Of a stretch of 64,000 bases of DNA, positions 1 to 64,000 are shown piece after piece (positions within the stretch are counted from its first letter, which is position 1; the number at the start of each line of letters is the position of its first letter). Location of the stretch: IMG/VR virus record IMGVR_UViG_3300017989_000002; one strand, given 5' to 3'. The notes below the pieces were generated by a model, which saw only the letters and a program-made list of their open reading frames with translations, made no database searches and had not been told where the DNA came from. The DNA comes from a virus. A program made the translations under genes and the position numbers.

Positions 1-509
1 CAGGTCTTCAGGTGCCCGTCATACCAGCCGGAGGACGGAACTCCGCCTTCGTGACCCTGCCGGTCGCCGGCGTGATCTCGCGGTCCTGTGCCGTGAACAC
101 GCCCTTCACGATGACGAGCGGAACGGTGCGGACCCACCCGTCCTCCCCTCGGTCGACGGACTCGGGGAACAGGACCAGCGTGTACGCCTGGTCCGCCAGC
201 CCGCCTTGGTCCACCAGGGCGTTCTCCTTCAGGGCGAGCGACCGCGCTGCCGCTGCGGGAGTCTTGCTCGTGACCTGGAGGGCGGTGACCGGCAGCACCT
301 TCTTGGCCTTGCCGGCCCACGCCGCCGTCGACAGGTCGAGCCCCCGGGCTGACCCCCTCAGCTGGAGGACCGGCTTGCCGTCCTTCAGGTCCGGCACCGA
401 CATGTAGATGACGTGCGCCGAGAGCGCGCGCAGCTTGCTGCAGACCGACACGAACACCACGAACCACCTCCCGGAACCCGTCGCATAAGAGCCTGACGAG
501 GAGACCTTC

Positions 510-1241
510 ATGTATGTACCCCACCAGCCGCACCCCGAGGGACGGCGCGAGCTGACGAACGCCATCAGGGAGTCCCTGGCGGACGACAGCGTAGACCTGC
601 CCTACGGGAGCCAGCTCCCCCGCGTCGGGTTTCTTCCCCATGACGACGAGGGGATCCTGATGGACATCTTCTGCGAGATGACCGACGCCGGTCCGGTGTC
701 GAACCTCATCGCCGAGCCGCTCATCAACGAGGCCCACAACATCTTGGAGGGCCTCGACGAGGGCATCTACACCGAGGCCGTAGCCAGGTCGATGCACCGG
801 GAGTGGACTGCCAAGATCGAAGAGTGGCTGTGGGGCATGACCCCCGAGCACAAGAAGTTCGACGCCCTCGTGGACCACTCCGTGTGTGAGTGGCTGTGGG
901 ACACGGTCTACTCGATGGACGGCGGAGGGGCCTGGATGTACATCCGGTCGAAGCGCTTCGACCACGTGGTGGCGGAGCTGCCCGTCGAGAAGACCATCGA
1001 CGAGATCGCTGCCATCGTGGCCGTCCTCGAGCCCGACGCCTTCATCTGCGTCTGGGACTACGACGGCGTCTACATCTACTGCTCCCCCAACATCCAGAAC
1101 TGCGGGGAGACGAAGAACCACACCGACTGCGTGGGCGGCGTCAACACCGACGGACCCCACCCCACCTACGTCCTCCCGAAGGACATCCTCAAAGGCGCCC
1201 TCGAGATCGCCGATGCTGCGGGACTGCTCCATGACCGATGA
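510..1241 (+). CDS. Hypothetical protein, paralogous C-terminus with the next gene
   Basis: GAGGAG RBS and CGCATAAG motif upstream; ends in C-x-G-x-V...GPH-x-x-x-VLP. Confidence 0.75.
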   Translation: MYVPHQPHPEGRRELTNAIRESLADDSVDLPYGSQLPRVGFLPHDDEGILMDIFCEMTDAGPVSNLIAEPLINEAHNILEGLDEGIYTEAVARSMHREWTAKIEEWLWGMTPEHKKFDALVDHSVCEWLWDTVYSMDGGGAWMYIRSKRFDHVVAELPVEKTIDEIAAIVAVLEPDAFICVWDYDGVYIYCSPNIQNCGETKNHTDCVGGVNTDGPHPTYVLPKDILKGALEIADAAGLLHDR

Positions 1242-1812
1242 ACCGCCCTACGTAGCCGTCTACCCCTGCACCGAAGGCGTGCTGGACTGGGCGGCCCACA
1301 CCCTCATCCCCATCGACCGCGCGACGTTCGATCACCACCAGAAGCTCAAGCCCATCTACGACGTCGCCCAGAAGTGGGAGATCGACGAGGTCAGCGGGGT
1401 GGCCCTCCGCTCCGCCCTCCGGGACTTCAACGCCGAGCACAAGATGGACTTGCGCCTGCAGGACCTCGGCTGCTTTCCGGTCGACCCGACCCACCTGTTC
1501 GTCGACGCCGGCGACTGGATCCTGTGGACGGACTCCCCCGAGGAGATCTTGGCGTCGGACTCCATGAACATCGAGCTCGCCGCCTACGGGGCGGAGGAGC
1601 GCGTGCGATGGGCCGCCCTCTACCTGCCGGAGACCTCGACGCTGACGGTCTACCGATCGAGCCGCCTGGACGGGAGGTCTCCTCTTCCTGACCACATCCG
1701 TGACCTCACCGACCTGCCGGCATGCACCGGCCGCGTCCGAGGTCCTCACCAAGCCTTCGTCCTGCCGCCCGGCATCGAAGGCCTCATCACCCAGGAGCGT
1801 GGACGTGGCTGA
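1231..1812 (+). CDS. Hypothetical protein (MTDEPPY...)
   Basis: ATG overlaps the upstream gene; GC3-rich frame; CTGRVRGPHQAFVLP. Confidence 0.7.
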   Translation: MTDEPPYVAVYPCTEGVLDWAAHTLIPIDRATFDHHQKLKPIYDVAQKWEIDEVSGVALRSALRDFNAEHKMDLRLQDLGCFPVDPTHLFVDAGDWILWTDSPEEILASDSMNIELAAYGAEERVRWAALYLPETSTLTVYRSSRLDGRSPLPDHIRDLTDLPACTGRVRGPHQAFVLPPGIEGLITQERGRG

Positions 1813-2139
1813 CACCTACCTGCTCGAGTGGAAGAAGTTCACAGCGGAACCCGTGTTCCACCCGGTGCGCGTCGTCAACGTGACGCCGGTGGACAACGAC
1901 GGTCCGTGGGTCGAGTTCGAGTTCATCGGGGGGCCCATGCACGGGCAGCGCAGCGGGTCCCCCTTCGTTCACATCATCTCCGAGAAGGAGAAGGGGATCA
2001 TCACCGCTGCCAGCGACGACATCTACCTCAAGTCCGAGCAGATCAAGCAGATCCGCGCGGGCTGCCGCAAGTCCTACCAGGACATCAACACCAGCCTCGC
2101 CTCATTCGAGCGCGACCTCTCTCACCTCGTGGAGTGACC

Positions 2140-3291
2140 ATGACCGACCCGATGCCCCGTACGATGACCCACCACACCCCCGGCGTCAGCTACGAAGACC
2201 AGGCCCGTGAGGCCGCCAAGTACGCCGAGGACAAGATGCAGGCCCTCTTCGCCAAGGGCCGCGCCGACCTCCCCGGCTTCCTCGATGCGCTCGACCACGA
2301 GGCCGCCGGCCGCGAGGACAGCGTGCTCGCCGCCCGAGGCCTCCGCTTCGACGTCGGGGAGAACGACGAGGTGCGCATGCACTTCGGCAACGACGACGTC
2401 GCCCGCGACTACGGGCTGCACGACCACGCGGTCGGGCAGCTGATGACCCGCGGAGCCATCAACGTCCCCAGCCGCTTCGGCCGCGACCTGGCCCAGGGTC
2501 CGCGCTGGCAGCGCGACCTCCTCGCCCACAACCTCAACGAGATCTACGAGCGCTCCGACGGCAAGGTGCTCGTCCGCGCCGTCCACGGCAAGGCCAAGGG
2601 CGTGCTCTCCGACCGCTACGCCATCATGGACACCCGTCCGCTGATGGCCGCCTTCGCCGAGGAGACGACGAAGCTGGGGGCCGTGCCGATCATGACGCAC
2701 CGGATGGAGGTCCGGAACGCCATCAAGGTGATGCTCCCCCGCATCTTCTCGCCCGTCGGCTTCGAGCGCATCGCGCTGGGCCTCATGTTCCGCAACAGCG
2801 ACTACGGCTCGGGCGCCCTCGACATCCGCGTGTTCGCCCTGCGCCTGTGGTGCACGAACTTCGCGACGATGGAGTCGGAGCTCCGCAAGGTCCACCTCGG
2901 CTCGCGCATGATCGAGGGCATCGCCCTGTCGCACGAGACGCACGGGAAGGTCCAGGACGCACTGATGTCGGCCATCCGCGACATCGTGTCCCAGACCCTC
3001 AACGAGGACGCCCTCGAGGCCATGATGGGCCGCATCACCGCCTCGCACGAGAAGGAGCTCGGCTCGACCGAGTCCGTGGTGAACCTGCTCCGGGGCCAGT
3101 TCGGCGTGAAGAAGGCCAAGGAGATCGCCGAGGTGTTCAACGGCGGCGACGTGCCCGTCGAGGCCCTGCCGCCCGGGCGGACGCAGTACCGCCTGTCCCA
3201 GGCCGTGGGCTGGTGGGCGCAGAACCAGGAGAAGCAGGAGGACCGTCTCGACGCCGAGATGGCCGCCGGCAAGCTCCTGGCGGTCGCGTGA
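2140..3291 (+). CDS. DUF932/DUF945-like phage protein
   Basis: Motifs VLSDRY, NSDYGSG, RLWCTN, HLG; GGAG RBS before the ATG at 2140. Confidence 0.7.
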   Translation: MTDPMPRTMTHHTPGVSYEDQAREAAKYAEDKMQALFAKGRADLPGFLDALDHEAAGREDSVLAARGLRFDVGENDEVRMHFGNDDVARDYGLHDHAVGQLMTRGAINVPSRFGRDLAQGPRWQRDLLAHNLNEIYERSDGKVLVRAVHGKAKGVLSDRYAIMDTRPLMAAFAEETTKLGAVPIMTHRMEVRNAIKVMLPRIFSPVGFERIALGLMFRNSDYGSGALDIRVFALRLWCTNFATMESELRKVHLGSRMIEGIALSHETHGKVQDALMSAIRDIVSQTLNEDALEAMMGRITASHEKELGSTESVVNLLRGQFGVKKAKEIAEVFNGGDVPVEALPPGRTQYRLSQAVGWWAQNQEKQEDRLDAEMAAGKLLAVA

Positions 3292-4105
3292 GCGCCGGCG
3301 AGACGGCCGAGAAGGTCCTCGACGAGCTGACTCAGCTCGTCGGGGGCGACCGGGCCAAGGCCGCCCACATGCTCAACACGCGCCTGCGCGCCAACGTCAA
3401 CCCGCTGGAGGTCATCGAGCTCAAGGCCAAGGTCGACGTCCTGCTGCAGTACCTCGAGGACGGCTCCCGTGTGAAGAAGAAGGAGATCGCCACCCTCGCG
3501 GAGCGGCAGACCAGCCAGACGCTGTACGCCCACCTGAACGCCATCAAGAAGGACCTGGGAATCACATGAAGACCACCATCACGCTGAAGCTCGGGGACGC
3601 CGAGCACACCATCGAGGCCGCCAACTTCATGCTGCTCGTCGAGGATGAGGACGGCAGCCTGACGACCTCGGGCATGGTCGGCGGCACCGAAGCCGTCGGC
3701 TGGGCCAAGGCCGACATGTTCCGCAAGTTCGCGACGACGCTGGCGGAGGACCCGATCGTGGAGCTCAAGCTCCTCGGGCAGCAGATCCTCGGCGTCTACC
3801 AGGGCTGGAAGCGCGGCGTCCACGAGGCGTCGGACGCGAGACGGAAGAAGCGGTGACGACCTTCTACGTCTGGGGCGGATCGCTCCGCGGTGTCGAGGTC
3901 GAGGCCTCGGATGCTCGAGGGGCCTTCATCCAGGCCGTCGTGGACCAGGCGTTCTGCCTGGTCCACGGCACGGTCCGGGTGAGCATGTTCCAGGGCACGC
4001 CAGACCCCTCCGACACCTTCTACACCTTCGTCGACGAGGCCGACTTCGCCCGGCAGTTCCCGGAGCTCGCGAACCACCCGGACCTCGACCTGGTGGCCGA
4101 GCGGG

Positions 4106-4618
4106 TCATGGCGTCGAGAGACTGACTCCGAGGCCGACGCCGGTGCCGACCAGGACCGCCGCAGCGATGCCGCCGACGACGATGTAGGCGACGTTCCGCT
4201 GCCGTCGGAAGCGGTCTCGGTCGGCCTCGGCGACCCGGAGGTCGACCGTGAGCGTGGCGGTCTGCTGCAGGAGAGAGTCCATCTGCACCGTGTCGGTGTC
4301 GAACTGCTCCTTCATCGTGGCCCAGGCCGTCGCCGAGGAGACCCCGCACTCGATGGCCGCGTCCCGGCACTCGGTGAGGGCCCGCTCCAGCTGGGGGACG
4401 GCGCGCGCGTTCGCGAGGGCGGTGCGGAGCGCGTCGTCCCGGATGAGCCAGTACCTGCGCTCGACCCGGAAGGTCCAGCGGTCGTCGCCGTCTACGACCT
4501 CGATGGCCTGCCCCTCGACCACAGGACCAACGACCTTGGCGTCGTCGACGACCGGCTCATCGAGGGCCGTGTCTTGGGCGTGAGAGAGGGACAGGCAGAG
4601 CAGTAGGGCGAGCATCAC
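4106..4618 (-). CDS. Signal peptide, coiled coil and C-terminal TM protein (possible lysis/spanin-like)
   Basis: MMLALLLCLSLSHAQ signal; heptad region; C-terminal VAYIVVGGIAAAVLVGTGVGLG. Confidence 0.55.
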   Translation of the reverse strand: MMLALLLCLSLSHAQDTALDEPVVDDAKVVGPVVEGQAIEVVDGDDRWTFRVERRYWLIRDDALRTALANARAVPQLERALTECRDAAIECGVSSATAWATMKEQFDTDTVQMDSLLQQTATLTVDLRVAEADRDRFRRQRNVAYIVVGGIAAAVLVGTGVGLGVSLSTP

Positions 4619-4971
4619 AGGAGCCTGTTCGCGTCGTCACGCACGGCGTCGTCACTGGCTTGGTCCATGCGGTCTTGCTCTCGTCCCACAGCACCCAAGC
4701 CACCGTCCGCGGCCCGCTTGCCCGCATCCGCGGCGTCCTGCGCGTCCTGCGCCTGCCGCTGGGCCTCGGCCAAGTTCTTCGCTCGACGGCGCACGCCCTC
4801 GAGCACTGCAGCCCCGCCGCCCGTCACGATCACCGCCTCACGAGGCGAAGCGAAGGCGGAGACGAGGAGGAACGTGCCCAGCAGCAGGATGATCGCCGCG
4901 AGAACGACGATGATCTTGGTCTGGGTCGACAGACCCGACCACCACTTCCCGAGCGCCTTGAGCACGGCCAT
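4615..4971 (-). CDS. N-terminal TM plus coiled-coil protein (i-spanin-like)
   Basis: IIVVLAAIILLLGTFLLV followed by an Ala/Gln-rich helix; overlaps its neighbour. Confidence 0.55.
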   Translation of the reverse strand: MAVLKALGKWWSGLSTQTKIIVVLAAIILLLGTFLLVSAFASPREAVIVTGGGAAVLEGVRRRAKNLAEAQRQAQDAQDAADAGKRAADGGLGAVGREQDRMDQASDDAVRDDANRLL

Positions 4972-4973
4972 GC

Positions 4974-5348
4974 CTACTCCATCAGGATGGCCGGGGTCTC
5001 CGGGTCATCCAGGTCTGGTTCCGCGTCGTCCCAGTCGATGAGGACGCCCTCGAGGGCCTCGACTGCCGAGGCAGCCAGACTGGATCCGGTTTCCAGCGGC
5101 GCCGAGGCGGCAGAGGCGAGGGACCCCGGCATCTTCGCGTACACGTCGACAGCCGACTGCCCGAAGATGTGAGACACCTGCACGAAGCCCAGCGTCATGA
5201 CCATCGCCGTCAGGGGCACGTAGTGCACCTGCATCATCGCTCCGAAGATGATGAGCACGGGCCACGTCACCACGGCCAGGAGGAGGTTGAGGAACTTCCT
5301 GCTGGTGAGGGGAGACGGCTTCGTGACGGCGGCAACCTGAGACACCAC
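4974..5348 (-). CDS. Holin-like small membrane protein
   Basis: TSRKF then two hydrophobic helices and an acidic tail; GGAGG RBS. Confidence 0.5.
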   Translation of the reverse strand: MVSQVAAVTKPSPLTSRKFLNLLLAVVTWPVLIIFGAMMQVHYVPLTAMVMTLGFVQVSHIFGQSAVDVYAKMPGSLASAASAPLETGSSLAASAVEALEGVLIDWDDAEPDLDDPETPAILME

Positions 5349-5766
5349 TGACCTCCTGCCCGGAGGCTAACGCACGGAGGCCTGCTATGGCCAGACGAAG
5401 AAGCCCTGGCGGCACCGTGGGGATCCCCTACATGGTGTTCGCCTACGACGAAGAGGCCGGCCTCGCCTACGTCGGGAGGTCCCGCGCGCTGGGGGCCGAC
5501 ACCAAGGAACTGCAGCACCTCCAGCGCATCCACCAGCTCTCTCCCGGCGACATGGTCTACCTGGACAAGTCCTGGTGGTACCTCGGGCCAGAAGGCTGGA
5601 GGCCTGCCGACCCTGGCGGCCTCGACGCTCCCGTCTACGGCGGCCGAGCCTGGGACCAGACGTTCGCCAGCGAGCTCCTGGCCGACGATGACATCTACGA
5701 CCGAACCACCATCCCACGAGCTGACGCGGTGCGCCGCAAGCTCCCCGACCTGAAGAGGACCTCCGA

Positions 5767-6984
5767 ATGACCATGACCATCACGCTCTCGGCAGACCAGG
5801 AGGTCGCCCAGGAGACCATCCTGGACCTACTCCGCAACCCCGTCGGCTCCGACATCGTCCTCGTGGGCGCCGCCGGCTGCGGCAAGACCACCCTGATGCG
5901 CTCGACCATCCAGATCGTCGAGGAGGAGCTCGGGCGCGCATGCACCCTGCTCGCACCGACGGGGAAGGCCGCCTTCCGCCTGTCCGAGGTCACCGGGCGT
6001 GCGTGCTCGACTGTCCACAAGGCCCTCTACCCGCGGGTCTCCCGGGACAAGGCGACCGGCGAACTCCACTTCCACAGCCCCCAGGGCGTGTGCGGCCCGG
6101 GACAGCTCGCGGTCATCGACGAGGCCTCGATGGTGGGTCCCAAGCTCTACAACGACATCCACCAGAGCCTGCCGGCGCGCGCGCAGGTCCTCTACGTCGG
6201 CGACAAGGAGCAGCTCATGCCCGTCGACCCCAAGGCCAAGCCGGGCTCCCCCACGTGGGGGCCGTCGATGGAGGAGCCCGACGCCGAGCTCACGAAGGTC
6301 CACCGCCAGCAGGACGGCAACCCCATCCTGGCCTACGCCACCGCCATCCGGGAGGGGTGGGGCAACGACTGGAGCCAGACCTACGAGCACGACAGCGACC
6401 AGCTGCAGGTCTACCGGGGGTACCAGTCGGCGATGAAGTGGACCCTCGACCAGTACAAGGCTGGCCTGGACGCCACGGTCCTGACCTACACGAACCGCAT
6501 GCGGCACAAGCTCAACCGCGACATCCGCCAAGGGCTCGGCCTGTACCGGGAGGGCCCGGTCGTGCCCGGCGACCGTCTGCTGGTTCGCGTCAACAACCAC
6601 GACCTCCAGCTCATGAACGGCGAGGTCGTGACCGTCGAGGCGGTCGAGCACGCCGTGTCCGACATCTGCGCCAACGCCGTGGTCGTCCACACCGAGCGAG
6701 GATCCTTCCTCCTCAACCTGGACTACTTCAACGGCAGCAAGAACCACTACATCGAGTGGAAGCAGAAGCGGGCGAAGCGAGACCCGGTGTGGGTTCACTG
6801 CGACCACGGGTTCGCTCTGACCATCCACGCCTCGCAGGGCTCGGAGTGGGAGCGGGTGTGCGTCGTCGTCGACGGGGCCGTGCTTCGCCGGACCCGAGAG
6901 AGCCCGGACGAGGGTCGTCGGATGATCTACACCGCCGTCACCAGAGCGCGGGACCAGCTCGCAATGGTGTGGGGCGTGTCGTAG
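5767..6984 (+). CDS. SF1B Dda/RecD-like DNA helicase
   Basis: GAAGCGKT, LAPTGKAA, IDEASM, GDKEQL, HRQ, TIHASQGSE, YTAVTRA. Confidence 0.9.
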   Translation: MTMTITLSADQEVAQETILDLLRNPVGSDIVLVGAAGCGKTTLMRSTIQIVEEELGRACTLLAPTGKAAFRLSEVTGRACSTVHKALYPRVSRDKATGELHFHSPQGVCGPGQLAVIDEASMVGPKLYNDIHQSLPARAQVLYVGDKEQLMPVDPKAKPGSPTWGPSMEEPDAELTKVHRQQDGNPILAYATAIREGWGNDWSQTYEHDSDQLQVYRGYQSAMKWTLDQYKAGLDATVLTYTNRMRHKLNRDIRQGLGLYREGPVVPGDRLLVRVNNHDLQLMNGEVVTVEAVEHAVSDICANAVVVHTERGSFLLNLDYFNGSKNHYIEWKQKRAKRDPVWVHCDHGFALTIHASQGSEWERVCVVVDGAVLRRTRESPDEGRRMIYTAVTRARDQLAMVWGVS

Positions 6985-7048
6985 CCTACGTGTCCCGCAG
7001 GCTCTGCAGGGTATACACGTAGACGAAGACCCCTGGAGGCTGCTCCAC

Positions 7049-7741
7049 ATGGACACCCGACGCGTCGTCCTGCTCCCCGGACTCACCCACGCCTGCGCGT
7101 GGGGGTCCGTCGCCATCATGCTCGCCGGTGCCGTGCTCCTCGCCGCCCTGCCCGGAGGGACCCGCGCCATCAAGAAGAGCGTCGCGGGCTTCCATATCGA
7201 GGACACCGCAGAGCCTCTGTCCTCGGACGATCACGATGACCTGGCTGTGGACCCCCAGGTCATCGTGGACAACTCCTACGTGGGCTACACCGTGTGGAGG
7301 CTGCACGGAGACAGCTTGTCCGACTGGCGGGTGGGGTTCAGCAATCCAGCAGCGGATGCCGTGATCGGGCACGCGGTCAGCGAGTGCGAGGGCTCTCCCG
7401 TGCTCGAGTGCTTTCCTGCCCTGAACAGCGAGGGCGGCGAGAAGTACGCAGATCTCGTGCGGTTCGCCCGAGACTCCGGGTCTCCGGTCTCGGTTGGCGT
7501 CACCGCGCTCAAGACCAAGGACGGCGCCCAGAGGTACTTCTACAGCACCATCACGCCCGTGGACGATGGTCATGTGGTCCTGAACTACCACAACCTCTTC
7601 GACAACGCCTCGGAGGGCCTCCCCGCCGACTACATGATCGGCATGGAGATGTCGGATCTCCAGGTGTTGCGTGCACAGCTCCGGTCCATGGAGACTGCCC
7701 TGGACCGGGTCTCGAAGGAGGTCGTGGAGCATGGCAGATGA
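7049..7741 (+). CDS. Membrane-anchored PAS-like domain protein with C-terminal coiled coil
   Basis: N-terminal TM; FSNPAA...IG...VLECFP...YFYSTITP pattern typical of a PAS fold. Confidence 0.55.
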   Translation: MDTRRVVLLPGLTHACAWGSVAIMLAGAVLLAALPGGTRAIKKSVAGFHIEDTAEPLSSDDHDDLAVDPQVIVDNSYVGYTVWRLHGDSLSDWRVGFSNPAADAVIGHAVSECEGSPVLECFPALNSEGGEKYADLVRFARDSGSPVSVGVTALKTKDGAQRYFYSTITPVDDGHVVLNYHNLFDNASEGLPADYMIGMEMSDLQVLRAQLRSMETALDRVSKEVVEHGR

Positions 7742-8012
7742 GAAGAAGCCAGACACGATCACCGTGCCCGCCTGGGTCCGTACCATCGTCATCGCGCTGT
7801 TCATCGCGTCGGTGCCGAGCCTGACGTTGTGGCAGGTGAACCTCGAGTACCGCATGCGGTTGTCCGAGGAGAAGGATGACCAGGCCGAGCGTGATTCCGA
7901 GACGCTGCGGCGTATCGAGAACGACGTCGCCGTGGTGAAGACCCAGATGAAGTACGTCCACGCCACCCTCCTGCGACTGGAGGGGCGTGTCGAGACCTCT
8001 GCATCCCCGTAG
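7731..8012 (+). CDS. Small TM plus coiled-coil protein (holin/XhlA-like)
   Basis: WVRTIVIALFIASV TM then heptads; GGAG RBS. Confidence 0.5.
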   Translation: MADEKKPDTITVPAWVRTIVIALFIASVPSLTLWQVNLEYRMRLSEEKDDQAERDSETLRRIENDVAVVKTQMKYVHATLLRLEGRVETSASP

Positions 8013-8899
8013 GTCCCGGGTCGCATAAGGGCCTGGGAGGCCCTACATGTACATGAACGTCCCGCACGAGATGCACGCTGCGGTGAATGTGGTGTGCGCC
8101 GACGGTACGATAGACCTCACCACGCCCTACGAGTACATCCGTGAGTGGCTGTGGCTCAACGAGACCCAGGACGCGATGATCGCTCGCATCGTCGCGTACG
8201 AGCTCGCTGACCGCCCGGACCTGTCCGACACCGTCCGTGAGCACATGGGCCGTGACCGCTACAGCGACCTCATGCACCAAGACCGCGAGCAGCTCCTCGA
8301 GACAGTGATGGACAACCTCATTGAGGTCGGCATCAGCAAGGAGCTGCGCAACGGATTCTACACCGACCTTGCGGGCCAGTACGCCGTCTGGCTGCCCGCG
8401 CCCCTACCATACTGAGGTGACCTGTGTCCGATGACACACCCATCTCCCAGCACACGGCCGCCGAAGGGTGGCCGTTCGACGCTGGGACTCTCGTCTACTG
8501 GTTCGACGCCCATTCCCGCCGCCGCGAGGGCTACTACCTGCGGCTCAACCTCGACGACCTCGAGGAGTGCTGGGGCGACGAAGAAGCCCGCCACGAGTTC
8601 ACGAGCCGCATGAGCGGCAGCGACAGCTCCTGCCTGGAGTGCGGAGCCGGCCTCGACGACGAGACCGGCGAGTGCGTGGCGGGCTGCATCCCGTTCGACG
8701 GGCACCCGCAGGAGGACAGCATCCGGTTCGAGACCGCGTACGGCATCCACGCGCGCGTCATCGACCGGGGCCTGTTCGAGAAGCGGAAGGACCCCGACAC
8801 CGGGCAGTTCCTTCCGGCCTGGCCTCCCGACCCCGACGACCCCGTCCTCGAGTTCCCTACCGAAGTTCCCCTCTCTCAGCTGACCGCCCTGGAGCCCTC

Positions 8900-10366
8900 A
8901 TGACCGACCTGCTGCACACCCACCACGACGACGGCTTCTCCGTCCTGTCCCTCGACCACCGCATGCGCCCCGAGACCCGCGCCATGCTGGCCGCGATGAG
9001 CTCGCGCATGCCCAAGGGCGGTGTCCGCCTGCGCTACGACGAGATCCTCGAGGGGATGCTCCCCGGCCTGCACCGCGAGGCATCGGCCCGCGAGCGCGGC
9101 CGCGACGCCGCCTACTGGCGCACGAAGGCCGAGAAGGTCCTGACGGTGCACGTCCCGCCGTACGTCCAGACCTTCATGGACAAGTTCGTGGGCAACTACG
9201 GGCACAGCTCCATCATGGAGCTCACGGGCTCGCCGACGGTGTTCGTCGAGGGCGTGTCCTGGTACACAGCCTGGCTGTCCTTCGACGGCCCGCTCGTGAA
9301 GGGCCAGGAGTTCAGCACGCGCGCCAAGGCGTACAAGGACTGGCCGATGTGCTTCGAGGCCGACGACGTGGAGCCCCTGGCGGAGCTGCACGAGCGGTGG
9401 CTCCAGGTGTTCGCGGCCGAGGTCGACTGGTGGAAGGACCACCTGACGAACGCGAAGAACCGGGAAGCCCTGGGCATCGCGGACAAGGAGCCCTTCCGTC
9501 CGGCCTACGACCGCGCGCGCTGGGCTCTGCCTGGAACCATCGCGACGGGCTTCGCCCACGCCGCCAACGTCCGGGACATGGGCCGCGTGATCAGCAACGC
9601 CCAGGCACTCGCCTACAACTGCTGGCGGGCCTCCGAGGGCAACAGCGAGCGGCCCTACGCCGTGTGGGAGGCCATCGAGGCCGCCTACAACGACGCGCTG
9701 CCAGCGCTGCGCGGCTACAGCCTCCGGACGGCGCTGACCTCGCCCGACGACCAGAGCGAGAACTGGCGGCGGGTCCCGGGCCACATGCTGTTCTGGGAGC
9801 AGGGCACGAACCACCGAGAGGTCCTGCGCGAGCTGCGCAAGCTCGACGCCATGACCTACTGCGGCCTGACGACCGACGGCGAGCACGACCACCGGCTGGC
9901 CTACGTGCGTGGCGACCAGGGCGGCTACATCGACCCGAGCCACAACCGCGCGCGCGCGCGGTTCACGACGGTCTGCTCCCTGGCGGTCGCGCGCGACTGG
10001 CACCGGCACCGGACGATGATGCCCTGGAACCTGACGCCCCTCCTCGCGCCCATCTACGGCGGCACGCCGGTCGTTCACCACGACTACGAGCCGAAGTCGG
10101 CCTACGCGCAGGAGCACACCGAAGGCCTGATGAAGCGCGCGGGCGAGGTCTACCGCGAGCTCCGCAAGGCGGGCGAGCACTACCTGTCCATGCTGGCGCT
10201 GCCCCTGGGGGCGGCCAGCCTGCTGGAAGGCGAGGGAGGCCTCCGCGACATGGTCTACATGCTGGAGCTGCGGTCCAAGGCCCACGGCACCAACTTCGAG
10301 TACCGGGCGCAGGCGCAGTCGGCGCTGGCCCAGCTCACCAACGACATCGACCTGGAGAGCCTGTGA
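8900..10366 (+). CDS. thyX: FAD-dependent thymidylate synthase (tandem ThyX-domain type)
   Basis: YGHSSI.EL, QEFSTR, DRARWALP, RDWHRHR, ELRS. Confidence 0.8.
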   Translation: MTDLLHTHHDDGFSVLSLDHRMRPETRAMLAAMSSRMPKGGVRLRYDEILEGMLPGLHREASARERGRDAAYWRTKAEKVLTVHVPPYVQTFMDKFVGNYGHSSIMELTGSPTVFVEGVSWYTAWLSFDGPLVKGQEFSTRAKAYKDWPMCFEADDVEPLAELHERWLQVFAAEVDWWKDHLTNAKNREALGIADKEPFRPAYDRARWALPGTIATGFAHAANVRDMGRVISNAQALAYNCWRASEGNSERPYAVWEAIEAAYNDALPALRGYSLRTALTSPDDQSENWRRVPGHMLFWEQGTNHREVLRELRKLDAMTYCGLTTDGEHDHRLAYVRGDQGGYIDPSHNRARARFTTVCSLAVARDWHRHRTMMPWNLTPLLAPIYGGTPVVHHDYEPKSAYAQEHTEGLMKRAGEVYRELRKAGEHYLSMLALPLGAASLLEGEGGLRDMVYMLELRSKAHGTNFEYRAQAQSALAQLTNDIDLESL

Positions 10367-10607
10367 GCGGCGAACGCCTCAACACCGTGTACCCGGTCAA
10401 CACCCACGACCGGCTCCTCACCCTGGTCGCGCTCGGGCTCCTCCTGGGCGCGACCGTGGGCCCAGGAGTCTACTGCCACCGCAGCAGCGTGGCGCAGGTC
10501 GAGGCCTGCTTCGACCGCTGCGGGGGCTCTGCCTACTCCCCCAGCGGAGGATGCGTCCGCGACCGATGCTTCTGCATCCAGGAAGCCCCCAACCCCACGG
10601 AGAACCC

Positions 10608-11030
10608 ATGACCGACGTCAAGCCCGTGATCAAGCAGTCCGAGGAGGCACAGCGGCTCCTCCAGTTCGCCGTCGAGAACCGCCTGCCCTTCGCGATGATG
10701 CTCAACACCGAGATCCTGAACGTCATCCCGTGGGGTGGACCCATGTTCCCGTCGCGCGAGCGGAACATGGTGGTCATCGCGCTGGACGCCGGCACGTACG
10801 AGGCGCTGGATGGGCGCGGAGAGCCGCCCTCCGCCGGGCCCGAGCAGCTCCACGTCGTCCTCTCCTTCGGCGACCGGCTGCTGCGCTGCTCCATCCCCTT
10901 CATCGCGATCTACCAGATCGTCTTCGTGTTCGAGACCTCCGAGCAGGTCCTCACCCAGCCCACGCAAGGGGCTCAGGGAGGTCTGCGCCTGGTGGTGGAC
11001 AACACCCTGCCGGGAGGCATCGATGCGTAG
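10608..11030 (+). CDS. sspB: SspB-like ClpXP adaptor
   Basis: VLSFG...CSIPFIAI core and a C-terminal LRLVVDN ClpX-docking-like motif after a linker. Confidence 0.65.
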   Translation: MTDVKPVIKQSEEAQRLLQFAVENRLPFAMMLNTEILNVIPWGGPMFPSRERNMVVIALDAGTYEALDGRGEPPSAGPEQLHVVLSFGDRLLRCSIPFIAIYQIVFVFETSEQVLTQPTQGAQGGLRLVVDNTLPGGIDA

Positions 11031-11472
11031 CCTGATCTGCCTGCTCCTGACCGGGTGCATCATCGACGGGGACGGCTTCCTGCGGTTCACGACCGACGGC
11101 CCGCCGCCGGGCTGCGACATCTACACCCCCGACGACTGGGTGGCGGTGGCGCGGGACCCGGACGGGAACGACGTCTGGATGTCCCTCGAGGTCCAGCAGT
11201 GGCGGTGGGAGACCGATGCGTGCGCCTGGGTCGGGGAAGCCCGCCTCGGGCTCACCCACGAGGGCGTCACCGCAGAGGCCGCCGGCACCATCTACTCGGG
11301 GCCGACGTCCGACATGGGCGAGTTCCACGGAGTGGCCAGCTATCTCGAGGTCGAGAACTGCCCGAGCTGCTACCGCGGCGACGTCTACACCGACTTCGGC
11401 ACGGCCTTCGACTTCGGGCCGCGCACCGGCGGCTGGGTCGCCGTCGGTGACCGCCTGGTTCTCGAGTGGTGA
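11023..11472 (+). CDS. Predicted lipoprotein
   Basis: MRSLICLLLTGC lipobox; GGAGG RBS. Confidence 0.65.
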   Translation: MRSLICLLLTGCIIDGDGFLRFTTDGPPPGCDIYTPDDWVAVARDPDGNDVWMSLEVQQWRWETDACAWVGEARLGLTHEGVTAEAAGTIYSGPTSDMGEFHGVASYLEVENCPSCYRGDVYTDFGTAFDFGPRTGGWVAVGDRLVLEW

Positions 11473-11478
11473 ACGCAA

Positions 11479-11508
11479 GACGCCCGCCCCGTCGCTGGGG
11501 CGGGCGTC
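11479..11508. terminator. Hairpin between convergent genes
   Basis: GACGCCCGCCCC-6 nt-GGGGCGGGCGTC perfect 12-bp stem. Confidence 0.75.
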
Positions 11509-11532
11509 CAGGGCGTCAGCCCTTCTTCGCCG

Positions 11533-12549
11533 TCAGTCCTGGGGAGGGGGCGAGCAGGGCGTCCACGGCATCGGGTGCGGGACGTTCTCGAAGTCGAAGT
11601 CGTGCGGCACCGTGCAGCCGTTGCCCGTCGGACCGTCGGGCGCCGTCCCGCGCTCGTTCTCGAACCACAGGCTGGTCGGATCCGGCCACGGCCAGCCCTG
11701 CCCGGTGCGGTGCTCGTAGGCGTTCCGGCCCTCGCCGTGGATGGCGGGCGGGGAGCCGGAGTCGCTGCCGCCCTCGGGCGGGCCCCAGCCCCAGAACTCC
11801 CCGTCGGGGCCGCTGTCGACCACCTGCCAGGTGTACTCGGGCGGGATGGGCGCCTGCGGGTCGGTGCCCGGAGAGCCCTCGGGCCGTGGCTCGAGGGGCC
11901 AGCAGGGGTCCTCGAGGTTGCCGTTGAGCCACTCCAGGACGGTGAGGGGGTTCCCGTCCGCGCCCTCGTCGCCGGGCTCGGGGTTGGAGCAGCCCTGCTC
12001 GGAGTTCATCTCCCACACAGCCGCGCAGGCCGCGAACTTCGCGTCCTCGGGGCTGTCGCCGTCCGCGATGCGCGCCTCGTAGATGTCCACGATGAAGTTC
12101 ACGTAGACGGCGTACTCGTCGGGGTTCTCGTCCTCGTCGTCGCTTCCGTCGCGGAGGTCGATGACCTGGCCGTGAGCCACGGCAGCGGCGACAGCGGCGG
12201 CGAGGGCGTCCTCCCGGCTGTCCCCCGCCTGGATGCCAGCGTTGAAGGCGTCGACGGAGATGGACGTCACCTCGCACACGTCGTCGTAGCTGAAGCCCTC
12301 GTCGCCGTGGTCCGGCTGCGGGGACCACGACCAGAAGCCGACGCCGTCTCCGTACGCCACGGTGCCCTTCCAGCACATGCCCTGCGCCGCGTCGTCGAGG
12401 GAGAATCCGTGCTGCACGGCGTTCGGTCCGTCGAGGATGACCTGCAGGTTGAGGTTGGGGTGCCCGTCTGGACCGTCGAAGACGGCTGTGACGATGGCGG
12501 GGTAGGCGACGTCGGGGGCGACGTGGAAGAGGACGGTGGTTCCGAGCAT
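11533..12549 (-). CDS. Acidic Pro/Gly/Trp-rich hypothetical protein
   Basis: GGAG RBS and ATG at 12549; N-terminal PAIVTAV...NLQVILDG phage domain. Confidence 0.65.
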   Translation of the reverse strand: MLGTTVLFHVAPDVAYPAIVTAVFDGPDGHPNLNLQVILDGPNAVQHGFSLDDAAQGMCWKGTVAYGDGVGFWSWSPQPDHGDEGFSYDDVCEVTSISVDAFNAGIQAGDSREDALAAAVAAAVAHGQVIDLRDGSDDEDENPDEYAVYVNFIVDIYEARIADGDSPEDAKFAACAAVWEMNSEQGCSNPEPGDEGADGNPLTVLEWLNGNLEDPCWPLEPRPEGSPGTDPQAPIPPEYTWQVVDSGPDGEFWGWGPPEGGSDSGSPPAIHGEGRNAYEHRTGQGWPWPDPTSLWFENERGTAPDGPTGNGCTVPHDFDFENVPHPMPWTPCSPPPQD

Positions 12550-12560
12550 GATGTCTCCGG

Positions 12561-13013
12561 TCAGGGTGCGGGTACGACGATGACGCCACGCTCCAAGAGC
12601 GTGCGTGCAACCTCTACCATGAGGTCCCTGTTCTGGGCAGGTACATCCTCCCAAGGGACGCGACTGTCCTCCCGGGTCTCGTACCCGTGCTTCGGCGCGA
12701 GCTCCTCGTAGACCTCGTGAAACTGCTGCGCGACCTCGTGCGACCGCTCCAAGTCCTCGTCGGGCACGATGATCGAGAGGTCGGCAAGGTCCTTCACACC
12801 GAAGAAGTCGGCGAGGGCACTCACCCGCTCCTTCGGCGTGAACGGCAAGATCCGAAGGACCTTGCCCATCACCGCGGAGCGGGGGTGGTGGCTGCTGCGG
12901 AGCCAGGTGGAGAGCGTGTTGTTTGGCACCTTGAGCTTCCGAGACAGCCCGATGGCGGTGCCGGTCGTCCTCTGGATGACAGCGCGGAGCGCCTTGGAGA
13001 AGCCGTTCTTCAT
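12561..13013 (-). CDS. XRE/Cro-like HTH protein
   Basis: IGLSRKLKVPNNTLSTWLRS...P HTH pattern. Confidence 0.6.
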   Translation of the reverse strand: MKNGFSKALRAVIQRTTGTAIGLSRKLKVPNNTLSTWLRSSHHPRSAVMGKVLRILPFTPKERVSALADFFGVKDLADLSIIVPDEDLERSHEVAQQFHEVYEELAPKHGYETREDSRVPWEDVPAQNRDLMVEVARTLLERGVIVVPAP

Positions 13014-16000
13014 CGGAACACCTCGTCTTCCTCGTCGCGTTCGGAGTCGAAGTGCCGCTTGTCCCTGACCGCATCACGCAACCATCGGGCGAGCTTCTCG
13101 GACTTGTCGGGGTGGAGCACAGCGTCGACGGTGACCTTGATGCCCGCGTCGACGACGGAGACGAAGAGGTCCCCCTCTTCGCGAGGCCATCCAGCGTCGA
13201 TGGACGTGGCCCACTGCGCGAAGGAGACCAGGGTGTCCCACGACACGGTCCCGTCCGCGGTGCTGTACTTGACGAACCGCTGGTCGAGCTTCAAGAACCT
13301 CTGGTGCTCGGGCGGCACTTCGCAGTCGTCGGCGGTCCCAACGAGCAGGACGGTTCTTGTCGTCCGGTCGTTGCCTCGTCCGACGTAGCTCTGTCCGGGC
13401 ACGATGTCCTTGTGCTTCACGCTCATTCCCCAGGGCGAAAGAAGGCCGAACACGGCTGCGGCGGGGACCGTGAGGCCCCCCGCCGCAGGCGGTTCATCAG
13501 TTGAGCGGCGTCTCCCAGTGGAACGCCTGGAAGATGAGCCGGGCCAGTCCGGGAAGGAACGGCTTGGCCACATGCTTCTGCTTGAGGTCGATCTCGGTCA
13601 GCTGCACGCCCCCGGGCCCGACGCCCTTGGGGTTGATGCGGCCGACGACGATGGGCTTCGCATCGGGATCGAGGCCCTTCACCGTCTCGATGGACTGCGG
13701 CCAGCCCTTGGGCGGCACCAGCAGCTGCGGGATGGCCTCCCACACGTTCGACGTGTCGGTGGGGAGCGGGTGCGCCCGGTACCCGACGTCCGCCTTGGCG
13801 ATGCCGATGACGGGCCGCGACTCGTCCGTCGGGCACAGCGAGAGCTTCTCCACGCGGAGGAAGTTGCTCGTCTCCTCGACGAGCTTCCCGACGAAGGCGC
13901 TGTCGATGCGCTGGTCGTCCGGGTCCGTGGTGTAGAAGACGTAGAGGGCGTTGACCTGCAGGTCCTTGAGGCCGCTCATGCTCGTCCCGCCCGGTAGTCC
14001 CGCGCGGGGTCCCGGCCGACGTTGCGGAGCTCCCGCTGCGCCTCCGCGAGCTGCTGGTTGGCACTGTCGATGTACGACTGGCCGGTCTCGTTCGGGACGG
14101 AGCGAAGCTGTCCGTCGACGCGCTTGAGCATCATCATGCCGCTGGTGCGCCGCACCTGGTCCAGCGTCGACTGGCGCGCGGCGAACGCGTAGCTGACATC
14201 GGCGGCGGCGTCGCGCCGGCGCTGACCTCCCAGACCGCTGGTCCCGCGGCGGGCCTTCTTCATCGAACTCATCATGCCTCCAGGTCTCGGGAGCAGTATC
14301 CCAAGATGTTGGAACGTGCCTCTTCCAAGGAGTCTAGCGCCTCTTGGAGTTCGGTACGCAACTTGTTGGTGGTGTCCTTCCACCCTTCCAAGAACTCGGA
14401 AGGGCTCGTGCCGGGATTCTGGACGGGGGACCGGACTTCTCGTGCGTAGGCGTGAAGGATCTCCTCCACTCGGCGCTCTTCGACACGCACCTTCTCGAAG
14501 AGCTGCAGGCGTTCCATGTTCTTGTTCATGTGACCCTCGAGTCGTTCGGGTGGGAGACACCTTGCCGGCGCAGCACTTCCCGGTTCCACAGGGTCGCCTC
14601 GGTCCACTCCTCTCCGCTCTCGTCGCGGAACCTCCACTGTCCGCGGAGGGAAGGGGACGAGGCTCCGGCGAGCAGAGGCACTGAGGGCGGGGGCGGCGCG
14701 GAGTAGTCCCAGGACACGCAGCACTCGGGAGGCGCTTCGAGGTTGATCGTTGCGACTCCGGGCAGAGCGCCTGCGCTGGTCAAGATCTTGAGGTTGTTCA
14801 GCGTCATGTGCCCAGGTCCTCCTGCACGTCCGACGCCTCCTCGGCGCGCGCGAGCGAGACCATCTCGTCGAAGACGCGGTCGCCGTAGAGGTGTCGCACG
14901 GAACGGAGGAGCGGCACCAGGCCGTGCACCTCCGTGGCGACGTTCGGGGTGGTGCCGACGCACCGACCGTCGAGGGGGAGCTGGTACTGCACGTCCTTGC
15001 CGATCTGCACGACGACTGGGCCGTCGCACCGGTACAGGCTGACGAGCAGGGACCCGTCGTCGACGCGGCGCAGGTTGATGAGGCCGCCGGCGTCTTCGTC
15101 GCCTCCCTTGCCTCGGTGGATGAACTCGACGGTCCGCTCGACGTGGGAGTGGTGGACGTCGGCGGGGCACTTCAATCGAACTGTGGGTCTGGGCACGTAG
15201 GCCTCCAGGTAGGTGTGATGGGTGTGGGGCTAGGCCCCGAGGAGGAAGCGGGCATCGACGAGAGCTCGCTCCGGGCGGGCGTCGAACGCGTCGCGCCACT
15301 TCTGGAAGCCGTCGGCCGTGACGGTGACCTTCTTGTTCGCGTGCACGAAGAAGATCACGGTTCCCGGCCCGTACTTCGCCACGAGCTTCAGGAGCTCGGC
15401 CACGTACCGCTTCGGCCGCCACAGCTTCGGGTCGTGGTGCACGACGGCCTCCCGCTCCGAGTCCGCGCCGTAGACGAAGGCGAGCTTGGTCTGCGCGCCG
15501 ACGTTGCCGCTCCAGTAGACCTCGTGCACGGACGGCGCGTTCTCGGCCAGGAAGGCCGAGGGAGAGCGGGCTGAGCACAGGTGGTGGCGCAGGTCACAGA
15601 CCAGGAAGGTGGCGTGCGGCACGTTCTTGAGCGGCCCGTAGAAGGTGCGAATCAGGACCGGCTCCTCCCTCGCCTCGGAGAACTCTCCGATGAGGACCTC
15701 GGGCTGCGGCTCGGTGCGCGCGAGCTCGACGAGGTGCTCCTCGATCTCGCGGTCTCGACGGAGGTGACGCGCGCGGGCGTAGCGGTAGTCGCCCAGGCCG
15801 CGATGCCACTCCTTCCAGCCGTTGGGCGGGTCCTCGTAGACGAGGAACTCCGTGCCGTAGACGGTGAACTGGATGGCGATCTCCACCAGCTCCAGGTCCT
15901 TCACGGGGTAGCGCTTCACGCCGTCGCCGTTGAACTCGACGTCCGCGAGGAGGCTCTCGATGTGGGTCACGATCCCGTACCGGCCGTCGGCCTGGACGCG

Positions 16001-18105
16001 GTCGTGCTTGCGGATCTCGCTGCTCATGGTCACCTCACAGGGGGTAGCGGTCGCGGTTGCGCTGCACCGCGTTCACGTAGTGGAGGACGGCCTGGTCGGG
16101 CGCCGATGCCAGGGAGTCCACCTTGATGTTGTGGATGGCGTAGATGGCGTCGTCGTCGATGTTGTGGGCGCAGGTGCCCTTGCCGGGGTGGCCCGGCGGC
16201 TCCTCGATCTCGATCGCGGCCGTGAGCCACTCCTCGTCCGCCCACGGCATCCAGGGGCAGTGCAGGTGGAGGTGCTCGACGGTGACCTTGCCCTCGTAGG
16301 TGGTGGGCCGCGGGTCCTCCCCGTAGGAGGCCATCACGAAGGACACCGGGTAGTCGGTGACCGTGGTCGCGAGGCGCTGCTGCGTCACGGGTCCGAACGT
16401 CTTGGACAGCAGGGAGCCGCAGGCCTCGGCCCACCACGGGTCGGTCTCGTAGTTCGACTCGTCCGGGTCGGTGAGCATGCGCCAGGACCACCACAGGTCG
16501 AAGTACAGACCGTCGGTCACGTACTGCTCGTTCTGGATGCTGAAGGCGAGGACGGTGAACGAGCTGTACTTGGTGCGGGTGAAGCCCTTGTCGTGCGCCC
16601 ACTGGAGCACGGAGTAGACGCCGCGCCACTCCATCCCGCCGTACAGGGCCAGGAAGGGGAAGGTGAGGCTCCAGGACAGGCCGCCGTCGTCGTCGAAGCC
16701 CAGGCTGATGCCCGCCTGGCACCACTGCTTCTTCGCGCACCAGGAGAAGCGGAACGTGCGGTCCCCGCTCGTGTGCAGGAAGAACCGGTAGTACCAGGGG
16801 AAGTGGAACTCGTCCTTGGGCTTGTTGCGCGCGCTCTCGTTGATGCCGTGCCAGTGGATGCCCTTGGCCTCGAGCCAGTGACGGAAGGAGCGCCAGGGGC
16901 GCGGGAAGGTGATCTGCATGAGGACCTCAGTGGTAGATGTCGCCGACGGCCTGGTCGACGCGGAGGAGGTTGGAGAGGTTGCCCATCGAGGGGACAGGCT
17001 CGTCGACGAGCTCGCCCTTCACCTGGACCTCGGACATGTCGGACTCGCTGCTCCGAACGGACAGGTAGGTGGCGTCGCCGTCGCCCGTGAGGAGGACGCC
17101 CATGAGGGCATCGACCGGGTCGCCGGCGGCGTCGCCGAACGTGATGCCCTCGTCCGTGGGGATGACGGGACGGAGCTCCATGGTCACCTCGAGCACGAGG
17201 AACGCCACGGTGGCCTTGTGGGCCTTCGCCAGCGCCTTGACCGCGCTGGGCCGCATGCCGGGCGTCCGGCACGGGGGCATGACGAGCGTGTAGAGGTTGT
17301 CGGGGCGCTGTGGGCTCCACAGGTACAGGATCTCCTGCGGCATGGGGCCGTTCTCGACGCATCCTGCGATGGCGGCGTCGAACAGCTCGCGGGCGGCCGC
17401 GAGGCGGCCTTCGGTGGACTGCATGTCCATGATCACTCCAGGTAGGTGGCGAGCTCTGACCAGAGCAGCCGCTTGATGTCGTGCCACTCGAGGCGGAGGG
17501 TTCGGTCGAGCTCGGGCTCGTACCAGACGTCCCCCTCCTCGTCGGCATCGGGGTGCTCGGGGTCGTGCTCCCAGGTCCCCTCCGGCGCTGCCTCCGAGAG
17601 GATCAGGGCGTCGAGGTCGATGTAGAGCGTGCGCGGCACGTTGATGAGGCCGTCGTTGATCTGGGCCACGGCCTCGGAGAACCCGGGCCACGTCTCCCAG
17701 CCCACGTCAGGCTCCGGGGGGTTGTCGGCGTAGAAGGGGCCGTGCCACAGGTCCCACCACGCCAGGCGGAGCAGGGTCTTGGTCCCGTCGTCGATGTGGT
17801 CGTCGACGTAGTCCCGCAGCGCCTTGGTCTTCGCCTTGGCTCGGTCATCCTGAGCGTTCATGGTCGGGCTCCGTGCGGAAGGTGACGGCGGTCGGGTCCA
17901 GGCGCGTCTTGCGCGTGCCCGTGGGGGAGGCGGGATCTGCAACCTCGAGGACGAAGGAGTTGCCCAGGATGATGCGGTCCAAGGCAGCCTGGTACTCGAC
18001 GTCCATCTCCTGCACGAGGCGGCGGGTCATGTCCCCGGCCTCGCGGTTGTCGGCGGCGTCGAAGCGGTCGGCCAGCTTCAGCATCTCGGTGCGAGGGTCG
18101 CTCAT
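13010..18105 (-). other. Run of about 11 co-oriented small hypothetical phage ORFs
   Basis: Abutting or overlapping GC3-rich ORFs (for example 13497-13979, 14804-15196, 15230-16033, 16035-16919). Confidence 0.6.
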
Positions 18106-18722
18106 CGCCCCTCCGGCCAGTGCTCGCGTCGAGCACGGTTCGCCAGGGCCCGAGCCTTGCGCTTGAGGTCGTCGACGGTCCCGTCGTTGAGGATCTTCAC
18201 GTCCTCCTCGATGCGAGCGAGCTCGGACTCGGACTGGTGCTCGACCCGGCCCAGAAGGCCGAACGTCGCAGCATGGAGGCATCGCTCCCACCAGGTCGTC
18301 GGCGAAGGACCGTACCCGGGGCGCTCGACGCGCACGATCACGAACCCGGCCTCCCGCAGGAGCTCGGCCTCGTTGAGGAACCGCACGTCGGTCACCACGA
18401 AGTCCAGGACGCCGGCGGACTCCCACTGCGGGATGGTGTGGTCGATGGCGCGCTTGACCCAGATGTCCTGGTCCACGCAGTTGCGCCCCCACTCGGTGCC
18501 GAGGGTCTGCAGGATGTGCCGCGTCGTGACGCCGTAGCGCTCGACGACCTGCTCCTTGACCTCGGCAGGCCCCCACAGAACCTCTCGGCTGATGCCGAGG
18601 CCCGTGCAGGCCATCTCCTTGATCGGGTCGGCGAAGGCCACCCGCTGCGCACCGAGGGCGATGACCGCCTCCCCGATGGTGTCCTTGCCGTGTCCAGCAC
18701 GGCCTACGATGGCGAGCTTCAT
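18102..18722 (-). CDS. Deoxynucleoside monophosphate kinase
   Basis: GRAGHGKDT, AFADPIK, RHILQTLGTEWGR, VTDVRFLNE, HQSE. Confidence 0.9.
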   Translation of the reverse strand: MKLAIVGRAGHGKDTIGEAVIALGAQRVAFADPIKEMACTGLGISREVLWGPAEVKEQVVERYGVTTRHILQTLGTEWGRNCVDQDIWVKRAIDHTIPQWESAGVLDFVVTDVRFLNEAELLREAGFVIVRVERPGYGPSPTTWWERCLHAATFGLLGRVEHQSESELARIEEDVKILNDGTVDDLKRKARALANRARREHWPEGR

Positions 18723-19156
18723 GGTCCCTCCAGGGTCTGCTTGGGCATGACGCCGAGCGCCTTGCGGAGCATCGGCAGGAAGTTCTCGGCCCACGGCACC
18801 CTCCAGGCGACGTCGTTGAGCTCGTCGTCCCGGACGACGAAGGAGCGACGAAGCTCGGGGGTGGCGAGCGGACGAGGGGGCGGTGCGGGGATGTAGGCCC
18901 GGGTGAACACGACCTCCCAGCCCTCGCCCGAGATGGTGCCGAGCTCGGACCAGGACTCCATGACGCCAAGGCCGGGAAGCTCCTCGCGCTGCTCGCGCTG
19001 AAGCGCCATCGTGATGGTCTCTCCCTCTTCGACCTTGCCGCCGAAGCCGTTGACGCCCTGGGCTCCCATCGGGCCGTGGGTCTTGAGGTGCACGAGCGCG
19101 TACTTGTGCCCGTCCTCGTGCGCGAAGACGGGGATGATGACGACGTACTGCATCAC
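18719..19156 (-). CDS. NUDIX hydrolase
   Basis: NGFGGKVEEGET...LQREQREE Nudix box. Confidence 0.85.
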   Translation of the reverse strand: MMQYVVIIPVFAHEDGHKYALVHLKTHGPMGAQGVNGFGGKVEEGETITMALQREQREELPGLGVMESWSELGTISGEGWEVVFTRAYIPAPPPRPLATPELRRSFVVRDDELNDVAWRVPWAENFLPMLRKALGVMPKQTLEGP

Positions 19157-19764
19157 GCCCTCTCCTTGCGGACGGCATCGGCGCCGTCGTCGCGGAGGCA
19201 GGCCACGAGCTGGCAGGCCCAGTCCTTGGCGCTGTCCTCGTCGGTGACCTTGGTGAAGTGGGGCATCTCGTTGATGTGCGCCGTCGCCGCCTCGAGCTCG
19301 TCCACCAGCGCCGCCAGGATGGCGAGCTTGGCGACCTGCCCGTTGGCCAGCTTGCTCATGACCTGGTGCAGCCAGGACAGCGTGTCCGACTCGGTGGCTC
19401 CGGCCACGTCGCTGTCGAGGTCGATGTCATCGAAGAAGCCGTCGGGCATCAGCGCCCGGAACTTGGACTCCTCGACGATGGAGGAGAGGACGCGGCCGCG
19501 CGCCTCGCACTCCGAGTCGGTGGCGATGTCGTCCTTGCTGTCGCCGACGTAGCTGTCCATCAGGCGCTCGGTCCAGTCCTCGGCGGCGGCGGCGTCGCGG
19601 ACGGTGCTGAACAGGCCGACGTCGGGAGTGGAGCAGGCGTGACCGTCGAGCACCGCGATGACGCGGACGAGGGTCTCGGGAGTCTCCGACGGGAGGTCGG
19701 AGAGAGGAACGAGGGACATGGTCGTCTCCTGGTGAGGGGGGTTGAAGGCCTCGGCTGTCTTCCC

Positions 19765-19819
19765 CTTATGCGCGCATGCGGTGAAATCGCGAAGGGCGTG
19801 CTCGCATAAGGACTTGGAG
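19765..19819. promoter_or_regulatory. Divergent pair of CGCATAAG promoter-like motifs
   Basis: Minus-strand copy at 19765-19772; plus-strand TGAAAT-N15-CGCATAAGGACTTGGAG at 19782-19819, between divergent gene blocks. Confidence 0.7.
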
Positions 19820-19859
19820 GCCACGGCTTCCAGGAGAACACTCACCCTCGGAGAGAACC

Positions 19860-20210
19860 TTGAAAGACCTGCGCTACGACTTCCTCCAGCTGGAGGCGGC
19901 GAGTATCGCCGTGCTCGGCTGCATCGACCTCGACTGCATCATCACCGCGGACCACACGGCAGCGACCGCCGAGGAGGCCATCATCGACGGACTCCTCGTC
20001 ATCGAGGCGGACGATGTGGTGTCCCTCGACACGGACCTGGAGCGCGCGCTCCGGATGCTGGACCCGGAGCAGCGCGCCGTCGTCGAAGCCGCCTACGGCA
20101 TCGACGGGTGCGACCCGATCTCGATGCGGGACGCGGCCGCCCTGTGGGGGCGTCGCTCGACGACGCTGCTCACGGAAGGGCTGGAGGACCTGCGGAACTC
20201 GCTGACCTGA
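19860..20210 (+). CDS. Stand-alone sigma70 region-4-like HTH protein
   Basis: LERALRMLDPEQRAVVEAAYGIDG...SMRDAAALWG; TTG start. Confidence 0.6.
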   Translation: MKDLRYDFLQLEAASIAVLGCIDLDCIITADHTAATAEEAIIDGLLVIEADDVVSLDTDLERALRMLDPEQRAVVEAAYGIDGCDPISMRDAAALWGRRSTTLLTEGLEDLRNSLT

Positions 20211-20270
20211 CGAATCTGCCCGGCGGCCCCGTCGCGACGTCCCTCGACGTCGTGGCGGGGTGCGCCCGGC

Positions 20271-20552
20271 CTACGTCTGCGCGCCTTCTTCGCTGTACCC
20301 ACGCCAGCCGCGGCAGTTTCGGCACACGCAGGGGCCTCCGCTGGCCGCCAGGCAGGGAACGTCCTCGTCGACGCCCGAAGTCCGCACCATCTCATGGCGG
20401 GCCCGCAGGTCCCCCTCGAGGATGGACTTGGACCGCTCCAGGTGGACTTCGTCCCGACGGTTCATGTACAGCCGCATGCGGAGGGCGCGGGCCGCCTCCT
20501 GGCTGATCTCGCCGTAGTCGAGAAGCTCCGAGATGTCCTGCTCGGTGATCAC
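20271..20552 (-). CDS. Hypothetical Cys-tail protein, paralog of 56095-56469
   Basis: ITE.DI..LL...E.AR.LR N-terminus; CVCRNC. Confidence 0.6.
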   Translation of the reverse strand: MITEQDISELLDYGEISQEAARALRMRLYMNRRDEVHLERSKSILEGDLRARHEMVRTSGVDEDVPCLAASGGPCVCRNCRGWRGYSEEGAQT

Positions 20553-21391
20553 GCCTCACCTCGCTCCACCAGTTCTTGCCGAGAGAGTACACCGGGAACT
20601 ATCGCGAGTGCAACTTCTTGGAAAGGGCTACAGTGCGGAGAAGCCACCGTGGGGGCGGAACTCTGCGGCCTACAGGTTCTTGTGGGTGGAGGCGAACGGG
20701 AGGTCCGGTGGGACAGAAGCGGAGCAAGAGGCACAAGGGACGCAGCCGCCAGCCAGCGAAGGGCGTGCCGCGCCCGGACGAGCGCCGCGCCAAGAGGCCC
20801 GCCGTCGAGGCGTGGTACTCGGCGGCCCGCCTGCTCCTGTCGAGGATGAGCAAGGGATGGCGCCTGGTGGTCTTCGAGCGGAGGCTCTACGTCATGCGAG
20901 AGGATCTCTGGCAGGCGTGCAGGGTCGACCCCGAGTGCTTCCGTGCCAAGGAGGAGGGCCTCTGCTTCGACCTCGGACCGGTGTGGGTGTTCCCGCGCCG
21001 CTGAGGAGCGTCAGACGCCGTGGCGGGCCAGGGCGCAGACGGCGGCCAGGCACCCGAAGAAGGCGGTGGAGCCCGAGCCGAAGGCGATGACGGCCAGCCA
21101 GTGCTCGAGGTCGTAGGATCGACGGAGGGCCAGGACGTCCTGGCCCTCCGTCAGAAGGCGGGCCACGGACTCCGCCCCGACGTCGACGAGCCCTTCCCGC
21201 AGGTCTCCCTCTCCATCGAAAGCCCACAGGACGCGTGCGGTGTAGATCGAGTGGATGAGCGCGTGCACCGTCACGAAGCCCGACGCACTCAAGAACAGGA
21301 TGACGGACATCCAGAAGAGAGCTGCGATGACGAGAGCTTCGTAGACGGGCATGAGGGACCTCCGTGGATCACGGACGTACCCTTGCACGAC

Positions 21392-21886
21392 CTACTGCGC
21401 TGCGCTCAGCCACGAACCGACGCGCTCCTTGAACAGGGGCAGATCTCGACGTAGGGCGGCGAACTTGACGAACAGCTGGACGATGACCGTCTGGACCTCG
21501 TCGATGAGGTGCATCCGGTCCAGAACAGCCTCCTCGGCTCCCTCGGACAGGATGGAGGGCAGCTTGAGGGCCCGGACGTGGAGGTTCTCGTCCAGCGTGA
21601 ACGTGAACTCGCGCTCGTCGCGGCGCAGCCCGAGGCGGATCTGCTGCACCCGCTTGCCTGCGTAGAGGGCAGCGAAGGCCGCGGTGTCCTGCGCGCTGTT
21701 CTCGGCGGTGACGAGGACGGTCGCGGTCGAGCCCCCGGAGGGTCGGAACGCGATGCGATCCTCGACCCAGAGGTCGATCACGCCCAGGCCGGAGACGTTC
21801 ATGTGCGACTCGGTGTCGGCGATGCACCAGAGCCAGAGGAGGAACTCGGACCCGAGGTGGGTCGGGAAGGGGGTGGGCTCGCTCAC
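21392..21886 (-). CDS. RdgC-like protein, second member of a split pair
   Basis: LGSEFLLWLW motif; GTG start overlapping the upstream stop. Confidence 0.65.
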   Translation of the reverse strand: MSEPTPFPTHLGSEFLLWLWCIADTESHMNVSGLGVIDLWVEDRIAFRPSGGSTATVLVTAENSAQDTAAFAALYAGKRVQQIRLGLRRDEREFTFTLDENLHVRALKLPSILSEGAEEAVLDRMHLIDEVQTVIVQLFVKFAALRRDLPLFKERVGSWLSAAQ

Positions 21887-22503
21887 TGGGCACCTCCTGC
21901 GACGGCGATGGGACTGGTGGAGAGGAGGTCCTCCCGCGTGAACACGTCCGAGACCCAGTCCAGGGGCGACTCCGGACGGAGCACCAGGCCGAACGTGCGG
22001 TGGAAGAGGCGCCGCACCGTGTCCCCGGCGTTGTCCGACAGGGAGGCGAAGTAGGCGATGTTGTTGTGGTAGTCCCACACCAGCTCGGTGACGGTCGACG
22101 TCGGGATGGTCTGCGCCAACCACTCGTTCTCCAGGGTCTCCTTGAGCTCCTTCTTCACCGAGCGAGGGCACCGCTCGACGCCGCGCTCGTCGCACCACGC
22201 CTTCATGCGCTTCGCGAGCTCGGCCTTGAGCTCGGCGGCCGGGAGCTTGCGGCTCTTCACGCGCATGCCGAGGACGATGTGGTCGACGCCGATCAACCAG
22301 CGGTTCATGTCATCGAAGTCGGTGCCGGCCCGATCGTCGAAGATGCACCAGCCTGCCGTCGCCTCCTTCGACCCCGGACGCGGCTCCTTCGCGCTCATGG
22401 CCTGCAGCCGGTCTCGGTAGGTGTCGCGCCACCCCTCGCCGAACGACGGTGGGGACTCGAGGGTGAAGCGTCGGTAGGTGGCGCTCCCGGACAAGATGGA
22501 CAT
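21883..22503 (-). CDS. rdgC: Recombination-associated RdgC-like protein
   Basis: MSILSGSATYRRF, GW, R.KSRKLPAAELK, LFHRTFGL. Confidence 0.7.
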   Translation of the reverse strand: MSILSGSATYRRFTLESPPSFGEGWRDTYRDRLQAMSAKEPRPGSKEATAGWCIFDDRAGTDFDDMNRWLIGVDHIVLGMRVKSRKLPAAELKAELAKRMKAWCDERGVERCPRSVKKELKETLENEWLAQTIPTSTVTELVWDYHNNIAYFASLSDNAGDTVRRLFHRTFGLVLRPESPLDWVSDVFTREDLLSTSPIAVAGGAQ

Positions 22504-22560
22504 CGGACCTCCAGGTGGACGGCACATAACCTACCAAACCTACCACGCTAGGGCACGGCG

Positions 22561-22579
22561 GATCTGCGTGCGGTAGACT
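22561..22579 (+). promoter_or_regulatory. GATCT-N7-GTAGACT promoter-like motif
   Basis: Same architecture recurs at 43305-43324 (-) and 54764-54782 (-), each about 17-20 nt before an ATG. Confidence 0.55.
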
Positions 22580-22596
22580 GCACCCACGAGGTCCTC

Positions 22597-22848
22597 ATGC
22601 TGCAAGACGCGTTCGTCGAAGAGATGGAGAAGCTGGCCGCGAGCAGTGCTCTGCCGCCGAAGAAGAAGAAGCTGTCCCGGACGAAGCGCGCCGCCTTGGC
22701 CGCTCCCGCAGTGGGCGGAGTCATCGGCGCAGGGCTCGGCGCAGCCGTCGGGCGCGGCAAAGGGGCCTTCCGCGGCCTCCTGACAGGCTCCGGGGTCGGG
22801 TGGCTGGCTCCTGCCGCCCTGGACGCCAAGAGAGCCCTCCAGGGCTGA
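22597..22848 (+). CDS. Small basic glycine-zipper protein with N-terminal DAFV.EMEK.A motif
   Basis: MLQDAFVEEMEKLA; GGVIGAGLGAAVG. Confidence 0.75.
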   Translation: MLQDAFVEEMEKLAASSALPPKKKKLSRTKRAALAAPAVGGVIGAGLGAAVGRGKGAFRGLLTGSGVGWLAPAALDAKRALQG

Positions 22849-22850
22849 CC

Positions 22851-23315
22851 TCACCGCTTCCCGGCCTTCCTGTCCGCGATCGCCTGCCTGGCGTCGATGG
22901 CCACGGCCTGCCGAGCTGCAGCCGCGAATTCGGGGTGGCTGCTCTCCATCGCCTTCGACACGAGGTCCTTGCCGTCGCCCTTGTACGGCTCGATGAGGTA
23001 GACCTTCTCGACCTCGCGGGCCAGCATCTCGCGCGCCTGGCGCATCCGACGCTGCTCGTCGTTGGAGGGCCCGCCCATTCCGGGGAAGCGGAGGTTCATG
23101 TAGCGGTCGAGGGAGCTGAGGACGGCCTTGTGGTTGTCCTTGGTCGCCCCGGCGTAGGCGAGCGTCTGCAGCGCGGCGGCCTCGATGGCGGACTGCCGCA
23201 GCTTCACCACCATGCACAGCCGCTCCTGGAGCGGCGTGATGTGGGATCGATGGAGGAGACGCTCGTACAGGAGCTCGGCCTGAGCCCAGCCCAGCGGCGT
23301 CTCTAGGAGTTTCCC
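22851..23315 (-). CDS. -1 frameshift extension (GT-type) of the tail-assembly-chaperone-like gene
   Basis: The -1 frame is open from the slippery site (KLLETPLGWAQAELLYERL...) into MVVKLRQ... Confidence 0.7.
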   Translation of the reverse strand, partial: GKLLETPLGWAQAELLYERLLHRSHITPLQERLCMVVKLRQSAIEAAALQTLAYAGATKDNHKAVLSSLDRYMNLRFPGMGGPSNDEQRRMRQAREMLAREVEKVYLIEPYKGDGKDLVSKAMESSHPEFAAAARQAVAIDARQAIADRKAGKR

Positions 23316-24223
23316 AGGCGCTTCACCGTGTCGCCGGTGATGAGCGAGCGGACGCGCCCGCAGAACCAGACGTACTGGGTGATGAAGTCGTGCGAGAGCT
23401 CCTCGGGCTTGTTCGCGAGGAGGTCCATGCGCGCGTCGAGCGCGGCGACGAACGCCTTGAACTCGTTCTCGCCCTGGAACGACTCGAGGTCGTGCCCGAC
23501 GTCGGAGCGGTGGCCCCCGGAGACGTAGGCCTGCAGGGACACCGCCACCTGCCAGAGGGCGAAGGTGTGCTGCTGCTCCAGGTGCGAGTGCTGGGACAGC
23601 CGCTCACGGCCCAGGCGCTCGAGCCACTGCCCCTGCCGAGTCGTGATCGAGCGGAGGACGATGGAGAAGCCGTCGCGGATCGGGATGGTCTGCTCGACGT
23701 AGTTCTTCATCATGAGCTGGGCGAAGTCCATCGGGACGAGGCCTTCCTCGGTGGCGGCCCTCCGCTCCTGGTCCAGCACGGACTTGTACTCGGGGTGCTC
23801 CGGACCGAGGCGGAACATGCGGCGGACCACCTCCTCGTCCTTCTCGTCCTGCACCGCGTTCTGCTGCGCCGTCCACGCCTCGTACTCCCCCATCCAGTAG
23901 GTGAGCATGCGGTCGTCGGCGCCCTCGAGGGACTCCACCTGCTTCGCTGGAGTGGAGGCCTCGCCGGGCAGCTTCCACCGGCCGCTCTTGATGAGCTCGA
24001 TGAGGAACACGCGCGTGTCCTCGATCTCCTGGGCGGCCTTCTGCTGCTGCTCGAGCTCCTGCCGCTGCGCGTCAGGGCTCATCCCACCCATCGCGGCATC
24101 GACGCCCGGGTTCGCGGAGCCAGAGGCGCGCTGCATGTCGGCGTCGCCGGCACCGATGCCGCCCAGCTGAGGAGGGCGGATCGGGCGGCGGCCCGCGAGA
24201 CGAGAGGTCGGACCGTTGCCCAT
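23303..24223 (-). CDS. Putative tail assembly chaperone (G-type), ends ...LGNS*
   Basis: G GGA AAC slippery heptamer at 23309-23315, one codon before TAG. Confidence 0.65.
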   Translation of the reverse strand: MGNGPTSRLAGRRPIRPPQLGGIGAGDADMQRASGSANPGVDAAMGGMSPDAQRQELEQQQKAAQEIEDTRVFLIELIKSGRWKLPGEASTPAKQVESLEGADDRMLTYWMGEYEAWTAQQNAVQDEKDEEVVRRMFRLGPEHPEYKSVLDQERRAATEEGLVPMDFAQLMMKNYVEQTIPIRDGFSIVLRSITTRQGQWLERLGRERLSQHSHLEQQHTFALWQVAVSLQAYVSGGHRSDVGHDLESFQGENEFKAFVAALDARMDLLANKPEELSHDFITQYVWFCGRVRSLITGDTVKRLGNS

Positions 24224-24568
24224 GATGCTGCTCCATTCCAGGTTCTTGGAATCACGGTAGCCTGCGGGGGCGTGCAAATCCAACGCGGGCTGACGCATAA
24301 GTCGTTGAAGGCTAGGAGGTTCCCATGTTCCACGAGATGCCACTGCTGCCTGCCCAAGCCGAGCGGATCTCCGCGGCGGTGCAGGTGCGCAACGAGTCCA
24401 TCTTCAACCAGTCCGCCGCGACGCTGCGCGATCTGTCCGAGGCTGTCCCGGACTGCCCGCTGGAGGTCCTCGTCATCGAGGCGCGCATGAAGCACCTCTC
24501 GGAGCGGCTGGACCGGATGGCGCGCGCCGAGATGGTCGTGTTCCACTGACATCGAGGCGAGGCGGCGT

Positions 24569-24585
24569 CGCATAAGGACTTGGAG
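24569..24585 (+). promoter_or_regulatory. CGCATAAGGACTTGGAG motif
   Basis: Exact 17-mer repeat 14 nt before the ATG at 24600. Confidence 0.7.
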
Positions 24586-24599
24586 ACCTGGAGGTTCCA

Positions 24600-27500
24600 A
24601 TGTCCGAGTGCGACGCCGTCGACGCCGATCCCTTCTTCCTTCGCCTGCATGAGCTGACCCAGCGCTTCCTGCAGAAGCGGAGCAAGTGGGTCGACCTGAA
24701 CGAGGACACGGGCGGTGCCGGCCTGTGCGAGTACGCCAGCCACGAGGTCGTGGGCTTCATGGCGGAATTCGGCCTCGAGGGCGAGGTCCTCGAGCTCTGG
24801 CGACGGGAGTGGTTCAGCCCCGTGTCGGAGCCGTGGAGCGGGCAGATCGAGGCCTGCGAGGGCTACCCCGGCTCGCCTCACTTCGTCGCCGTGTTCCCGC
24901 ACCCTGACGGGCGGCGCGTCGCCGTCGACATCACGGCACGCCAGTTCGGGGAGGACCTGCCCTTCCCCTGGATATGGGCCTCCCCCTCAACGCCGCGGAA
25001 CGTCCCGCCGCCCGAGATCGACCCCCTCAACGCCGTCGGGGGCGACATCTCACCGCTTGCCCGGGACCCGGCCGCGGACCCCCGAGTCGGGGATGTGTGC
25101 CCCTCCAGAAGGATGCCTGGCACGTACGAGATCGTGTCACACGTCGGCCCCGACCACGTCACCACCCGATGGGCCTCGGAAGGCCCTGACGGCGTGTGGC
25201 GGGGGGACGGCGTGATGCCCTTCCGCACCCCTCACGACCTCTGGCCGCCGGTGGACGGAGGTGGCTTCGTACAGCGCGCCGAAGATCTCGACGACCCCCA
25301 AGCGGCTGCGGAGAGCATGGACTGGCGCGCGTTTCGAGCGCCCCCCACCGACTGGGGAGGTTCCTGAACGCCAGAACACCCCCGGAGAGTGACAGATGAC
25401 CTACCCCAAGCCCCCCGAGAAGGGCGAGTGGCTGATCTTGCGCCAGAGCTGGTTCGGGCCCGACCCAGAGACCTACGAGCACCGGAAGCACACGCAGCGC
25501 GTTCTCGTCCAGGTCCACTTCGTCTACCGCAACGGCCGCTTCCAGGTCCGCGACGGAGGCGGCGAGGGCGCCAAGTACATGGTGAGCCGCAACGGCACCG
25601 TCACCAGCGGGAGCTACCGCGGCTTCTGCAGCATCATCATCCGTTCGGGCGCCTTCGTGCGCGCCGACCCCGCCGACATCCCCCAGGAGAACCCATCATG
25701 ACCCCAGCCACGCAAGCAGCCGTCGAGCAGGTCCTCGGACCGCGCGCCACCTTCGTCATCATCCGTGCCTTCGAGCAGATGGACCGGGTCGAGAACCACC
25801 TCAAGGACATCGGCTACGGGCCCGGCGCCAACCAGGGGCTCTCCAAGCCCGTGAACTTCAGCGCGTTCCGGGCCAGTCCCCCCATCGAGGACCTGCCCTA
25901 CTTCGTGTACGTCGCCCACGTCCGCGAGCTCGCACACCGCCTGACGACGCCGGAGCCGGACTTCTCGAAGCCCACCCACGCCGAGGTGATGGCCGCCATG
26001 TACAAGGCGTGGTGCGCGACGCCCGGACCCGACACGGACTACCCGAAGTTCATGGGCCAGCGCGCCATCGAGGTGATGACCGCTACCTTCGACGTCGTGC
26101 TCTACATCGGCAAGCTGGCCCACAACGAGTGGCAGCGCGGAACGCTGGGCACGCTGACCCGCTACGACGTCGTCGAGCTCGAGGCCCGGCAGGCCGAGGC
26201 CCGCGAGTTCGTGCGCCGCTTCTTCACCGAGGACCGCACCCACGTCCGGGAGGCGCGATGATCGTCGCAGTCTCGGGCGGCCGGAAGTTCCACGACGGCG
26301 CGACGCTCTGGACGGCCCTGGACGAGATCAAGGAGCGGGACGGCATCACCCTGCTCATCCTCGGCGGCGCGAAGGGTGCTGACACCAGCGCCCAGCGGTG
26401 GGCGGAGGCCCGCCAGGTCCCGCACCTCGTCATCCCCGCGCCGTGGGACCGCATGGGCAAGCGCGCCGGCATCGCCAGGAACGGCTGGATGCTCAGCCCC
26501 ACCCTCATCGACCTTCCTGCCTACGAGGTGGACCTCCTGGTCTACGTCCACGGCGGGCGGGGCACCGCCGACGCGGTGCAGCAGGCGCGTGCCATCGGCG
26601 TGCGCACCTGGACCCCCTACCCCGAACTCGACACCTGGCCGGAGGCCACATGATCCGTCTCGAAGTCATCGATCCCGACACCCACCACTTCACCGTCAGC
26701 GGGGACCAGCCCTTCCGTACCGAGACGACCGAGCTGCCCACCGGGCCCATCTGCTTCGTCTACCCGGGCGCGCTGAAGGACCCCGAGCAGGAGCCTGTGG
26801 GTACCTACGACGCCAGCCTCCCCGCCAAGGAGCGCGTCTCCTGGACCTGGCGCAGCTCCGCCGAGGAGTCGCCGTGAAGCAGCACCTCGAGAGACTCCTG
26901 CGCCGACAGCGCGGCGGCCGCCACTACCAGGCCGAGATCGGCAGCATCGTGGCCAAGCTGACCGAAGCGGAAGCCGAGGCCCTCTACCGGCTCATCACCA
27001 GCTCGAACGACGACGCGAAGGCCGATGGCAAGCGAGCCCAGGCCCGTCAGCCCTGGAGGCGCCCATGAAGCTCACCGTCACCCTCACCGAAGCCGACCTC
27101 AAGGAGGCCGTCGCCGCTCTGCTGAAGCAGAAGTTCGACGACGCCGAGGTCACGAACGTCCACCTCAGCGCGAGCGCGACCTACGACCGGATGGATCGGC
27201 CCACCGGCGGCCACACCATCTCGGCCAAGGCCGACATCGACCAGACCCCGAAGGAGTCCTGATGCACACCCGCTACACCCACGAGAAGCACCTGTGCGCC
27301 GACGCCATCGTCGTGCAGGACGCCTGCAACCTCAGCGCCGTCCTCGGGGCCATGCGCGACGGCGCCGTGTTCCTCAACAAGGCCGGCCTCGACACCGACG
27401 CCATCCGCGCCCACCCGGCCATGGTGATGTTCGGCTCCAAGGTCGCGCACCTGACGGGCATCCAGGCCGACGAGGGCACGAAGTTCGCGGAGGCGAGGGT

Positions 27501-29253
27501 CGCCGCGAGCATGAAGCTCGACATCGGCGCGGAAGGCGACTTCCTCACCACCGAGGATGCGCGCCCGTCTCTCCTTGCCTGGCGCTCGAAGGCTCCGCAC
27601 TACCGCGTGGCCGAGATCGGCGACTACGACGCCGGCGACGGCGCGCGGTTCCACCTGGAGCACCAGCCGAGCTGCTACCGGCGAGGGCCTCACAAGCTCA
27701 TCCTCGAGATCGCCAGCGGCAAGCGGCACCACTGGTGGGGCTGCTTCGACGACGCCGACGCCCCGCTGCGCTGGTACCACGACGTGGCGGTCGCACAGTC
27801 CGAGGCGCAGCGCATCGCCGACGTCCTGTGGGCCGACCGCATCAAGCACAGCCCGCTCCCGGGGGAGAAGTGACCACCGTCACGCTCACCGGTGGCCAGG
27901 AGGTCGACGTTCACCTCCTGGCCACCGGCCCCGCGGAGCTCACCTTCGACAACAAGGTCACCAAGCACGTGTTCACAGCGCAGGACGCGACCGTGTCCGA
28001 CGTCGTGGTCGAGCGCCTCGTCGACTACGCCCACAAGCGACTGTGCGATCTCGGGTTCATGTCCGTCAGCATCCCGGCCAGCTGGAAGGTCTCCGTCGAG
28101 ACACTCGACGGAGACAAGAAGCCCAGCCAGCGCTCCTTCAACGTCTACTTCACCAACCACGCCGGCGGCACCGTCGGCGTCACGCAGATCTACACGAGGA
28201 GCGGCTGGCCCTTCCTCGACCACGGACTCTGCATCGAGGAGCGTCCCCGATGACCCACACCGACTCCTGGACCCGCGAGGAGCTCTACGCCAGCGGAGCC
28301 TACCGCTTCCCGCCGCCCCCCGTCCCAACCGCGGGGTGGGGCGACGCCGCCTGGATCCGCTTCATCGACCGCGACGGGTCGTGGATCGCCTACGCGGCTC
28401 GCGCGCTGGCCGACCCACACATCCGCCCCTACGACACCCGACGCTTCCTGCAGAAGGACGAAGCCCAGGCCTACGTGGACACGCTCCACGCGTGCTTGGG
28501 CTCCCACTTCGAGGTCATCCGCGTCGGGATCAAGCCCAAGGAGGTCCCGGTGACCGACCCCAAGAAGAAGTACGTCCCCGAGGACGACCCGATGCTGGAG
28601 GAGGCCCTCAGCTGGCTCCAGTGGGCCGGGTACGACGGCGTCACCCTCATCAGCCACACCGTCCGCAAGGGCGTCCACCTGTTCCGGGGGAAGCGCCGCG
28701 GCAACGCGGTCCGCAAGCTCACTCCCGAGCGCATCAACCTCAAGCACCCGCCCTCCGACACGCTCCGCCTGGTGGCGATCGTGGAGGACGGCCGCATCCG
28801 TCGTCTCGAGGAGATCACCACCTCGGAGCGCAAGCACATCCAGAACACGGGCAAGCTGCCCGAACGCCTCGGAGACCTCGCATGACCCCCACCAAGTTCA
28901 CCATCCCCGCCGAGTCCCGCGCCCTGTGGGACGTCATCCAGCGCGAGCTCGAGGCGCAGGCATCGGAGTGCCCCGTCATCCTCATCACCGTCCGCGGTGA
29001 GCGGGTCGACGAGGTGCCAGCCTCCTGTGACATCGAGTGCACGCGCTACGATGACGTGCTCCTGGTGCAGCGCGAGACCGAGGTCGTGCGCGCGGCGACG
29101 TGGGGCTCCCCGCTCGAGGCGCTGAAGCACTACCTCACGAATGCGGACCTGAGCACGGTGCTCGAGGCGCTCATCGCCGACGAGCAGAGCCAGGTCACGA
29201 CCGGCATCGAGATGTTGTGCTCCGACATCCGCGCGCACCTGGCTCGCGGGTGA
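24600..29253 (+). other. Run of co-oriented small hypothetical ORFs
   Basis: Overlapping start and stop codons, GGAG(G) RBSs. Confidence 0.6.
26258..26653 (+). CDS. SLOG family / DUF2493 protein
   Basis: VSGGR, GGAKGAD, AGIARN..ML, GGRGT. Confidence 0.85.
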   Translation: MIVAVSGGRKFHDGATLWTALDEIKERDGITLLILGGAKGADTSAQRWAEARQVPHLVIPAPWDRMGKRAGIARNGWMLSPTLIDLPAYEVDLLVYVHGGRGTADAVQQARAIGVRTWTPYPELDTWPEAT

Positions 29254-29258
29254 CAGCG

Positions 29259-29286
29259 CGCCCCGCTCCCTACCGGGGGCGGGGCG
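29259..29286. terminator. Hairpin between convergent genes
   Basis: CGCCCCGCTCCC-TACC-GGGGGCGGGGCG. Confidence 0.7.
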
Positions 29287-29308
29287 TCAGCCCCTCGGCT
29301 CCTCTTCG

Positions 29309-30025
29309 CTACCGAAGGCCGGCGTGCTCGAGGGCAGGACCGAAGTACTTGCGGTGCGCGATGTGGCGCTGCAAGGGCAGGAGGAACCCGAGGTCCGTGC
29401 CACTCCCGTCGTGGAACTTCTTGTTGGTGCGGCCGCGGTCGGAGCGGTACAGCACGGCCGACGTCTGGCCCTCCCACCGGGCAAGTCCCCGCTCGATGGC
29501 GTCCGGCTTCCACGTGGAGTCTGCTCCGCCGTAGCCGACGAAGACGGGTAGCGACAGCCCGGCCTCGGCCATGAACTGGACCCGTCCGGTGCCACAGAAC
29601 ATGGTCAGGCTCACCGCGTTCGGATCTCGGGTGACGGCACAGCTCGCGCCGACCGTGCCTGCGCTGAAGCCCATCCAGTGCGTCGGGACGTCGGGGCGCA
29701 GGAGCTGGAACTCCCGGACAGCGTTGACGATCGGCATGACGTACCGCTCGATCTCGTCCGGCTCGACGATGGGTCCGCCGTCCTCGACGGCGTCCCAGTT
29801 GTCTCCCGGCGACTTGAGTGTCAGGACCGCGTGCCCGGCATCGAGCAGCATCTGGACCAGCTCGGCCTTGTGGCCCTGGGCCCCATCACCGTCGAGGTCC
29901 TTGCCGTGCCAGTCGGAGTTCTGGTTGTTGCCGTGCAGCAGCACGACGAGGTCGCGGAAGGCCCCACCATCGTGAGGCAGGGGACCGGGGGTGGCGAGAG
30001 GGGCGAGGTGCTCGAAGGAATTCAT
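29309..30025 (-). CDS. Alpha/beta-hydrolase (esterase-like)
   Basis: VVLLHG, GFSAG nucleophile elbow, GGAD and a late His. Confidence 0.7.
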   Translation of the reverse strand: MNSFEHLAPLATPGPLPHDGGAFRDLVVLLHGNNQNSDWHGKDLDGDGAQGHKAELVQMLLDAGHAVLTLKSPGDNWDAVEDGGPIVEPDEIERYVMPIVNAVREFQLLRPDVPTHWMGFSAGTVGASCAVTRDPNAVSLTMFCGTGRVQFMAEAGLSLPVFVGYGGADSTWKPDAIERGLARWEGQTSAVLYRSDRGRTNKKFHDGSGTDLGFLLPLQRHIAHRKYFGPALEHAGLR

Positions 30026-30130
30026 GGAAGGCTCCTGGAGGGCTCCTGCTCCCCTAACCTCACCCGGTACTGAGCCACGAATCAGTCGAGGAGGGGTCGT
30101 TGCCACGCGCGTAGGAATGCCCGCAGACGT

Positions 30131-30147
30131 CGCATAAGGACTTGGAG
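30131..30147 (+). promoter_or_regulatory. CGCATAAGGACTTGGAG motif
   Basis: Exact 17-mer at the head of a plus-strand block. Confidence 0.7.
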
Positions 30148-30180
30148 GCAGCGAGCCTTCAGCACATTCCCGGAGCCCTC

Positions 30181-30921
30181 ATGTTCGACCACGCCCTTCA
30201 GGACTACGACGTCCTGCGCATCACCCGCCGCCTTCCTTCCGAGGTCGTCGACGTCCTCAAGGCCTACCCAGAAGAGGTGTTCCTCACCGGCGGCTTCATC
30301 CGCTCCGTCGTCGCCGGCGAGGTCATCAACGACATCGACCTGATCGTCAAGGACATCCACGTGGCCGGCGTCGTCGCGGGCCAGCTGCAGGGCAGCAGCA
30401 AGAAGAAGGTGGTGAAGACCGACAACGCCTACACCATCACCCGCTTCCGCCCGGCCGTGCAGGTCATCCATCGATGGACCTACGACAGCGCGGCAGCCTG
30501 CCTGGCCGAGTTCGACTTCACCATCGCGTGCTCGGCCCTGTGGTGGGCGGAGAAGGCCAACGGCGGGAAGGGGGCCTGGTTCTCGCTGTGCCACTCCGAC
30601 TTCTACGCCGACCTCGCGGCCAAGCGGCTGGTGTACCTCGCGCCCAAGCGCCACGAGGACGCCGGCGGCTCCATGCTGCGCCTCCTGAAGTTCTACCGCC
30701 GCGGCTACACGGCGCCGCTGACCACCGTCGCCGGCGTCATCACCCGCACGGTCGCGGGCGTGCAGGACCGCGCCCTCGTCCGGTGGGCGGACGAAGACCT
30801 CGAGGACGAGGACATCGCCCGCTACGTCACCGGCCTCCTGCACGAGGTCGACCCCGACATCGACCCCGACCACATCGTCCACGAGCCCGGCACGCCGAAG
30901 GTCTCGGCGGAGGAAGCATGA
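30181..30921 (+). CDS. Pol-beta-superfamily nucleotidyltransferase (phage type)
   Basis: LTGGFIRS...NDIDL, FDFT, RLLKF.RRGY. Confidence 0.75.
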   Translation: MFDHALQDYDVLRITRRLPSEVVDVLKAYPEEVFLTGGFIRSVVAGEVINDIDLIVKDIHVAGVVAGQLQGSSKKKVVKTDNAYTITRFRPAVQVIHRWTYDSAAACLAEFDFTIACSALWWAEKANGGKGAWFSLCHSDFYADLAAKRLVYLAPKRHEDAGGSMLRLLKFYRRGYTAPLTTVAGVITRTVAGVQDRALVRWADEDLEDEDIARYVTGLLHEVDPDIDPDHIVHEPGTPKVSAEEA

Positions 30922-33503
30922 ACGACACCCAACTCTGCGTCGCCATGGCCCGCACGCTCTACGTGTGCTGGATGGCCGACGCCCACGACGACACCGACGA
31001 CGCCTTCGACGCCGACGACCAGGCGGCGGGGGCGCGGCAGGACTGGATGACCACCGTCGACGACCCGCCCAGCAACGGCGAGGCGTGGGAGGAGGCGCTC
31101 ATCACCGCCGGCCAGGTCTACCAGAGCTACACGAACGCCTGGGGCGTGGCGCCCTTCTACGTCCTGCACAAGGCCGAGCGAGACCCCGCCGCATGGGCGC
31201 ACGGCGCGATGATGAGCTCGATGGGCCACGGGGTGTGCTGGCGGGATGATGGTCCCCTCGAAGCGCCCTTCGACACCAAGCGGTTCAAGAAGGGGCAGGA
31301 GCTTCCGGTGCCGGACGGCGTCGCGGAGCACGTGGAGAACCCCTTCCGCCTCGGCCCCGCAACGGAGGAAGAATGAGCTGGAACGACACGAAGGTCATCG
31401 ACACGGTGGCCACCTACCCCACTGCCTGCGTGAACGCGGCCCTCGTCAAGCAGGTGGGCGACCGGTTCCGCGGCCAGCTCTTGGTGGGGGCGTCCTTCGT
31501 GGACACCACGGATGCCCCCGTCGACAGCGTGCACGAGGCGAAGTGGAGCACGGGCTTCCCGCCCGACGGCTCCACCTGGCGGGAGATGTACACGCGTCGC
31601 GCCGAGCTCGCCTCCGGTGCCGTCACCGAGACCACGCGCCGCAGGATCCGCAACCTCACCGCCTCGATGAAGAAGCACCCGGACCACCCTGGAGGGGACT
31701 GATGCCTGCACGATTCCGCCTGTTCGACCACCCCGAGGGGGGTGCCGACCGCTACTTCCTGGTGGACAGCCGCCCCTACTCGGTGCGGGAGCACCGAGGC
31801 CCCTGGCGCGTGGCCCTGTCCTTCAACCGGGTTCCCTACCACCCCAGCTGCGGCATCGGGCTCCACGTCGAGCTCGACGCCAGGGACTGGGGCAACGCCC
31901 TCGTCCACCGCTTCCGAAACTGGGGCAAGCGCATCAAGCTCGACGACATGGGCGAGGACGCGAAGGACGCCGCTCACTGCGCCATCAACTTCGTTCAGGA
32001 GTGCTTTGAGGAAGAGAGCCGGACGTACCGGCAGCTCGCCGAGTTCCTCAAGTCCACGGGCCGCGCCAAGGACATCGTCGCCCAAGCCCACGCCGACCCG
32101 CGCGCTGCGCGGATCCTCCGCACCCTCCTCAAGGAGCCCTCGCCATGACCGCCGCACTCATCCACGTCACCAACTGCGCCTTCCAGCGGAACCCCGTCGA
32201 GGACGGGCGCTTCATCGTCTACTCCTTCAACCGGCGACACGCCTCGTTCAAGGACCCGGAGGAGCTCGGCCTCGGGCCCCCCGACGACGAGGGCAACCCG
32301 ACCATCCTCAACAAGGATCTCCGCGCCAAGTTCGACGCCGGCCTGGCCTACGTCCTGTCCTACGAGGAGCACGGCCGCTGCCGGTGGTTCCTCGCCGGCG
32401 GCAGCGTCGACCAGTGGGACGGAGCACGCGTCGCCGGCGTCCTCGTTCTCCATCTCGACGACGACGCCCTGGACGCAGTCGTTGAGGATGACGCGGCCAA
32501 CTACCTGGAGGGAGTCGCGCGCGCCGAGATCGAGATCTACACCGCCTGGTGCAACGGCGATGTCTACGACGCCGAGGTCTACATCAACGGGAAGCGCGAA
32601 GACCGCTGCGACTGCCTGTACGGGCAGGACCACGTCACCGCGTGGGCCGAGGACATGGTCCTGGCCAGCGAGGCTACCTCCTACGAGATCACCTGGCCCT
32701 GGGAGGACTGGACAGAGCCCTGCCTCCTGGAGGCCCACCCCAGCCGGAAGGGCGAGGTCATCCGGCGCGGCGAGGTGAGCCTCACGGTGCTCGCGCACTA
32801 CTCGACCCCGGAGAACCTGATGGTGGAGCAGACGGACCCGTGGCGCTGGCCGAAGGGCGGACGTTCCTACCTCATCTCGGCCGCTCACCTCGACGCCTGG
32901 GAGCGCGGGGAAGGGGAGGACGACCCCGACGATGCGGGGCGCAGCTACCGCGAGCAGCGGAAGAGCGCCTGGTGACCCGCTACGCCTACCCACGGAGCGG
33001 GAGCTCTGTGGGACACAACCCGAGGAGAAGAACGATGGCACGACGAGACGAACCCTTCGAGATCTGCGACGCCCTGCTGATGCACGAGCGGCCCACCTCG
33101 ATCAAGATCTCCAGCGAGCAGCTCGGAGACGAGCCGGTGTGGCTGCCGCTGAGCCAGGTCATCGACCGCTCCGAGATCCCGGAGGAGGGCGACACCGGCA
33201 CCATCACCATCACCGAGTGGCTCGCCATCGAGCGGGGGTGGGACTGATGGGGGACTACGACCGTCTCGCTGCCGACGACGGCCCAGTCGGGCGAGAAGAC
33301 CTCGTGCCGTCCGGCGCCGGACCCGAGAGCCCGCTCAAGCCTGACCTGGGCCGGTTCGACGACTGGTCGCGGGGCCAGCTCATCTCCCGCATCAAGCAGC
33401 TCGAGCAGCAGCTCAGCAAGGCCAACTCCGACGCGGCCTACGACCGCGAACACCTCACCGAACTTCGACGCCGGGACTCCGGCGGCTACCAAGGGAACTT
33501 CTG

Positions 33504-34322
33504 ATGGACGACAACCCCTTCCTCACCGGCCTCATCGCGCTGGCCAACTACTCGATGCAGTTCAGCCGCGTCGAGCGCATCACCTTCCACCCCGACGGGG
33601 TCCGGCCCGAGACCGACTCCGACCACACCGTCATGCTGCAGCTCCTGGCGACCACGGCCGCCATCGAGCTCAATGGCGCGGAACCGGAGGTGTGGGATCT
33701 GCCGCTTCTGGACGTGCCGAAGGTGACGAGGTTCGCTCTCGTGCACGACCTGGTCGAAGGCTACGCCGGCGACACGCCCAGCTACCGCATCGACGATGCC
33801 GCGGCGGAGGAGAAGGACGCCCGGGAGGCTCGCGCACTGGCGCGCATCGAGCACCGCTTCCACGACGTCGCCTCCTGGATGGTGGACGCCATCAAGGCCT
33901 ACGAGGCCCAGGAAGTCCCCGAGGCGCGCTTCGTCCGTCTCATGGACAAGATGCTGCCCAAGGTCACGCACACGCTCAACTACGGCGTCACCGTCCGGCA
34001 CCAGGGCGACGACGCCGAGGGCCTGCGAGAAGCGCTCACCCTTCAGCGCGCCAAGCTGCTGGCCGAGTACCCCGAGTTCGAGCAGCTGTTCGTCCTCCTG
34101 TTCGATGACCTGGCCGACCGCGCCGTCGCCGCCATGGGTGGACCACTCGAGGGCGATGAGGCCATCGACAACACCAAGGAGTGGGTCGAGGATGGCTTCC
34201 GCGAGGCGGAACGCCGGATGGCTGTCCTGCAGCAGGTCTGCCCCGCACGTCCCGGCACCGGCTGGGGCATCTCCATGAACGGTCGCCTGACCGAGTACCT
34301 CACCTCCACCGAGGAGTCCTGA
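33504..34322 (+). CDS. HD-domain hydrolase (YfbR-like 5'-deoxynucleotidase)
   Basis: ETDSDHT, ALVHDLVEGYAGD, KDARE, EARFV...DK. Confidence 0.85.
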   Translation: MDDNPFLTGLIALANYSMQFSRVERITFHPDGVRPETDSDHTVMLQLLATTAAIELNGAEPEVWDLPLLDVPKVTRFALVHDLVEGYAGDTPSYRIDDAAAEEKDAREARALARIEHRFHDVASWMVDAIKAYEAQEVPEARFVRLMDKMLPKVTHTLNYGVTVRHQGDDAEGLREALTLQRAKLLAEYPEFEQLFVLLFDDLADRAVAAMGGPLEGDEAIDNTKEWVEDGFREAERRMAVLQQVCPARPGTGWGISMNGRLTEYLTSTEES

Positions 34323-35445
34323 CCATGAGCGACCACGTCCACACCCGCTGCGGCGGCGACCCCTGGCCCGACGACGAGTTCATCACGGAGCAGGCCGTCG
34401 GTACGTTCTGCCTGAAGGCGTGCGAAGACAAGCCCGCCAGCGAGTGCCGGCCCCTCACGCGCAGCAAGGACCTGGTGCCGGGCATGAGGGTCTACGTGCC
34501 CTACCCGTTCGGCGTCCAGAGGGAGGGCCACATCATCCACGCCAGGATGGAGGTGCGCCCTGTCTCGCTGAAGCACGACCTGTGGACGGCCCACGCCATC
34601 GACGGCGAAGGCAACATCGTCCACAGCTGGCGCCCGCTCCTCGTCTTCACCGAGAGGCTCGGGTGGGAGGCGTCAGGGTGGCATCACGCCAAGGCGCTGG
34701 AGCGCGTCGCGCGGGCCCTGTCATGACGCCCCTGGAGGCGTACCGCTCGCTCGACGTAGACGTCAACGGGTTCGTGCATGGGCTCGACTTCTTGCTCGCG
34801 GCTGGGATGTCGGCCCCCGACCTCGAGCGGGCAGCCACCAAGCGCGGTGGGATGCACATCCAGTGGGGGCAGTACCCGTGGACCGATCGGGGACGCCTCC
34901 CTTTCGCCGGAGGACCCTGGCGGGCGATGCGAGGCTACCCCAAGAAGGTCAAGGTGGAGGTGGTGCATGGGACTTCGTGAGTCTGCGAGACGGGAGTGGC
35001 AGGAGGGGGCCAAGCACGGCTTCCCTCCCTGCTGCCGCGCGCAGTTCATCGCAGACCAGGCGGCGTTCGACCTCGTCATGCGCGTGCCGGGAGTCACTAC
35101 CGGCAAGGTGTACCGGGTACGCAAGCTGCTGGATCCGAGGTACGCCATCGCTGACGGCTTCGTGCCGTGCACCTACCACGCGCTGAAGTGGGGGCTGACG
35201 GGCACGAAGGCCGTCAGCCGGGAGCGGCGGAAGCAGGGGGACGCCGCTCGAGGCTACTGCTGCCGCGAGATGAAGCGAGCCATCGCCGACCGCGGCGTCA
35301 TCGTCGAGCGCATCCCTGTTGAGGTCTGGAGCGGCACTGCCCGCATCTGGGTCTTGCGCCACGCGGACGACCCTGTCGAGGGTCGCTTCGTTCACATCAG
35401 GCGCTGCCCGTGGTGCGGGAGGGTGCCGCAGAAGCCGGAGACGCC

Positions 35446-36042
35446 GTGAGCCCACGACACGACAGCCTCGCGGACTGCCACTTCGAGCACGGCACGCGGG
35501 CGAGGTACGTCCGCGGCTGTCGCTGCGACAGTTGCAGGGCTGCAAACACCGCCTACTACCACACGATGATGAAGAAGCGGATCTGGCACGGAGGCAACCC
35601 GCTCGTCGACGCCGGCCCCGCGCGCACCCACCTGCTGAAGCTGTCGAAGCTCGGCATCGGACGCCGGTGGGTGCACGCGCAGTGCGGGGTTGCAGACTCC
35701 ACGCTGCAGAAGATCAGCGGAGGCACCCAGACCCAGTGCCGCAAGGAGACGAGCGAGGCCATCCTCGCTGTCCCGACGAAGCGGGAGCCCCTGGACGGCG
35801 ACCGCATCGACGCAGCGCCTACGTGGCGGCTGCTCCGCGACCTGCTGAAGCGGGGGTGGAGCAAGGCCGAGCTCGCTCGACGCCTGGGATCCACGGCCCG
35901 GCACCCCGCCCTGCAGATCAAGAAGGACCAGGTCAACGCATCGACCGCCCGGAAGGTGCGGGACCTGCACGCCGAGCTCACCCAACTGCTCGACCCCAAC
36001 ACAGAGGCGGCGCGCATCGCTGCCGAGGAGAACCTCCCGTGA
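35446..36042 (+). CDS. Cys-motif plus HTH DNA-binding protein
   Basis: HGT...Y..GCRCDSC; GWSKAELARRLG. Confidence 0.65.
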   Translation: MSPRHDSLADCHFEHGTRARYVRGCRCDSCRAANTAYYHTMMKKRIWHGGNPLVDAGPARTHLLKLSKLGIGRRWVHAQCGVADSTLQKISGGTQTQCRKETSEAILAVPTKREPLDGDRIDAAPTWRLLRDLLKRGWSKAELARRLGSTARHPALQIKKDQVNASTARKVRDLHAELTQLLDPNTEAARIAAEENLP

Positions 36043-38130
36043 CCACCACCACCAAGAAGATCGACCGCCTGGCCGACGCCCTCGTCGACGTCGCCGAGGA
36101 CCTGCCTGAAGAGCACCGAGACGAGTTCCTCGAGGACGTCGCCTCCTCCTTCCCCCTGTCCCTCGCCGGCGACGCCGCGCTGACCCTGCGCGAACGCCTC
36201 GAAGAGCGCTGGATCGAGGAGGAGGGAGACCCCGACCCGCCCTACATCCTGTGCGCGGCGAACTGGTACCCGACGGCGACCACGGTCGCGCACCAGCCGG
36301 TGAACGTCCCCAACGGCGTCGTCGTGGCTGGCCACCGCCACAGCTCCATCTACCCGGCCACCGGCTACCTGGTGGGCGACGCGAGCTGGCCCGACTTCCG
36401 CAAGATCGAGAAGCAGGGCTTCCTCACCAGCGACAACCGCTGGGTCGACCGGGTCGAGGGCTTCCAGATCGCCAAGGCCGCCGACCAGCTCAACTGGGAC
36501 GAGGTGCACCGCCGTGGCGGTGCCGAGCAGCTCTACTCGGAGGACCTGTACTGATGGGCATAGACACCTCTCCTGGCCGTCTGTACTCCAACGAGAAGAC
36601 CCTGCGCGTCATGGAAGACCCTGCCCGCTGGGGCGAATCGTGTCGTCCCGACGCCGCCCACTACACGTGGGCGCTCGGGAACCTGCGAGAGCGTCCAGTC
36701 TTCCGCCTTCGGTGGACTGCTCACGGTAACCGCAGCCCCCTCACATGGACCCGGGACACTTCCGGATGGAAGCCGCTGGACCCCGATCTGGGCCGCGCTC
36801 TGCTGTCCTTCTCTCGTTGGTTCGCGGCCTCCCGGGCCCGGGAGGCGTGGGTACGTGGCGGGAGTGTTGGGGCAAAGCCTGCAGACCCCGGGGGCTGCCC
36901 TCACTCCGACAAGAAGTGCACCTACCTCGAGTACCCGGTCGACTGCCTACAGGACTTCCGGGCGCGCGCTGCGGCGTGGAGACTCGTGCACGAGAAGCTG
37001 GACCTCCCGCACGAGAACCCCGGATTCAGGAATCTCTCCTACGACCGAGGCCTGCTGGTCTCCAACGATGAGGACTGGCCTGACGAGATGTGGGATGCCT
37101 ACTGCTACGCCTGGCGGCTCATCGGCCGCTTCACCGACACAGGGCTGGCTCCGGCCGCCCGCTACGCCCGCAAGCACGGGCTGGAGATCCCCCGATGAAC
37201 ATCACCCTCGAGGCCGAGACCGTCCGCACCATCAAGGAGCGAGGCGGCACCTGGGCCATCTACCAGAACGTCGCGCTGGACAGCGCCGACGCCGGCAAGA
37301 TCGTGTGCCTCCGCTTCGGGCCCGAGTGCACCAGGAAGGAGGCCCTCGACCCGATGCCGGACACGCCCCAGTACGGACCCGGCTGGAAGTACAAGCTCCA
37401 GGCCACCGTCAAGGCCGAGGACCTCCCCGACCCGGACGCGCGCGACGAGGAAGGCCTGAACGCCTACGACCGCGCGCTCGATGCCGCCCTGGACCGCGCC
37501 TTCGAGGAGCACGGCATCGACCCGGAGACGATGGTGGTGACGGGCATCGAGTCCAGCATCGAGTCCAGCGACGTCGTCAAGGTCGAGGACGTCGCGCTCT
37601 TCACCCGCGTGGCCCCGGAGAGCCCATGACCGCCCCGCAGCTCGAAGCCATCAAGAAGTGGGCCCACGAGAATGGGTCCGACCTCGGACACACCGAGGTC
37701 GAGCACCTCCACGACGAGAAGATCGGCTTCACCGTCCCAGTGCGAGCGAAGTGCTGGCCCAAGGGGATGCCGATCTCCGAGCAGATCAAGACCGAGCCCA
37801 CCGCAACCCACACCTGGGGGATCCTGTGAACGACCTTCCCGAGACCGACCCCTACCACGTGTACTGCATCCTGCAGGGTGCAGGCATCGTGCGGGAGGGG
37901 AGGCCCCTCAGGGGCAACTTCCACTGCTACCGGCTCACCCGTGAGCACGCCCCGGAGCTGAGACGGCTCCTGGGCCATGCAGACGAGCCGCGCGACGACC
38001 AGGCCCTCGGGGCCTACCTCGACCGCCACGCCAAGGCGTGGAGCCAGAACATGGACCGAGAGGGCTACCCCCTCGACCGTCAGCACCGGCGGCTCCGCTC
38101 CGCCACCAACCCACTCACCGAGAGGACCTG

Positions 38131-39171
38131 ATGTCCCGTGCCAACCACCAGATCTTGACCCCTGACGGAGAGCGCCTGCGCATCTTCGAGAAGTTCCAGG
38201 TCGACCGCAACCTCCCCAAGCACGCCGCACCCGCAGACGACCAGGCCACCGAAGGCTTCGGGAACAGCGAACCCATGATGTTCGGAGGTGCCCTGAGCGC
38301 ATCGAGCGTTCGTCGCCCGCGTCACCGCGCCTCCCGGCAGTCCATGAACACGGAGGTCGGGAGCCCGATCTCAGGGCGCCAGTGGATGCTGCGCCAGATG
38401 GAGCCCGGGGACGCCAGCCACCTCAACGACATGATGGAGCGCCAGTTCGAGCTCACCTTCTGGCAGCGGTTCCTGTTCGGCTGCCTGCGCGCCATCAGCC
38501 CTCGCCGCCAGCGCGACGGCCTCCCCACCACGATGGACGGCCTCCTGGGCGAGTGGGTGCCGGAGTGGACCGTGCAGGAGTTCTTCGCGAGCTCCAAGAA
38601 CAGCCTCCAGGAGCTCGCGGTGCTCGACGACGGCGCGCGCCGCGTCGAGGCCTACCTGGACCGCGCCGCCGAGGCCGGGCAGGTCGCGCTCAAGGAGGAG
38701 CTCGAGTTCAAGCTGCAGGTGGTCCGGGCCGAGCTCCAGCTCAAGGCCATCGACCAGGCGGCCTACCTCGAGGAGGCCATGATCTGCGAGTTCGTGCGGA
38801 AGTGCGAGAAGGGCCTGCGCCTCGACTGGGTGGCGAACTTCGTGCGCCACATCCCGGACGAGGTCCTGGAGAAGAAGAAGCGCTGCGACGAGCTCTGCAT
38901 CTTCGACAACTACGTCGTCCTGCACTTCGACCCCGAAGGGAAGTCGTGGCTGGAGACGGACGCGGAGATCGAGCGCCGCAAGGACCCCATCCTGTTCGGC
39001 GTGCTCGAGGGCAGCAACCGCCTGTACTTCGTCGCCGACTGGATCGACGAGGTCTGCACCCTGACCCTCGACGAGCTCATCGCCACCCTGCAGGACGACG
39101 ACGCCGAGAAGCAGGAGTCCCTGCCTCGCCACGTGGACCCGCTGGGTGACCTCGACCGGAGGACCTCATGA
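38131..39171 (+). CDS. Hypothetical protein with motifs recalled from large-phage proteins
   Basis: FDNYVVLHFDP, KDPILFG, RLYFVADW. Confidence 0.6.
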   Translation: MSRANHQILTPDGERLRIFEKFQVDRNLPKHAAPADDQATEGFGNSEPMMFGGALSASSVRRPRHRASRQSMNTEVGSPISGRQWMLRQMEPGDASHLNDMMERQFELTFWQRFLFGCLRAISPRRQRDGLPTTMDGLLGEWVPEWTVQEFFASSKNSLQELAVLDDGARRVEAYLDRAAEAGQVALKEELEFKLQVVRAELQLKAIDQAAYLEEAMICEFVRKCEKGLRLDWVANFVRHIPDEVLEKKKRCDELCIFDNYVVLHFDPEGKSWLETDAEIERRKDPILFGVLEGSNRLYFVADWIDEVCTLTLDELIATLQDDDAEKQESLPRHVDPLGDLDRRTS

Positions 39172-39714
39172 GCACCGTCAACAAGGGAATGCACGCCCGC
39201 CGCCTGAAGAGCAACCCCGCCGAGAAGCGCGTGCACGACGCGTGGAAGGAGGTGAACCGGGACGGCGCCATCACGGGGTACCTCACCAGTCCGGACCCCA
39301 ACAAGCAGCTGCCGGCGAACCCGGAGGAGGAGCTCGTGGTCGCAACGGCCATGCAGTGGCTCGGCTCCCCCGTGGGGCAGGCGTTCCTCCGCCGCGCCGG
39401 CTTCTTCCACGAGGACGAGCGGCAGCGTGCGTTCGACGCCGGACTGTCCATCGGGAGCAGGAACCCGGGCATCCATGTCGGTGACCGGGGCAAGGCCTAC
39501 CGAGCCTGGCGGGGGGAGAGCTGATGAAGGCCAAGAGCAAGGGCAGGTCTCTCGAGATCGCCTTCGACAGCACCAAGAAGGACCAGACGGGCGTCGTTCA
39601 CCTGTTCGACGCCCTGCTGGGCCGCGAACCTACGCCTACGTGCGAAGCCTGCGGCGGCACCCTCGGCAAGAAGGGGCCCACCCGCGCCCACTGCGACTGC
39701 CCTACGGAGGCCCC

Positions 39715-40440
39715 ATGACCGCCATCACCTCGTTCAAGGGAGCCTACGCGTTCCTCTCGAACTTCACCCCCGCGGTGGTGCGCCTGCCCGGCAGCGACCG
39801 CAAGTACCCCACTGTCGAGCACGCCTACCAAGCCGCCAAGACGACGGACGACGACACGCGCTACGCCATCTGGTCGGCACGGACGCCGGGGCGAGCCAAG
39901 CGCCTGGGCCAGAAGGTCCAGATCCGACCGGACTGGGAGGACGTCAAGCTCGGCGTGATGCTCGGCCTTCTCCGGCAGAAGTTCGGAGACCACGAAGTCC
40001 TCCAGACGCAGCTCCTCGCCACTGGCGACATGGATCTCGTCGAGGGGAACGGCTGGGGCGACACCTACTGGGGTGTCTGCGCCGGCGTCGGGGAGAACCA
40101 CCTGGGCCAGCTGCTGATGCAGGTCCGGCGCGAGATCCGCCAGCGCTACCTGATTCCGGCGAAGTCGACCGACTACTTCCGCCTCATGCACGCCGCGCTC
40201 GAGGGGGCGTACGAGGCGGCACAGGCCGTGCTCTCCGACGAGAACGCCGGCTACGACGCCAAGGTCGACGTCCTGGTCGACATCGGGGACGCCCTGGCTC
40301 CGTTCCATGGCCCCTACTGCGCCAGGTGCGGCTGGACGCCGCGCCAAGACCCCGCCCGCACCTGGGCCTACTCCGTGCCTCGCCGCATCTGCGACGTGTG
40401 CGCACCCACCTACGAAGCCTCCCTGGAGACGCCTCCATGA
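39715..40440 (+). CDS. NADAR (YbiA-like) hydrolase with C-terminal Zn-ribbon extension
   Basis: FLSNF, YPTVEHAYQAAK, QKF, LLATG...LVE, DTYWG, GENHLG.LLM.VR. Confidence 0.9.
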   Translation: MTAITSFKGAYAFLSNFTPAVVRLPGSDRKYPTVEHAYQAAKTTDDDTRYAIWSARTPGRAKRLGQKVQIRPDWEDVKLGVMLGLLRQKFGDHEVLQTQLLATGDMDLVEGNGWGDTYWGVCAGVGENHLGQLLMQVRREIRQRYLIPAKSTDYFRLMHAALEGAYEAAQAVLSDENAGYDAKVDVLVDIGDALAPFHGPYCARCGWTPRQDPARTWAYSVPRRICDVCAPTYEASLETPP

Positions 40441-40863
40441 CCACCCGCAAGCTGATCGAGACCATCCCCCCTGCCCGCCGTCGTTCGAGACCTGTTCCTG
40501 TCGGCGCTCGGCGACGACGGCTACCTCCCGAACGACCCGCCCCCGCTCGGGACGAAGGCGTGGGCCGTCTGGCTGGCGCTGGCCAACAACCTCAACGCCG
40601 TCCTGCTCAACGAGCAGAACATCGGGGCGATGATGGGCAGCGGCGATGTCCAGACCGTCTTCCTCGAGCTCGACACCTGGGGCGGCGGCATGGCCCCGCT
40701 GCTCAAGTGCGTGGAGCCGTTCGGGAAGTGGAGCATCGACAAGGCCCCCACCACGGCGGAGCGCGCGCTGGACATCGCCGTGAAGAGCCACGACAACGAG
40801 CAGCTGATGGCGCGCATCGCCGCCGAGAACACCCGACTCACACCCATCTTGGAGGCATCGTGA
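40437..40863 (+). pseudogene. ORF interrupted by a +1 shift in a C6 run
   Basis: MTTRKLIETIP continues in a coding-like frame only if C6 (40466-40471) is read as C5. Confidence 0.55.
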
Positions 40864-41954
40864 GCATCCCGCGACCGAAGGAAGGCGACGTCGTCCTCAT
40901 GTGGAAGGGCGCCATCACCGGCAGCCCCTACCCGGTGCCCGACGAGGAGAAGGACGACCCAGCACACTGGGTCGAGGCCGAGGTCCTCGAGACGCCGCGG
41001 CACCGCTCCGCCGAGAAGCAGAGCCAGTACCTGGTGCCCATGGAGGGGGACCACTTCCCGAAGTGGGTGCCGCCGGCTGGCTGGAAGGAGAAGCCCGATG
41101 TCTGACGACCGCATCACCGTCTACCTGGTGATGAAGCTCCAGCCCTGGTCCGAGACGACGCTGCAGCCGACGGGACTGCAGGTGTTTCCTGAAGCTCACA
41201 TCGCCGGCGGGCGTGGTGAGGACACGAAGGACATCGGGGTCGGCTTCATGCCTGTCTACCTGGACATCGAGAAGGCGCGTCAGGACTACCCCGACACGCA
41301 GATCTCGACGGCCACCGTCGCGCGCGCCGCGCTGGGAGGCTGACATGTCGAGCAAGGAAGAGACGCTGCGGGAGCGCCTGAAGAAGATGCGGAAGGTCAA
41401 GACCAGCCTGACTCTCGACCTGAAGGTCGCAGAGTGGCTGGGCACCTTCGACAACAAGAGCGCTGCCGCCAACGAGATCCTGAAGGACGCCATGACGTCC
41501 ATGCAGAAGGAGGGCTCTTGAGCTTCGCCACCTACCACTGCGAGAACGGTCACGACTTCGAGATGCTGGTCTCCGGCGACGTCACCTGCACCGTGTGCGG
41601 CTCGACCAGCGAGAAGCACCTCATCAACAACGGCGGCCTGGGCCGGATCTTCTACATCTCGTACGCCTACAACGTGAAGATCCCCCAGGTGGGCAACGAG
41701 GACTGGCCAGACCTGAGCCGGACCGCTGCCGCCATCGAGGCGTTCGACGAGAGCGGCAAGCACTGGATGGGCGAGTGCGCCGAGATCCGAGCGGTGGGCG
41801 AGGCATTCGCCGCCGACACCGCCGACCGCAACAGTGCGGACGTCGCGCCCCTCATCCGACCAGGACCGCGTGTCCCCAACCCTGGCGCCGAGCCCAGCTT
41901 CGTGCGCCGCTGCGTCGCCCGATGGGTGGCGTCCCGTCAGAAGGAGACCCCCGC

Positions 41955-42317
41955 ATGAACACCGAACGACGAGAGCTTCCCTACGAGGACTGGCTCAAGG
42001 AAGGAGAGGAGCGCTTCGGCGCCGACCGCAAGCAGTGGTGGTTCGTCTGCCCCGTGTGCGGGGTGGTGACCCAGGTCCAGGAGTGGCTCGATGCCGGCGT
42101 CGAGGGCATGATCGCCTTCTCCTGCATCGGCCGCACGATGCCTCCGGACAAGACCCGCGAGGCGCTGGGCGGTGAGGGCGAGGGTCCCTGCGACTACGCC
42201 GGCGGCGGGCTGTTCCGGCTCAACCCCGTCACCATCACCGGACCGGAGGGCACCTCCTCCCGGTTCGAGTTCGCCACGGACGAGCAGGTGGCTGCGGCCA
42301 AGGAGCGTGCGGCATGA
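41955..42317 (+). CDS. VVA0879-like Zn-finger phage protein
   Basis: FVCPVCG, SCIGR, CDYAGGGLFRLNP. Confidence 0.65.
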   Translation: MNTERRELPYEDWLKEGEERFGADRKQWWFVCPVCGVVTQVQEWLDAGVEGMIAFSCIGRTMPPDKTREALGGEGEGPCDYAGGGLFRLNPVTITGPEGTSSRFEFATDEQVAAAKERAA

Positions 42318-42635
42318 GCAACGTCGAGAAGGCTGGCCTCAAGAGCATCACGCTCAAGCTCCACGACGGCAGAACGTGCTCGTGCACGCTGCCGTTCCCC
42401 GAGTGCGAGTACGTGGTGGCGTCCAAGTTCAAGTGCGAGTGCAGCAGGGCGCAGGACCTGCAGGTGGCCGGCTACGGCGACAGCCACAACCCCGACGACC
42501 GGACCACCGAGTCGAAGGCCGGGTGCGCGCGCTGCGGCGGCTCCATCGGCACGTTGATCGTGAAGCACAACACCCTGTTCGGCATCGAAGAAGACCGGCG
42601 CGTCACCGCGGGGCGGTGCCGGGTCTACTGACACC

Positions 42636-42663
42636 AGCCGCCGGCCCTTCGGGGTCGGCGGCT
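42636..42663. terminator. Hairpin between convergent blocks
   Basis: AGCCGCCGGCCC-TTCG-GGGTCGGCGGCT. Confidence 0.8.
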
Positions 42664-43036
42664 ACTCGGCCTTCCCTGCTTCGGCCTCAGCTTCTTCGGC
42701 TTCTGCCTCGGCCACCTTGGCCTTCTTGACCGCAGCGCGCGCCTGCTGGATGTACTCGATGCCCTGCTCGACGACCTCCTCACGGAGAGGAGGCTCGATC
42801 AGAACGGGAGCAGGAGCGGCCACCGGGGGCGGAGCCGCCCTCATGGCTGCCGGAGGGGCGGGCTCCGGGAGGGGCACCAGGATGAAGCCTTCGGGCGGGC
42901 ACTCCGGAGGCTGTGGGCACCAGCAGTCCTCGGGAGGCTCGTCCAGCGCTTGGGCATGCGCCGGCGGTGCGCTGTCGCAGACGCGCAGCGAGAACATGAA
43001 CAAGAGCGGGCCGATGACGGCGTAGCTGGGGCGCAT
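42662..43036 (-). CDS. Signal-peptide, Pro/Cys-rich protein (o-spanin-like)
   Basis: Hydrophobic N-terminus, CWCPQPPECPP, Pro-rich. Confidence 0.5.
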   Translation of the reverse strand: MRPSYAVIGPLLFMFSLRVCDSAPPAHAQALDEPPEDCWCPQPPECPPEGFILVPLPEPAPPAAMRAAPPPVAAPAPVLIEPPLREEVVEQGIEYIQQARAAVKKAKVAEAEAEEAEAEAGKAE

Positions 43037-43284
43037 CACTTCTCCTCGCAGCGGGTGAGCATCACTTCGCAGTAGTCCAGTGCCTGCTCGACGGCATCCT
43101 GGGCTTCGTCCTTCGCGGCACGGGCCTCCTTGCGGACCTCGACCGCGCCCTCGAGGCGCGCCAGCTTGGCCTCGCACGCTTCCTCGTTGTCGGAGGGTCC
43201 ACCGAAGTAGGCGGCGGCACTCCCGCCTCCCAGCAGTAGGGCGAGGAGGCTGCTCACCGTAGCACCCTTGATCGTGACTTCCAT
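43036..43284 (-). CDS. TM plus coiled-coil protein (i-spanin-like)
   Basis: SLLALLLGGG TM, helix with 3 Cys; GGAGG RBS. Confidence 0.5.
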   Translation of the reverse strand: MEVTIKGATVSSLLALLLGGGSAAAYFGGPSDNEEACEAKLARLEGAVEVRKEARAAKDEAQDAVEQALDYCEVMLTRCEEK

Positions 43285-43349
43285 GAGCAGACCTCCGTGA
43301 GGGCAGCCTACCGCGCCGTAGATCCCAACGGAAGGTCGGCCTGAACGGA

Positions 43350-43366
43350 CGCATAAGGACTTGGAG
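43350..43366 (+). promoter_or_regulatory. CGCATAAGGACTTGGAG motif
   Basis: Exact 17-mer, back-to-back with a GATCT-type motif at 43305-43324 (-). Confidence 0.7.
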
Positions 43367-44353
43367 GCCACCCGACTCGGCCCCCAGGAGGCATCGATGC
43401 ACGTCATTCGTCCCAACGTCCCGCCCGGGACCGTCAAGCTCGACACCATCAAGCAGGGAGACACGTTCCGCCTCCCCGCGCACAAGAACTGCGAGACGGT
43501 GTGGATGGTCACCGCCAACCAGAGCAGCCACCCCGACCGCGTCACCAAGGTGCGCACCGTGTCCCTCGTCGCGGGCTCGGTCGCGTACAAGAGCCCCAAC
43601 GCCGACGTCGTGCCGGTCAGCGGCAAGTTCGTGGTCGACGACTGGGGGCACGGCTGATGGGCGTCCTCGACAACGTCCGCGTCAAGCTGGACGACGGCAA
43701 GGGCCCCTCGTCCGACGACAGCCTGGCCGACGTCCTCTACCAGGAGCTGACGGCCCTCACCTACGACGACGAGGAGCCGGGCTTCCTGTTCGCCAGCGCC
43801 CAGTGCTTCGGCATCCCCTGCCACGTCCAGCTGTTCCGGGTGGAACAGACGATGCTGGAGAGCGGGGGCATCGCGAACCAGGAGCCGCACGCCAGCCTGC
43901 TCGAGCACCGCTCGGAGCAGCTCACCGACATGTGGGTCGCCATCGATGGCGGCGGCGGCGGGCCCTGGCGGCTCGTGCAGATCCCCGGGCGCGAAGGCGA
44001 CTGGTGGCCCACCATCACCCCTCACCAGCACTGATGGGTGCCTTCGACTTCGACCGCATGAACGACGCCATCACGGGCATCGAGGACGAGCTCCGCGACT
44101 ACCAGATCCTGGTGCCGTTCACCTACTCGGTGGGCGACATCGAGGTGTCCTTCGACACCGTCCAGCCCGACGGCTGGTGCCTCCGGGTAGGCATCCGGCT
44201 GCTCACCTCGGTCCCTGTCCGCCACAAGGTGGAGATCCTCACCAACCTACAGCTTCTCACCGAGGCCGCTGCCGACGCTCGGCTGTCGCTCAGTGAGAAG
44301 TTCCAACAGGCCACCCTCGCAGCAGAGGCGTGGACCGCACCGCCGGAGGTCCC

Positions 44354-45121
44354 ATGAGCACCCTCGACCTACGGCGACTTGCAGACGACCCCGACTACGC
44401 AGACGACCTCGTCGCCCACTGGGCGGCGCAGAAGGAGACCCTCATGAACCAGACCGCACCCATCAACTGGCGCCGCATCGAGCGCCCCAAGACCTGGCGC
44501 CCCGCCGCCGGAACCACCCTCGTCGGCTACTACATCGGCAAGTCCGTCCGCGACGGCAAGCACGGGCAGTACGAGGTCGTCATCATCGGCGTCCCCGTCG
44601 GCGACGGCTTCAGTCGCCCGCACATGATCTCGGGCACCCAGATCGTGCAGGCCATCGACGCCGGCAACGTGCAGCCGGGCAACCTGGTGCGCGTCACCTT
44701 CGAGGGGATGCAGGAGCTCAAGCGGAAGCGTGACGACGGGACGCCCTTCGAGATGAAGGTGTTCGTCGTCGACGTCGCCGAGGGCTCGCTGTCCGTCGAG
44801 GAGACCGCCGCCTACATCCGGGAGCTCAACGGCGAGATCGAGGTGGAGGAGGACACCCCTCGCCAGTACGACAACGACGTCTTCCACGACAAGGTCCTCG
44901 CCTACTGCGTGGCCGCCCTCGAGCGCGCGCGCCGCGAGAACCCGGACGCGCTGCAGGGGGACGTCGTCAAGACGTCTCTGCTCAACGCCGCCAAGGCCGA
45001 GATGCAGGGTCAGATCGACGCCGGCGAGGTCGTCGTGACGGAGGAGCAGCGCGCCATGCTGCCCGGCATCGTGGACAACGCCCTGCTCGCCACGAACCCG
45101 CTCGGCGGGCGGATGCTGTGA
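44354..45121 (+). CDS. Possible OB-fold ssDNA-binding-like protein
   Basis: W.P..G.TL.G.Y...G..V.V.F.G pattern. Confidence 0.4.
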   Translation: MSTLDLRRLADDPDYADDLVAHWAAQKETLMNQTAPINWRRIERPKTWRPAAGTTLVGYYIGKSVRDGKHGQYEVVIIGVPVGDGFSRPHMISGTQIVQAIDAGNVQPGNLVRVTFEGMQELKRKRDDGTPFEMKVFVVDVAEGSLSVEETAAYIRELNGEIEVEEDTPRQYDNDVFHDKVLAYCVAALERARRENPDALQGDVVKTSLLNAAKAEMQGQIDAGEVVVTEEQRAMLPGIVDNALLATNPLGGRML

Positions 45122-48100
45122 GCAAGCCCTTCGTCGGCTGGGACCGGAAGCTCCGGCACTGGCTCCAGGCGGTGAAGGACCGCGGCTCGGCCCCGCCGCC
45201 GCACCACTGGATGACGTCTGACCGACGTCTCCGGTGTGCGGTGTGCGGGGACGTGCTCACGGACGGCGAGCTCGAAGATCACGTTCGCCGGACCGCACCG
45301 CGGTGCGCCGTCCACGCCCCCCTCATCCCTCCCATCGAGAAGGAGTTCTCGTGAAGACCTACATCCTCGTCCGCACAGGCCAGTTCGCGGACACCGGCGG
45401 CTCCTACTGCCACCAGATCTACAAGCTGCAGCGCAACGGCACCTACGCCCTCCTCTCCCGCGACAACGGCGACAGCGCCGAGTTCGAGGAGGGGCCGCTC
45501 GTCGACAACCACCCCGTCAGCGCCTTCGACGGCGGGACGCGCATCGCTGCGCTCACCGCCTGGGAGGCCGCATGAACCTGTTCTACGCTCAGATGCAGGA
45601 GCCCATCCCGGCATGGCTCTACCTGCTGACGGTGTTCCTGCTGGGCTGCATCCTGTTCCTCAACGCGCGGGTGAACCAGCGCATGCGATGGTTCTGGGCC
45701 GAGGAGCTGATGGAGGTGCACCGCCGCGCCCTGTTCGACTCCTCGCGAGACCGGATCGACGGCTCCTGGGCCGAGAACCTGGCAGTGTCCATCGGCGGCG
45801 CCTTCACCGTCAAGGCGCGGCGCGGCGGCTACGAGTACCATGTGACCGTCAAGGGCATGCGGTCCGGTCCCTGGGTGCCCTGCGAGGTGTGGTGCATCAC
45901 GTCCAACTACGCGACGGCCGCGGCTCGTGCACCGCGCCGCGTCAGCGTGCATGCCCGCTGCTTCCCGGACGGCATCAGCGACCGGTTCCCGACCGTCGGC
46001 ACCACCTTCCTCGGCCGACTCAAGGTCGAGAAGGGCTGCGCAGCCGAAGGCGGCCTGGTCTACGAGGAGGATGCTCATGCGAGACGTTCCTGATGCCCTC
46101 ACGGGCGAGGTCATCCCCGACCCGGGCGCTGTCGTCTACAAGGTGGTGCCCTGCGGTGCGCGCATCGTGCAGGCCCCGCCCTCGTGCCTGGCGGGGAACC
46201 GCTGGCAGGAGTCCTTGTCCGCGGCGGTCAGCGCCGTGCTCAAGGACTCCTCCTGGGCAGAGTGGGAGGCGCGAGGTCACACCATCGACGCCCTCGTGTG
46301 GCGCCGCACCCGGCTCTTGGAGGCAGGGGGACGTGCGAGGCATGGAGGTGGATGTACGACGATGTGCTGGATGTCCACACCTGGACGCTGACGTCCGTCG
46401 ACCTGTTCATCTTGGAGAGGACGACGGACCTGCGGCGCAGCGGGAGGTACGCGGGCCCGCACACCAGCGGCACTGGCGACCTCACGAAGGCAGGAGTCTA
46501 CATGGCTCGCCTCGACCACTGGCGAGAGCTCAACACCGGCGCGCGCCTCTCCAGCGACGCCATCAAGCCGCACCCCGTCCACGACCGCCTGGACGGACTT
46601 CGTCTCGACCTCCGCAAGAAGCTGGTTCGCCTCGAGCACCAGATCTCTCGGACCTTCCCTGACCACCTCCGCCCGGAGACGCCATGAGCCTCAAGACCGC
46701 CCTGATGGACGTGCTGACCCAGATCGACGGGTGCTGCCTCGACACCGAAGAGGAGCGGCAGCGTGCCTGTGACCACGTCATGGCCTGGATGCACACCGTC
46801 GTGCCCACGCCGCTGTACCCCCACGATCGGGACTGCTGCCTGTTCGCGGGGCAGGTGGTGCACGAGCACCACGGGCTGTGCGACGTGTACGAGTGCCCCG
46901 CCGCGTCCGCGTCCGACAAGAGGGTCTTCGGCGCCACCATCGTCGCCCGCTACGGGCCCGGCCCCGAGGAGTACGCGTCGATGGACGAGAAGATCCTCGA
47001 GAAGGGCCTCTCTCCCAAGTCGGTGCTCCGCGCAGCCCACGCCCTCGTCGTCGCCCGGCGCGAGGTTCACCCGCCGGAGGTGCTCCACCCCTCCACCTGA
47101 AGCCCACCCCACTGTCCGAGGTGCCCGGTTACCCTGCTGGGCACCCCTGGAGGACACTGTGACCACCCGTGGCGGAGACGCCCGCATCCTGACAGACCGC
47201 GAGTACGAGAGCCTCATCGACAAGTTCCCCTCGCTCCGAGACCGGATCGCCCTGCACCAGCACGATGCCCTGCGCCGTCAGCGCATCAAGGAGCTGGAGA
47301 CCCGGCCCGCCGAGGGGGGACCTTCCCTCCACGAGATCATCGGACTCATCCGTTCCCACGCCGACGGTCGCGAGACCACGGTGCGGGGCAAGACCATCCT
47401 CAAGCTCGCCGACGAGCTCGAGGCCACCTACGAGGCCGCCTGACGGCCTACCCCAGACCTGGAGCAACCATGCGACGCAACACCTTCCTCACCACCCTCG
47501 CCCTCTTCGCCGGCATCGGCGCATCCAGCGGCGCGCCAGAGGCCTCGGCCGACGGCAACGCCGCGAAGCCCTCCCCCAGCAACCCCGCGGGTCCCGACGG
47601 ACACCAGGGCGGCGGCGGCATCAGCATCGACCTGTCCGGCCCCGCCAACGTGCTCCGAGCCTGGCGCACGCCCGAGCAGGTCGAGGATCGCCTCCGCGCC
47701 GCCAAGGCGAAGCGGTACATGCGCGCGACCAAGCTGGCTGCCCAGGCCGGCTACAAGGTCGGCATGCCCGTGGTGGCGCTCCGTGACGTGACCGAGAGCG
47801 GGCACGAGGACCTCGCCAACCACGAGATCTCGCCGCCGGACACGAGCAAGGGCGAGAGCTTCGACCCCGCCTACGTGCACGGTGCCAAGGGCGAGCGAGG
47901 CGTCATCGTCGGCGTCGACTACGGCGGCGAGCCGACCGTGCGCTTCGAGCGGACGGGCACGGCCACCCTCGTGTCCCACGCCGAGGTCGTGCCGCTGCTG
48001 CCGCACGGGTTCAGCAGCAGCGTGGTCGCGAAGCGGCGGCTCGCGCAGGGCCTCGAGCTCCAGGCCGCCCTCGGCTGAGGTACGCTGCCTGATGCCGGGG

Positions 48101-48244
48101 AGTCACGCCCCCGGTCCTTCCGTCGAGGCGACCTGCTCACGACACCTCGCCCTCCAGTTCTGCCCGCCTCCAGGCCCCGTCGCTCACGCGGCGGGGCCTT
48201 CCGCGTTGACGGCCTTCTTCGGTAGAAGGGCGGGCCGTTTCGAC

Positions 48245-48261
48245 CGCATAAGGACTTGGAG
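48245..48261 (+). promoter_or_regulatory. CGCATAAGGACTTGGAG motif
   Basis: Exact 17-mer before the ATG at 48283. Confidence 0.7.
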
Positions 48262-48282
48262 AACATCTTCCCTGGAGACCTC

Positions 48283-50433
48283 ATGACCACCGAGCCTGTC
48301 CCCCACTGCACGCACCCCGAGCACGCCGACCACCCCGTCCACGACCGGCACCGCATCGAGGAGCGCGCGCGCATCAAGCGCGACAACTTCGCCTACCTGT
48401 ACGGACGCTCCCTCACGGGACGCATCCAGACCGCCCACCCCAACCCCGACGCGCGCCCCGGCGTCGACACCGGTCGCTTCCGGGACCACGAGCCGGAGAT
48501 GCAGCGCATCCCCCGTCCCTTGAGCCCCGAGGCACAGGAAGTCCTCGACCAGTGGAAGCGCGCCTTCCCGGGCGTCGACCGCTTCGGCAACGGCTCGAAG
48601 TCGAACTTCCCCCGGCGCGAGGACTTCGACAACGACGAGGACTTCGAGAAGTACGGCGAGGTCTTCGTCGGCATCGACTACGGGCAGAGCGAGATGCGGG
48701 TGCTGAGCTCCTTCGGCACCCCGCAGGACGTCCTCAAGCGCATGGACCGAGGCGAGCCCCTCTCCCGCATCCTCTTCGTCGACCACGGCCGTGCGGTCGA
48801 GATGGCGAAGAAGTTCGAGGAGGGGGCCAACCCCGCTGCGGTGTCGGAGTTCATGCGGCAGCACTTCCCCGACAACGTGCCACCCGACACCCAGGGCGCT
48901 CCCTACACCTTCGGCAAGCCGGCGCCTGCTGGCGAGATCAAGATGCTGTCGATGGGCGCACACGTGCCGGGTCCTCCACCCTGCTCCATCTGCGCGGCAG
49001 ACGCCGACCCGCCCACCTGCGAGCACATGACCGTGCCCGAGGGCTCGGAGCCGCTCGCCTCGGACGCGTGGCCTCCCTACGACGGCATGTGGATTCAGGA
49101 CGCTCCCGCGCACCAGCCTGACTACAGCCGTGACCTCTTCGCCATCAGCCACGACGCCGAGGGGCAGTTCCTCGACGCCGCCCGGCTGAAGAACGTGCAC
49201 CACTCCGACAAGGACCTGGACCGCTCGCGGCGGGTCTACGAGAAGCTGAAGGCGTACGCGCTGAAGCACGACCTGCCCGCGATCGTGCCGATGAGCTTCG
49301 TCCACGACGAGGTGGTGGTCGACGTGCCCAAGGGACACGAGGACGCCGTCGGCGAGATCTTGGCGGAGAACGCCTTCAGCGACGACCAGAAGGCGGTCAT
49401 CGAAGCCCTCAAGGCCGGGGAGATCAGCTTCCCAGAGGTCATGCTGCCCGTGTCCTGGGAGCGGCGTCCCTGGCTGAAGGAGCTCTACCAGCAGCCCTTC
49501 CGTCCGAGGGACGTCTTCATCCCCCCGTTCTCTCGCGGCAAGAGCACGCGCCTCGCCGCCGAGATGCTCCACGCCATGATGTACGACACACCCCTGGAGG
49601 CCCTCGTGAGCCCGAACGACAACCCTCACAGCGACCTGCCGCTGTACAAGAAGCCCGAGACGGACACCTTCGTGCCGCACTTCGGTCGCGAGAAGTCGGT
49701 GGCCGAGCGCATCGCCGAGGCGGACACCACGCCCACGAATTGGTTCTGCCACGCGTGCGAGGCGTCAGACGAGATCCCGTCGGACGACCCCGACATCAAG
49801 ACGTGCCCTGCCTGTGAGTCCGAGGACGTGACGGTCTACTCGCTCGACAAGGAGCACGGCGTCGGACGGTGGCAGCGCAAGCCCATCGCGGCCAGCTACC
49901 GCCGCGGCCTGTCCGCGACGCCGATGCGCGAGGACGCGCCCAGGGATCCGCGCGACACGCTGGCCTTCATCACCGGCTCGACGTCGTCGATGAAGACCAG
50001 CGTGCTGCAGGACCTGGCCAAGACGGCGGCCGTCCCCCGCTGGTGGTGCCGGAACTGCGACGCGAGTGGCTCCGACCGTGAAGAGCTGATGCGGAGCAAG
50101 CAGGGCGAGGACATCTTCCACTGCCCTGAGTGCAGCAGCGGTGAGGTCTCGTACCACCCCGGACTCAAGACGCGCGCCGAGCACCTCGTCCAAGTCGGCC
50201 TCTACGCGAAGTCAGAGGAGGCAGAGCAGGCCTCGCTGTTCGTCGAGATCACCCGCCTGGGGCCGGAGGGTCTCATGAAGGCCTTGCGCAACGTCGGCAC
50301 CGAGCCTTCCTGCGGAGCCTGCATGGCGGTGTTCTTCACCGGCACGAACCTCCACCCCCACACCTGCGACAACCCGCCGGTGGGCCTCGACTTCGAGACG
50401 ATGCCCACCGACCCAGGCGTCGGGGAGGAGTAG
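48283..50433 (+). CDS. Mosaic protein with PolA-like, helicase-like and Zn-ribbon motif fragments
   Basis: TGRF...PEMQRIPR, IDYGQSEMRVL, VHDEVV, GLSATP, CxxC pairs. Confidence 0.7.
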   Translation: MTTEPVPHCTHPEHADHPVHDRHRIEERARIKRDNFAYLYGRSLTGRIQTAHPNPDARPGVDTGRFRDHEPEMQRIPRPLSPEAQEVLDQWKRAFPGVDRFGNGSKSNFPRREDFDNDEDFEKYGEVFVGIDYGQSEMRVLSSFGTPQDVLKRMDRGEPLSRILFVDHGRAVEMAKKFEEGANPAAVSEFMRQHFPDNVPPDTQGAPYTFGKPAPAGEIKMLSMGAHVPGPPPCSICAADADPPTCEHMTVPEGSEPLASDAWPPYDGMWIQDAPAHQPDYSRDLFAISHDAEGQFLDAARLKNVHHSDKDLDRSRRVYEKLKAYALKHDLPAIVPMSFVHDEVVVDVPKGHEDAVGEILAENAFSDDQKAVIEALKAGEISFPEVMLPVSWERRPWLKELYQQPFRPRDVFIPPFSRGKSTRLAAEMLHAMMYDTPLEALVSPNDNPHSDLPLYKKPETDTFVPHFGREKSVAERIAEADTTPTNWFCHACEASDEIPSDDPDIKTCPACESEDVTVYSLDKEHGVGRWQRKPIAASYRRGLSATPMREDAPRDPRDTLAFITGSTSSMKTSVLQDLAKTAAVPRWWCRNCDASGSDREELMRSKQGEDIFHCPECSSGEVSYHPGLKTRAEHLVQVGLYAKSEEAEQASLFVEITRLGPEGLMKALRNVGTEPSCGACMAVFFTGTNLHPHTCDNPPVGLDFETMPTDPGVGEE

Positions 50434-52257
50434 ATGGCCGACTTCACCGTGATGTGGTCCTACCGGGACCGCCCCATGCTGGAGGATCTCGGCGCACCAA
50501 AGACCATCCCCATGCACCTGATGCTCGAACGCGAGCAGCGGGTGAAGCGGAACCACCAGCAGACGGTGGCTCGGCTTCAGCAGAGGGGCGGCCTGTCGGT
50601 GCGCGAGCTCGTGGCCGTCTTCGAGGACACCAGCGTCTTCGTGGATGGCCGCAGCATCCTTCGCCTATCCCTGTCCGCCGCCGTCGCGCGGCTGAAGGCT
50701 GCGCTCGCCGCAGCCGAGGAGACCTGATGCCCTACATGCCCAAGTTCCGGGAGACCGTGCCCCGCACCGACCTCCCACCGAAGGAGAAGCTCGACGACGA
50801 CCGGGGGTGGGAGGACACCCGCTACCGGTGGAACGACGAGGGTCACTGCAGCAGGGAGGCGTGCACGAGCCCCCACGACAACCGCATCCACCAGCACAGC
50901 GGCCTGGCGTACTGCGCCCGGTGCCAGGACCTCGTGAACCGCATGAACCCCGAGGTGCCCTCCCTCATCCAGACCATGCTGCCCGACGGCACGATGGAGG
51001 ACATGTGAACAGGCACCAGCGCTGGGTCCTGCACTCCGCCTACCCCGACGGAGGGTGGCGAGGCATCGAGAAGTGCATGGGCGACAACGACGGCAACCTC
51101 CTCCTCTTCGACACGGAGGAGGACGCGGCCGACCACGCACGGCGCAGCGGGTCGACGACCTACTTCTCGCCCCGGGAGGTGGAGCTCCGCACCCCGTCCG
51201 TCTGGGACAAGGACGACGACGATGACGAGCCGTCGATCCGGGGGCAGGCAGCTTCTGCCTTCGTGCGAACCTGGTTCCAGGTGAGCCGGCGGTACCGCAC
51301 GGTGGCCTGCCTGCCCCCGGGCACGACCGGTATCGAAGCCCTCGCGCGCGCGGCGCTGGAGGCCGGTGCGTGAACCCTGCGGCCCGTCGTCCCCTCGTGG
51401 GGCGGCGGGCTCGCGTCCTCCCCCCATCTTCACCCCGAGGAAGACGATGAACGACCCCCTGACCTTGGCTGACTGGCGCGCTGCCGTCGCCGGCGGCGAG
51501 ACCACCTCCAGCTTCGCCAACTGGCTGACCGTGCAGAGCCGCGGGCCCACACGCAACCACGTGTTCTCCACGACCCCCGTCCACGACCACTTCGGGCTGT
51601 CCTACGCCCACTACCACGTGGTCGAGCGCAGCATCCTGCAGTCCATGCCCGAGGCGTGGCAGCGCGCCTGGGTGTCCCTCACCCTGCAGCTCGAGGCGAT
51701 GTGCGAGCAGGTCAGCCTCTCGCGGCCCGCAGGCTACTGCGTCACGGCGCAGGACGAGGAGGGCATCACCCACCCCAACGAGCTGCAGGACTACCAGCGA
51801 GGGCGGCGAGACGTGCTGCGGGATCCGGTGGCCAACTGGAAGACGTTGGCCCAGGCCGAGTCCCAGGACGACGCCCTCAACAACGCCACCCTGGACGCCG
51901 GCGCGCGCCTGGAGGAGCGGCTGCTCCGTGAGCTCACCGCCGAAGAGCGGTTCGCGCTCAACGATCTGCTCACCGGCTTCCTGCAGGGAGACCTCGGGGA
52001 TGTCCCGGACGACGACGACGACGAAGGGGGTGCCTGATGGGCGTCATGAGCTGCAGCCGCCGTGCCTGCGAGAACATCATGTGCGACAGGTACTCCGGCG
52101 CATTCGGGTACATCTGCGACGAGTGCTACGCCGAGCTGTGCTCCCTGGGCATCATCGACATCGGCACCTTCATGGAGACCGTGCGCGGTCCCCGCGCGGT
52201 CCCCGAGGCCGTGGCCGCCTACTACGACAAGATCTTCCCCACCGACCCGGAGACATC

Positions 52258-53034
52258 ATGACGAGCGACGAGAACACGAAGGTTGAGGTGACCCCCACGG
52301 GGTCCGCGACGCTGGATGACCTGCTGGGCATCGGCGGCTGGCCGCGAGGCCGCGTGGCGGAGATCTACGGGCCCGAGAAGGCGGGCAAGACGACTCTGGC
52401 CCTGCATGCTGTCGCCGAGGTGCAGGCGCGCGGAGGCACGGCCGCCTTCGTCGATGCCGGGCATGAGCTCGATGTGGCGTACGCGACCACGCTGGGTGTC
52501 GACGTCGACCAGATGCTGGTGAGTCAGCCCGACTCCGCGGAGCAGGCGCTGGAGGTCGCCGAGGCGCTGTCCAGGTCCGGCGCCGTCGACCTGGTGGTCG
52601 TCGACCACGTGGCCGGCCTTGTGCCTCAGGCAGACCTCGAGGCCCAGCAGCAGGATGCGCTCCTGGGCCTGCATGCCCGGCTGATGTCCCAGGCGCTGCG
52701 CAAGCTCACCGCGGTCGCCCACCGCACCGGCGTGACCGTCATCTTCATCAACCCGACTCGCCAGAAGGTCGGCACGGTGTTCGGCAACGGCGAGACCACT
52801 CCGGGTGGCAACGCGCTCAAGTTCTACGCCTCCGTCCGGCTGGATGTCCGGCGTGTGGGTGCGATCACCCGAGAGGGCAAGCAGGCGGGTGCCCTCGTCC
52901 GCCTGAAGGTGGTGAAGAACAAGCTGGCCGTGCCCTTCCGGAGCGCGAAGGTCGATCTCCTCCACGGCAAGGGCTTCCGCGACATCGAGGTCGAGGAAGC
53001 AGATGCCGGGGGCGCACGTGTGGACCCGCAGTGA
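52258..53034 (+). CDS. recA: Truncated RecA homologue with altered catalytic residues
   Basis: [44 protein letters not shown]. Confidence 0.9.
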
Positions 53035-53942
53035 GCCTGTGCGGACGTCGGAGGACCCGTTCGTCCGCTGCACGGTGTGCGAGAAGCCCAAGGCGCCCTG
53101 GGGCCGCGACGTGGCCGCTGCAGTGGCCAGCGACTTCTGCGAGGCTCCCGACTGCCCCGGCTACATGAAGGACCCCCACCCGGGCTTCAAGTGGCCGGGG
53201 GAGGACGCCGCTGAGGAGTGAAATAGGGCCTCCGCCCTCTCGCACAAGAGGTTGACGAGAAGGGCGGAGGCCCGAGAACTTCCACGGAGGCGACCATGTT
53301 CGACGACATCGCAGACCTGCGCGCAGCACTGGACGCGCGAGACATCCGGTACGACCAGATCACGGTGACGCGTGACGACGGGGAGTACCAGGCTGCCAAG
53401 CTGTACGCCGAGGACGACGAGGTCGGCCTGTGGTCGGCGCTGCTCATCGTGGGCGTGCCCGGCTTCCGCTACACGGGCGACGTCGACGACCCCGACGCGC
53501 CTCACGGCTTCCGCCCGGGGTGGCATGTCGACGGCGTGCAGCTGCGCCTCGACCGGTTCGGGTACCCCGGCCCGCAGGACGAGGCCGAGCTCGACGCCTG
53601 GATCTACTGGGTGGAGGAGGACCCCGACAACGAGGACGGGCACAGCCACCTGGTGCGCGCCTCCGAGAGCACGGACACCACCTTCATCGCGGCGGTGGCC
53701 TGATGCCGTACGTCAGCTGCGAGGAGGCGTGGTGCTACGAGCGGGCCCGCACCGGCGAGGACTGCTGGTCCGACCACTGGGTCCCCGACCCAAGGCCTCC
53801 CGAGGATGCGGAGGAACACGTCTGCGAGGACTGTGGCCTGGTCCACGTCCCCGAGCCGTGCTGCCCCGGCTGCCCCTGCGGCACCGGGAAGGAAGAAGAG
53901 GAGGCACCCATGCCACCGTCACGGTCAAACCCGTGACACCCC

Positions 53943-53969
53943 GCCCCGGCGCCGTCATGGCGTCGGGGC
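53943..53969. terminator. Hairpin between convergent blocks
   Basis: GCCCCGGCGCC-GTCAT-GGCGTCGGGGC. Confidence 0.6.
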
Positions 53970-54183
53970 ACCCTCGGCACGCTTCTTCGCTTCCTTCATG
54001 GCGTAGTAGGCGGCGCGCATGTGGCTGTTCTCCTCGCGCACCAGCTCGAGGTCGGCCAGCGCCTTCTGCAGCAGGGCGGCCGTGTCCGGTGCTCCCGGAC
54101 GGTTCTTCACCCTCCAGGCCAGCCGCCGCAGGGCCCTCTGCACTCGATCGATACGAGGGCACGTGGCTCCGGGAGGCTTCACG

Positions 54184-54744
54184 CTACAGCTTCTCGCTGC
54201 CCCGACCAGCGGCCCGCCTGCGGAACATGGCCGAGCTGGGCTTCTCGCCCCGGACCGCCGCGTTCCGGTTGCGGATGAGGCGGCTGCGCTGGTTCACGCG
54301 ACGAGGGCTGTTGGCGCCGGCGAGCTCGGCCTTGACCCGGGCCGGGTTCTTGGAGCCTGCCGCAGCCTGACGGCGGCGGACTTCGGAGATGGCGCCGGTG
54401 ATGCCTCCCACGCCGAGAGCCGCGGCGGCGCCCATCGCAGCGGCTTTGCCCTTGCTGGGTGGGCGCGAAGGGATGCCCATGCGGACGCTGTGGTGGTGGA
54501 TGTCTGCATCGTTCGCGAAGCTGCCCAGCGTGGCCAAGGCACCGGCGGCTCCGCCGGCGGCTCCTCCCACGCGCGCTCCGCGGCTCTTGTCCTTGCCCCG
54601 GGCCTCCATGTACTGGCGCTGCATGTTCTCGCGCTCGCCCGGCGACAGGGTGCGGTCCTTCTTCGCCGAGCGACGCATGCGCTCGTAGGGAGAGAAGGGG
54701 CCTGCGATCTTCTCCATCTCGGTGACGAACGCGTCGTGCAGCAT
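54184..54744 (-). CDS. Basic glycine-zipper protein with N-terminal DAFV.EMEK.A motif
   Basis: GGAGG RBS; MLHDAFVTEMEKIA; two Gly/Ala-rich hydrophobic segments. Confidence 0.75.
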   Translation of the reverse strand: MLHDAFVTEMEKIAGPFSPYERMRRSAKKDRTLSPGERENMQRQYMEARGKDKSRGARVGGAAGGAAGALATLGSFANDADIHHHSVRMGIPSRPPSKGKAAAMGAAAALGVGGITGAISEVRRRQAAAGSKNPARVKAELAGANSPRRVNQRSRLIRNRNAAVRGEKPSSAMFRRRAAGRGSEKL

Positions 54745-54793
54745 GGGGACCTCCGTGGACGGGAGCATACTGCTTCCAGATCTAGGATGCGAG

Positions 54794-54866
54794 TGGTCGG
54801 GGCCGGAGTCGAACCGACGACACCTGGTGTTTCAAGCCAGTGCTCTACCAACTGAGCTACCCAACC
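54794..54866 (-). tRNA. tRNA-Phe(GAA)
   Basis: GGTTGGG/CCCGACC acceptor, GCTC/GAGC D-stem, TT-GAA-AC loop, GGTTCGACTCC. Confidence 0.9.
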
Positions 54867-54870
54867 GGTG

Positions 54871-54947
54871 TGGCGGGACAGGGGGGACTCGAACCCCACT
54901 CGCAGTCGGATTTGGAATCCGCCCGGCTGATACCCCAGCTCTCTCCC
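54871..54947 (-). tRNA. tRNA-Trp(CCA), atypical D-arm, encoded CCA
   Basis: CGGA-TT CCA AA-TCCG anticodon arm, GGTTCGAGTCC, G73 plus CCA. Confidence 0.8.
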
Positions 54948-54953
54948 GGTGAG

Positions 54954-55034
54954 TGGGAGGAGTGGGGGTCGAACCCACCATGCCGAACGGCAGCCGGTTT
55001 ACAGCCAGCTTGGTCACCCCGACGCGTCCCTCCC
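54954..55034 (-). tRNA. tRNA-Tyr(GTA), long variable arm
   Basis: GGGAGGG/TCCTCCC-A, GCTGG-CT GTA AA-CCGGC, TGCCG/CGGCA variable stem. Confidence 0.9.
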
Positions 55035-55077
55035 AGAACGACGAAGCCCTCGGAGCTGGTGCGCCGAGGGCTTCATC
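55035..55077 (-). terminator. Putative attenuator terminator hairpin
   Basis: GATGAAGCCCTCGG/CCGAGGGCTTCGTC 14-bp stem then GTTCT, directly before tRNA-Tyr. Confidence 0.7.
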
Positions 55078-55098
55078 AAGGAGAGGTGCTGTCTCTCG

Positions 55099-55179
55099 TC
55101 AGGATGCCGGCGCAGTGCTCCGAGGGCAGCCAAACCAATAGGTGGCGGCGAGGAGGTTGCGCTGGCGGGTGCTGTTCAT
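55099..55179 (-). CDS. Leader peptide MNSTRQRNLLAATYWFGCPRSTAPAS (26 aa)
   Basis: ATG at the predicted +1; consecutive TAT TGG TTT match the three downstream tRNAs. Confidence 0.8.
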   Translation of the reverse strand: MNSTRQRNLLAATYWFGCPRSTAPAS

Positions 55180-55185
55180 GCCGAG

Positions 55186-55214
55186 ACCCTACTCACGCGG
55201 CGCGCGGGCGTCAA
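55186..55214 (-). promoter_or_regulatory. sigma70-type promoter TTGACG-N17-TAGGGT
   Basis: Near-consensus -35/-10 with 17-nt spacer; ATG follows 6 nt after the -10. Confidence 0.8.
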
Positions 55215-55232
55215 GGGGAAGTAGTTGAGAGA

Positions 55233-55308
55233 TGGTTGCGGGGAGCGGACTTGAACCGCCGACCTGCGGATTATGAGTCCGCCGCTCTACCAGCTGAGCT
55301 ACCCCGCG
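55233..55308 (-). tRNA. tRNA-Met(CAT), initiator-like acceptor stem, encoded CCA
   Basis: CGCGGGG/CCCCGCA-A-CCA with C1:A72 mismatch; CT-CAT-AA loop. Confidence 0.9.
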
Positions 55309-55321
55309 ACAGGGTGTGAGA

Positions 55322-55395
55322 TCCGGACGGGTGGTCTCGAACCACCGACCCCCTGCTCCCAAGGCAGGTGCGCTACCAGACTGCGCTACGCCCGG
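55322..55395 (-). tRNA. tRNA-Pro(TGG)
   Basis: CCGGGCG/CGTCCGG-A, GCGC/GCGC D-stem, CCTGC-CT TGG GA-GCAGG. Confidence 0.9.
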
Positions 55396-55421
55396 TCGAA
55401 GACCGCGGGCGCAGCTCGACG

Positions 55422-55493
55422 CTACGCCCGCTTGGTCGGTCGGGGCGTGTGAACCGGCATTCGGTTCAGCTGGAGTCGGGAGAGGTCGATCAT
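55422..55493 (-). CDS. Leader peptide MIDLSRLQLNRMPVHTPRPTKRA (23 aa)
   Basis: ATG at the predicted +1; internal ATG CCG (Met-Pro) plus two more Pro, upstream of tRNA-Pro/Met. Confidence 0.7.
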   Translation of the reverse strand: MIDLSRLQLNRMPVHTPRPTKRA

Positions 55494-55500
55494 GGCCCGC

Positions 55501-55529
55501 ACCCTACTCTCGCCCGGAGGCCGCCGCAA
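55501..55529 (-). promoter_or_regulatory. sigma70-type promoter TTGCGG-N17-TAGGGT
   Basis: Same GAGTAGGGT -10 context as the 55186 promoter; ATG 7 nt downstream. Confidence 0.75.
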
Positions 55530-55540
55530 GCTGTTCGCGC

Positions 55541-56098
55541 TCACGAAGGCGAGCCGCTTGCTCCTGACGGGTCTGGGCGGATGCCGTCTTCTTCACGGCC
55601 TGGTGCTTGTGTGGCTTGCAGAGCAAGCACCCGGCACGGGCACTCTTCGGCCGACCTCGCTTGTGGTTCATCGGGAGCCTCCGGAGCGAAGATAGACCGG
55701 GCGACGCGTCCGAGCCAGCGGCTCGCTTCCTTCGTGAACAGCCCCGCGAGAACCCCTGCGGCCGGGTAGCCCCAGGCGTTGTCGGCGTCGGCGCCCATCC
55801 CCGCCAAGAGGATGAGGCCCACCGCGAGCGCCAAGACTGCGGACTCGACGGGGTGGAGCAGGTACCACGCCGCCCAGCTGTCTTGGAAGGTGCGCGAGCC
55901 CAGCTTTGCGCCGAAGCTCGACATCGCGTGGTAGACGCCCCCCAGCATCCCGGCTGCCGCCGTGGCCGCGAGCGTAGCGTCGGGGACGCCTGCCAGAAGG
56001 CCCTCGAGGGACAGGTACAGCACGCCGCCGGCGAGCAGCAGCTGCCCTGCCAGGACGGCGAGCAGCGAGTAGATCCGGTACCAGCTGACCTGGTTCAC
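55541..56098 (-). CDS. Multi-pass membrane protein
   Basis: Four hydrophobic helices; GMLGG, WYLLHP, AGLF. Confidence 0.7.
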   Translation of the reverse strand: MNQVSWYRIYSLLAVLAGQLLLAGGVLYLSLEGLLAGVPDATLAATAAAGMLGGVYHAMSSFGAKLGSRTFQDSWAAWYLLHPVESAVLALAVGLILLAGMGADADNAWGYPAAGVLAGLFTKEASRWLGRVARSIFAPEAPDEPQARSAEECPCRVLALQATQAPGREEDGIRPDPSGASGSPS

Positions 56099-56469
56099 GC
56101 CTCTGCGCGGACGCCGGCGAGTGCCTGGAACTCGGACGTGCCCGCGTAGGAAGTCAGGCACTGCGGCGTGCAGCGAGGACATGGGCACGACAGGCCCAGC
56201 GGGCCCGTGTGCTGCGGGTTGGCCCGCTGGAACTGCTCGAACAGGCAGTCCCGGCCTCCCGTCACGAAGGGCGGGATCTGGAATGGCTCGGGCAGAGGCT
56301 CCGTGATGCGCTCGAGCGGGATGGAGGGCCTCAGCTTCTCGATGACCTCCTGCAGCTTCTCGGCATCGAGGGGCGCCTTCGCCTGGAGCTTGGTGCGGAG
56401 GATGCGCGCGCCCTCGGGGGTGAGGTGGCGGTCGTAGAGCAGCTGGTCGATGTCGGCTTCGGTGATCAC
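56095..56469 (-). CDS. Hypothetical Cys-tail protein, paralog of 20271-20552
   Basis: ITEADIDQLL...EGARILR; CPCPRC. Confidence 0.6.
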   Translation of the reverse strand: MITEADIDQLLYDRHLTPEGARILRTKLQAKAPLDAEKLQEVIEKLRPSIPLERITEPLPEPFQIPPFVTGGRDCLFEQFQRANPQHTGPLGLSCPCPRCTPQCLTSYAGTSEFQALAGVRAEA

Positions 56470-56491
56470 GGGACCTCCAGGCACGTCCAGC

Positions 56492-57172
56492 CTACCGGAC
56501 CATCGCCGGGCGGTCCAGTACGCCGATCTCGTCGGGACCCGTCCCGCGCCAGTCGTCGTTGCGCGCGCCGACGCCGGCAGCCATCACGTGCCCGTTGGCC
56601 TGCGCGCCCAGGATGTTGACGGCGTGGTCGGCCCCGAGGCAGTGCAGGAGCTCATGCGCCACCAGTGCCTCGGCATCGAGCGGGGCGTCCTCCATGCCGT
56701 ACTGCCCAGGGTGAGGGCCCGTCAGCGCGATGCGACACCTCGAGGGCGAACCGAAGGCGAACTGGGGGTCAGCGACGGCGCGCGCATCGGGTCCGGCGGC
56801 CTGCACGGCAGCGTCGTCGGTGACGAACACGAGCCACCCACGAGGGGTGGGGATGCCGAGGGAGGCGCAAGGCGCAGCCTCTGCCTCGGGCACGTACTCG
56901 ACGTTGTGACCCGCTTCGATGACCTCGGCCGCGGCGTACAGAACGAGCGGACGGGCCCAGTCGGATGTCCCGCACTGCGTGACCCGGAGCGTGTTCGGGC
57001 TGGGGGCCTCGTAGCCGGGCAGGCCGGGCACGTAGGGCGGGTAGGCGTGCAGGATGATGAGGAGCGTGATGACCACGAGGGAGAAGGCTCCGCCCACGCT
57101 CCCGAGGATGATGTTGCGGGTCTTGACGTCCACGTAGGGCCTCCCAGAACGCGAGAAGGACCCCCGAAGCAT
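56492..57172 (-). CDS. Membrane-anchored metzincin/matrixin-like Zn metalloprotease
   Basis: HELLHCLGADH (HExxHxxGxxH) plus HVM Met-turn; N-terminal TM; start codon uncertain. Confidence 0.75.
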   Translation of the reverse strand: MLRGSFSRSGRPYVDVKTRNIILGSVGGAFSLVVITLLIILHAYPPYVPGLPGYEAPSPNTLRVTQCGTSDWARPLVLYAAAEVIEAGHNVEYVPEAEAAPCASLGIPTPRGWLVFVTDDAAVQAAGPDARAVADPQFAFGSPSRCRIALTGPHPGQYGMEDAPLDAEALVAHELLHCLGADHAVNILGAQANGHVMAAGVGARNDDWRGTGPDEIGVLDRPAMVR

Positions 57173-57999
57173 CTGTGTCGCCGCTCGCTGAACGAGAGAA
57201 GCTGTAGCCAGGGGGTCCGTCGAGAGCGTAACCGACTCGGTGAAATCCGCCCCCTCGGCCGCCGCACAAGAGCTTGAGACCCGGAGGACTTCATGATCGA
57301 TCTGACCGCCACGAATGACCTGCTTGCCGCGCTGTGGGGCGCCTCTTGGCAGACGGCCAACGAGTTCAACGAGAGCCAGCAGGAGGAGGGACGTGCCGCC
57401 GCCGAGGAGTGGGCGAACGAGGCACCCGGCCGCGGCATCCGCCAGGACTTCAACACCCGCACCATCACCACCATCGACGGCGGGCGCAACCACTGGGTGA
57501 CGCGCCTGGGCACCAAGATCGTGTCGCTGCGCCTGCACGACCGCCGCGGCGCCGAGTTCGGCATCTACGAGCCCGTCATCATCGAGGACACGAGCCCCTG
57601 CACCATCGCAGGTGGCACGCCTACCTGGGCGGTCGTGGTCAACTCGAGCAAGGCGGCCTGGGCGAGCCGGCGCACCCGGCGCGTCCTGAGCGGGCTCGAC
57701 CTGGCCCCCGAGGTGCGTCAGCGGCTGACCACCCTCTGCCACAACCTGCGCCTGGGCGACAGCAACGCCATGGCGAAGGCAGTGCTCGATGAGGTCCGGG
57801 CGTACGAGCTGTCCGGCATCAAGACGACTCCCCGCCGGGAGATCGTCGAGGCCTGACGGCGATGGGCACGGTCTGGTGGACGCCAGGGCCCGTGGAGCTG
57901 CGCAGCCCCGTCAACCCCCCCTAGGGGCTAGCGATGCTCGGTCGGTGCCGGCGAGGTGTTCCCTCGTCGGCACCGGCTCCCGCCTACGCTTCTTCGCCG

Positions 58000-59064
58000 T
58001 CACTCGAACAGGCCACGCAGCCAGTCGGGGTCCGAGATGCGGTCGAGGAGCTCGTCGCTGCGGCGCGCGGCCTCTCGGGCCACCCTCCGTCCGATCTCGG
58101 CGTCCCAGTGCCGCGCGATGCCGTCCTCGAACAGCTGCCGAAGGTGGCGCAGGTCCATCGCATCGACCTCCCACGCATCGTCGGTGTTGTGCTCGGCCCG
58201 GAACTTCTTGTACCGAGAGGAGGTGGGCTTGGCCTGGAAGGGAGGCAGGTCGAGCTCGCGCGCCTGGTCGACGTTGAGCCCCACGCGCTCGAACCGCAGC
58301 GGGAAGTGCGAGCCGGCGGTGTCCATGAGCCGCCGCAGGTTGCGCTCGGCCGACCGGGGGATCTCGTAGCCGTCCGGATCGGCGTCGCCGGCGTAGAGGA
58401 CCACCGCCTCGTTGGCGTAGCCCCCGATCTGCCGTTCGTCGTAGAGCAGGGAGGACCCCAGGCGCCAGCTCTTCTCGTCCACGTCCCCGTTGATGGCGAA
58501 GTCGGCGAGCTTGCGCCAGTCCTCGAGCACCGTGATGCTCGGGTAGCCCTTGGTCGCCAGGAAGGTCACGCCCTGCCTCGTGCAGAGCGGCTTGATGGCG
58601 GTGGTCAGGCCCTGCTTCTCCACCCACACCGAGACGAACTTGGGCTGGTGGACCCAGCGGTCCGTGGCCATCACCGTCGTGTGCATCTCCTGAATCCAGG
58701 AGCCCGCGGTGTCGTGAGCAGCGTCGACGTCGAGGTCCTCGCGACGGAAGTCCCCCTCGATGACGTCCCGGCCCTCGTCGATGATGTGCTCCATCGGCAG
58801 GAGGCCGTCCAGGCGCGCGTCCCGGCAGACGTCCCCCACCCGCTTGCAGAACCTCTCGGCCCCGATGACCTTGCCCCTCTCGTTGGTGCGGGACAGCTCC
58901 TCGGGCGAGACGATGCCTCGGCCGATGAACTTGTAGTAGAGGCCTCGCACCGTGAGGGTGGCGTTGTCCTCGTAGTACTCGAGGCAGATGGGGATGGCGT
59001 GCTCGAGGATCTCCTCCTTGGAGAGCAGCTCCACGCCGTTGTCGATGTCGTCGATGTCGCTCAT
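58000..59064 (-). CDS. TopoVI-A/Spo11-like toprim-domain protein
   Basis: TVRGLYY, VWVEK, GYPS, YAGDADPDG, WEVDAM. Confidence 0.75.
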   Translation of the reverse strand: MSDIDDIDNGVELLSKEEILEHAIPICLEYYEDNATLTVRGLYYKFIGRGIVSPEELSRTNERGKVIGAERFCKRVGDVCRDARLDGLLPMEHIIDEGRDVIEGDFRREDLDVDAAHDTAGSWIQEMHTTVMATDRWVHQPKFVSVWVEKQGLTTAIKPLCTRQGVTFLATKGYPSITVLEDWRKLADFAINGDVDEKSWRLGSSLLYDERQIGGYANEAVVLYAGDADPDGYEIPRSAERNLRRLMDTAGSHFPLRFERVGLNVDQARELDLPPFQAKPTSSRYKKFRAEHNTDDAWEVDAMDLRHLRQLFEDGIARHWDAEIGRRVAREAARRSDELLDRISDPDWLRGLFE

Positions 59065-59459
59065 GTCAGACTCCCAAGGTCCAGGCCAGCAGGCCGGTGG
59101 CGGTGAGCAAGCCCACCAGAGACACGGTCACCACGAGGACGGAGAGCCAATGCGCCAAGGGAAGGATCCCTGCGACGTCGGCCATGCCACCCTCGACAGC
59201 GCGGCGGGTTCTGTAGGCCGTCCGCGCAGCGTAGAAGATCAGGGCGAAGAAGAGGAGGGACACGATCGTCAGGTCGACGACAACGAAGACGGACATCGGG
59301 CTCATGCTGCGGCTCCTGGGGGATTCCCACTTCTTGGGTATGGCCACCCTCGGCCCACGTCTGTACGCGGGTGCCGAAGAAGTTGCGTCTTTGGCCTGTC
59401 TAGTCTATACCCCCTTCACTTACCACTTCTTGTGTGTTCTGCAAGAGAAGGGAGGAGCG

Positions 59460-59822
59460 ATGGTGAACGTCAGCAGGCACGGGAAGGCCCACCGGCTCCG
59501 AGGAGAGGGATGGACCTTCAAGGAGATCTCCCTGGAGCTGGGGTACGCAGACGCCTCTGGCGCTGCGCGCGCCGTCGCGTCGTATGCGAAGCGGCTGAAG
59601 GCTCAAGACCTGCGGCCCCTGCAGAAGCACCCTCGCTCGGAGCGGGCGGGGAAGGCCTACGGGATGAAGGCGCGAGACCTCACGTGGTCCTTCATCTCCG
59701 AGCAGCTCGGCTACGCTTCAGGTGCCAGTGCACGGACCTGCGCCAAGAGCTGGGCGCGCGCCGCCGAGAAGCCGTGGCCACCGCGGTTCACCCTGGACCC
59801 CACGAAGCTGGAGAAGCCATGA
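59460..59822 (+). CDS. Tandem HTH protein
   Basis: GWTFKEISLELGY and LTWSFISEQLGY repeats; GGAGG RBS. Confidence 0.65.
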   Translation: MVNVSRHGKAHRLRGEGWTFKEISLELGYADASGAARAVASYAKRLKAQDLRPLQKHPRSERAGKAYGMKARDLTWSFISEQLGYASGASARTCAKSWARAAEKPWPPRFTLDPTKLEKP

Positions 59823-60189
59823 TCGAGACCATGACCGTCACCGGGGCGCGGGACTTCCCCATCGACATGCTGCGCTACGAGGGCTGCATCCCTCACGACG
59901 AGAGCGACTCCAACCGCATCGCGGAGTCCTGGTACAAGAACGAGCACCCCGAGGAGGGCTACACCGTCGTCCTCCGGAGCTCGCACGGGCAGTCGCCTCG
60001 AGGAGCTCGCTGGAGGTCCTTCGGGTGGCGGGTCGTGTCTGTCGTCGAGCGGGGCCGTCGAGGAGAGCGGCCCGTGTGCCGCTTCTGCCAGGAGATGCGC
60101 TGCACCTTCCGGCGCCCCATGTGCAACGAGGCCCGGGCCGAGCACGAGAAGGCGGTCGCCAACGGCATGCCTTCCTCGGGGCGCTTCGC

Positions 60190-60813
60190 ATGAGCATCAC
60201 CCACGACGATGTCAGCGCCTACGGGCTCCGGTGGCTGCTCACCCGGGGCTGGTGCTCCACTGCGGCGATGGAGATCAGCTACGCCCAGGGCAGGCTCGAC
60301 GCCGTGGGCGTCTCGGTCGACCACGGCCATGAGCTCGCCCGGTACAAGGCCGAGTGGGAGCACCACCTGAACGAGATCGTGGAGGCTCGCCAGCGGGGCG
60401 AGAAGATGAAGCGGAAGCGGGCCGCCCACTGGCCCAAGACGGCGGTGGCTCCCCAGATCGGCTTCGTGGAGGCCAAGGCCACCCGTGCGGACCTGATGTC
60501 GGACTTGCGGCAGAAGAAGATGCACACCTACAGCCCATGGTGCAGCCACGCCTGGCTCCTGGTCACGAAGCAGGCGCTCTTGCTCGACGTCGGAGCCACC
60601 TCGAGGGACTGCCGGGCTGCCGTCGAAGACCTCGACCTCCCCGAGAAGTGGGGGCTGTTGGTCGTGCCTGACCGAGGCAAGGACCCCATCTCGGTCATCT
60701 CCGCCCGCAGGCTGCGCGAGGTCACCTCGGAGGAGTGCGCTGCGTGGAGGGTGCGCATCGGTCGGTCTCTGGCATGGAGAGCCCTGAACGCCGCGGGGAT
60801 GGGCAACCCATAA
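60190..60813 (+). CDS. MmcB-like PD-(D/E)xK nuclease
   Basis: RLDAV...VEAKATRADL.SD...K...Y...C, WGL. Confidence 0.7.
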   Translation: MSITHDDVSAYGLRWLLTRGWCSTAAMEISYAQGRLDAVGVSVDHGHELARYKAEWEHHLNEIVEARQRGEKMKRKRAAHWPKTAVAPQIGFVEAKATRADLMSDLRQKKMHTYSPWCSHAWLLVTKQALLLDVGATSRDCRAAVEDLDLPEKWGLLVVPDRGKDPISVISARRLREVTSEECAAWRVRIGRSLAWRALNAAGMGNP

Positions 60814-60844
60814 GAGCCTGGACCCACAACTTCTTGGAGGGAAC

Positions 60845-61753
60845 ATGGACGCGCTGGATCACGGGATCCTCGTTGCGCTGGACGACGTCGTGCTCGTCGA
60901 CGAGGGTCCCACGGGCGAAGACCTCGTGCTCGCCGACAACCTCCTGGACCGCTTCGTCTGGTTCGTGGAGGACGGGTACAGCAAGAAGATCAGCACGGCC
61001 GTGCGCCCCAAGGAAGGACAGGTACGGAAGGCCATCTGCCTGCGCCTCCAGGGCCACTCGTACCGCCACATCTCGCTCGAGATCGACACTGCCCTGAAGA
61101 GGGCCACGCGGTGGGCGAGCCCGTGGAGGCACTGGTACTGGTACGACAACGGGCTGACCGACTGGGACGAGGTCATCTACCAGTACCTCGAGAAGGGGAT
61201 GCTCCGGCGCAAGCAGGACCTCATCACCTCGGCGCAGGCCGCGAAGGTCCGGAAACGCCGGGTGGCCGAAGCCCGGGCGCGCCAGCAGGAGAGGGACCAG
61301 CAGAGGGCGGAACGGGATGCGCGGGAGCTCGAGCAGCGAATCCAGCACCTGGAGAGGGTCGAGGCTCGCCGCGTGGAGGCCGCAGAGAAGGCCCTCGTCA
61401 TCGCGAAGCGGGTGAAGCGGCAGAGAGAGGAAGGCGGGGCCGCCCTGCGGGAGCTGCGGGTCTGCCCCTACTGGGAGTTCGCCCAGGCCCGGGGCCTCGA
61501 GGGGTTGGTGACCCAGAACAACCTGCTGCAGCCCGCGTACCGGCTGCTCTGCCTGGACCGCGATGAGCTCGTGAGGCGCGCGCAGTACCAGGAGGTCGGC
61601 GAGGAGTTCGCGGTCCTCTGCGATGCGTGGTTCTCGCGCCTCAACCTCTCCTTCGGGATCCTGAAGGGAGAGAACCCGCTCACCGCCTACGAGGCGTGGA
61701 GCACCTTGGTGGCTGCCGGCCACCTCACACCTACCGGAGACGACTCATGCTGA
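60845..61753 (+). CDS. Hypothetical coiled-coil protein
   Basis: GGAGG RBS; CCCATAAG motif variant upstream. Confidence 0.65.
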   Translation: MDALDHGILVALDDVVLVDEGPTGEDLVLADNLLDRFVWFVEDGYSKKISTAVRPKEGQVRKAICLRLQGHSYRHISLEIDTALKRATRWASPWRHWYWYDNGLTDWDEVIYQYLEKGMLRRKQDLITSAQAAKVRKRRVAEARARQQERDQQRAERDARELEQRIQHLERVEARRVEAAEKALVIAKRVKRQREEGGAALRELRVCPYWEFAQARGLEGLVTQNNLLQPAYRLLCLDRDELVRRAQYQEVGEEFAVLCDAWFSRLNLSFGILKGENPLTAYEAWSTLVAAGHLTPTGDDSC

Positions 61754-62008
61754 TGAAGCTGTCCGAGCTGATCGCCCACCTGAATTCCGTCGTCGAGGCC
61801 GAAGGAGACCTGCCTGTCGGCATCGTCCGCGCCTACGACGGCGACCGAGGCCTCGACCTCGTTCGCATGGCGGGCTCCCTGCTCGAGGTGCAGGGCGAGC
61901 TCGACGGAGACACCCCCTACGAAGGCACCGTGATGGCCTTCCACCTCGTCGACCAGGAGGTCGGCGAGATCGTGCCCGCCGAGGACACCCCCCTCAAGGA
62001 GACCGACC

Positions 62009-63604
62009 ATGTCCACTGACCCCGACTACACCGCCGGCGAGGCCCAGCAGTTCCTCCGCTACCTGCTGGCCATCGACAGCAACGGCGGCGAGTTCGACCT
62101 GTCCGAGCACGTGCCCCGCATCAAGCGCATCCTGGGCATCGACCTCGTCACGCCCCAGCAGTTCGATGCCGCCATCGAGGGCGTGGAGCTGGCCCAGGGC
62201 ATCAAGACCGCCGACGACGTCGACCTCCACTCGGAGGCAGGGAACTCGACCCTCACCGCTCTTCGCTCCGTGGCCTCGGCCCTGCACCAGCTCAAGTACC
62301 TGGAGACGCTGCTGCGCCGCGCGGGGAAGTCCGAGGACGTGGAGGCCACCGGCGGGGCGTGGAAGATGTTCGCGCAGGCGGTCCTGAAGGGGCTCGGCAT
62401 CGACCCCTACCTGGCCACCAAGGAGGCAGACCCCGCCGAGGTCGTGAGGTCGGTGCTGGAGCGCTGCTTCTACTGGCAAGCGTGGGAGCGGGTGGTGTAC
62501 GACCGGCACTACGGGACCGGCGACCCTGGCCGGCTCGACCTCCGAGGCATCCGCACCGATGTCCCACCCTTCCACCTGGAGCCGATGGATGAGGCCCAGC
62601 AGGAGGCGGTGTGGGCTGATCTGGCGCAGGGCGAGGTCGACGACCCCGTGACCTTCGACTCGACCCCTCGGGAGGGAGGCTCGAGCCCGTTCAAGGAGGG
62701 CCTGGTCACGTACCTGGTGAAGGGGGAGGGCCTGCCCAACCTGTCGAGCGCCGTCGCCGACGAGATCAAGGAGCGGCTGGCCGAGCCGGGCAAGCACGTC
62801 CCCCTCCCTGGGGAGGAGCCCTCGGTCCTGCATCGGGTCACGAAGGACAGCTACGTCCAGGAGTACCAGCTGACCCCCTCGGTCCCAGGGGTCCACGCGC
62901 CGTGGGTGCGCATGACCGGGTGCACGTGCCGGGCCTGCCTGACGCACTTCCTGGGCGACCTCCCGGCGTGCGTGGACTGCCCCCGCGGGTGGCGCGAGAG
63001 CGAGCGGGAGCCGTGCCCCCGTGCCGAGCTGTGCGACGTCGAGTGCCGGGACGACATGGAGGCGATGGCCAACGAGCCGCTGCCCACGGAGGAGGCCGAG
63101 AGGCCGCCGATCTCGAAGGAGGACCTCCTCGAGGCGCACCGCTACCTCACCGAGCAGACGATGGGCGGCAGGACCCTGCTGCCGTCGTCGCGCATTCTGC
63201 TGGAGCGGCAGCTCGACGCGTGGCTTGCCGAGAAGGGCCCCGAGGTCCTGAAGCGCTACCCCAACGCGATCTCGTGCCTGGAGGCCAACCCCGTCGTGCC
63301 CGGCCGGGTCCGGGGACAGACCACCGACTTCATGCACGTCGACGACATGCCGGCGAACGCTGAGTCGGTGTCGCTGAGCGTCGACGGGGGCACCGTGGAG
63401 CTGCCGTTGAGGGACAGCGCGTGCCTCTACTGCAAGGGCACCGGCAAGGCGCAGGGAGGTCCTCCTTCAGGTCTCGAGATGCTCTGCTACGTGTGCAAGG
63501 GATCCGGTCGAGCAAGGAAGTCCAACCTCGACGGGAAGGGCCTCTTCAACGTGAAGTCGGTGGCGAAGCTCGACATGTACCAGACCGAGGGAGGCGAGGA
63601 GTGA
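62009..63604 (+). CDS. Mosaic hypothetical protein with DnaJ-type Zn finger
   Basis: CLYCKGTG...CYVCKGSG; RGQTTDFMHVDD. Confidence 0.65.
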   Translation: MSTDPDYTAGEAQQFLRYLLAIDSNGGEFDLSEHVPRIKRILGIDLVTPQQFDAAIEGVELAQGIKTADDVDLHSEAGNSTLTALRSVASALHQLKYLETLLRRAGKSEDVEATGGAWKMFAQAVLKGLGIDPYLATKEADPAEVVRSVLERCFYWQAWERVVYDRHYGTGDPGRLDLRGIRTDVPPFHLEPMDEAQQEAVWADLAQGEVDDPVTFDSTPREGGSSPFKEGLVTYLVKGEGLPNLSSAVADEIKERLAEPGKHVPLPGEEPSVLHRVTKDSYVQEYQLTPSVPGVHAPWVRMTGCTCRACLTHFLGDLPACVDCPRGWRESEREPCPRAELCDVECRDDMEAMANEPLPTEEAERPPISKEDLLEAHRYLTEQTMGGRTLLPSSRILLERQLDAWLAEKGPEVLKRYPNAISCLEANPVVPGRVRGQTTDFMHVDDMPANAESVSLSVDGGTVELPLRDSACLYCKGTGKAQGGPPSGLEMLCYVCKGSGRARKSNLDGKGLFNVKSVAKLDMYQTEGGEE

Positions 63605-64000
63605 TGCCTGACCCGCCCGACCACCTGGCGCCCGAGGGACGTGCTCGCTGGAAGCACGCCTGGCGCCGAGAGCACCTGTACCCCACCATCCTGCCTCGAT
63701 GGGCCTACCTGCCGCCGTCCGTGCGGGAGGAGCTCATCCGGCGAGAGGAGACCTCATGAAGACCGCCAAGTTCCTACGCAACCTCGCCGCCTGGGTCCGA
63801 GACTCGGACGCCAACGTCGCCGCCGTCGTGCGCAGCTCGCTCTACGAGGCGGGCATCGACGACACCGAAGACGGCGACGACGCCGACGAGGTGGCCCGAA
63901 CCCTGGACATCCTCGCCGACCAGGTCGAGCAGGGGGACGTGCCATGACGGGCCGTCGTGTGATCGGCTTCGACCTCGGGGACGAGACCTCCCGCCCGGCC

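Follow-up and report, generated by a model that had tools for sequence, protein, structure and literature searches.

What decides whether RNA polymerase enters a set of tRNA genes in a phage? Expression of tRNA genes in bacteria and phages is generally attributed to growth-rate or stringent control, or simply to a timed schedule. The question is raised here by a locus in an uncultured phage (IMG/VR record IMGVR_UViG_3300017989_000002; 175 kb, i.e., 349 kb for both strands together; 68% GC), in which a short ORF with Tyr, Trp and Phe codons and two competing helices stand directly ahead of a tRNA-Tyr/tRNA-Trp-like/tRNA-Phe block. The window, that is, the whole stretch of DNA analysed, comprises 64,000 nucleotides. 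All the elements of the putative switch lie on the minus strand, and the leader is 145 nt long, with three codons for three tRNAs. From the sequence statistics and folding models discussed below, we consider it probable that the locus is a ribosome-mediated leader-peptide transcription attenuator governing read-through into the tRNA block. The features are as follows.

55209 to 55214, minus strand: -35 hexamer TTGACG, read from the sequence, in one of only 8 TTGNNN-N16-18-TANNNT matches of the genome
55186 to 55191, minus strand: -10 hexamer TAGGGT, spaced 17 nt from the -35 hexamer, with the ATG (55179-55177) 6 nt further on
55099 to 55179, minus strand: leaderless 26-codon ORF, MNSTRQRNLLAATYWFGCPRSTAPAS then TGA, read from the sequence
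55132 to 55140, minus strand: sensor codons TAT TGG TTT (codons 14-16)
55108 to 55127, minus strand: candidate antiterminator 5' strand (ORF codons 18-24), from duplex folding
55046 to 55066, minus strand: candidate antiterminator 3' strand, spanning the terminator loop and 3' arm
55040 to 55077, minus strand: terminator-like hairpin, 14 bp plus 2 inner pairs, then GUUCU
54953 to 55034, minus strand: tRNA-Tyr (GTA), class II with a weak D arm, called by ARAGORN; just 28.4 bits in Rfam, to the tRNA-Sec model
~54871 to 54947, minus strand: tRNA-Trp-like gene, anticodon CCA, sub-threshold; ARAGORN at -ps90 only, 24.5 bits in Rfam
54793 to 54866, minus strand: tRNA-Phe (GAA), called by ARAGORN; 62.8 bits in Rfam

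An earlier note on this DNA had read the promoter as TTGACG-N17-TAGGGT followed by a leaderless ATG. These elements are present where it had placed them, and the promoter match is specific. Among the eight TTGNNN-N16-18-TANNNT sites of the genome, this promoter is one of two with a 5/6 match to TTGACA, and TAGGGT, which has eight genomic copies, is preceded by TTG at exactly N17 only in the two copies ahead of the two tRNA blocks. The pattern is that of leaderless Streptomyces genes, in which a TTGACn/TAnnnT promoter is combined with ~6 nt between the -10 box and the start site (PMC8079986). Transcription presumably starts at or near ATG 55179. An ATG is found at the expected start in 4/8 of the sites genome-wide, and because one of these four promoters opens merely a 6-codon ORF, the ATG at +1 may in part reflect the promoter instead of translation. 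A generic promoter/terminator scanner gave no useful result for DNA this rich in GC.

A length of 26 codons is in itself unremarkable for an ORF at 68% GC. The codon usage within it was examined next to that of the genome. Codons 2-13 have a CAI of 0.987, a value among the highest 0.66% for 12-codon windows of the genome, and 11/12 of them are the most-used synonym; the relative adaptiveness of codons 14 and 16 is 0.01. The rarity that had been claimed for TAT and TTT was borne out, as they account for 9/1117 Tyr codons and 11/1380 Phe codons, each 0.8% of the synonymous set. Triples of Tyr, Trp and Phe codons in any order occur 10 times in the 349 kb of both strands, three of them in the Tyr-Trp-Phe (YWF) order, and TAT-NNN-TTT has a single occurrence in the genome, at the leader ORF. 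By chance, ~0.001 such triples in any order would be expected in a 145-nt leader, and ~4e-4 to 1e-3 in-frame runs in the YWF order. The order of the sensor codons is also the order of the downstream tRNA-Tyr, tRNA-Trp-like and tRNA-Phe genes. Past the sensor, the ORF contains the non-optimal codons CCT, CGG, ACT and GCG, whose third bases pair in the antiterminator helix. The optimal codons up to the sensor and the wobble bases fitted to the helix suggest that the leader ORF is translated.

The same figures weigh on a plainer reading, according to which the leader is constitutive, the ORF untranslated and the YWF run coincidental, with the hairpin serving either to terminate the upstream tRNA-Pro/tRNA-Met unit or as a processing/stability stem in front of tRNA-Tyr. 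An ordinary ORF length at this GC content and a hairpin that lies downstream of tRNA-Met with no intervening terminator are in keeping with it. It would nevertheless need an in-frame, same-order YWF run to have arisen at the chance expectation given above, and it would leave both the high CAI ahead of that run and the fitted wobble positions as coincidences.

The 14-bp hairpin at 55077-55040 and the 11+7-bp complementarity between 55127-55108 and 55066-55046, which the earlier note had described as excluding each other, were both recovered. The hairpin includes one G-U pair and a 10-nt loop; its folding energy is -31.6 kcal/mol, and free RNA adopts it with P = 0.999. It may act as a transcription terminator; the gap between it and tRNA-Tyr is only 5 nt, so that the tRNAs of the block are reachable solely by read-through. 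The tail after the hairpin, GUCGUUCU, is U-poor (4 U in 8). U tracts are also missing after most strong hairpins of this phage, and several actinobacterial attenuators are without one (PMC8079986). The antiterminator takes the loop and the 3' arm of the hairpin, which makes the two helices mutually exclusive, and with the helices taken alone the 11+7-bp antiterminator is at -36.5 kcal/mol and the hairpin at -26.3 kcal/mol. The antiterminator duplex (-40.7 kcal/mol) was compared with shuffled sequences (-24.9 +/- 3.0 kcal/mol), of which 0/2000 were as good, and with real genomic windows, of which 1/435 equalled it. A constitutive leader does not account for a duplex of this quality directly after the sensor codons, and a promoter placed ahead of a constitutive terminator would serve no purpose.

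Two other candidates at the leader were dropped. Pairing of the ORF 5' half with codons 18-24 was matched by 306/2000 shuffles and was not retained as a significant feature. A role of GCCCTCGG as a dispersed repeat or an operator was also considered; there are 20+23 copies against ~15 expected per strand, and the 11-mers occur nowhere but in the leader.

Of all the features at the locus, the pair of exclusive helices has the best support, and it would also suit a switch that is toggled in trans by a protein, a small RNA or T-box-like direct tRNA binding instead of by the ribosome. ACCA in the terminator loop could pair with UGGU in the leader, but a complementarity of 4 nt is expected by chance. 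A cmscan of the region 53500-56500 with E values up to 1 matched neither the T-box (RF00230) nor any other Rfam leader family, with Trp_leader, Phe_leader, His_leader, Leu_leader and Thr_leader among those sought. Moreover, a trans factor does not explain why the codons are optimal in frame, why an ATG stands at the start site or why the wobble positions fit the helix, and we regard its involvement as quite improbable.

The leader was folded with a ribosome set on each codon in turn, and the assumed reach of the ribosome was varied. Folding by masking alone was discarded since helices can close around the ribosome. With the ribosome at the Tyr codon, P(antiterminator) is 0.58-0.98 depending on the assumed reach, and at the Trp codon it is 0.01-0.99, with the antiterminator formed if the reach is short. 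From codon 16 through the stop codon, P(terminator) is >= 0.99, as it also is in free RNA. Thus, of the fold proposed in the earlier note, the terminator in free RNA or with the ribosome at the stop codon stands, as does the antiterminator for stalling at Tyr and, given a short reach, at Trp; stalling at Phe does not. Sensing of Phe is doubtful because a ribosome with TTT in the A site already covers the first bases of the antiterminator, for which the model predicts termination. In prefix folds, the 7-bp helix is already present before the terminator 3' arm has been synthesized. When the first 50 nt were masked, the terminator was lost in the real sequence and in 0/1000 shuffles. What the analysis shows is the anatomy of the sequence, its departure from chance and the thermodynamic switching of the modelled RNA; the transcription start, translation of the ORF, termination at the hairpin and a response to tRNA availability are inferences.

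The thermodynamic sensing window extends over codons 4-15 and is not confined to YWF. This width, together with a Phe codon that falls just outside the window, agrees with a real switch and a translated ORF whose readout is general, i.e., ribosome availability, Rho access, infection timing or transcription-translation coupling, and not tRNA-Tyr/Trp/Phe in particular. The neighbouring Pro/Met module, which has the same promoter, a leaderless ORF and a hairpin and no antiterminator, points the same way, as it would respond to whether or not a ribosome reaches the stop codon; its geometry would give a response opposite to that of the Tyr/Trp/Phe leader. Against a general readout, TAT and TTT, beside TGG, are the sole slow codons of a run that otherwise consists of optimal ones, and they match the tRNAs that follow, order included. 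We consider a general readout unlikely.

The Pro/Met module is relevant to the constitutive leader as well, for it offers a similar hairpin ahead of tRNA-Pro without an antiterminator. A distant IMG/VR phage (41 tRNAs in 24 blocks) was taken as a negative control, and a codon-matched run of the YWF type was found in 0/7 of its multi-tRNA blocks. The lack of codon-matched leaders in this many-tRNA phage is likewise compatible with a constitutive leader. Weighed with the codon and duplex statistics above, there is a small probability that the Tyr/Trp/Phe leader is constitutive.

For the leader-peptide attenuator, the following course of events is proposed. From the host-type promoter, RNA would begin at, or within 1-2 bases of, the A of the AUG, and with its 5' end there the 26-codon ORF would be translated leaderless. 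Twelve optimal codons would bring the ribosome quickly to TAT-TGG-TTT, in which TAT and TTT, the phage's rarest synonymous codons, would be read by wobble. Under a shortage of charged tRNA-Tyr or tRNA-Trp, the ribosome would wait at the sensor and cover the ORF 5' half, leaving codons 18-24 free. These would then pair with the hairpin loop first and the 3' arm next (7+11 bp), the antiterminator so formed would block the hairpin, and RNA polymerase would enter the tRNA genes. With fast decoding, the ribosome would move over codons 18-24 to the stop codon, the hairpin would form and transcription would end. If the ORF is untranslated, its 5' half would pair with codons 18-24, the 14-bp hairpin would form before tRNA-Tyr and transcription would likewise end.

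As the tRNAs made would read the sensor codons, such a circuit would constitute negative feedback on tRNA supply. It is conceivable, and we put it forward tentatively, that this provides a closed-loop, demand-driven supply in which the ORF gauges decoding speed for the tRNAs behind it and a collapsed host pool of tRNA-Tyr or tRNA-Trp is replaced; phage-induced host shut-off or tRNA-cleaving defence nucleases may cause such a collapse. If the proposed attenuator is real, the decoding speed of particular codons gates the cognate tRNA genes, which would make for direct feedback on tRNA supply. The attenuator would also help to explain in mechanistic terms for what reason and at what time phages express tRNAs, be it for codon supply or for replacing depleted or cleaved host tRNAs. 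The minimal size of the leader makes it easy to synthesize and to test with reporters, and a potential use is as a compact sensor of tRNA availability.

The tRNA genes themselves are uneven in quality. The earlier note had listed tRNA-Tyr, tRNA-Trp and tRNA-Phe in codon order; tRNA-Tyr and tRNA-Phe are called by default ARAGORN, and the Trp gene, which default ARAGORN missed, is sub-threshold and was obtained at the relaxed setting only. It has mismatched acceptor and anticodon-stem pairs and scores below the Rfam threshold. As sequences, the tRNA-Trp is degenerate and the tRNA-Tyr odd. Poor Rfam scores and mismatches in the Tyr and Trp-like tRNAs are what a decaying or inactive locus would present, with the promoter unused and these two tRNAs as pseudogenes. 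On the other hand, the leader sequence is identical in four metagenome DNA runs, from sediment and seawater and from three studies, and such identity, along with perfect helices and intact promoter hexamers, argues for maintenance. Decay of the locus therefore appears to us very improbable. With the leader identical in all four DNA runs, there is no natural variation that could be used, and the sequencing runs listed as containing this DNA include no RNA run.

Relatives carrying the locus were sought in IMG/VR, GenBank phages, JGI metagenomes and protein collections, and none was found. By blastn, matches to GenBank phages were in tRNAs only. By tblastn, the DNA polymerase A-like protein (48256-50433, plus strand) had no match and the topoisomerase-like protein (58000-59064, minus strand) had relatives of <=31% identity only. 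When IMG/VR was scanned, neither the flanking proteins nor exact patterns for the leader, the hairpin and tRNA-Tyr gave a match. Homologues of the topoisomerase-like protein with 52-66% identity are present in a protein collection, on short contigs or without DNA. The sole homologue of the downstream gene (53% identity) lies on a 2.4-kb contig without tRNAs, and the upstream gene had no homologue. A scan of JGI metagenomes with a 5-sequence alignment yielded 12 loci, and no tRNAs were found on the seven longest (3.2-21 kb), which were scanned.

Clues to the host were also sought. There was no match to the WhiB family, and a tRNA-Phe 31-mer had none among genomes. The sole hint is to bacteria resembling Desulfuromonadales, Geobacter or Bdellovibrio, not to Actinobacteria, and it weighs against the attenuator insofar as this depends on leaderless translation.

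The mechanism proposed is a known one, here probably applied to the tRNA genes of a phage themselves. The earlier note had known of no leader-peptide attenuator of tRNA genes or in a phage, and no description of one was found in the literature searched. Its assignment of the leader to the logic of trpL and pheL is supported by every sequence-based test run, in silico and on one sequence. In the enterobacterial trpL, pheL and pheM (pheST) leaders, four segments pair as 1:2, 2:3 and 3:4. A stall over segment 1 releases the antiterminator; termination follows when a ribosome stands at the stop codon or when the leader is not translated. Among these leaders, pheM regulates a component of tRNA charging. 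The phage leader has this four-segment logic in common with them. It differs in that the enterobacterial leaders have a Shine-Dalgarno sequence, tandem runs of a single codon and a strong U tract, and in that its antiterminator pairs with the terminator loop and 3' arm, not with the 5' arm. In T-box leaders, uncharged tRNA is bound directly, and the sequences of Stem I and of the T-box are conserved. Like these, the phage leader would read the status of specific tRNAs and toggle terminator and antiterminator, whereas its predicted sensor is a translated ORF.

The leaderless attenuators of Streptomyces lividans, trpL2-trpS, leuL2-leuS, thrL-thrS, alaL-alaS and trpL1-trpE (PMC8079986), offer further parallels. 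They have a TTGACn/TAnnnT promoter with the start at the ATG, peptides of 12-29 codons with one to few regulatory codons, and competing hairpins often without a U tract, and their targets include genes of the tRNA-charging machinery (PMC8079986). In the phage, by contrast, the tRNA genes themselves would be regulated, through one codon for each of three amino acids; no sequence homology was found, and the phage host may not be an actinobacterium. The aroR-aroF attenuator of Corynebacterium glutamicum has a Phe-Tyr-Phe leader, responds to Phe only and targets DAHP synthase (Neshat et al. 2014 per PMC11802643). It resembles the phage leader in its short leader peptide, adjacent aromatic codons and read-through via ribosome stalling; the target there is a biosynthetic enzyme, whereas here it would be the cognate tRNAs, and Trp is included in the run.

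The window corresponds to positions 92110-156109, read on the reverse strand, of an IMG/VR virus record of 174,678 bp that has direct terminal repeats and a GC content of 68%. Four DNA runs, from sediment and seawater metagenomes in three studies, contain near-identical DNA. Neither the GenBank phages nor IMG/VR yielded a close relative. The only tRNA genes of the phage form a single minus-strand cluster, as follows.

55395-55322, minus: tRNA-Pro(TGG)
55308-55233, minus: tRNA-Met(CAT)
198 nt, minus: spacer between tRNA-Met and tRNA-Tyr
55034-54953, minus: tRNA-Tyr(GTA)
about 54947-54871, minus: tRNA-like gene with a CCA anticodon
54866-54793, minus: tRNA-Phe(GAA)

The earlier note placed a leader-peptide attenuator in front of tRNA-Tyr, and reading of the sequence recovered all of its features where it had put them, with a qualification on the Trp tRNA (see below). 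The promoter consists of TTGACG (55214-55209), 17 nt, TAGGGT (55191-55186) and 6 nt before the ATG at 55179, which opens an ORF of 26 codons closed by TGA at 55101-55099. Codons 14-16 are TAT TGG TTT (55140-55132). A 14-bp hairpin follows at 55077-55040, with its 3′ end 5 nt ahead of tRNA-Tyr. Codons 18-24 of the ORF (55127-55108) can pair with 55066-55046, the loop and 3′ arm of the hairpin, as a helix of 11+7 bp; this helix and the hairpin are mutually exclusive, as had been proposed. Taken alone, the helix has an energy of -36.5 kcal/mol versus -26.3 kcal/mol for the hairpin.

Jointly this anatomy lies far beyond chance, and judged from sequence the locus is very likely a functional element. 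We consider it moderately probable that the element is a ribosome-mediated attenuator, which would gauge how Tyr and Trp codons, and doubtfully Phe codons, are decoded and would gate the cognate tRNA genes. This reading would explain all the features at once: the ATG at the start site, the run of optimal codons that ends at the rarest codons for Tyr and Phe, the wobble bases fitted to the antiterminator, the terminator directly against the first tRNA and the agreement in order between codons and tRNAs. The mechanism is a known one; the twist, and the interest, is that the regulated genes would be the sensed tRNAs themselves, in an element small enough for direct testing.

Codon usage was estimated on 146 high-GC3 ORFs, which together span 79% of the genome. 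The claimed rarity of TAT and TTT was borne out: TAT accounts for 9 of the 1117 codons for Tyr and TTT for 11 of the 1380 for Phe, and the relative adaptiveness of codons 14 and 16 is 0.01. Adjacent Tyr/Trp/Phe codon triples in any order occur ten times in the whole genome (both strands, all frames), three of them in the order of the leader, and TAT-NNN-TTT occurs once, in this leader. The chance expectation of a same-order triple is about 1e-3 per 145-nt leader, or about 4e-4 if the frame must agree. For codons 2-13, all but one of which are the synonym that the phage uses most (11 of 12), the codon adaptation index is 0.987; only 0.66% of random stop-free 12-codon genomic windows, real genes included, attain this value, and the other two frames over the same stretch give 0.44 and 0.39. 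Past the sensor, the third bases of the non-optimal codons CCT, CGG, ACT and GCG pair in the antiterminator. Codon choice thus appears to follow speed ahead of the sensor and RNA pairing beyond it.

The first 102 nt can form a duplex of at best -40.7 kcal/mol with the loop plus 3′ arm of the hairpin. Dinucleotide shuffles gave -24.9 ± 3.0 kcal/mol, none of 2000 equalling the leader, and one of 435 real genomic 102-nt windows did as well. The antiterminator 11-mers are unique in the genome; the idea that an 8-mer shared by the helix is a dispersed repeat was rejected on its genome count. Part of the remaining probability goes to a constitutive terminator or processing stem beside a coincidental ORF. 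The tail of the terminator-like hairpin is U-poor, and the strongest hairpins elsewhere in the phage are likewise without U tracts.

The attenuator reading was modelled on the RNA from 55179 to 55035. The ribosome was placed codon by codon and the RNA removed up to its 3′ edge, which was taken to lie 11-14 nt beyond the first P-site base (its reach); a fold with masking only was discarded because helices could close around the ribosome. In the free leader RNA the terminator is predicted with P = 0.999, codons 18-24 being held by the 5′ half of the ORF. This last pairing is no better than in shuffles (306 of 2000), and 40% of sequences with the 5′ 50 nt shuffled still give the terminator. When the first 102 nt were shuffled, masking of the first 50 nt abolished the terminator in 0 of 1000 sequences. 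The antiterminator is predicted to be favoured with A-site codons from about 4 to 15. A switch coupled to translation but not specific to tRNAs shares in the remainder. The proposed effect of stalling is predicted for Tyr, where the modelled antiterminator probability is 0.92-0.98 at three of the four reaches and 0.58 at the remaining one. The value for Trp varies with the reach, between 0.01 and 0.99. Phe lies just outside the predicted sensing edge: from codon 16 through the stop codon the terminator is again expected with P of at least 0.99, which agrees with the claim that a ribosome at TGA restores it. In folds of the growing transcript, the 7-bp helix with the terminator loop precedes synthesis of the terminator 3′ arm, so that with a ribosome waiting at Tyr the antiterminator would be kinetically ahead.

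Of the tRNA genes claimed for the operon, those for Tyr and Phe were called, the one for Trp less readily. Default ARAGORN misses the Trp gene, Rfam scores it at 24.5 bits, below threshold, and the tRNA-Trp(CCA) call needs a relaxed ARAGORN threshold and carries mismatched stem pairs. The tRNA-Tyr gene has a poor Rfam score too. An inactive locus takes a further part of the remaining probability.

No match to Rfam leader families or to a T-box was obtained at the leader locus. A full-text literature search brought up no description of tRNA genes, whether of phages or of cells, under leader-peptide attenuation. A switch operated by a trans-acting factor completes the remainder. For the attenuator reading, the nearest known systems are leaderless actinobacterial attenuators, including ones before aminoacyl-tRNA synthetase genes (PMC8079986). 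The other nearest systems are the aroR leader of C. glutamicum, which carries Phe-Tyr-Phe (PMC11802643), and the enterobacterial trpL, pheL and pheM leaders. In Streptomyces lividans, eight leader-peptide attenuators are transcribed leaderless, among them those before trpS, leuS, thrS and alaS; in several of the eight the hairpins lack a U stretch (PMC8079986). The measured pattern of leaderless genes there (-35 TTGACn, -10 TAnnnT, about 6 nt to the start site) equals that of the Tyr-leader promoter (PMC8079986). No WhiB gene was found in the phage. A 33-nt stretch of its tRNA-Pro (55322-55395) has exact matches only in MAGs labelled Geobacter, Desulfuromonadales, Desulfobulbaceae, Bdellovibrio, Desulfovibrio and similar (loci L018-L033), so an actinobacterial host is not to be assumed; despite the 68% GC and the TAnnnT promoters, this is a weak hint of a non-actinobacterial one.

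TAGGGT has only 8 genomic copies, two of them with TTG exactly 17 nt upstream, one ahead of each tRNA block. The looser TTGNNN-N16-18-TANNNT occurs at only 8 sites in the genome, and in 4 of these an ATG lies 4-7 nt past the -10 box. One such ATG (63994 in G000, the whole phage record) opens a 6-codon ORF before a gene that has a Shine-Dalgarno sequence itself. Another of the four, a TTGNNN-N17-TAGACT site outside the window (G000:C1:80416-80540), has an ATG at the expected start that begins an upstream ORF of 29 codons; the TGA of this ORF and the start codon of the next gene overlap as ATGA, possibly for translational coupling, and that gene has its own GGGAGG ribosome-binding site. An ATG at +1 thus seems a habit of these promoters and is on its own no more than modest evidence of leader-ORF translation, because some such ATGs open no meaningful ORF.

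The other tRNA block is preceded by a similar unit (55405-55529, minus), upstream of tRNA-Pro: TTGCGG-N17-TAGGGT-N7-ATG and a 23-codon ORF, MIDLSRLQLNRMPVHTPRPTKRA, whose TAG stop lies within the 5′ arm of an 11-bp hairpin ending 9 nt before tRNA-Pro. It contains a copy of CGGGCGTAGCG, which also begins tRNA-Pro. An antiterminator was looked for in this module and not found, and the hairpin is predicted to form unless the ribosome is at codon 20 or beyond. If this hairpin terminates, stalling would lower rather than raise tRNA output, the reverse of the logic proposed for the Tyr leader. In this ORF the Met-Pro codon match is weak, and these codons lie within a local 7-bp hairpin. By its sequence, the module repeats the layout of promoter, leaderless ORF, hairpin and tRNA, not the switch. 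The Tyr-leader hairpin probably also ends transcripts from the Pro/Met unit, because there is no terminator between tRNA-Met and the Tyr-leader promoter.

The searches for relatives yielded no comparative evidence. Homologues of a topoisomerase-like protein encoded nearby (52-66% identity) are on short contigs or without DNA. No tRNAs lie near the one homologue of the downstream gene, and the upstream gene had no homologue. Alignment-based metagenome and IMG/VR scans returned distant loci only, and the metagenome loci scanned for tRNAs hold none. G002, a distant phage fragment (33% identity; 138 kb, 63% GC), carries 41 tRNAs in 24 small blocks with gaps of 100-3200 nt (G002:C1:10370-29353; L054, L055). 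No ORF containing a run of the cognate codons stands before any of its 7 multi-tRNA blocks. This fragment serves as an empirical false-positive control and shows that the codon-matched leader design is not universal. In G002 a lone tRNA-Pro(GGG) has a 12-codon ORF with Pro-Pro 86 nt upstream of it, probably by chance.

The C1xA72 mismatch is typical of bacterial initiator tRNAs. In tRNA-Met(CAT) (55233-55308, minus) C1xA72 is unpaired and CCA is encoded, while the three G-C pairs of the initiator anticodon stem are absent; it may be an initiator-like tRNA. Position 55335 (plus strand), in the T loop of tRNA-Pro, is T in the window and A in contigs of all four metagenome runs, the sole difference over 2.2 kb; the A variant gives the more usual TTCGAGT, and in run X4 the contigs that read A account for 7 of 14 in depth. 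The gene directly after tRNA-Phe (54184-54744, minus) begins with an F-x-x-E-M-E-K-I-A motif. Its sole homologue (53% identity) lies behind two other genes on a 2.4-kb contig (L005 269-1963), where all three genes have an M/L-E-K-V-A motif near the N-terminus.

Follow-up and report, generated by a model that had tools for sequence, protein, structure and literature searches.

The purpose and the control of phage tRNA genes have been debated for decades. All five tRNA genes of an uncultured phage with a 174,678-bp genome (~175 kb) lie at one locus on the minus strand, in two groups, namely Pro and a CAU-anticodon tRNA (cassette 1) and then Tyr, Trp and Phe (cassette 2). Upstream of each group there is a TTGNNN element, 17 nt and GAGTAGGGT, and 6–7 nt further on an ATG opens a short open reading frame (ORF) of 23 or 26 codons. 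The question raised by this locus is whether such an ORF could report the supply of the very tRNAs that are encoded behind it. An earlier note on the window, the whole stretch of 64,000 nucleotides that was analysed, had proposed that it does so in both cassettes, independently of each other.

Results

Organisation of the tRNA locus

The promoter-like site of cassette 1, P1 (55501..55529), is composed of TTGCGG at 55529-55524, a 17-nt spacer and GAGTAGGGT at 55509-55501, and the ATG of leader ORF 1 (55493) stands 7 nt after the putative -10. Leader ORF 1 (55422..55493) has 23 codons plus TAG and would encode the peptide MIDLSRLQLNRMPVHTPRPTKRA. Hairpin 1 (55405..55431) has an 11-bp stem of GCGGGCGUAGC and GCUGCGCCCGC, is extendable to 55437-55401 and has a calculated energy of –23.8 kcal/mol. 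It is followed by tRNA-Pro with the anticodon TGG (55322..55395; 62.9 bits, Rfam) and by tRNA(CAT) (55233..55308; 67.4 bits, Rfam), whose CCA is gene-encoded. In cassette 2, the candidate promoter P2 (55186..55214) carries TTGACG at 55214-55209, a 17-nt spacer and GAGTAGGGT at 55194-55186, with the ATG (55179) 6 nt after the -10. Leader ORF 2 (55099..55179) has 26 codons plus TGA and the predicted peptide MNSTRQRNLLAATYWFGCPRSTAPAS. Behind it lie a terminator-like hairpin (55040..55077), tRNA-Tyr (GTA; 54953..55034), called by ARAGORN and bearing a long variable arm, a tRNA-Trp-like gene with a CCA anticodon (about 54872..54947) and tRNA-Phe (GAA; 54793..54866; 62.8 bits, Rfam). All of these features are on the minus strand, and the common -10, the 17-nt spacer and the leaders of 23–26 amino acids are present in both cassettes as the earlier note had described them.

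The genes of tRNA-Pro(TGG), tRNA(CAT), tRNA-Tyr(GTA) and tRNA-Phe(GAA) were confirmed by tRNA detection. The tRNA-Trp(CCA) gene, whose CCA end is encoded, was missed by ARAGORN at default settings; a call, showing mismatches in the acceptor, came only at -ps80. Its degenerate cloverleaf falls below the detection thresholds for a canonical tRNA, and its Rfam score was 24.5 bits to tRNA-Sec, below the gathering score. A C1:A72 mismatch is the hallmark of initiator tRNA. tRNA(CAT) has this mismatch in its acceptor stem and looks like an initiator in this respect. As read from the Rfam alignment, its anticodon stem has only two of the three G:C pairs of an initiator (A31:U39), and its position 11:24 is C:G as in elongators, the initiator having A11:U24. 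Because of the C1:A72 mismatch, tRNA(CAT), if it is an initiator, would decode the start codon and not Met12 of leader 1.

A hairpin scan found no hairpin separating tRNA(CAT) from P2, nor tRNA-Phe from the next gene. Transcripts from P1 would run into cassette 2, and therefore the independence of the two cassettes claimed before is not borne out. Rfam covariance models searched over 54000-56500 at E up to 1 returned only tRNA-clan and chance-level matches and no leader family. A T-box or another Rfam regulatory element was ruled out at the locus, as neither a T-box motif nor an Rfam match was present.

Promoter-like sites and start geometry

Two copies of GAGTAGGGT are found in the window, where 0.19 are expected, and two in the 174,678-bp genome; both lie at this locus. 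The wider pattern TTGNNN-16..18-TANNNT-5..8-ATG has four sites genome-wide, two of which are P1 and P2. A third, TTGNNN-17-TANNNT-7-ATG (G000 80452), opens a 29-codon ORF that overlaps the start of the next gene and is not related to a tRNA. The arrangement TTGCGG/TTGACG-17-TAGGGT is specific to P1 and P2. A scan with an E. coli-consensus promoter left both sites below threshold. From the motif and its spacing we infer that P1 and P2 act as promoters and that both ORFs have a leaderless start.

Codons and predicted RNA switch of the Tyr-Trp-Phe cassette

ORF 2 begins 6 nt after TAGGGT and ends 64 nt before tRNA-Tyr. Its codons TAT TGG TTT (Tyr14, Trp15, Phe16; 55132..55140) stand in the order of the downstream tRNA genes. 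The probability of Y-W-F in this order is ~2e-4 per 26-aa ORF (three YWF in 349,352 six-frame residues). In addition, the phage hardly ever uses TAT for Tyr or TTT for Phe: each is the rarest codon of its synonymous family and makes up less than 1% of it (TAT 6 vs TAC 930; TTT 9 vs TTC 1057).

Leader 2 folds much more stably than shuffled sequences, with a z of –5.6. The terminator-like hairpin comprises transcript nt 103-140, has a calculated energy of –30.1 kcal/mol and ends 5 nt before tRNA-Tyr. An 11-nt stretch of ORF 2 is 100% complementary to this hairpin, with a 7-bp extension. The energy of the resulting antiterminator duplex is –42.5, against –29.4 ± 3.5 for shuffles, and a duplex as good was obtained in 1/500 shuffles. 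The predicted antiterminator strand, region 2 (55106..55127; transcript nt 53-74), lies within ORF 2 and has two alternative partners: the terminator, at its top and 3′ arm, and region 1 (55152..55166; transcript nt 14-28), a predicted anti-antiterminator to which it pairs in untranslated RNA.

In the folding model, the probability of the terminator is 0.996 on free RNA. It drops to ≤0.03 with the leading edge of a ribosome at or before nt 53, including a ribosome at Tyr14, and returns to ≥0.99 from a leading edge at nt 55 on, or once the ribosome is past codon 16. The antiterminator was freed by a stall at Tyr14 with all three ribosome footprints tried, at Trp15 with two of three and at Phe16 with one of three; in the equilibrium model, Phe16, and Trp15 with the longest footprint, fall just outside the permissive window. 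In the model, the three sensor codons lie at the 3′ edge of the range within which a ribosome sets the antiterminator free, and a stall anywhere at codons 3-15 also antiterminates. Such switch behaviour appeared in 0/500 shuffled leaders. When the modelled transcript has grown to 122 nt and a ribosome waits at Tyr14, Trp15 or Phe16, the antiterminator has already formed its stem, ahead of the synthesis of the terminator's 3′ arm. The tail of the hairpin, GUUCU, is U-poor, and a scan for consensus terminators was negative. The strong hairpins of this genome are nearly all without U-tracts.

Three marks of an attenuator can be recognised in cassette 2: a short ORF at the predicted start of the transcript, cognate codons beyond chance and, in the folding model, a mutually exclusive antiterminator and anti-antiterminator chosen by ribosome position. 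The idea that leader codons serve as a sensor of tRNA supply is supported for this cassette, where the models give a complete terminator, antiterminator and anti-antiterminator set with the codons at the limit of the switch.

The Pro/Met cassette

Cassette 1 is like cassette 2 in its promoter-like site, its ATG spacing and a hairpin whose extended stem stops 5 nt short of the first tRNA, and unlike it in having no alternative fold. A small hairpin of leader 1 carries Met12-Pro13 in its loop, and Pro17 and Pro19 are near the 3′ end. Of 434 short ORFs, 51 (12%) contain MP or PM at an internal position, so the Met-Pro match is no better than chance. The match of leader codons to all five tRNAs is thus beyond chance for Tyr, Trp and Phe, with p ~2e-4, and at chance level for Met-Pro, whose CAU tRNA is initiator-like.

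The 5′ arm of hairpin 1 (nt 63-73) contains the stop codon of leader 1, UAG (nt 70-72). Eleven nucleotides of this arm are repeated as bases 2-12 of tRNA-Pro. In the model, stalls at codons 2-17, Met12 and Pro13 among them, leave the probability of hairpin 1 at 0.998. A stall at Pro19 lowers it to 0.5-0.8, and the hairpin no longer forms when the A site has reached codons 21-24. An antiterminator was looked for in leader 1; the only option has 6 bp and was never selected by the model. By the modelled probabilities, only a ribosome that has reached the final codons or the stop would keep hairpin 1 from forming. Codons beyond chance and a stall-selected alternative structure, which define a leader-peptide attenuator, are absent from cassette 1, and its ORF runs into the hairpin as in occlusion-type (pyrBI-like) control. 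Its modelled logic would be either occlusion-type coupling or that of a plain structured leader. With no alternative structure, a hairpin unmoved at Met12 and Pro13, a chance-level codon match and an initiator-like CAU tRNA, the Pro/Met cassette does not bear out the sensor proposed for it.

Relatives of the locus

A blastn search of the locus against 50,697 phage records matched the tRNA bodies only, and tblastn with the 725-aa polymerase-like protein gave no match. A search of IMG/VR for related loci with the neighbouring 194-aa protein and the 725-aa protein, and an exact-pattern scan with the tRNA-Trp arm, returned nothing. In the protein database, one homologue of the downstream gene was found, 53% identical and on a 2.3-kb contig without tRNAs and without synteny. 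The only copies of the locus found are 99.9% identical, with one SNP, in tRNA-Pro; because of this identity they are uninformative for covariation. RecA was considered as a clue to the host, and its best matches are bacterial RecAs of mixed phyla at 64-74% identity.

Discussion

Comparison with known systems

A similar arrangement is found in the phiCbK-like Caulobacter/Brevundimonas phages (Dolichocephalovirinae). phiCbK has TTGACA-17-TAGGGT-7-ATG, a 32-codon ORF, a terminator annotated by the depositors and matching tRNAs. In the same folding model, the sensitive window of its leader is codons 12-16, Ile Gln Val Val Arg, and the Ile, Gln and Val codons match tRNAs of phiCbK. The leader ORF is open in six relatives at 66-83% identity. 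In this group of Caulobacter phages a conserved ORF-terminator-tRNA unit is seen with the same TAGGGT geometry as P2. The genome paper of phiCbK does not mention the unit (PMC3556154). Shared with the present locus are TTGAC(A/G)-17-TAGGGT, an ATG 6-7 nt on, a leader of ~30 codons, a terminator (here a terminator-like hairpin) and then tRNAs, codons that match the downstream tRNAs, and the modelled window at codons 12-16. In contrast, the phiCbK-like leaders have no sequence similarity to the leaders here, and there is no detectable kinship between the phages. The phiCbK terminators have good U-tracts, and the leaders are multivalent for 4-5 amino acids, whereas here there are only three codons and five tRNAs.

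Cassette 2 also resembles the trpL, pheL and hisL attenuators of E. coli. In these, a short ORF close to the promoter carries the regulatory codons in a cluster, three pairings overlap (1:2, antiterminator and terminator), and termination is the default without translation or with unhindered translation, a stall at the regulatory codons giving read-through; for cassette 2 the pairings and the responses are modelled. In pheM of pheST, as in cassette 2, the controlled product is translation machinery for the same amino acid. Cassette 2 differs from the classical attenuators in that the controlled genes are tRNA genes, so that the sensed molecule would be its own product, and in that three amino acids are represented by one codon each, not by a run. 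Furthermore, the ORF is at the predicted 5′ end of the transcript with no Shine-Dalgarno leader, the tail is U-poor, the main partner of the antiterminator is the terminator's top together with its 3′ arm, and no Rfam leader is matched. In mycobacteria, leaderless polycysteine short ORFs act as Cys-responsive attenuators (bioRxiv 10.1101/834739; background in PMC4633059). They are likewise a leaderless first cistron whose codon content ties downstream expression to the supply of one amino acid, but they belong to operons of cysteine metabolism in a cellular genome, not to phage tRNA genes with a predicted terminator/antiterminator pair, and the host here need not be an actinobacterium. T-box riboswitches, like the attenuator proposed for cassette 2, couple transcription attenuation to whether a particular tRNA is charged. 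They differ in that the tRNA is bound directly and translation is not needed, and in that they control aminoacyl-tRNA synthetase and amino-acid genes rather than tRNA genes. The pheU/pheV tRNA genes of E. coli were considered as a case with a Phe-codon leader and rejected, their leaders being 3-4 nt (PMC7049720).

Proposed mechanism and alternatives

On balance, we favour the reading of the Tyr-Trp-Phe unit as a ribosome-mediated (trp-type) transcription attenuator that gauges how the codons served by its own tRNAs are being decoded. The reading is based on the twice-only GAGTAGGGT with identical geometry, the Y-W-F order and the rare codons; on the folding z, the 11+7-bp complement, the duplex energy and the 0/500 shuffles that switch; on the antiterminator stem already present at 122 nt; and on the like unit of phiCbK, whose ORF is kept open in relatives. 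Counted against it are the U-poor tail, the negative E. coli-type promoter scan, the degenerate tRNA-Trp, the place of Phe16 outside the window, the permissiveness of all codons 3-15 and the failure of cassette 1 in the same tests. Transcription would start at or beside the A of the ATG at 55179, from the TTGACG-17-TAGGGT promoter, and a ribosome would translate the 26-codon leader, efficient leaderless translation being assumed. According to the folding models, in untranslated RNA or with the ribosome past codon 16, nt 53-74 would be sequestered, either by nt 14-28 or under the ribosome; the hairpin of nt 103-140 would then form just before tRNA-Tyr and, once formed, would stop RNA polymerase. 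A ribosome waiting at TAT14, TGG15 or TTT16 would hold nt 14-28 away and leave nt 53-74 free for pairing to the hairpin at its top and 3′ arm, and the polymerase would read on into tRNA-Tyr, tRNA-Trp, tRNA-Phe and the gene behind them. By this model, the phage probably makes its Tyr, Trp and Phe tRNAs only when the decoding of those codons is slow.

Three other explanations were weighed. The tRNA promoters may be constitutive, with structured 5′ leaders. The hairpins would then serve in processing or stability, assist RNase P or act as leaky terminators for the upstream operon, and the short ORFs with their codons would be there by chance. The U-poor tails fit this explanation, as do the absence of both ORFs from the gene callers' output and a cassette 1 with nothing beyond its hairpin; TAT and TTT would be expected too in non-coding, less GC-rich sequence, and the 11-nt copy of the tRNA-Pro 5′ end in leader 1 could be a duplication scar. 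However, coincidence must then account for Y-W-F in tRNA order, for an ATG that stands in each unit at just the distance expected of a start, for an ORF-hairpin complement equalled in one shuffle of 500, and for a three-state behaviour seen in none, with the codons at the boundary of the switch; a like design in the phiCbK-like phages also keeps its ORF open. We regard constitutive expression as rather unlikely.

It is unlikely that both cassettes are independent codon-specific sensors (Met12/Pro13 and Y-W-F), each inducing its own replacement tRNAs after a defence nuclease has removed the host species. Leader 1 has no antiterminator, a stall at Met12/Pro13 leaves its hairpin at 0.998, MP/PM is common among short ORFs, tRNA(CAT) with C1:A72 would not decode an internal ATG, and no terminator stands between the cassettes. 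In its favour are the features common to both units (the 9-mer of the promoter-like site, the spacing, the leaderless geometry, the length of the ORF and the position of the hairpin), the partial cover of the hairpin 1 5′ arm by a modelled ribosome stalled at Pro17/Pro19, with 0.5-0.8 at Pro19, and published counter-defence: phage tRNAs do counter tRNA-targeting defences (PMC10264068, PMC11555353). Quite unlikely, in our judgement, is a general translation-status attenuator, whose leader would report ribosome loading or movement (initiation capacity, any slow codon from 3 to 15, coupling to the polymerase) and not specific tRNAs. It would agree with the model, in which the antiterminator is set free wherever between codons 3 and 14 the ribosome stands and in which no translation gives termination, and the stop codon inside the hairpin arm of cassette 1 fits a pyrBI-type coupling sensor. 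Nevertheless, it leaves unexplained the three residues of the rarest class, their tRNA order, their rare codons and their last permissive positions, and also the Ile, Gln and Val codons in the phiCbK window that match the tRNAs of that phage.

Significance

A wider proposal is put forward tentatively, as a possibility that we hold to be less probable than the attenuator in cassette 2. Phages may carry modular, codon-barcoded attenuators, in which a leaderless mini-ORF, made up of codons that the downstream tRNAs read, detects the loss of particular charged tRNAs, for example to a host anticodon nuclease, and switches on only the matching replacements. Two of them would stand in tandem here, and the design would have arisen or spread across unrelated phage lineages. 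In the literature, no paper was found that describes leader-peptide control of phage tRNA genes of such a kind. An attenuator keyed to the codons of the tRNAs it controls would turn the tRNA supply of a phage into a closed feedback loop, and leader-peptide attenuation, known from amino-acid operons, would then reach to tRNA genes as well. Phage tRNA clusters could be annotated by a simple signature, in which a leaderless ORF and a hairpin precede tRNAs with matching anticodons, and the debate between codon compensation and counter-defence would become directly testable by experiment.

Results

Two promoter-like sites, P1 and P2, were found on the minus strand, each opening a unit of short leader ORF, hairpin and tRNA genes, hereafter cassettes 1 and 2. 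P1 is composed of TTGCGG (55529-55524), 17 nt, GAGTAGGGT (55509-55501), 7 nt and ATG 55493, which starts the 23-codon leader ORF 1 (MIDLSRLQLNRMPVHTPRPTKRA). Hairpin 1 (55431-55405, 11-bp stem) includes the stop codon of this ORF and is followed by tRNA-Pro(TGG) and tRNA(CAT). P2 is composed of TTGACG (55214-55209), 17 nt, GAGTAGGGT (55194-55186), 6 nt and ATG 55179, which starts the 26-codon leader ORF 2 (MNSTRQRNLLAATYWFGCPRSTAPAS). A 38-nt terminator-like hairpin (55077-55040) is followed by tRNA-Tyr(GTA), a Trp(CCA) tRNA-like gene and tRNA-Phe(GAA). No separating hairpin was found between cassette 1 and P2 or between tRNA-Phe and the next gene. The -10 9-mer and 17-nt spacer that the earlier note had described as common to both cassettes were confirmed; the 9-mer has only these two copies in the genome, and the full promoter-plus-ATG pattern occurs at only four sites genome-wide. 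The contrasting motif noted elsewhere, CGCATAAG, was also borne out, with 9 copies against 0.25 expected (window 482, 8022, 19765, 19803, 24294, 24569, 30131, 43350 and 48245; 8 of the 9 on the plus strand), and it fits a phage-specific promoter motif.

A third site, TTGCGT-17-TAGACT-7-ATG, lies outside the window (G000:C1:80400-80545, plus strand, in whole-genome coordinates) and opens a 29-codon ORF (MVAGTAPLAIYGGFDAWRRSRDQAREARR). The stop codon of this ORF and the start codon of the following gene share an ATGA overlap; that gene has its own GGGAGG site, and the ORF is a candidate leaderless upstream ORF coupled to it. A basic ORF of 55 aa (MNHKRGRPKSARAGCLLCKPHKH..., 55504-55671, minus strand) lies near P1. 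It has a GGAGG site of its own and, in a different frame, overlaps the low-complexity tail of a 185/215-aa membrane-protein ORF. The TAG that ends the 55-aa ORF is the one within the P1 -10 element. GC3 does not discriminate which of the two frames is coding, and the 55-aa ORF had no Pfam match.

The window corresponds to G000:C1:92110-156109, minus strand, in a viral record of 174,678 bp that has direct terminal repeats and a G+C content of 67.8%. No relatives of the phage were detectable in phage or IMG/VR collections. ARAGORN confined tRNA genes in the whole genome to the present locus, which lies in a short island of minus-strand genes (products of 213, 124 and 185 aa upstream, 186 and 75 aa downstream). 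The 213-aa product (56492-57133, minus strand), encoded two genes upstream, has a hydrophobic N-terminal segment and an HExxH motif (AHELLHCLGADH), which suggests a membrane-anchored zinc protease; the 416-aa ORF containing it had no Pfam match. The gene right behind tRNA-Phe (54184-54744, minus strand) begins with MLHDAFVTEMEKIAG, and about 50 nt around it are repeated at G000:C1:133478-133526 with 88% identity. Neighbours of its sole distant homologue start with similar xxDMEKVA leaders. The closest relatives of the phage RecA (52258-53034, plus strand) are bacterial RecAs of mixed phyla (64-74% identity). It has 258 aa against about 335-345 aa in these matches and lacks their extra Pfam domain, PF21096.

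The five tRNA genes are laid out as had been claimed, but the Trp(CCA) gene was detected under relaxed thresholds only and tRNA(CAT) (55233-55308, minus strand) has a C1:A72 mismatch. Its acceptor stem (CGCGGGG...CCCCGCA-A-CCA) reads like the initiator type, the D stem is elongator-like, and the anticodon stem holds two of the three G:C pairs. Initiator, elongator Met and Ile2 are all candidate identities.

Codon matches were compared with chance. YWF occurs 3 times among 349,352 residues of the six-frame translation and is expected in a 26-aa ORF at p ~2e-4 (7e-4 in any order). Both Tyr and Phe of leader ORF 2 have T-ending codons, which are extremely scarce in this phage (TAT 6 against TAC 930; TTT 9 against TTC 1057). 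Read by wobble, TAT and TTT would be sensitive sensor codons; they would also be expected in non-coding DNA, so that the rare-codon argument works both ways.

The 147-nt leader of cassette 2 folds with z = -5.6. Counted from the predicted RNA start, the unoccupied RNA folds into the terminator (nt 103-140) and a long 1:2 hairpin in which nt 14-28 pair with nt 59-74 and the Y-W-F codons lie near the top. Within the ORF, nt 53-63 (GCCCUCGGAGC) are a perfect complement of the terminator 3' arm and nt 65-71 are complementary to the end of its 5' arm; this interaction beats 499 of 500 dinucleotide shuffles. The ribosome was modelled with three footprints by blocking the covered nucleotides and computing the terminator probability. 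The value was 0.996 without a ribosome, <=0.03 with the leading edge at or before nt 53, and >=0.99 with the edge from nt 55 on. The antiterminator prevailed in all three footprints for an A site at Tyr14, in two for Trp15 and in one for Phe16. Tyr14 became borderline once pairing around the ribosome was permitted, which we consider unlikely on steric grounds. None of 500 shuffles reproduced the three-state behaviour. In co-transcriptional snapshots, a stall at Tyr14, Trp15 or Phe16 gave the antiterminator stem by 122 nt, before synthesis of the terminator 3' arm. As modelled, cassette 2 follows trp attenuation logic, and its regulatory codons occupy the latest positions that still permit antitermination.

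The leader of cassette 1 folds with z = -4.8, and no alternative pairing competing with hairpin 1 was found in it. Met12 and Pro13 had been proposed as its sensor codons. The model does not support this: hairpin 1 stayed at 0.998 on stalls at codons 2-17, these two included. The Met-Pro match carries no weight, because internal MP or PM occurs in 12% of short ORFs of the genome. Hairpin 1 was removed only when the modelled ribosome stood at about codons 20-24 or on the stop codon. This is a pyrBI-like arrangement based on occlusion, and slow translation would lower read-through in it. The 11-nt sequence CGGGCGTAGCG (minus strand) occurs as an exact direct repeat, once in the hairpin 1 5' arm (55420-55430) and once in tRNA-Pro bases 2-12 (55384-55394). 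Therefore, the hairpin 1 3' arm could pair with the tRNA-Pro 5' strand; the repeat may be functional or a duplication scar.

An independent parallel was found in phiCbK (JX100813), where TTGACA-17-TAGGGT-7-ATG precedes a Phe-Val-Ile-Ile-Val-Gln-Gln tRNA block, with a 32-codon ORF (MSKTYRQFVRQIQVVRNIRAGRSRMADEGFRD) and then a depositor-annotated terminator. In our model, antitermination there requires one of codons 12-16 (Ile Gln Val Val Arg) in the A site. The ORF remains uninterrupted over 31-32 codons in Rogue, BL10, Kikimora, CcrPW, CcrSC and Colossus (66-83% nucleotide identity). Of the four phages with tRNA-Asn in the block, three show an increase in leader Asn codons, to 2-3, and in the sole phage with tRNA-Tyr the Tyr codons increase to 2; the fit between leader codons and tRNAs across these relatives is imperfect.

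Annotated rho-independent terminators of phiCbK lie upstream of three tRNA sub-blocks (48120-48166, 49745-49769 and 51465-51502), and two of them directly adjoin the first tRNA. Short ORFs that precede these terminators mirror the tRNAs that follow: MTHLLTRYEREATGLDTTTA stands in front of Glu/Asp tRNAs, and the 45-aa gp083, with many Ser, Leu, Pro and Lys residues, stands in front of Pro-Pro-Lys-Lys-Leu-Leu-Leu-Ser-Ser tRNAs.

Discussion

For cassette 2, the best explanation is a leader-peptide attenuator that controls a tRNA sub-operon and responds to the decoding of Tyr, Trp and Phe codons. Around its observed anatomy and statistics we infer a promoter, a leaderless start, translation, termination and a physiological trigger. 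Of the two sensor-plus-tRNA cassettes envisaged in the earlier note, the second is supported and sensing by the first is not; cassette 1 shares the front end of cassette 2, and its sensing role is a candidate only. Loss of tRNA to a defence nuclease is a candidate trigger, compatible with work on phage tRNAs (PMC10264068, PMC11555353).

Leaderless attenuation has precedents in mycobacteria (10.1101/834739), and the leaders of E. coli pheU/pheV are only 3-4 nt (PMC7049720). The phiCbK genome paper (PMC3556154) does not mention leaders or attenuation, and no account of tRNA genes controlled in this way turned up in the literature searched. Attenuation itself is a known mechanism; tRNA genes would be a new class of target for it.

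What the first reader, a model, noticed from the sequence alone, without database searches (positions are those of the whole stretch)
55233..55529. Second leader module: Met-Pro leader peptide that may gate folding of pre-tRNA-Pro
Seen: promoter TTGCGG-N17-TAGGGT, then a leaderless 23-aa ORF with ATG CCG at codons 12-13 and Pro at 17 and 19, followed by tRNA-Pro and tRNA-Met. The ORF end CGGGCGTAGCG, which includes the stop codon, is an exact copy of the tRNA-Pro 5' strand. The spacer segment GCTGCGCCCG can therefore pair either with the ORF end (11-bp hairpin, extendable by GACC/GGTC) or with the tRNA-Pro 5' end (about 13-bp bulged hairpin that would destroy the acceptor stem). Inference: a ribosome at the stop codon masks the decoy copy, so the tRNA misfolds and is not matured or transcription ends. 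Stalling at Met-Pro leaves the decoy free and the cloverleaf folds. This would be attenuation by tRNA-mimic strand exchange rather than by a classic terminator.
Basis: partly seen in the sequence, partly recalled or inferred. Interest (0 to 1): 0.9.

Follow-up and report, generated by a model that had tools for sequence, protein, structure and literature searches.

The report
Leader ORF switch before phage tRNA-Pro
In a 175-kb uncultured high-GC phage, the tRNA-Pro/tRNA-Met gene pair follows a promoter, a 23-codon reading frame and an RNA segment that can pair either with the end of that frame or with the first bases of tRNA-Pro; this looks like a ribosome-operated switch on tRNA supply, but no relatives or RNA data exist to test it.

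Summary
On the minus strand lie TTGCGG-N17-TAGGGT, an ATG 7 nt later, a 23-codon ORF (Met12-Pro13, Pro17, Pro19), an 11-bp hairpin, then tRNA-Pro(UGG) and tRNA-Met(CAU). The hairpin's 5' arm contains the stop codon and copies tRNA-Pro positions 2-12 exactly. With a 4-nt indel the copy is 15 nt long, and an inverted copy lies between the two (+ - +).

The window is part of a 174,678-bp phage. Its only other TTGNNN-N17-TAGGGT site heads a neighbouring module. There a leaderless 26-codon ORF reads Tyr-Trp-Phe before tRNA-Tyr, a tRNA-Trp-like gene and tRNA-Phe (p about 7e-4), and it folds like a classical three-state attenuator.

At codons 19-24 the spacer captures the tRNA 5' end.

Limits:
- All other copies are 99.9% identical, and the nearest relative lacks tRNAs at this locus.
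- No RNA data exist.
- The Met-Pro match alone is weak (p about 0.05).
- The tRNA-Met looks like an initiator.
- Neither hairpin has a U-tract.
- One template-switch duplication could explain the repeats.

This scan has noted leader ORFs before phage tRNA genes in many other genomes. I found no published account. Confidence in a ribosome-operated switch is about 0.4.

The parts
55501..55529 (-). Host-type promoter-like site A: TTGCGG, 17-nt spacer, TAGGGT. The TAG of the -10 is also the stop codon of an overlapping 55-codon ORF.
   Evidence: Sequence. It is one of only two TTGNNN-N17-TAGGGT sites in the 175-kb genome. The E. coli-type consensus scan does not call it.
55422..55493 (-). Leader ORF-A, 23 codons plus TAG. 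ATG lies 7 nt after the -10, so it is probably leaderless. Met12-Pro13, Pro17, Pro19. A 40-codon version starts at GTG 55544, overlapping the upstream gene's TGA (GTGA).
   Evidence: GC3 0.85 over the 40 codons. Three of the four best host-type promoter matches in the genome have ATG 6-7 nt after the -10.
55450..55468 (-). Hairpin 1 (leader nt 26-44). It carries the Met12 codon in its loop and the Pro13 codon in its 3' arm.
   Evidence: Fold.
55443..55448 (-). Segment 1 (ACGCCC). It can pair with GGGCGU of either the decoy or the tRNA-Pro 5' end.
   Evidence: MFE of untranslated leader plus tRNA. Weak evidence, since a 6-mer could be chance.
55420..55441 (-). Segment 2, the 'decoy'. This is the upstream copy of the tRNA-Pro 5' flank and positions 2-12 (15 nt with a 4-nt indel). 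It contains the ORF stop codon and is the 5' arm of hairpin 2.
55401..55415 (-). Segment 3, the 'spacer'. This is an inverted copy of the unit and the 3' arm of hairpin 2, plus GGUC. It pairs either with the decoy or with the tRNA 5' end.
55322..55395 (-). tRNA-Pro(UGG). Its first 11-12 nt are segment 4 of the switch. No CCA is encoded.
55233..55308 (-). tRNA-Met(CAU), initiator-like: C1xA72 mismatch, A73, encoded CCA. It has only two of the three G-C pairs at the foot of the anticodon stem.
55035..55214 (-). Context: module B. TTGACG-N17-TAGGGT, a leaderless 26-codon ORF (55179-55099) with TAT TGG TTT at 55140-55132, an antiterminator/terminator pair, and a terminator hairpin at 55077-55040.
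54793..55034 (-). Context: tRNA-Tyr(GUA), a tRNA-Trp(CCA)-like gene (54947-54874, missed by ARAGORN) and tRNA-Phe(GAA).

Best explanation
Module A is a translation-sensing leader that sets the output of the phage's tRNA-Pro/tRNA-Met unit.

Proposed mechanism:
1. Host RNA polymerase starts at or next to an AUG, and a ribosome translates the 23-codon frame.
2. Three copies of one 14-15-nt unit follow in + - + order: the ORF end with its stop codon (decoy), the spacer, and the tRNA-Pro 5' end.
3. If the ribosome is absent, late or stalled before codon 19, decoy and spacer form an 11-bp hairpin and tRNA-Pro folds normally. Causes of delay would be poor leaderless initiation for lack of initiator tRNA, or slow decoding at Pro13 or Pro17.
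4. If the ribosome reaches codons 19-24 while the polymerase is making the tRNA 5' end, the decoy is covered and the spacer pairs with the tRNA 5' strand.
5. That pairing buries the RNase P site and removes the acceptor stem. The transcript is then mis-folded or, possibly, terminated.

The result would be negative feedback: more tRNA when its codons are read badly.

Shown: the sequence anatomy, its non-randomness, and the alternative folds in silico.
Inferred: the transcription start, translation of the frame, transcription-translation coupling, and the output (processing block versus termination).
For: - The two unique promoter matches of the genome each precede a tRNA unit.
- ATG lies at +1/+2 in three of the four best host-type promoter matches, about 2e-5 by chance.
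- The exact 11-mer repeat (15 nt with an indel) of the tRNA 5' end has an inverted copy between the two copies. The empirical rate of such an 11-mer repeat is 0.115%.
- The stop codon lies inside the decoy arm.
- The leader fold has z = -3.8.
- The acceptor-stem probability is 0.5-0.97 for A-site codons 13-18 and <=0.02 for codons 19-24. No contrast as large was seen in 837 shuffles.
- The late-codon 'off' state weakens when the acceptor stem or the hairpin arms are changed in silico.
- In the 'off' fold GGUC pairs with GACC across the RNase P site.
- The adjacent module B has Tyr-Trp-Phe codons before tRNA-Tyr, a tRNA-Trp-like gene and tRNA-Phe (p about 7e-4). It shows classical three-state attenuator folding.
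- The phage's own gene-end hairpins also lack U-tails.
Against: - There is no comparative evidence. The other assemblies are 99.9% identical, and the nearest relative has no tRNAs next to the homologous gene.
- The codon match is weak: one Met-Pro pair, p about 0.045, and three Pro codons of 23.
- The tRNA-Met is initiator-like, so Met12 is probably not cognate.
- A ribosome on the stop codon also covers about half of the spacer.
- No U-tract follows either hairpin.
- Fold predictions of a tRNA in a GC-rich context are unreliable. 94% of shuffled leaders also 'block' the cloverleaf when untranslated.
- The frame can also be read as a 40-codon last gene of the upstream operon, through a GTGA overlap.
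Confidence: 0.4

Rival explanations
1. Ordinary tRNA unit with a duplication scar. A single fold-back template-switch event copied the tRNA-Pro 5' end into an inverted and a direct copy (+ - +). This created a hairpin that now serves at most as a terminator or stabiliser for the upstream genes, or as an insulator of the pre-tRNA leader. The short frame and its Met-Pro pair are chance.
For: - The repeat includes 3 nt of non-tRNA flank and has an indel, as a copying event would give.
- Any copy of a tRNA 5' end brings a TAG (tRNA positions 8-10), which is in frame one time in three.
- Met-Pro has p about 0.045 only.
- The hairpin resembles the phage's other gene-end hairpins.
- The module is absent at this locus in the nearest relative, so it is recent.
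- The frame is reachable from the upstream gene by GTGA.
Against: - It does not explain the promoter match with ATG at +1/+2, repeated at module B and at a third site.
- It does not explain the 98-nt leader.
- It does not explain why the neighbouring unit has a codon-matched attenuator layout.
- A terminator placed between a promoter and its tRNAs would be counter-productive unless it is conditional.
Confidence: 0.33
2. pyrBI-type coupling. Hairpin 2 is a terminator, and a ribosome that keeps up with the polymerase and reads into it (the stop codon lies in the 5' arm) melts it. The tRNAs would then be made only when translation is efficient, which is the opposite sign of control.
For: - The stop codon lies inside the 5' arm.
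- Ribosomes at codons 19-24 abolish hairpin 2.
- The hairpin is of the same U-less type as the phage's gene-end hairpins.
Against: - The sign makes little sense for a supply gene and is opposite to module B.
- It gives no role to the copy of the tRNA 5' end.
- The tail GGUCUUCGA is U-poor.
Confidence: 0.1
3. The leader is a small-protein mRNA in its own right (23 or 40 residues). RNase P cleavage at tRNA-Pro makes its 3' end, and hairpin 2 protects that end. The tRNAs are not regulated by it.
For: - GC3 of 0.85 in this frame is typical of the phage's genes.
- A third leaderless short ORF heads a protein-coding operon elsewhere.
- The hairpin lies at the very 3' end of the would-be released leader.
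Against: - A 23-40-residue frame is too short for GC3 to mean much.
- Pfam and PHROGs searches of the neighbouring proteins found no family apart from a topoisomerase-like match. ORF-A itself was not searched.
- This reading does not explain the identity of the hairpin arm with the tRNA.
Confidence: 0.1

Closest known systems
Ribosome-mediated leader-peptide transcription attenuators of amino-acid operons (trpL, pheL, hisL, thrL, ilvL)
   Same: A short ORF lies in the 5' leader. Ribosome position chooses between mutually exclusive hairpins. The stop codon lies in or next to the segment that a finishing ribosome covers. Codons are related to the product controlled. Module B next door fits this layout closely.
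   Different: The controlled genes are tRNAs, not enzymes. There are single regulatory codons instead of runs. The transcript is apparently leaderless. No U-tract terminator is present. In module A the last segment of the switch is the tRNA's own 5' strand. There is no Rfam leader hit for module A, and only a chance-level His_leader hit (E 0.96) on module B.
Leaderless polycysteine short ORFs acting as Cys-responsive attenuators in mycobacteria (bioRxiv 10.1101/834739); leaderless short ORFs in mycobacteria (PMC4633059)
   Same: The transcript starts at the AUG of a short ORF that is the first cistron and senses decoding of particular codons.
   Different: Those control protein-coding operons and carry runs of Cys codons. 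Here the host is unknown, the targets are tRNA genes and the codons are single.
pheST (pheM) attenuator and T-box leaders of aminoacyl-tRNA synthetase genes
   Same: The supply of the translation machinery is tuned to the state of a particular tRNA or amino acid.
   Different: T-box RNAs bind tRNA directly and have a conserved T-box sequence. No such family was found here. pheM controls a synthetase, not a tRNA.
Leader ORFs before phage tRNA gene blocks noted earlier in this scan (AI notes, e.g. e1-5369880, e1-5707669)
   Same: A short ORF with codons matching the tRNA genes behind it, plus alternative hairpins. One note describes a high-GC phage where a segment pairs either with the stop-codon region or with the tRNA 5' end.
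   Different: Those are other genomes that were not examined here. They are unpublished, and my literature searches found no published account.

Membership tests
Leader-peptide transcription attenuator | Short ORF in the 5' leader, translated | tested here: inconclusive
   The ORF is present with ATG 7 nt after the -10. Translation and the transcription start are not measurable here, and no RNA run holds the phage.
Leader-peptide transcription attenuator | Regulatory codons cognate to the controlled product, usually in runs | tested here: inconclusive
   There is one Met-Pro pair (p about 0.045) and 3 Pro codons in 23. The tRNA-Met is initiator-like, so Met12 is probably not cognate.
Leader-peptide transcription attenuator | Mutually exclusive hairpins selected by ribosome position | tested here: met
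   Decoy:spacer versus spacer:tRNA 5' end. The contrast was not reached by any of 837 shuffles.
Leader-peptide transcription attenuator | Intrinsic terminator (GC hairpin plus U-tract) as the output | tested here: not met
   No U-run follows either hairpin, and the scan finds no terminator. The phage's gene-end hairpins also lack U-tails, so a U-less terminator is not excluded.
Leader-peptide transcription attenuator | Conservation or covariation in relatives | not testable with these tools
   Only 99.9% identical copies were found. Thirteen related IMG/VR fragments hold no tRNA. Pattern scans found nothing.
T-box riboswitch | Specifier loop and conserved T-box sequence (Rfam model) | tested here: not met
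   There was no T-box hit at E <= 1 in 54600-55800.
tRNA (RF00005) | Cloverleaf above the gathering score | tested here: met
   tRNA-Pro scores 62.9 bits and tRNA-Met 67.4 bits. ARAGORN agrees.
Bacterial initiator tRNA | C1xA72 mismatch | tested here: met
   The first pair is non-canonical in the cmscan alignment and unpaired in the fold.
Bacterial initiator tRNA | Three G-C pairs at the foot of the anticodon stem, and A11:U24 | tested here: not met
   The sequence has two G-C pairs plus A31-U39, and C11:G24 (read from the sequence). It is therefore initiator-like, not a typical initiator.

The most novel reading that the evidence does not exclude
A phage autoregulates an initiator-like tRNA-Met and tRNA-Pro operon through a leaderless mini-ORF. 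The ORF's translation needs exactly these tRNAs: initiation at a 5' AUG and three Pro codons. The tRNA's own 5' strand is the last element of a ribosome-controlled strand-exchange switch. The output would be folding or RNase P processing of the pre-tRNA (or termination inside the tRNA), not a classical terminator.
Probability: 0.25. Interest if true: 0.85.

Novelty: new variant of a known kind. Interest (0 to 1): 0.6.

Why it matters
Phage tRNA genes are usually treated as constitutive helpers for codon usage or as spares against host tRNA-cutting defences. A built-in sensor that makes them only when their codons are read badly would be a new layer of phage-host translation control. It would extend leader-peptide attenuation from enzymes to tRNAs. 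A switch that uses the tRNA's own 5' strand would also be a compact design that can be tested in vitro.

Tried and rejected
- Relatives by protein in IMG/VR: the 215-aa neighbour, the 725-aa protein and PolA gave nothing.
- GenBank phages: no DNA match, no match for the 725-aa protein, and PolA below 30% identity.
- The downstream 194-aa gene has only identical copies, plus one 53% homologue on a 2.3-kb contig without tRNAs.
- TerL relatives exist at 52-85% identity. The 13 IMG/VR fragments hold no tRNA. The long contigs in other collections cannot be read beyond 10 kb from a known gene, and they are not held for whole-record search.
- RecA homologues turned out to be cellular genes.
- Topoisomerase-like homologues gave no usable context.
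- DNA pattern scans for tRNA-Pro and the tRNA-Trp-like gene found only unrelated sequences or nothing. My first metagenome pattern contained a base that is peculiar to the window.
- The E. coli-type promoter and terminator scan calls nothing here.
- A trp-type reading of module A was rejected. It would take hairpin 2 as terminator and ACGCCC:GGGCGU as antiterminator, but a ribosome at Met12-Pro13 would cover that antiterminator.
- Literature searches found no paper on attenuators before phage tRNA genes.

Full report
**What the window is.** The window is the reverse strand of positions 92110-156109 of a 174,678-bp virus record with terminal repeats and about 68% GC. It has no close relative among GenBank phages. 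There is no DNA match, and PolA is below 30% identical to anything there. The same phage occurs at 99.9% identity in sediment and seawater metagenomes.

ARAGORN finds four tRNA genes in the whole genome, all in one 600-nt stretch on the window's minus strand: Pro(UGG), Met(CAU), Tyr(GUA) and Phe(GAA). Rfam adds a fifth, tRNA-like gene between Tyr and Phe (54947-54874). It has anticodon loop UUCCAAA (Trp), discriminator G and an encoded CCA, but an odd D arm and a sub-threshold score.

**Check of the observation.**
- TTGCGG (55529-55524), a 17-nt spacer and TAGGGT (55506-55501);
- ATG at 55493;
- a 23-codon frame ending in TAG at 55424-55422, with Met12-Pro13, Pro17 and Pro19;
- tRNA-Pro 26 nt after the hairpin, then tRNA-Met.

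The 11-mer at 55430-55420 equals 55394-55384. Allowing a 4-nt indel, the repeat is 15 nt and includes three bases of the tRNA's 5' flank. The segment between the two copies is an inverted copy with one mismatch and one indel, so the arrangement is + - +.

The leader folds into two hairpins at -43.3 kcal/mol, better than all 200 shuffles. An exact 11-mer recurs within the preceding 100 nt at only 0.115% of positions in this genome.

**Promoters and leaderless starts.** A loose search (TTGNNN, 16-18 nt, TA[G/C]NNT) gives eight hits in the genome. The form TTGNNN-N17-TAGGGT occurs twice, both here, 315 nt apart, each ahead of a tRNA unit.
- In module B the ATG follows the -10 by six bases.
- In module A it follows by seven.
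- At a third site of the same type (L006:416-541) a 29-codon frame also starts seven bases after the -10, and it overlaps the next gene by ATGA.

Three of four such sites having ATG at that offset is about 2e-5 by chance. I therefore take transcripts starting at the AUG as likely, though unmeasured. Most other phage genes carry a different motif, CGCATAAG. The tRNA units therefore look like host-polymerase, probably early, units.

**The neighbouring module.** Leader B is 145 nt long with a 26-codon frame. Its codons 14-16 are TAT TGG TTT, the same order as the tRNA-Tyr, tRNA-Trp-like and tRNA-Phe genes behind it. A Tyr/Trp/Phe tripeptide in any order occurs 10 times in 349,340 six-frame windows of this genome. 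That gives p about 7e-4 for a 26-codon frame.

Its fold has z = -6.2. When only the RNA 3' of the ribosome is folded, three states appear:
- A ribosome on the Tyr codon makes an antiterminator the most stable fold even at full length (nt 53-63 with 124-134, and 66-74 with the terminator's 5' arm).
- On Trp or Phe, the antiterminator forms first and is within 3 kcal/mol of the terminator fold.
- A ribosome on the stop codon, or no ribosome, leaves the 14-bp terminator.

That is the classical three-state logic. Module B is not my finding, but it raises the prior that module A, built from the same parts, also senses translation.

**Folding of module A.** I folded the RNA 3' of a ribosome placed at each codon, together with tRNA-Pro.
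- With the A site on codons 13-18, hairpin 2 (decoy:spacer) forms, and the seven acceptor-stem pairs have mean probability 0.5-0.97.
- With the A site on codons 19-24, the decoy is covered. The spacer pairs with tRNA positions 2-11, and GGUC pairs with GACC across the RNase P site. The acceptor probability falls to <=0.02.
- None of 837 dinucleotide-preserving shuffles of the leader gave as large a contrast.
- Changing the acceptor stem or flipping the hairpin arms in silico partly relieves the late 'off' state.

Two cautions apply. First, the 'off' state of the untranslated leader is not specific, because 94% of shuffled leaders do the same. The lower edge of the 'on' window, at Pro13, should therefore not be over-read. 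Second, a ribosome on the stop codon covers the RNA to about nt 83, which is half of the spacer. Only about nine pairs of the alternative helix can form before release.

**Which signal would be sensed?** The robust prediction is a distinction between two cases. Either a ribosome reaches the last six codons while the tRNA 5' end is being made, or it does not.

The tRNA-Met has the C1xA72 mismatch, A73 and CCA of bacterial initiator tRNAs. It has only two of the three G-C pairs in the anticodon stem, and C11:G24. If it is an initiator, Met12 is not its codon. The leaderless start codon is, because initiation at a 5' AUG depends on the initiator tRNA (general knowledge, not tested here). The frame would then report on both products: initiation for tRNA-Met, and three Pro codons for tRNA-Pro. 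This is inference.

**Rivals.** A single fold-back template switch can create a + - + arrangement. A copy of a tRNA 5' end always brings a TAG. The Met-Pro pair has p about 0.045. The hairpin resembles the phage's other U-less gene-end hairpins. The frame can also be entered from the upstream gene by a GTGA overlap, as a 40-codon frame with GC3 of 0.85.

The closest relative I could find has TerL 84% identical. It comes from the same sample as contig L011, and I infer (not shown) that L011 belongs to that relative. L011 has two unrelated genes, not tRNAs, before the homologue of the downstream gene. The cassette is therefore lineage-specific, and the scar reading stays serious.

The scar reading does not explain three things: the promoter-plus-ATG design repeated three times, a 98-nt leader before a tRNA, or the codon-matched attenuator next door.

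**Comparison with the known.** The layout works like the leader-peptide attenuators of amino-acid operons and like the leaderless Cys-sensing short ORFs of mycobacteria (10.1101/834739; PMC4633059). It fails one defining feature of the former, the U-tract terminator. It differs in target (tRNAs), in codon number, and in using the tRNA itself as the last segment. No Rfam family fits.

Full-text searches found no paper on attenuators before phage tRNA genes. This scan's own notes list many such leader ORFs in other large phages. One is in a high-GC phage with the same 'stop-codon region or tRNA 5' end' alternative. I did not examine those and do not count them as evidence.

**Verdict.** My confidence that this is a ribosome-operated switch on the tRNA unit is about 0.4. 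My confidence in the specific strand-exchange output is about 0.25. I class it as a new variant of a known kind.

Noticed in passing
window 54874-54947 (-): A tRNA-Trp(CCA)-like gene lies between tRNA-Tyr and tRNA-Phe. It has G73 and an encoded CCA, but a 4-nt D loop, a G5-G68 mismatch and a sub-threshold score (24.5 bits against the tRNA-Sec model). ARAGORN misses it.
   Followed up: partly
window 55035-55214 (-): Module B has a leaderless 26-codon ORF with TAT TGG TTT before tRNA-Tyr, the tRNA-Trp-like gene and tRNA-Phe. Constrained folds show classical three-state attenuator behaviour.
   Followed up: yes
L006:416-541 (genome 80416-80541): A third host-type promoter match (TTGCGT-N17-TAGACT) has ATG seven bases later. 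It opens a 29-codon ORF that overlaps the next gene's start by ATGA.
   Followed up: partly
window 55335 and 62465: The window differs from the held genome record at two bases. At 55335 (tRNA-Pro T-loop, position 60) three other assemblies agree with the record and not with the window.
   Followed up: partly
window 55504-55671 (-): A 55-codon ORF with a strong GGAGG ribosome-binding site overlaps the end of the 185/215-codon ORF by 131 nt. It ends in the TAG of the -10 hexamer. GC3 shifts frame twice between 55700 and 55420, so the gene model here is unclear.
   Followed up: partly
whole genome; e.g. window 48245, 43350, 30131, 24569: A phage-specific motif CGCATAAG, often followed by GACTTGGAG, occurs 15 times, nearly all on one strand ahead of genes. 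It is a likely phage promoter, distinct from the host-type sites at the tRNA units.
   Followed up: no
window 52258-53034 (+): The phage's short RecA core is 71-75% identical to cellular RecA proteins. Those come from genomes that carry two recA copies, and some database names say Myxococcota or Alphaproteobacteria MAGs. This is a clue to the host lineage, and a caution against assuming an actinobacterial host.
   Followed up: partly
L011 (2.3-kb contig, same sample as a TerL 84% relative): The homologue of the gene downstream of the tRNA cluster is preceded by two unrelated ORFs and no tRNA. The tRNA cassette therefore seems to be a lineage-specific insertion.
   Followed up: partly
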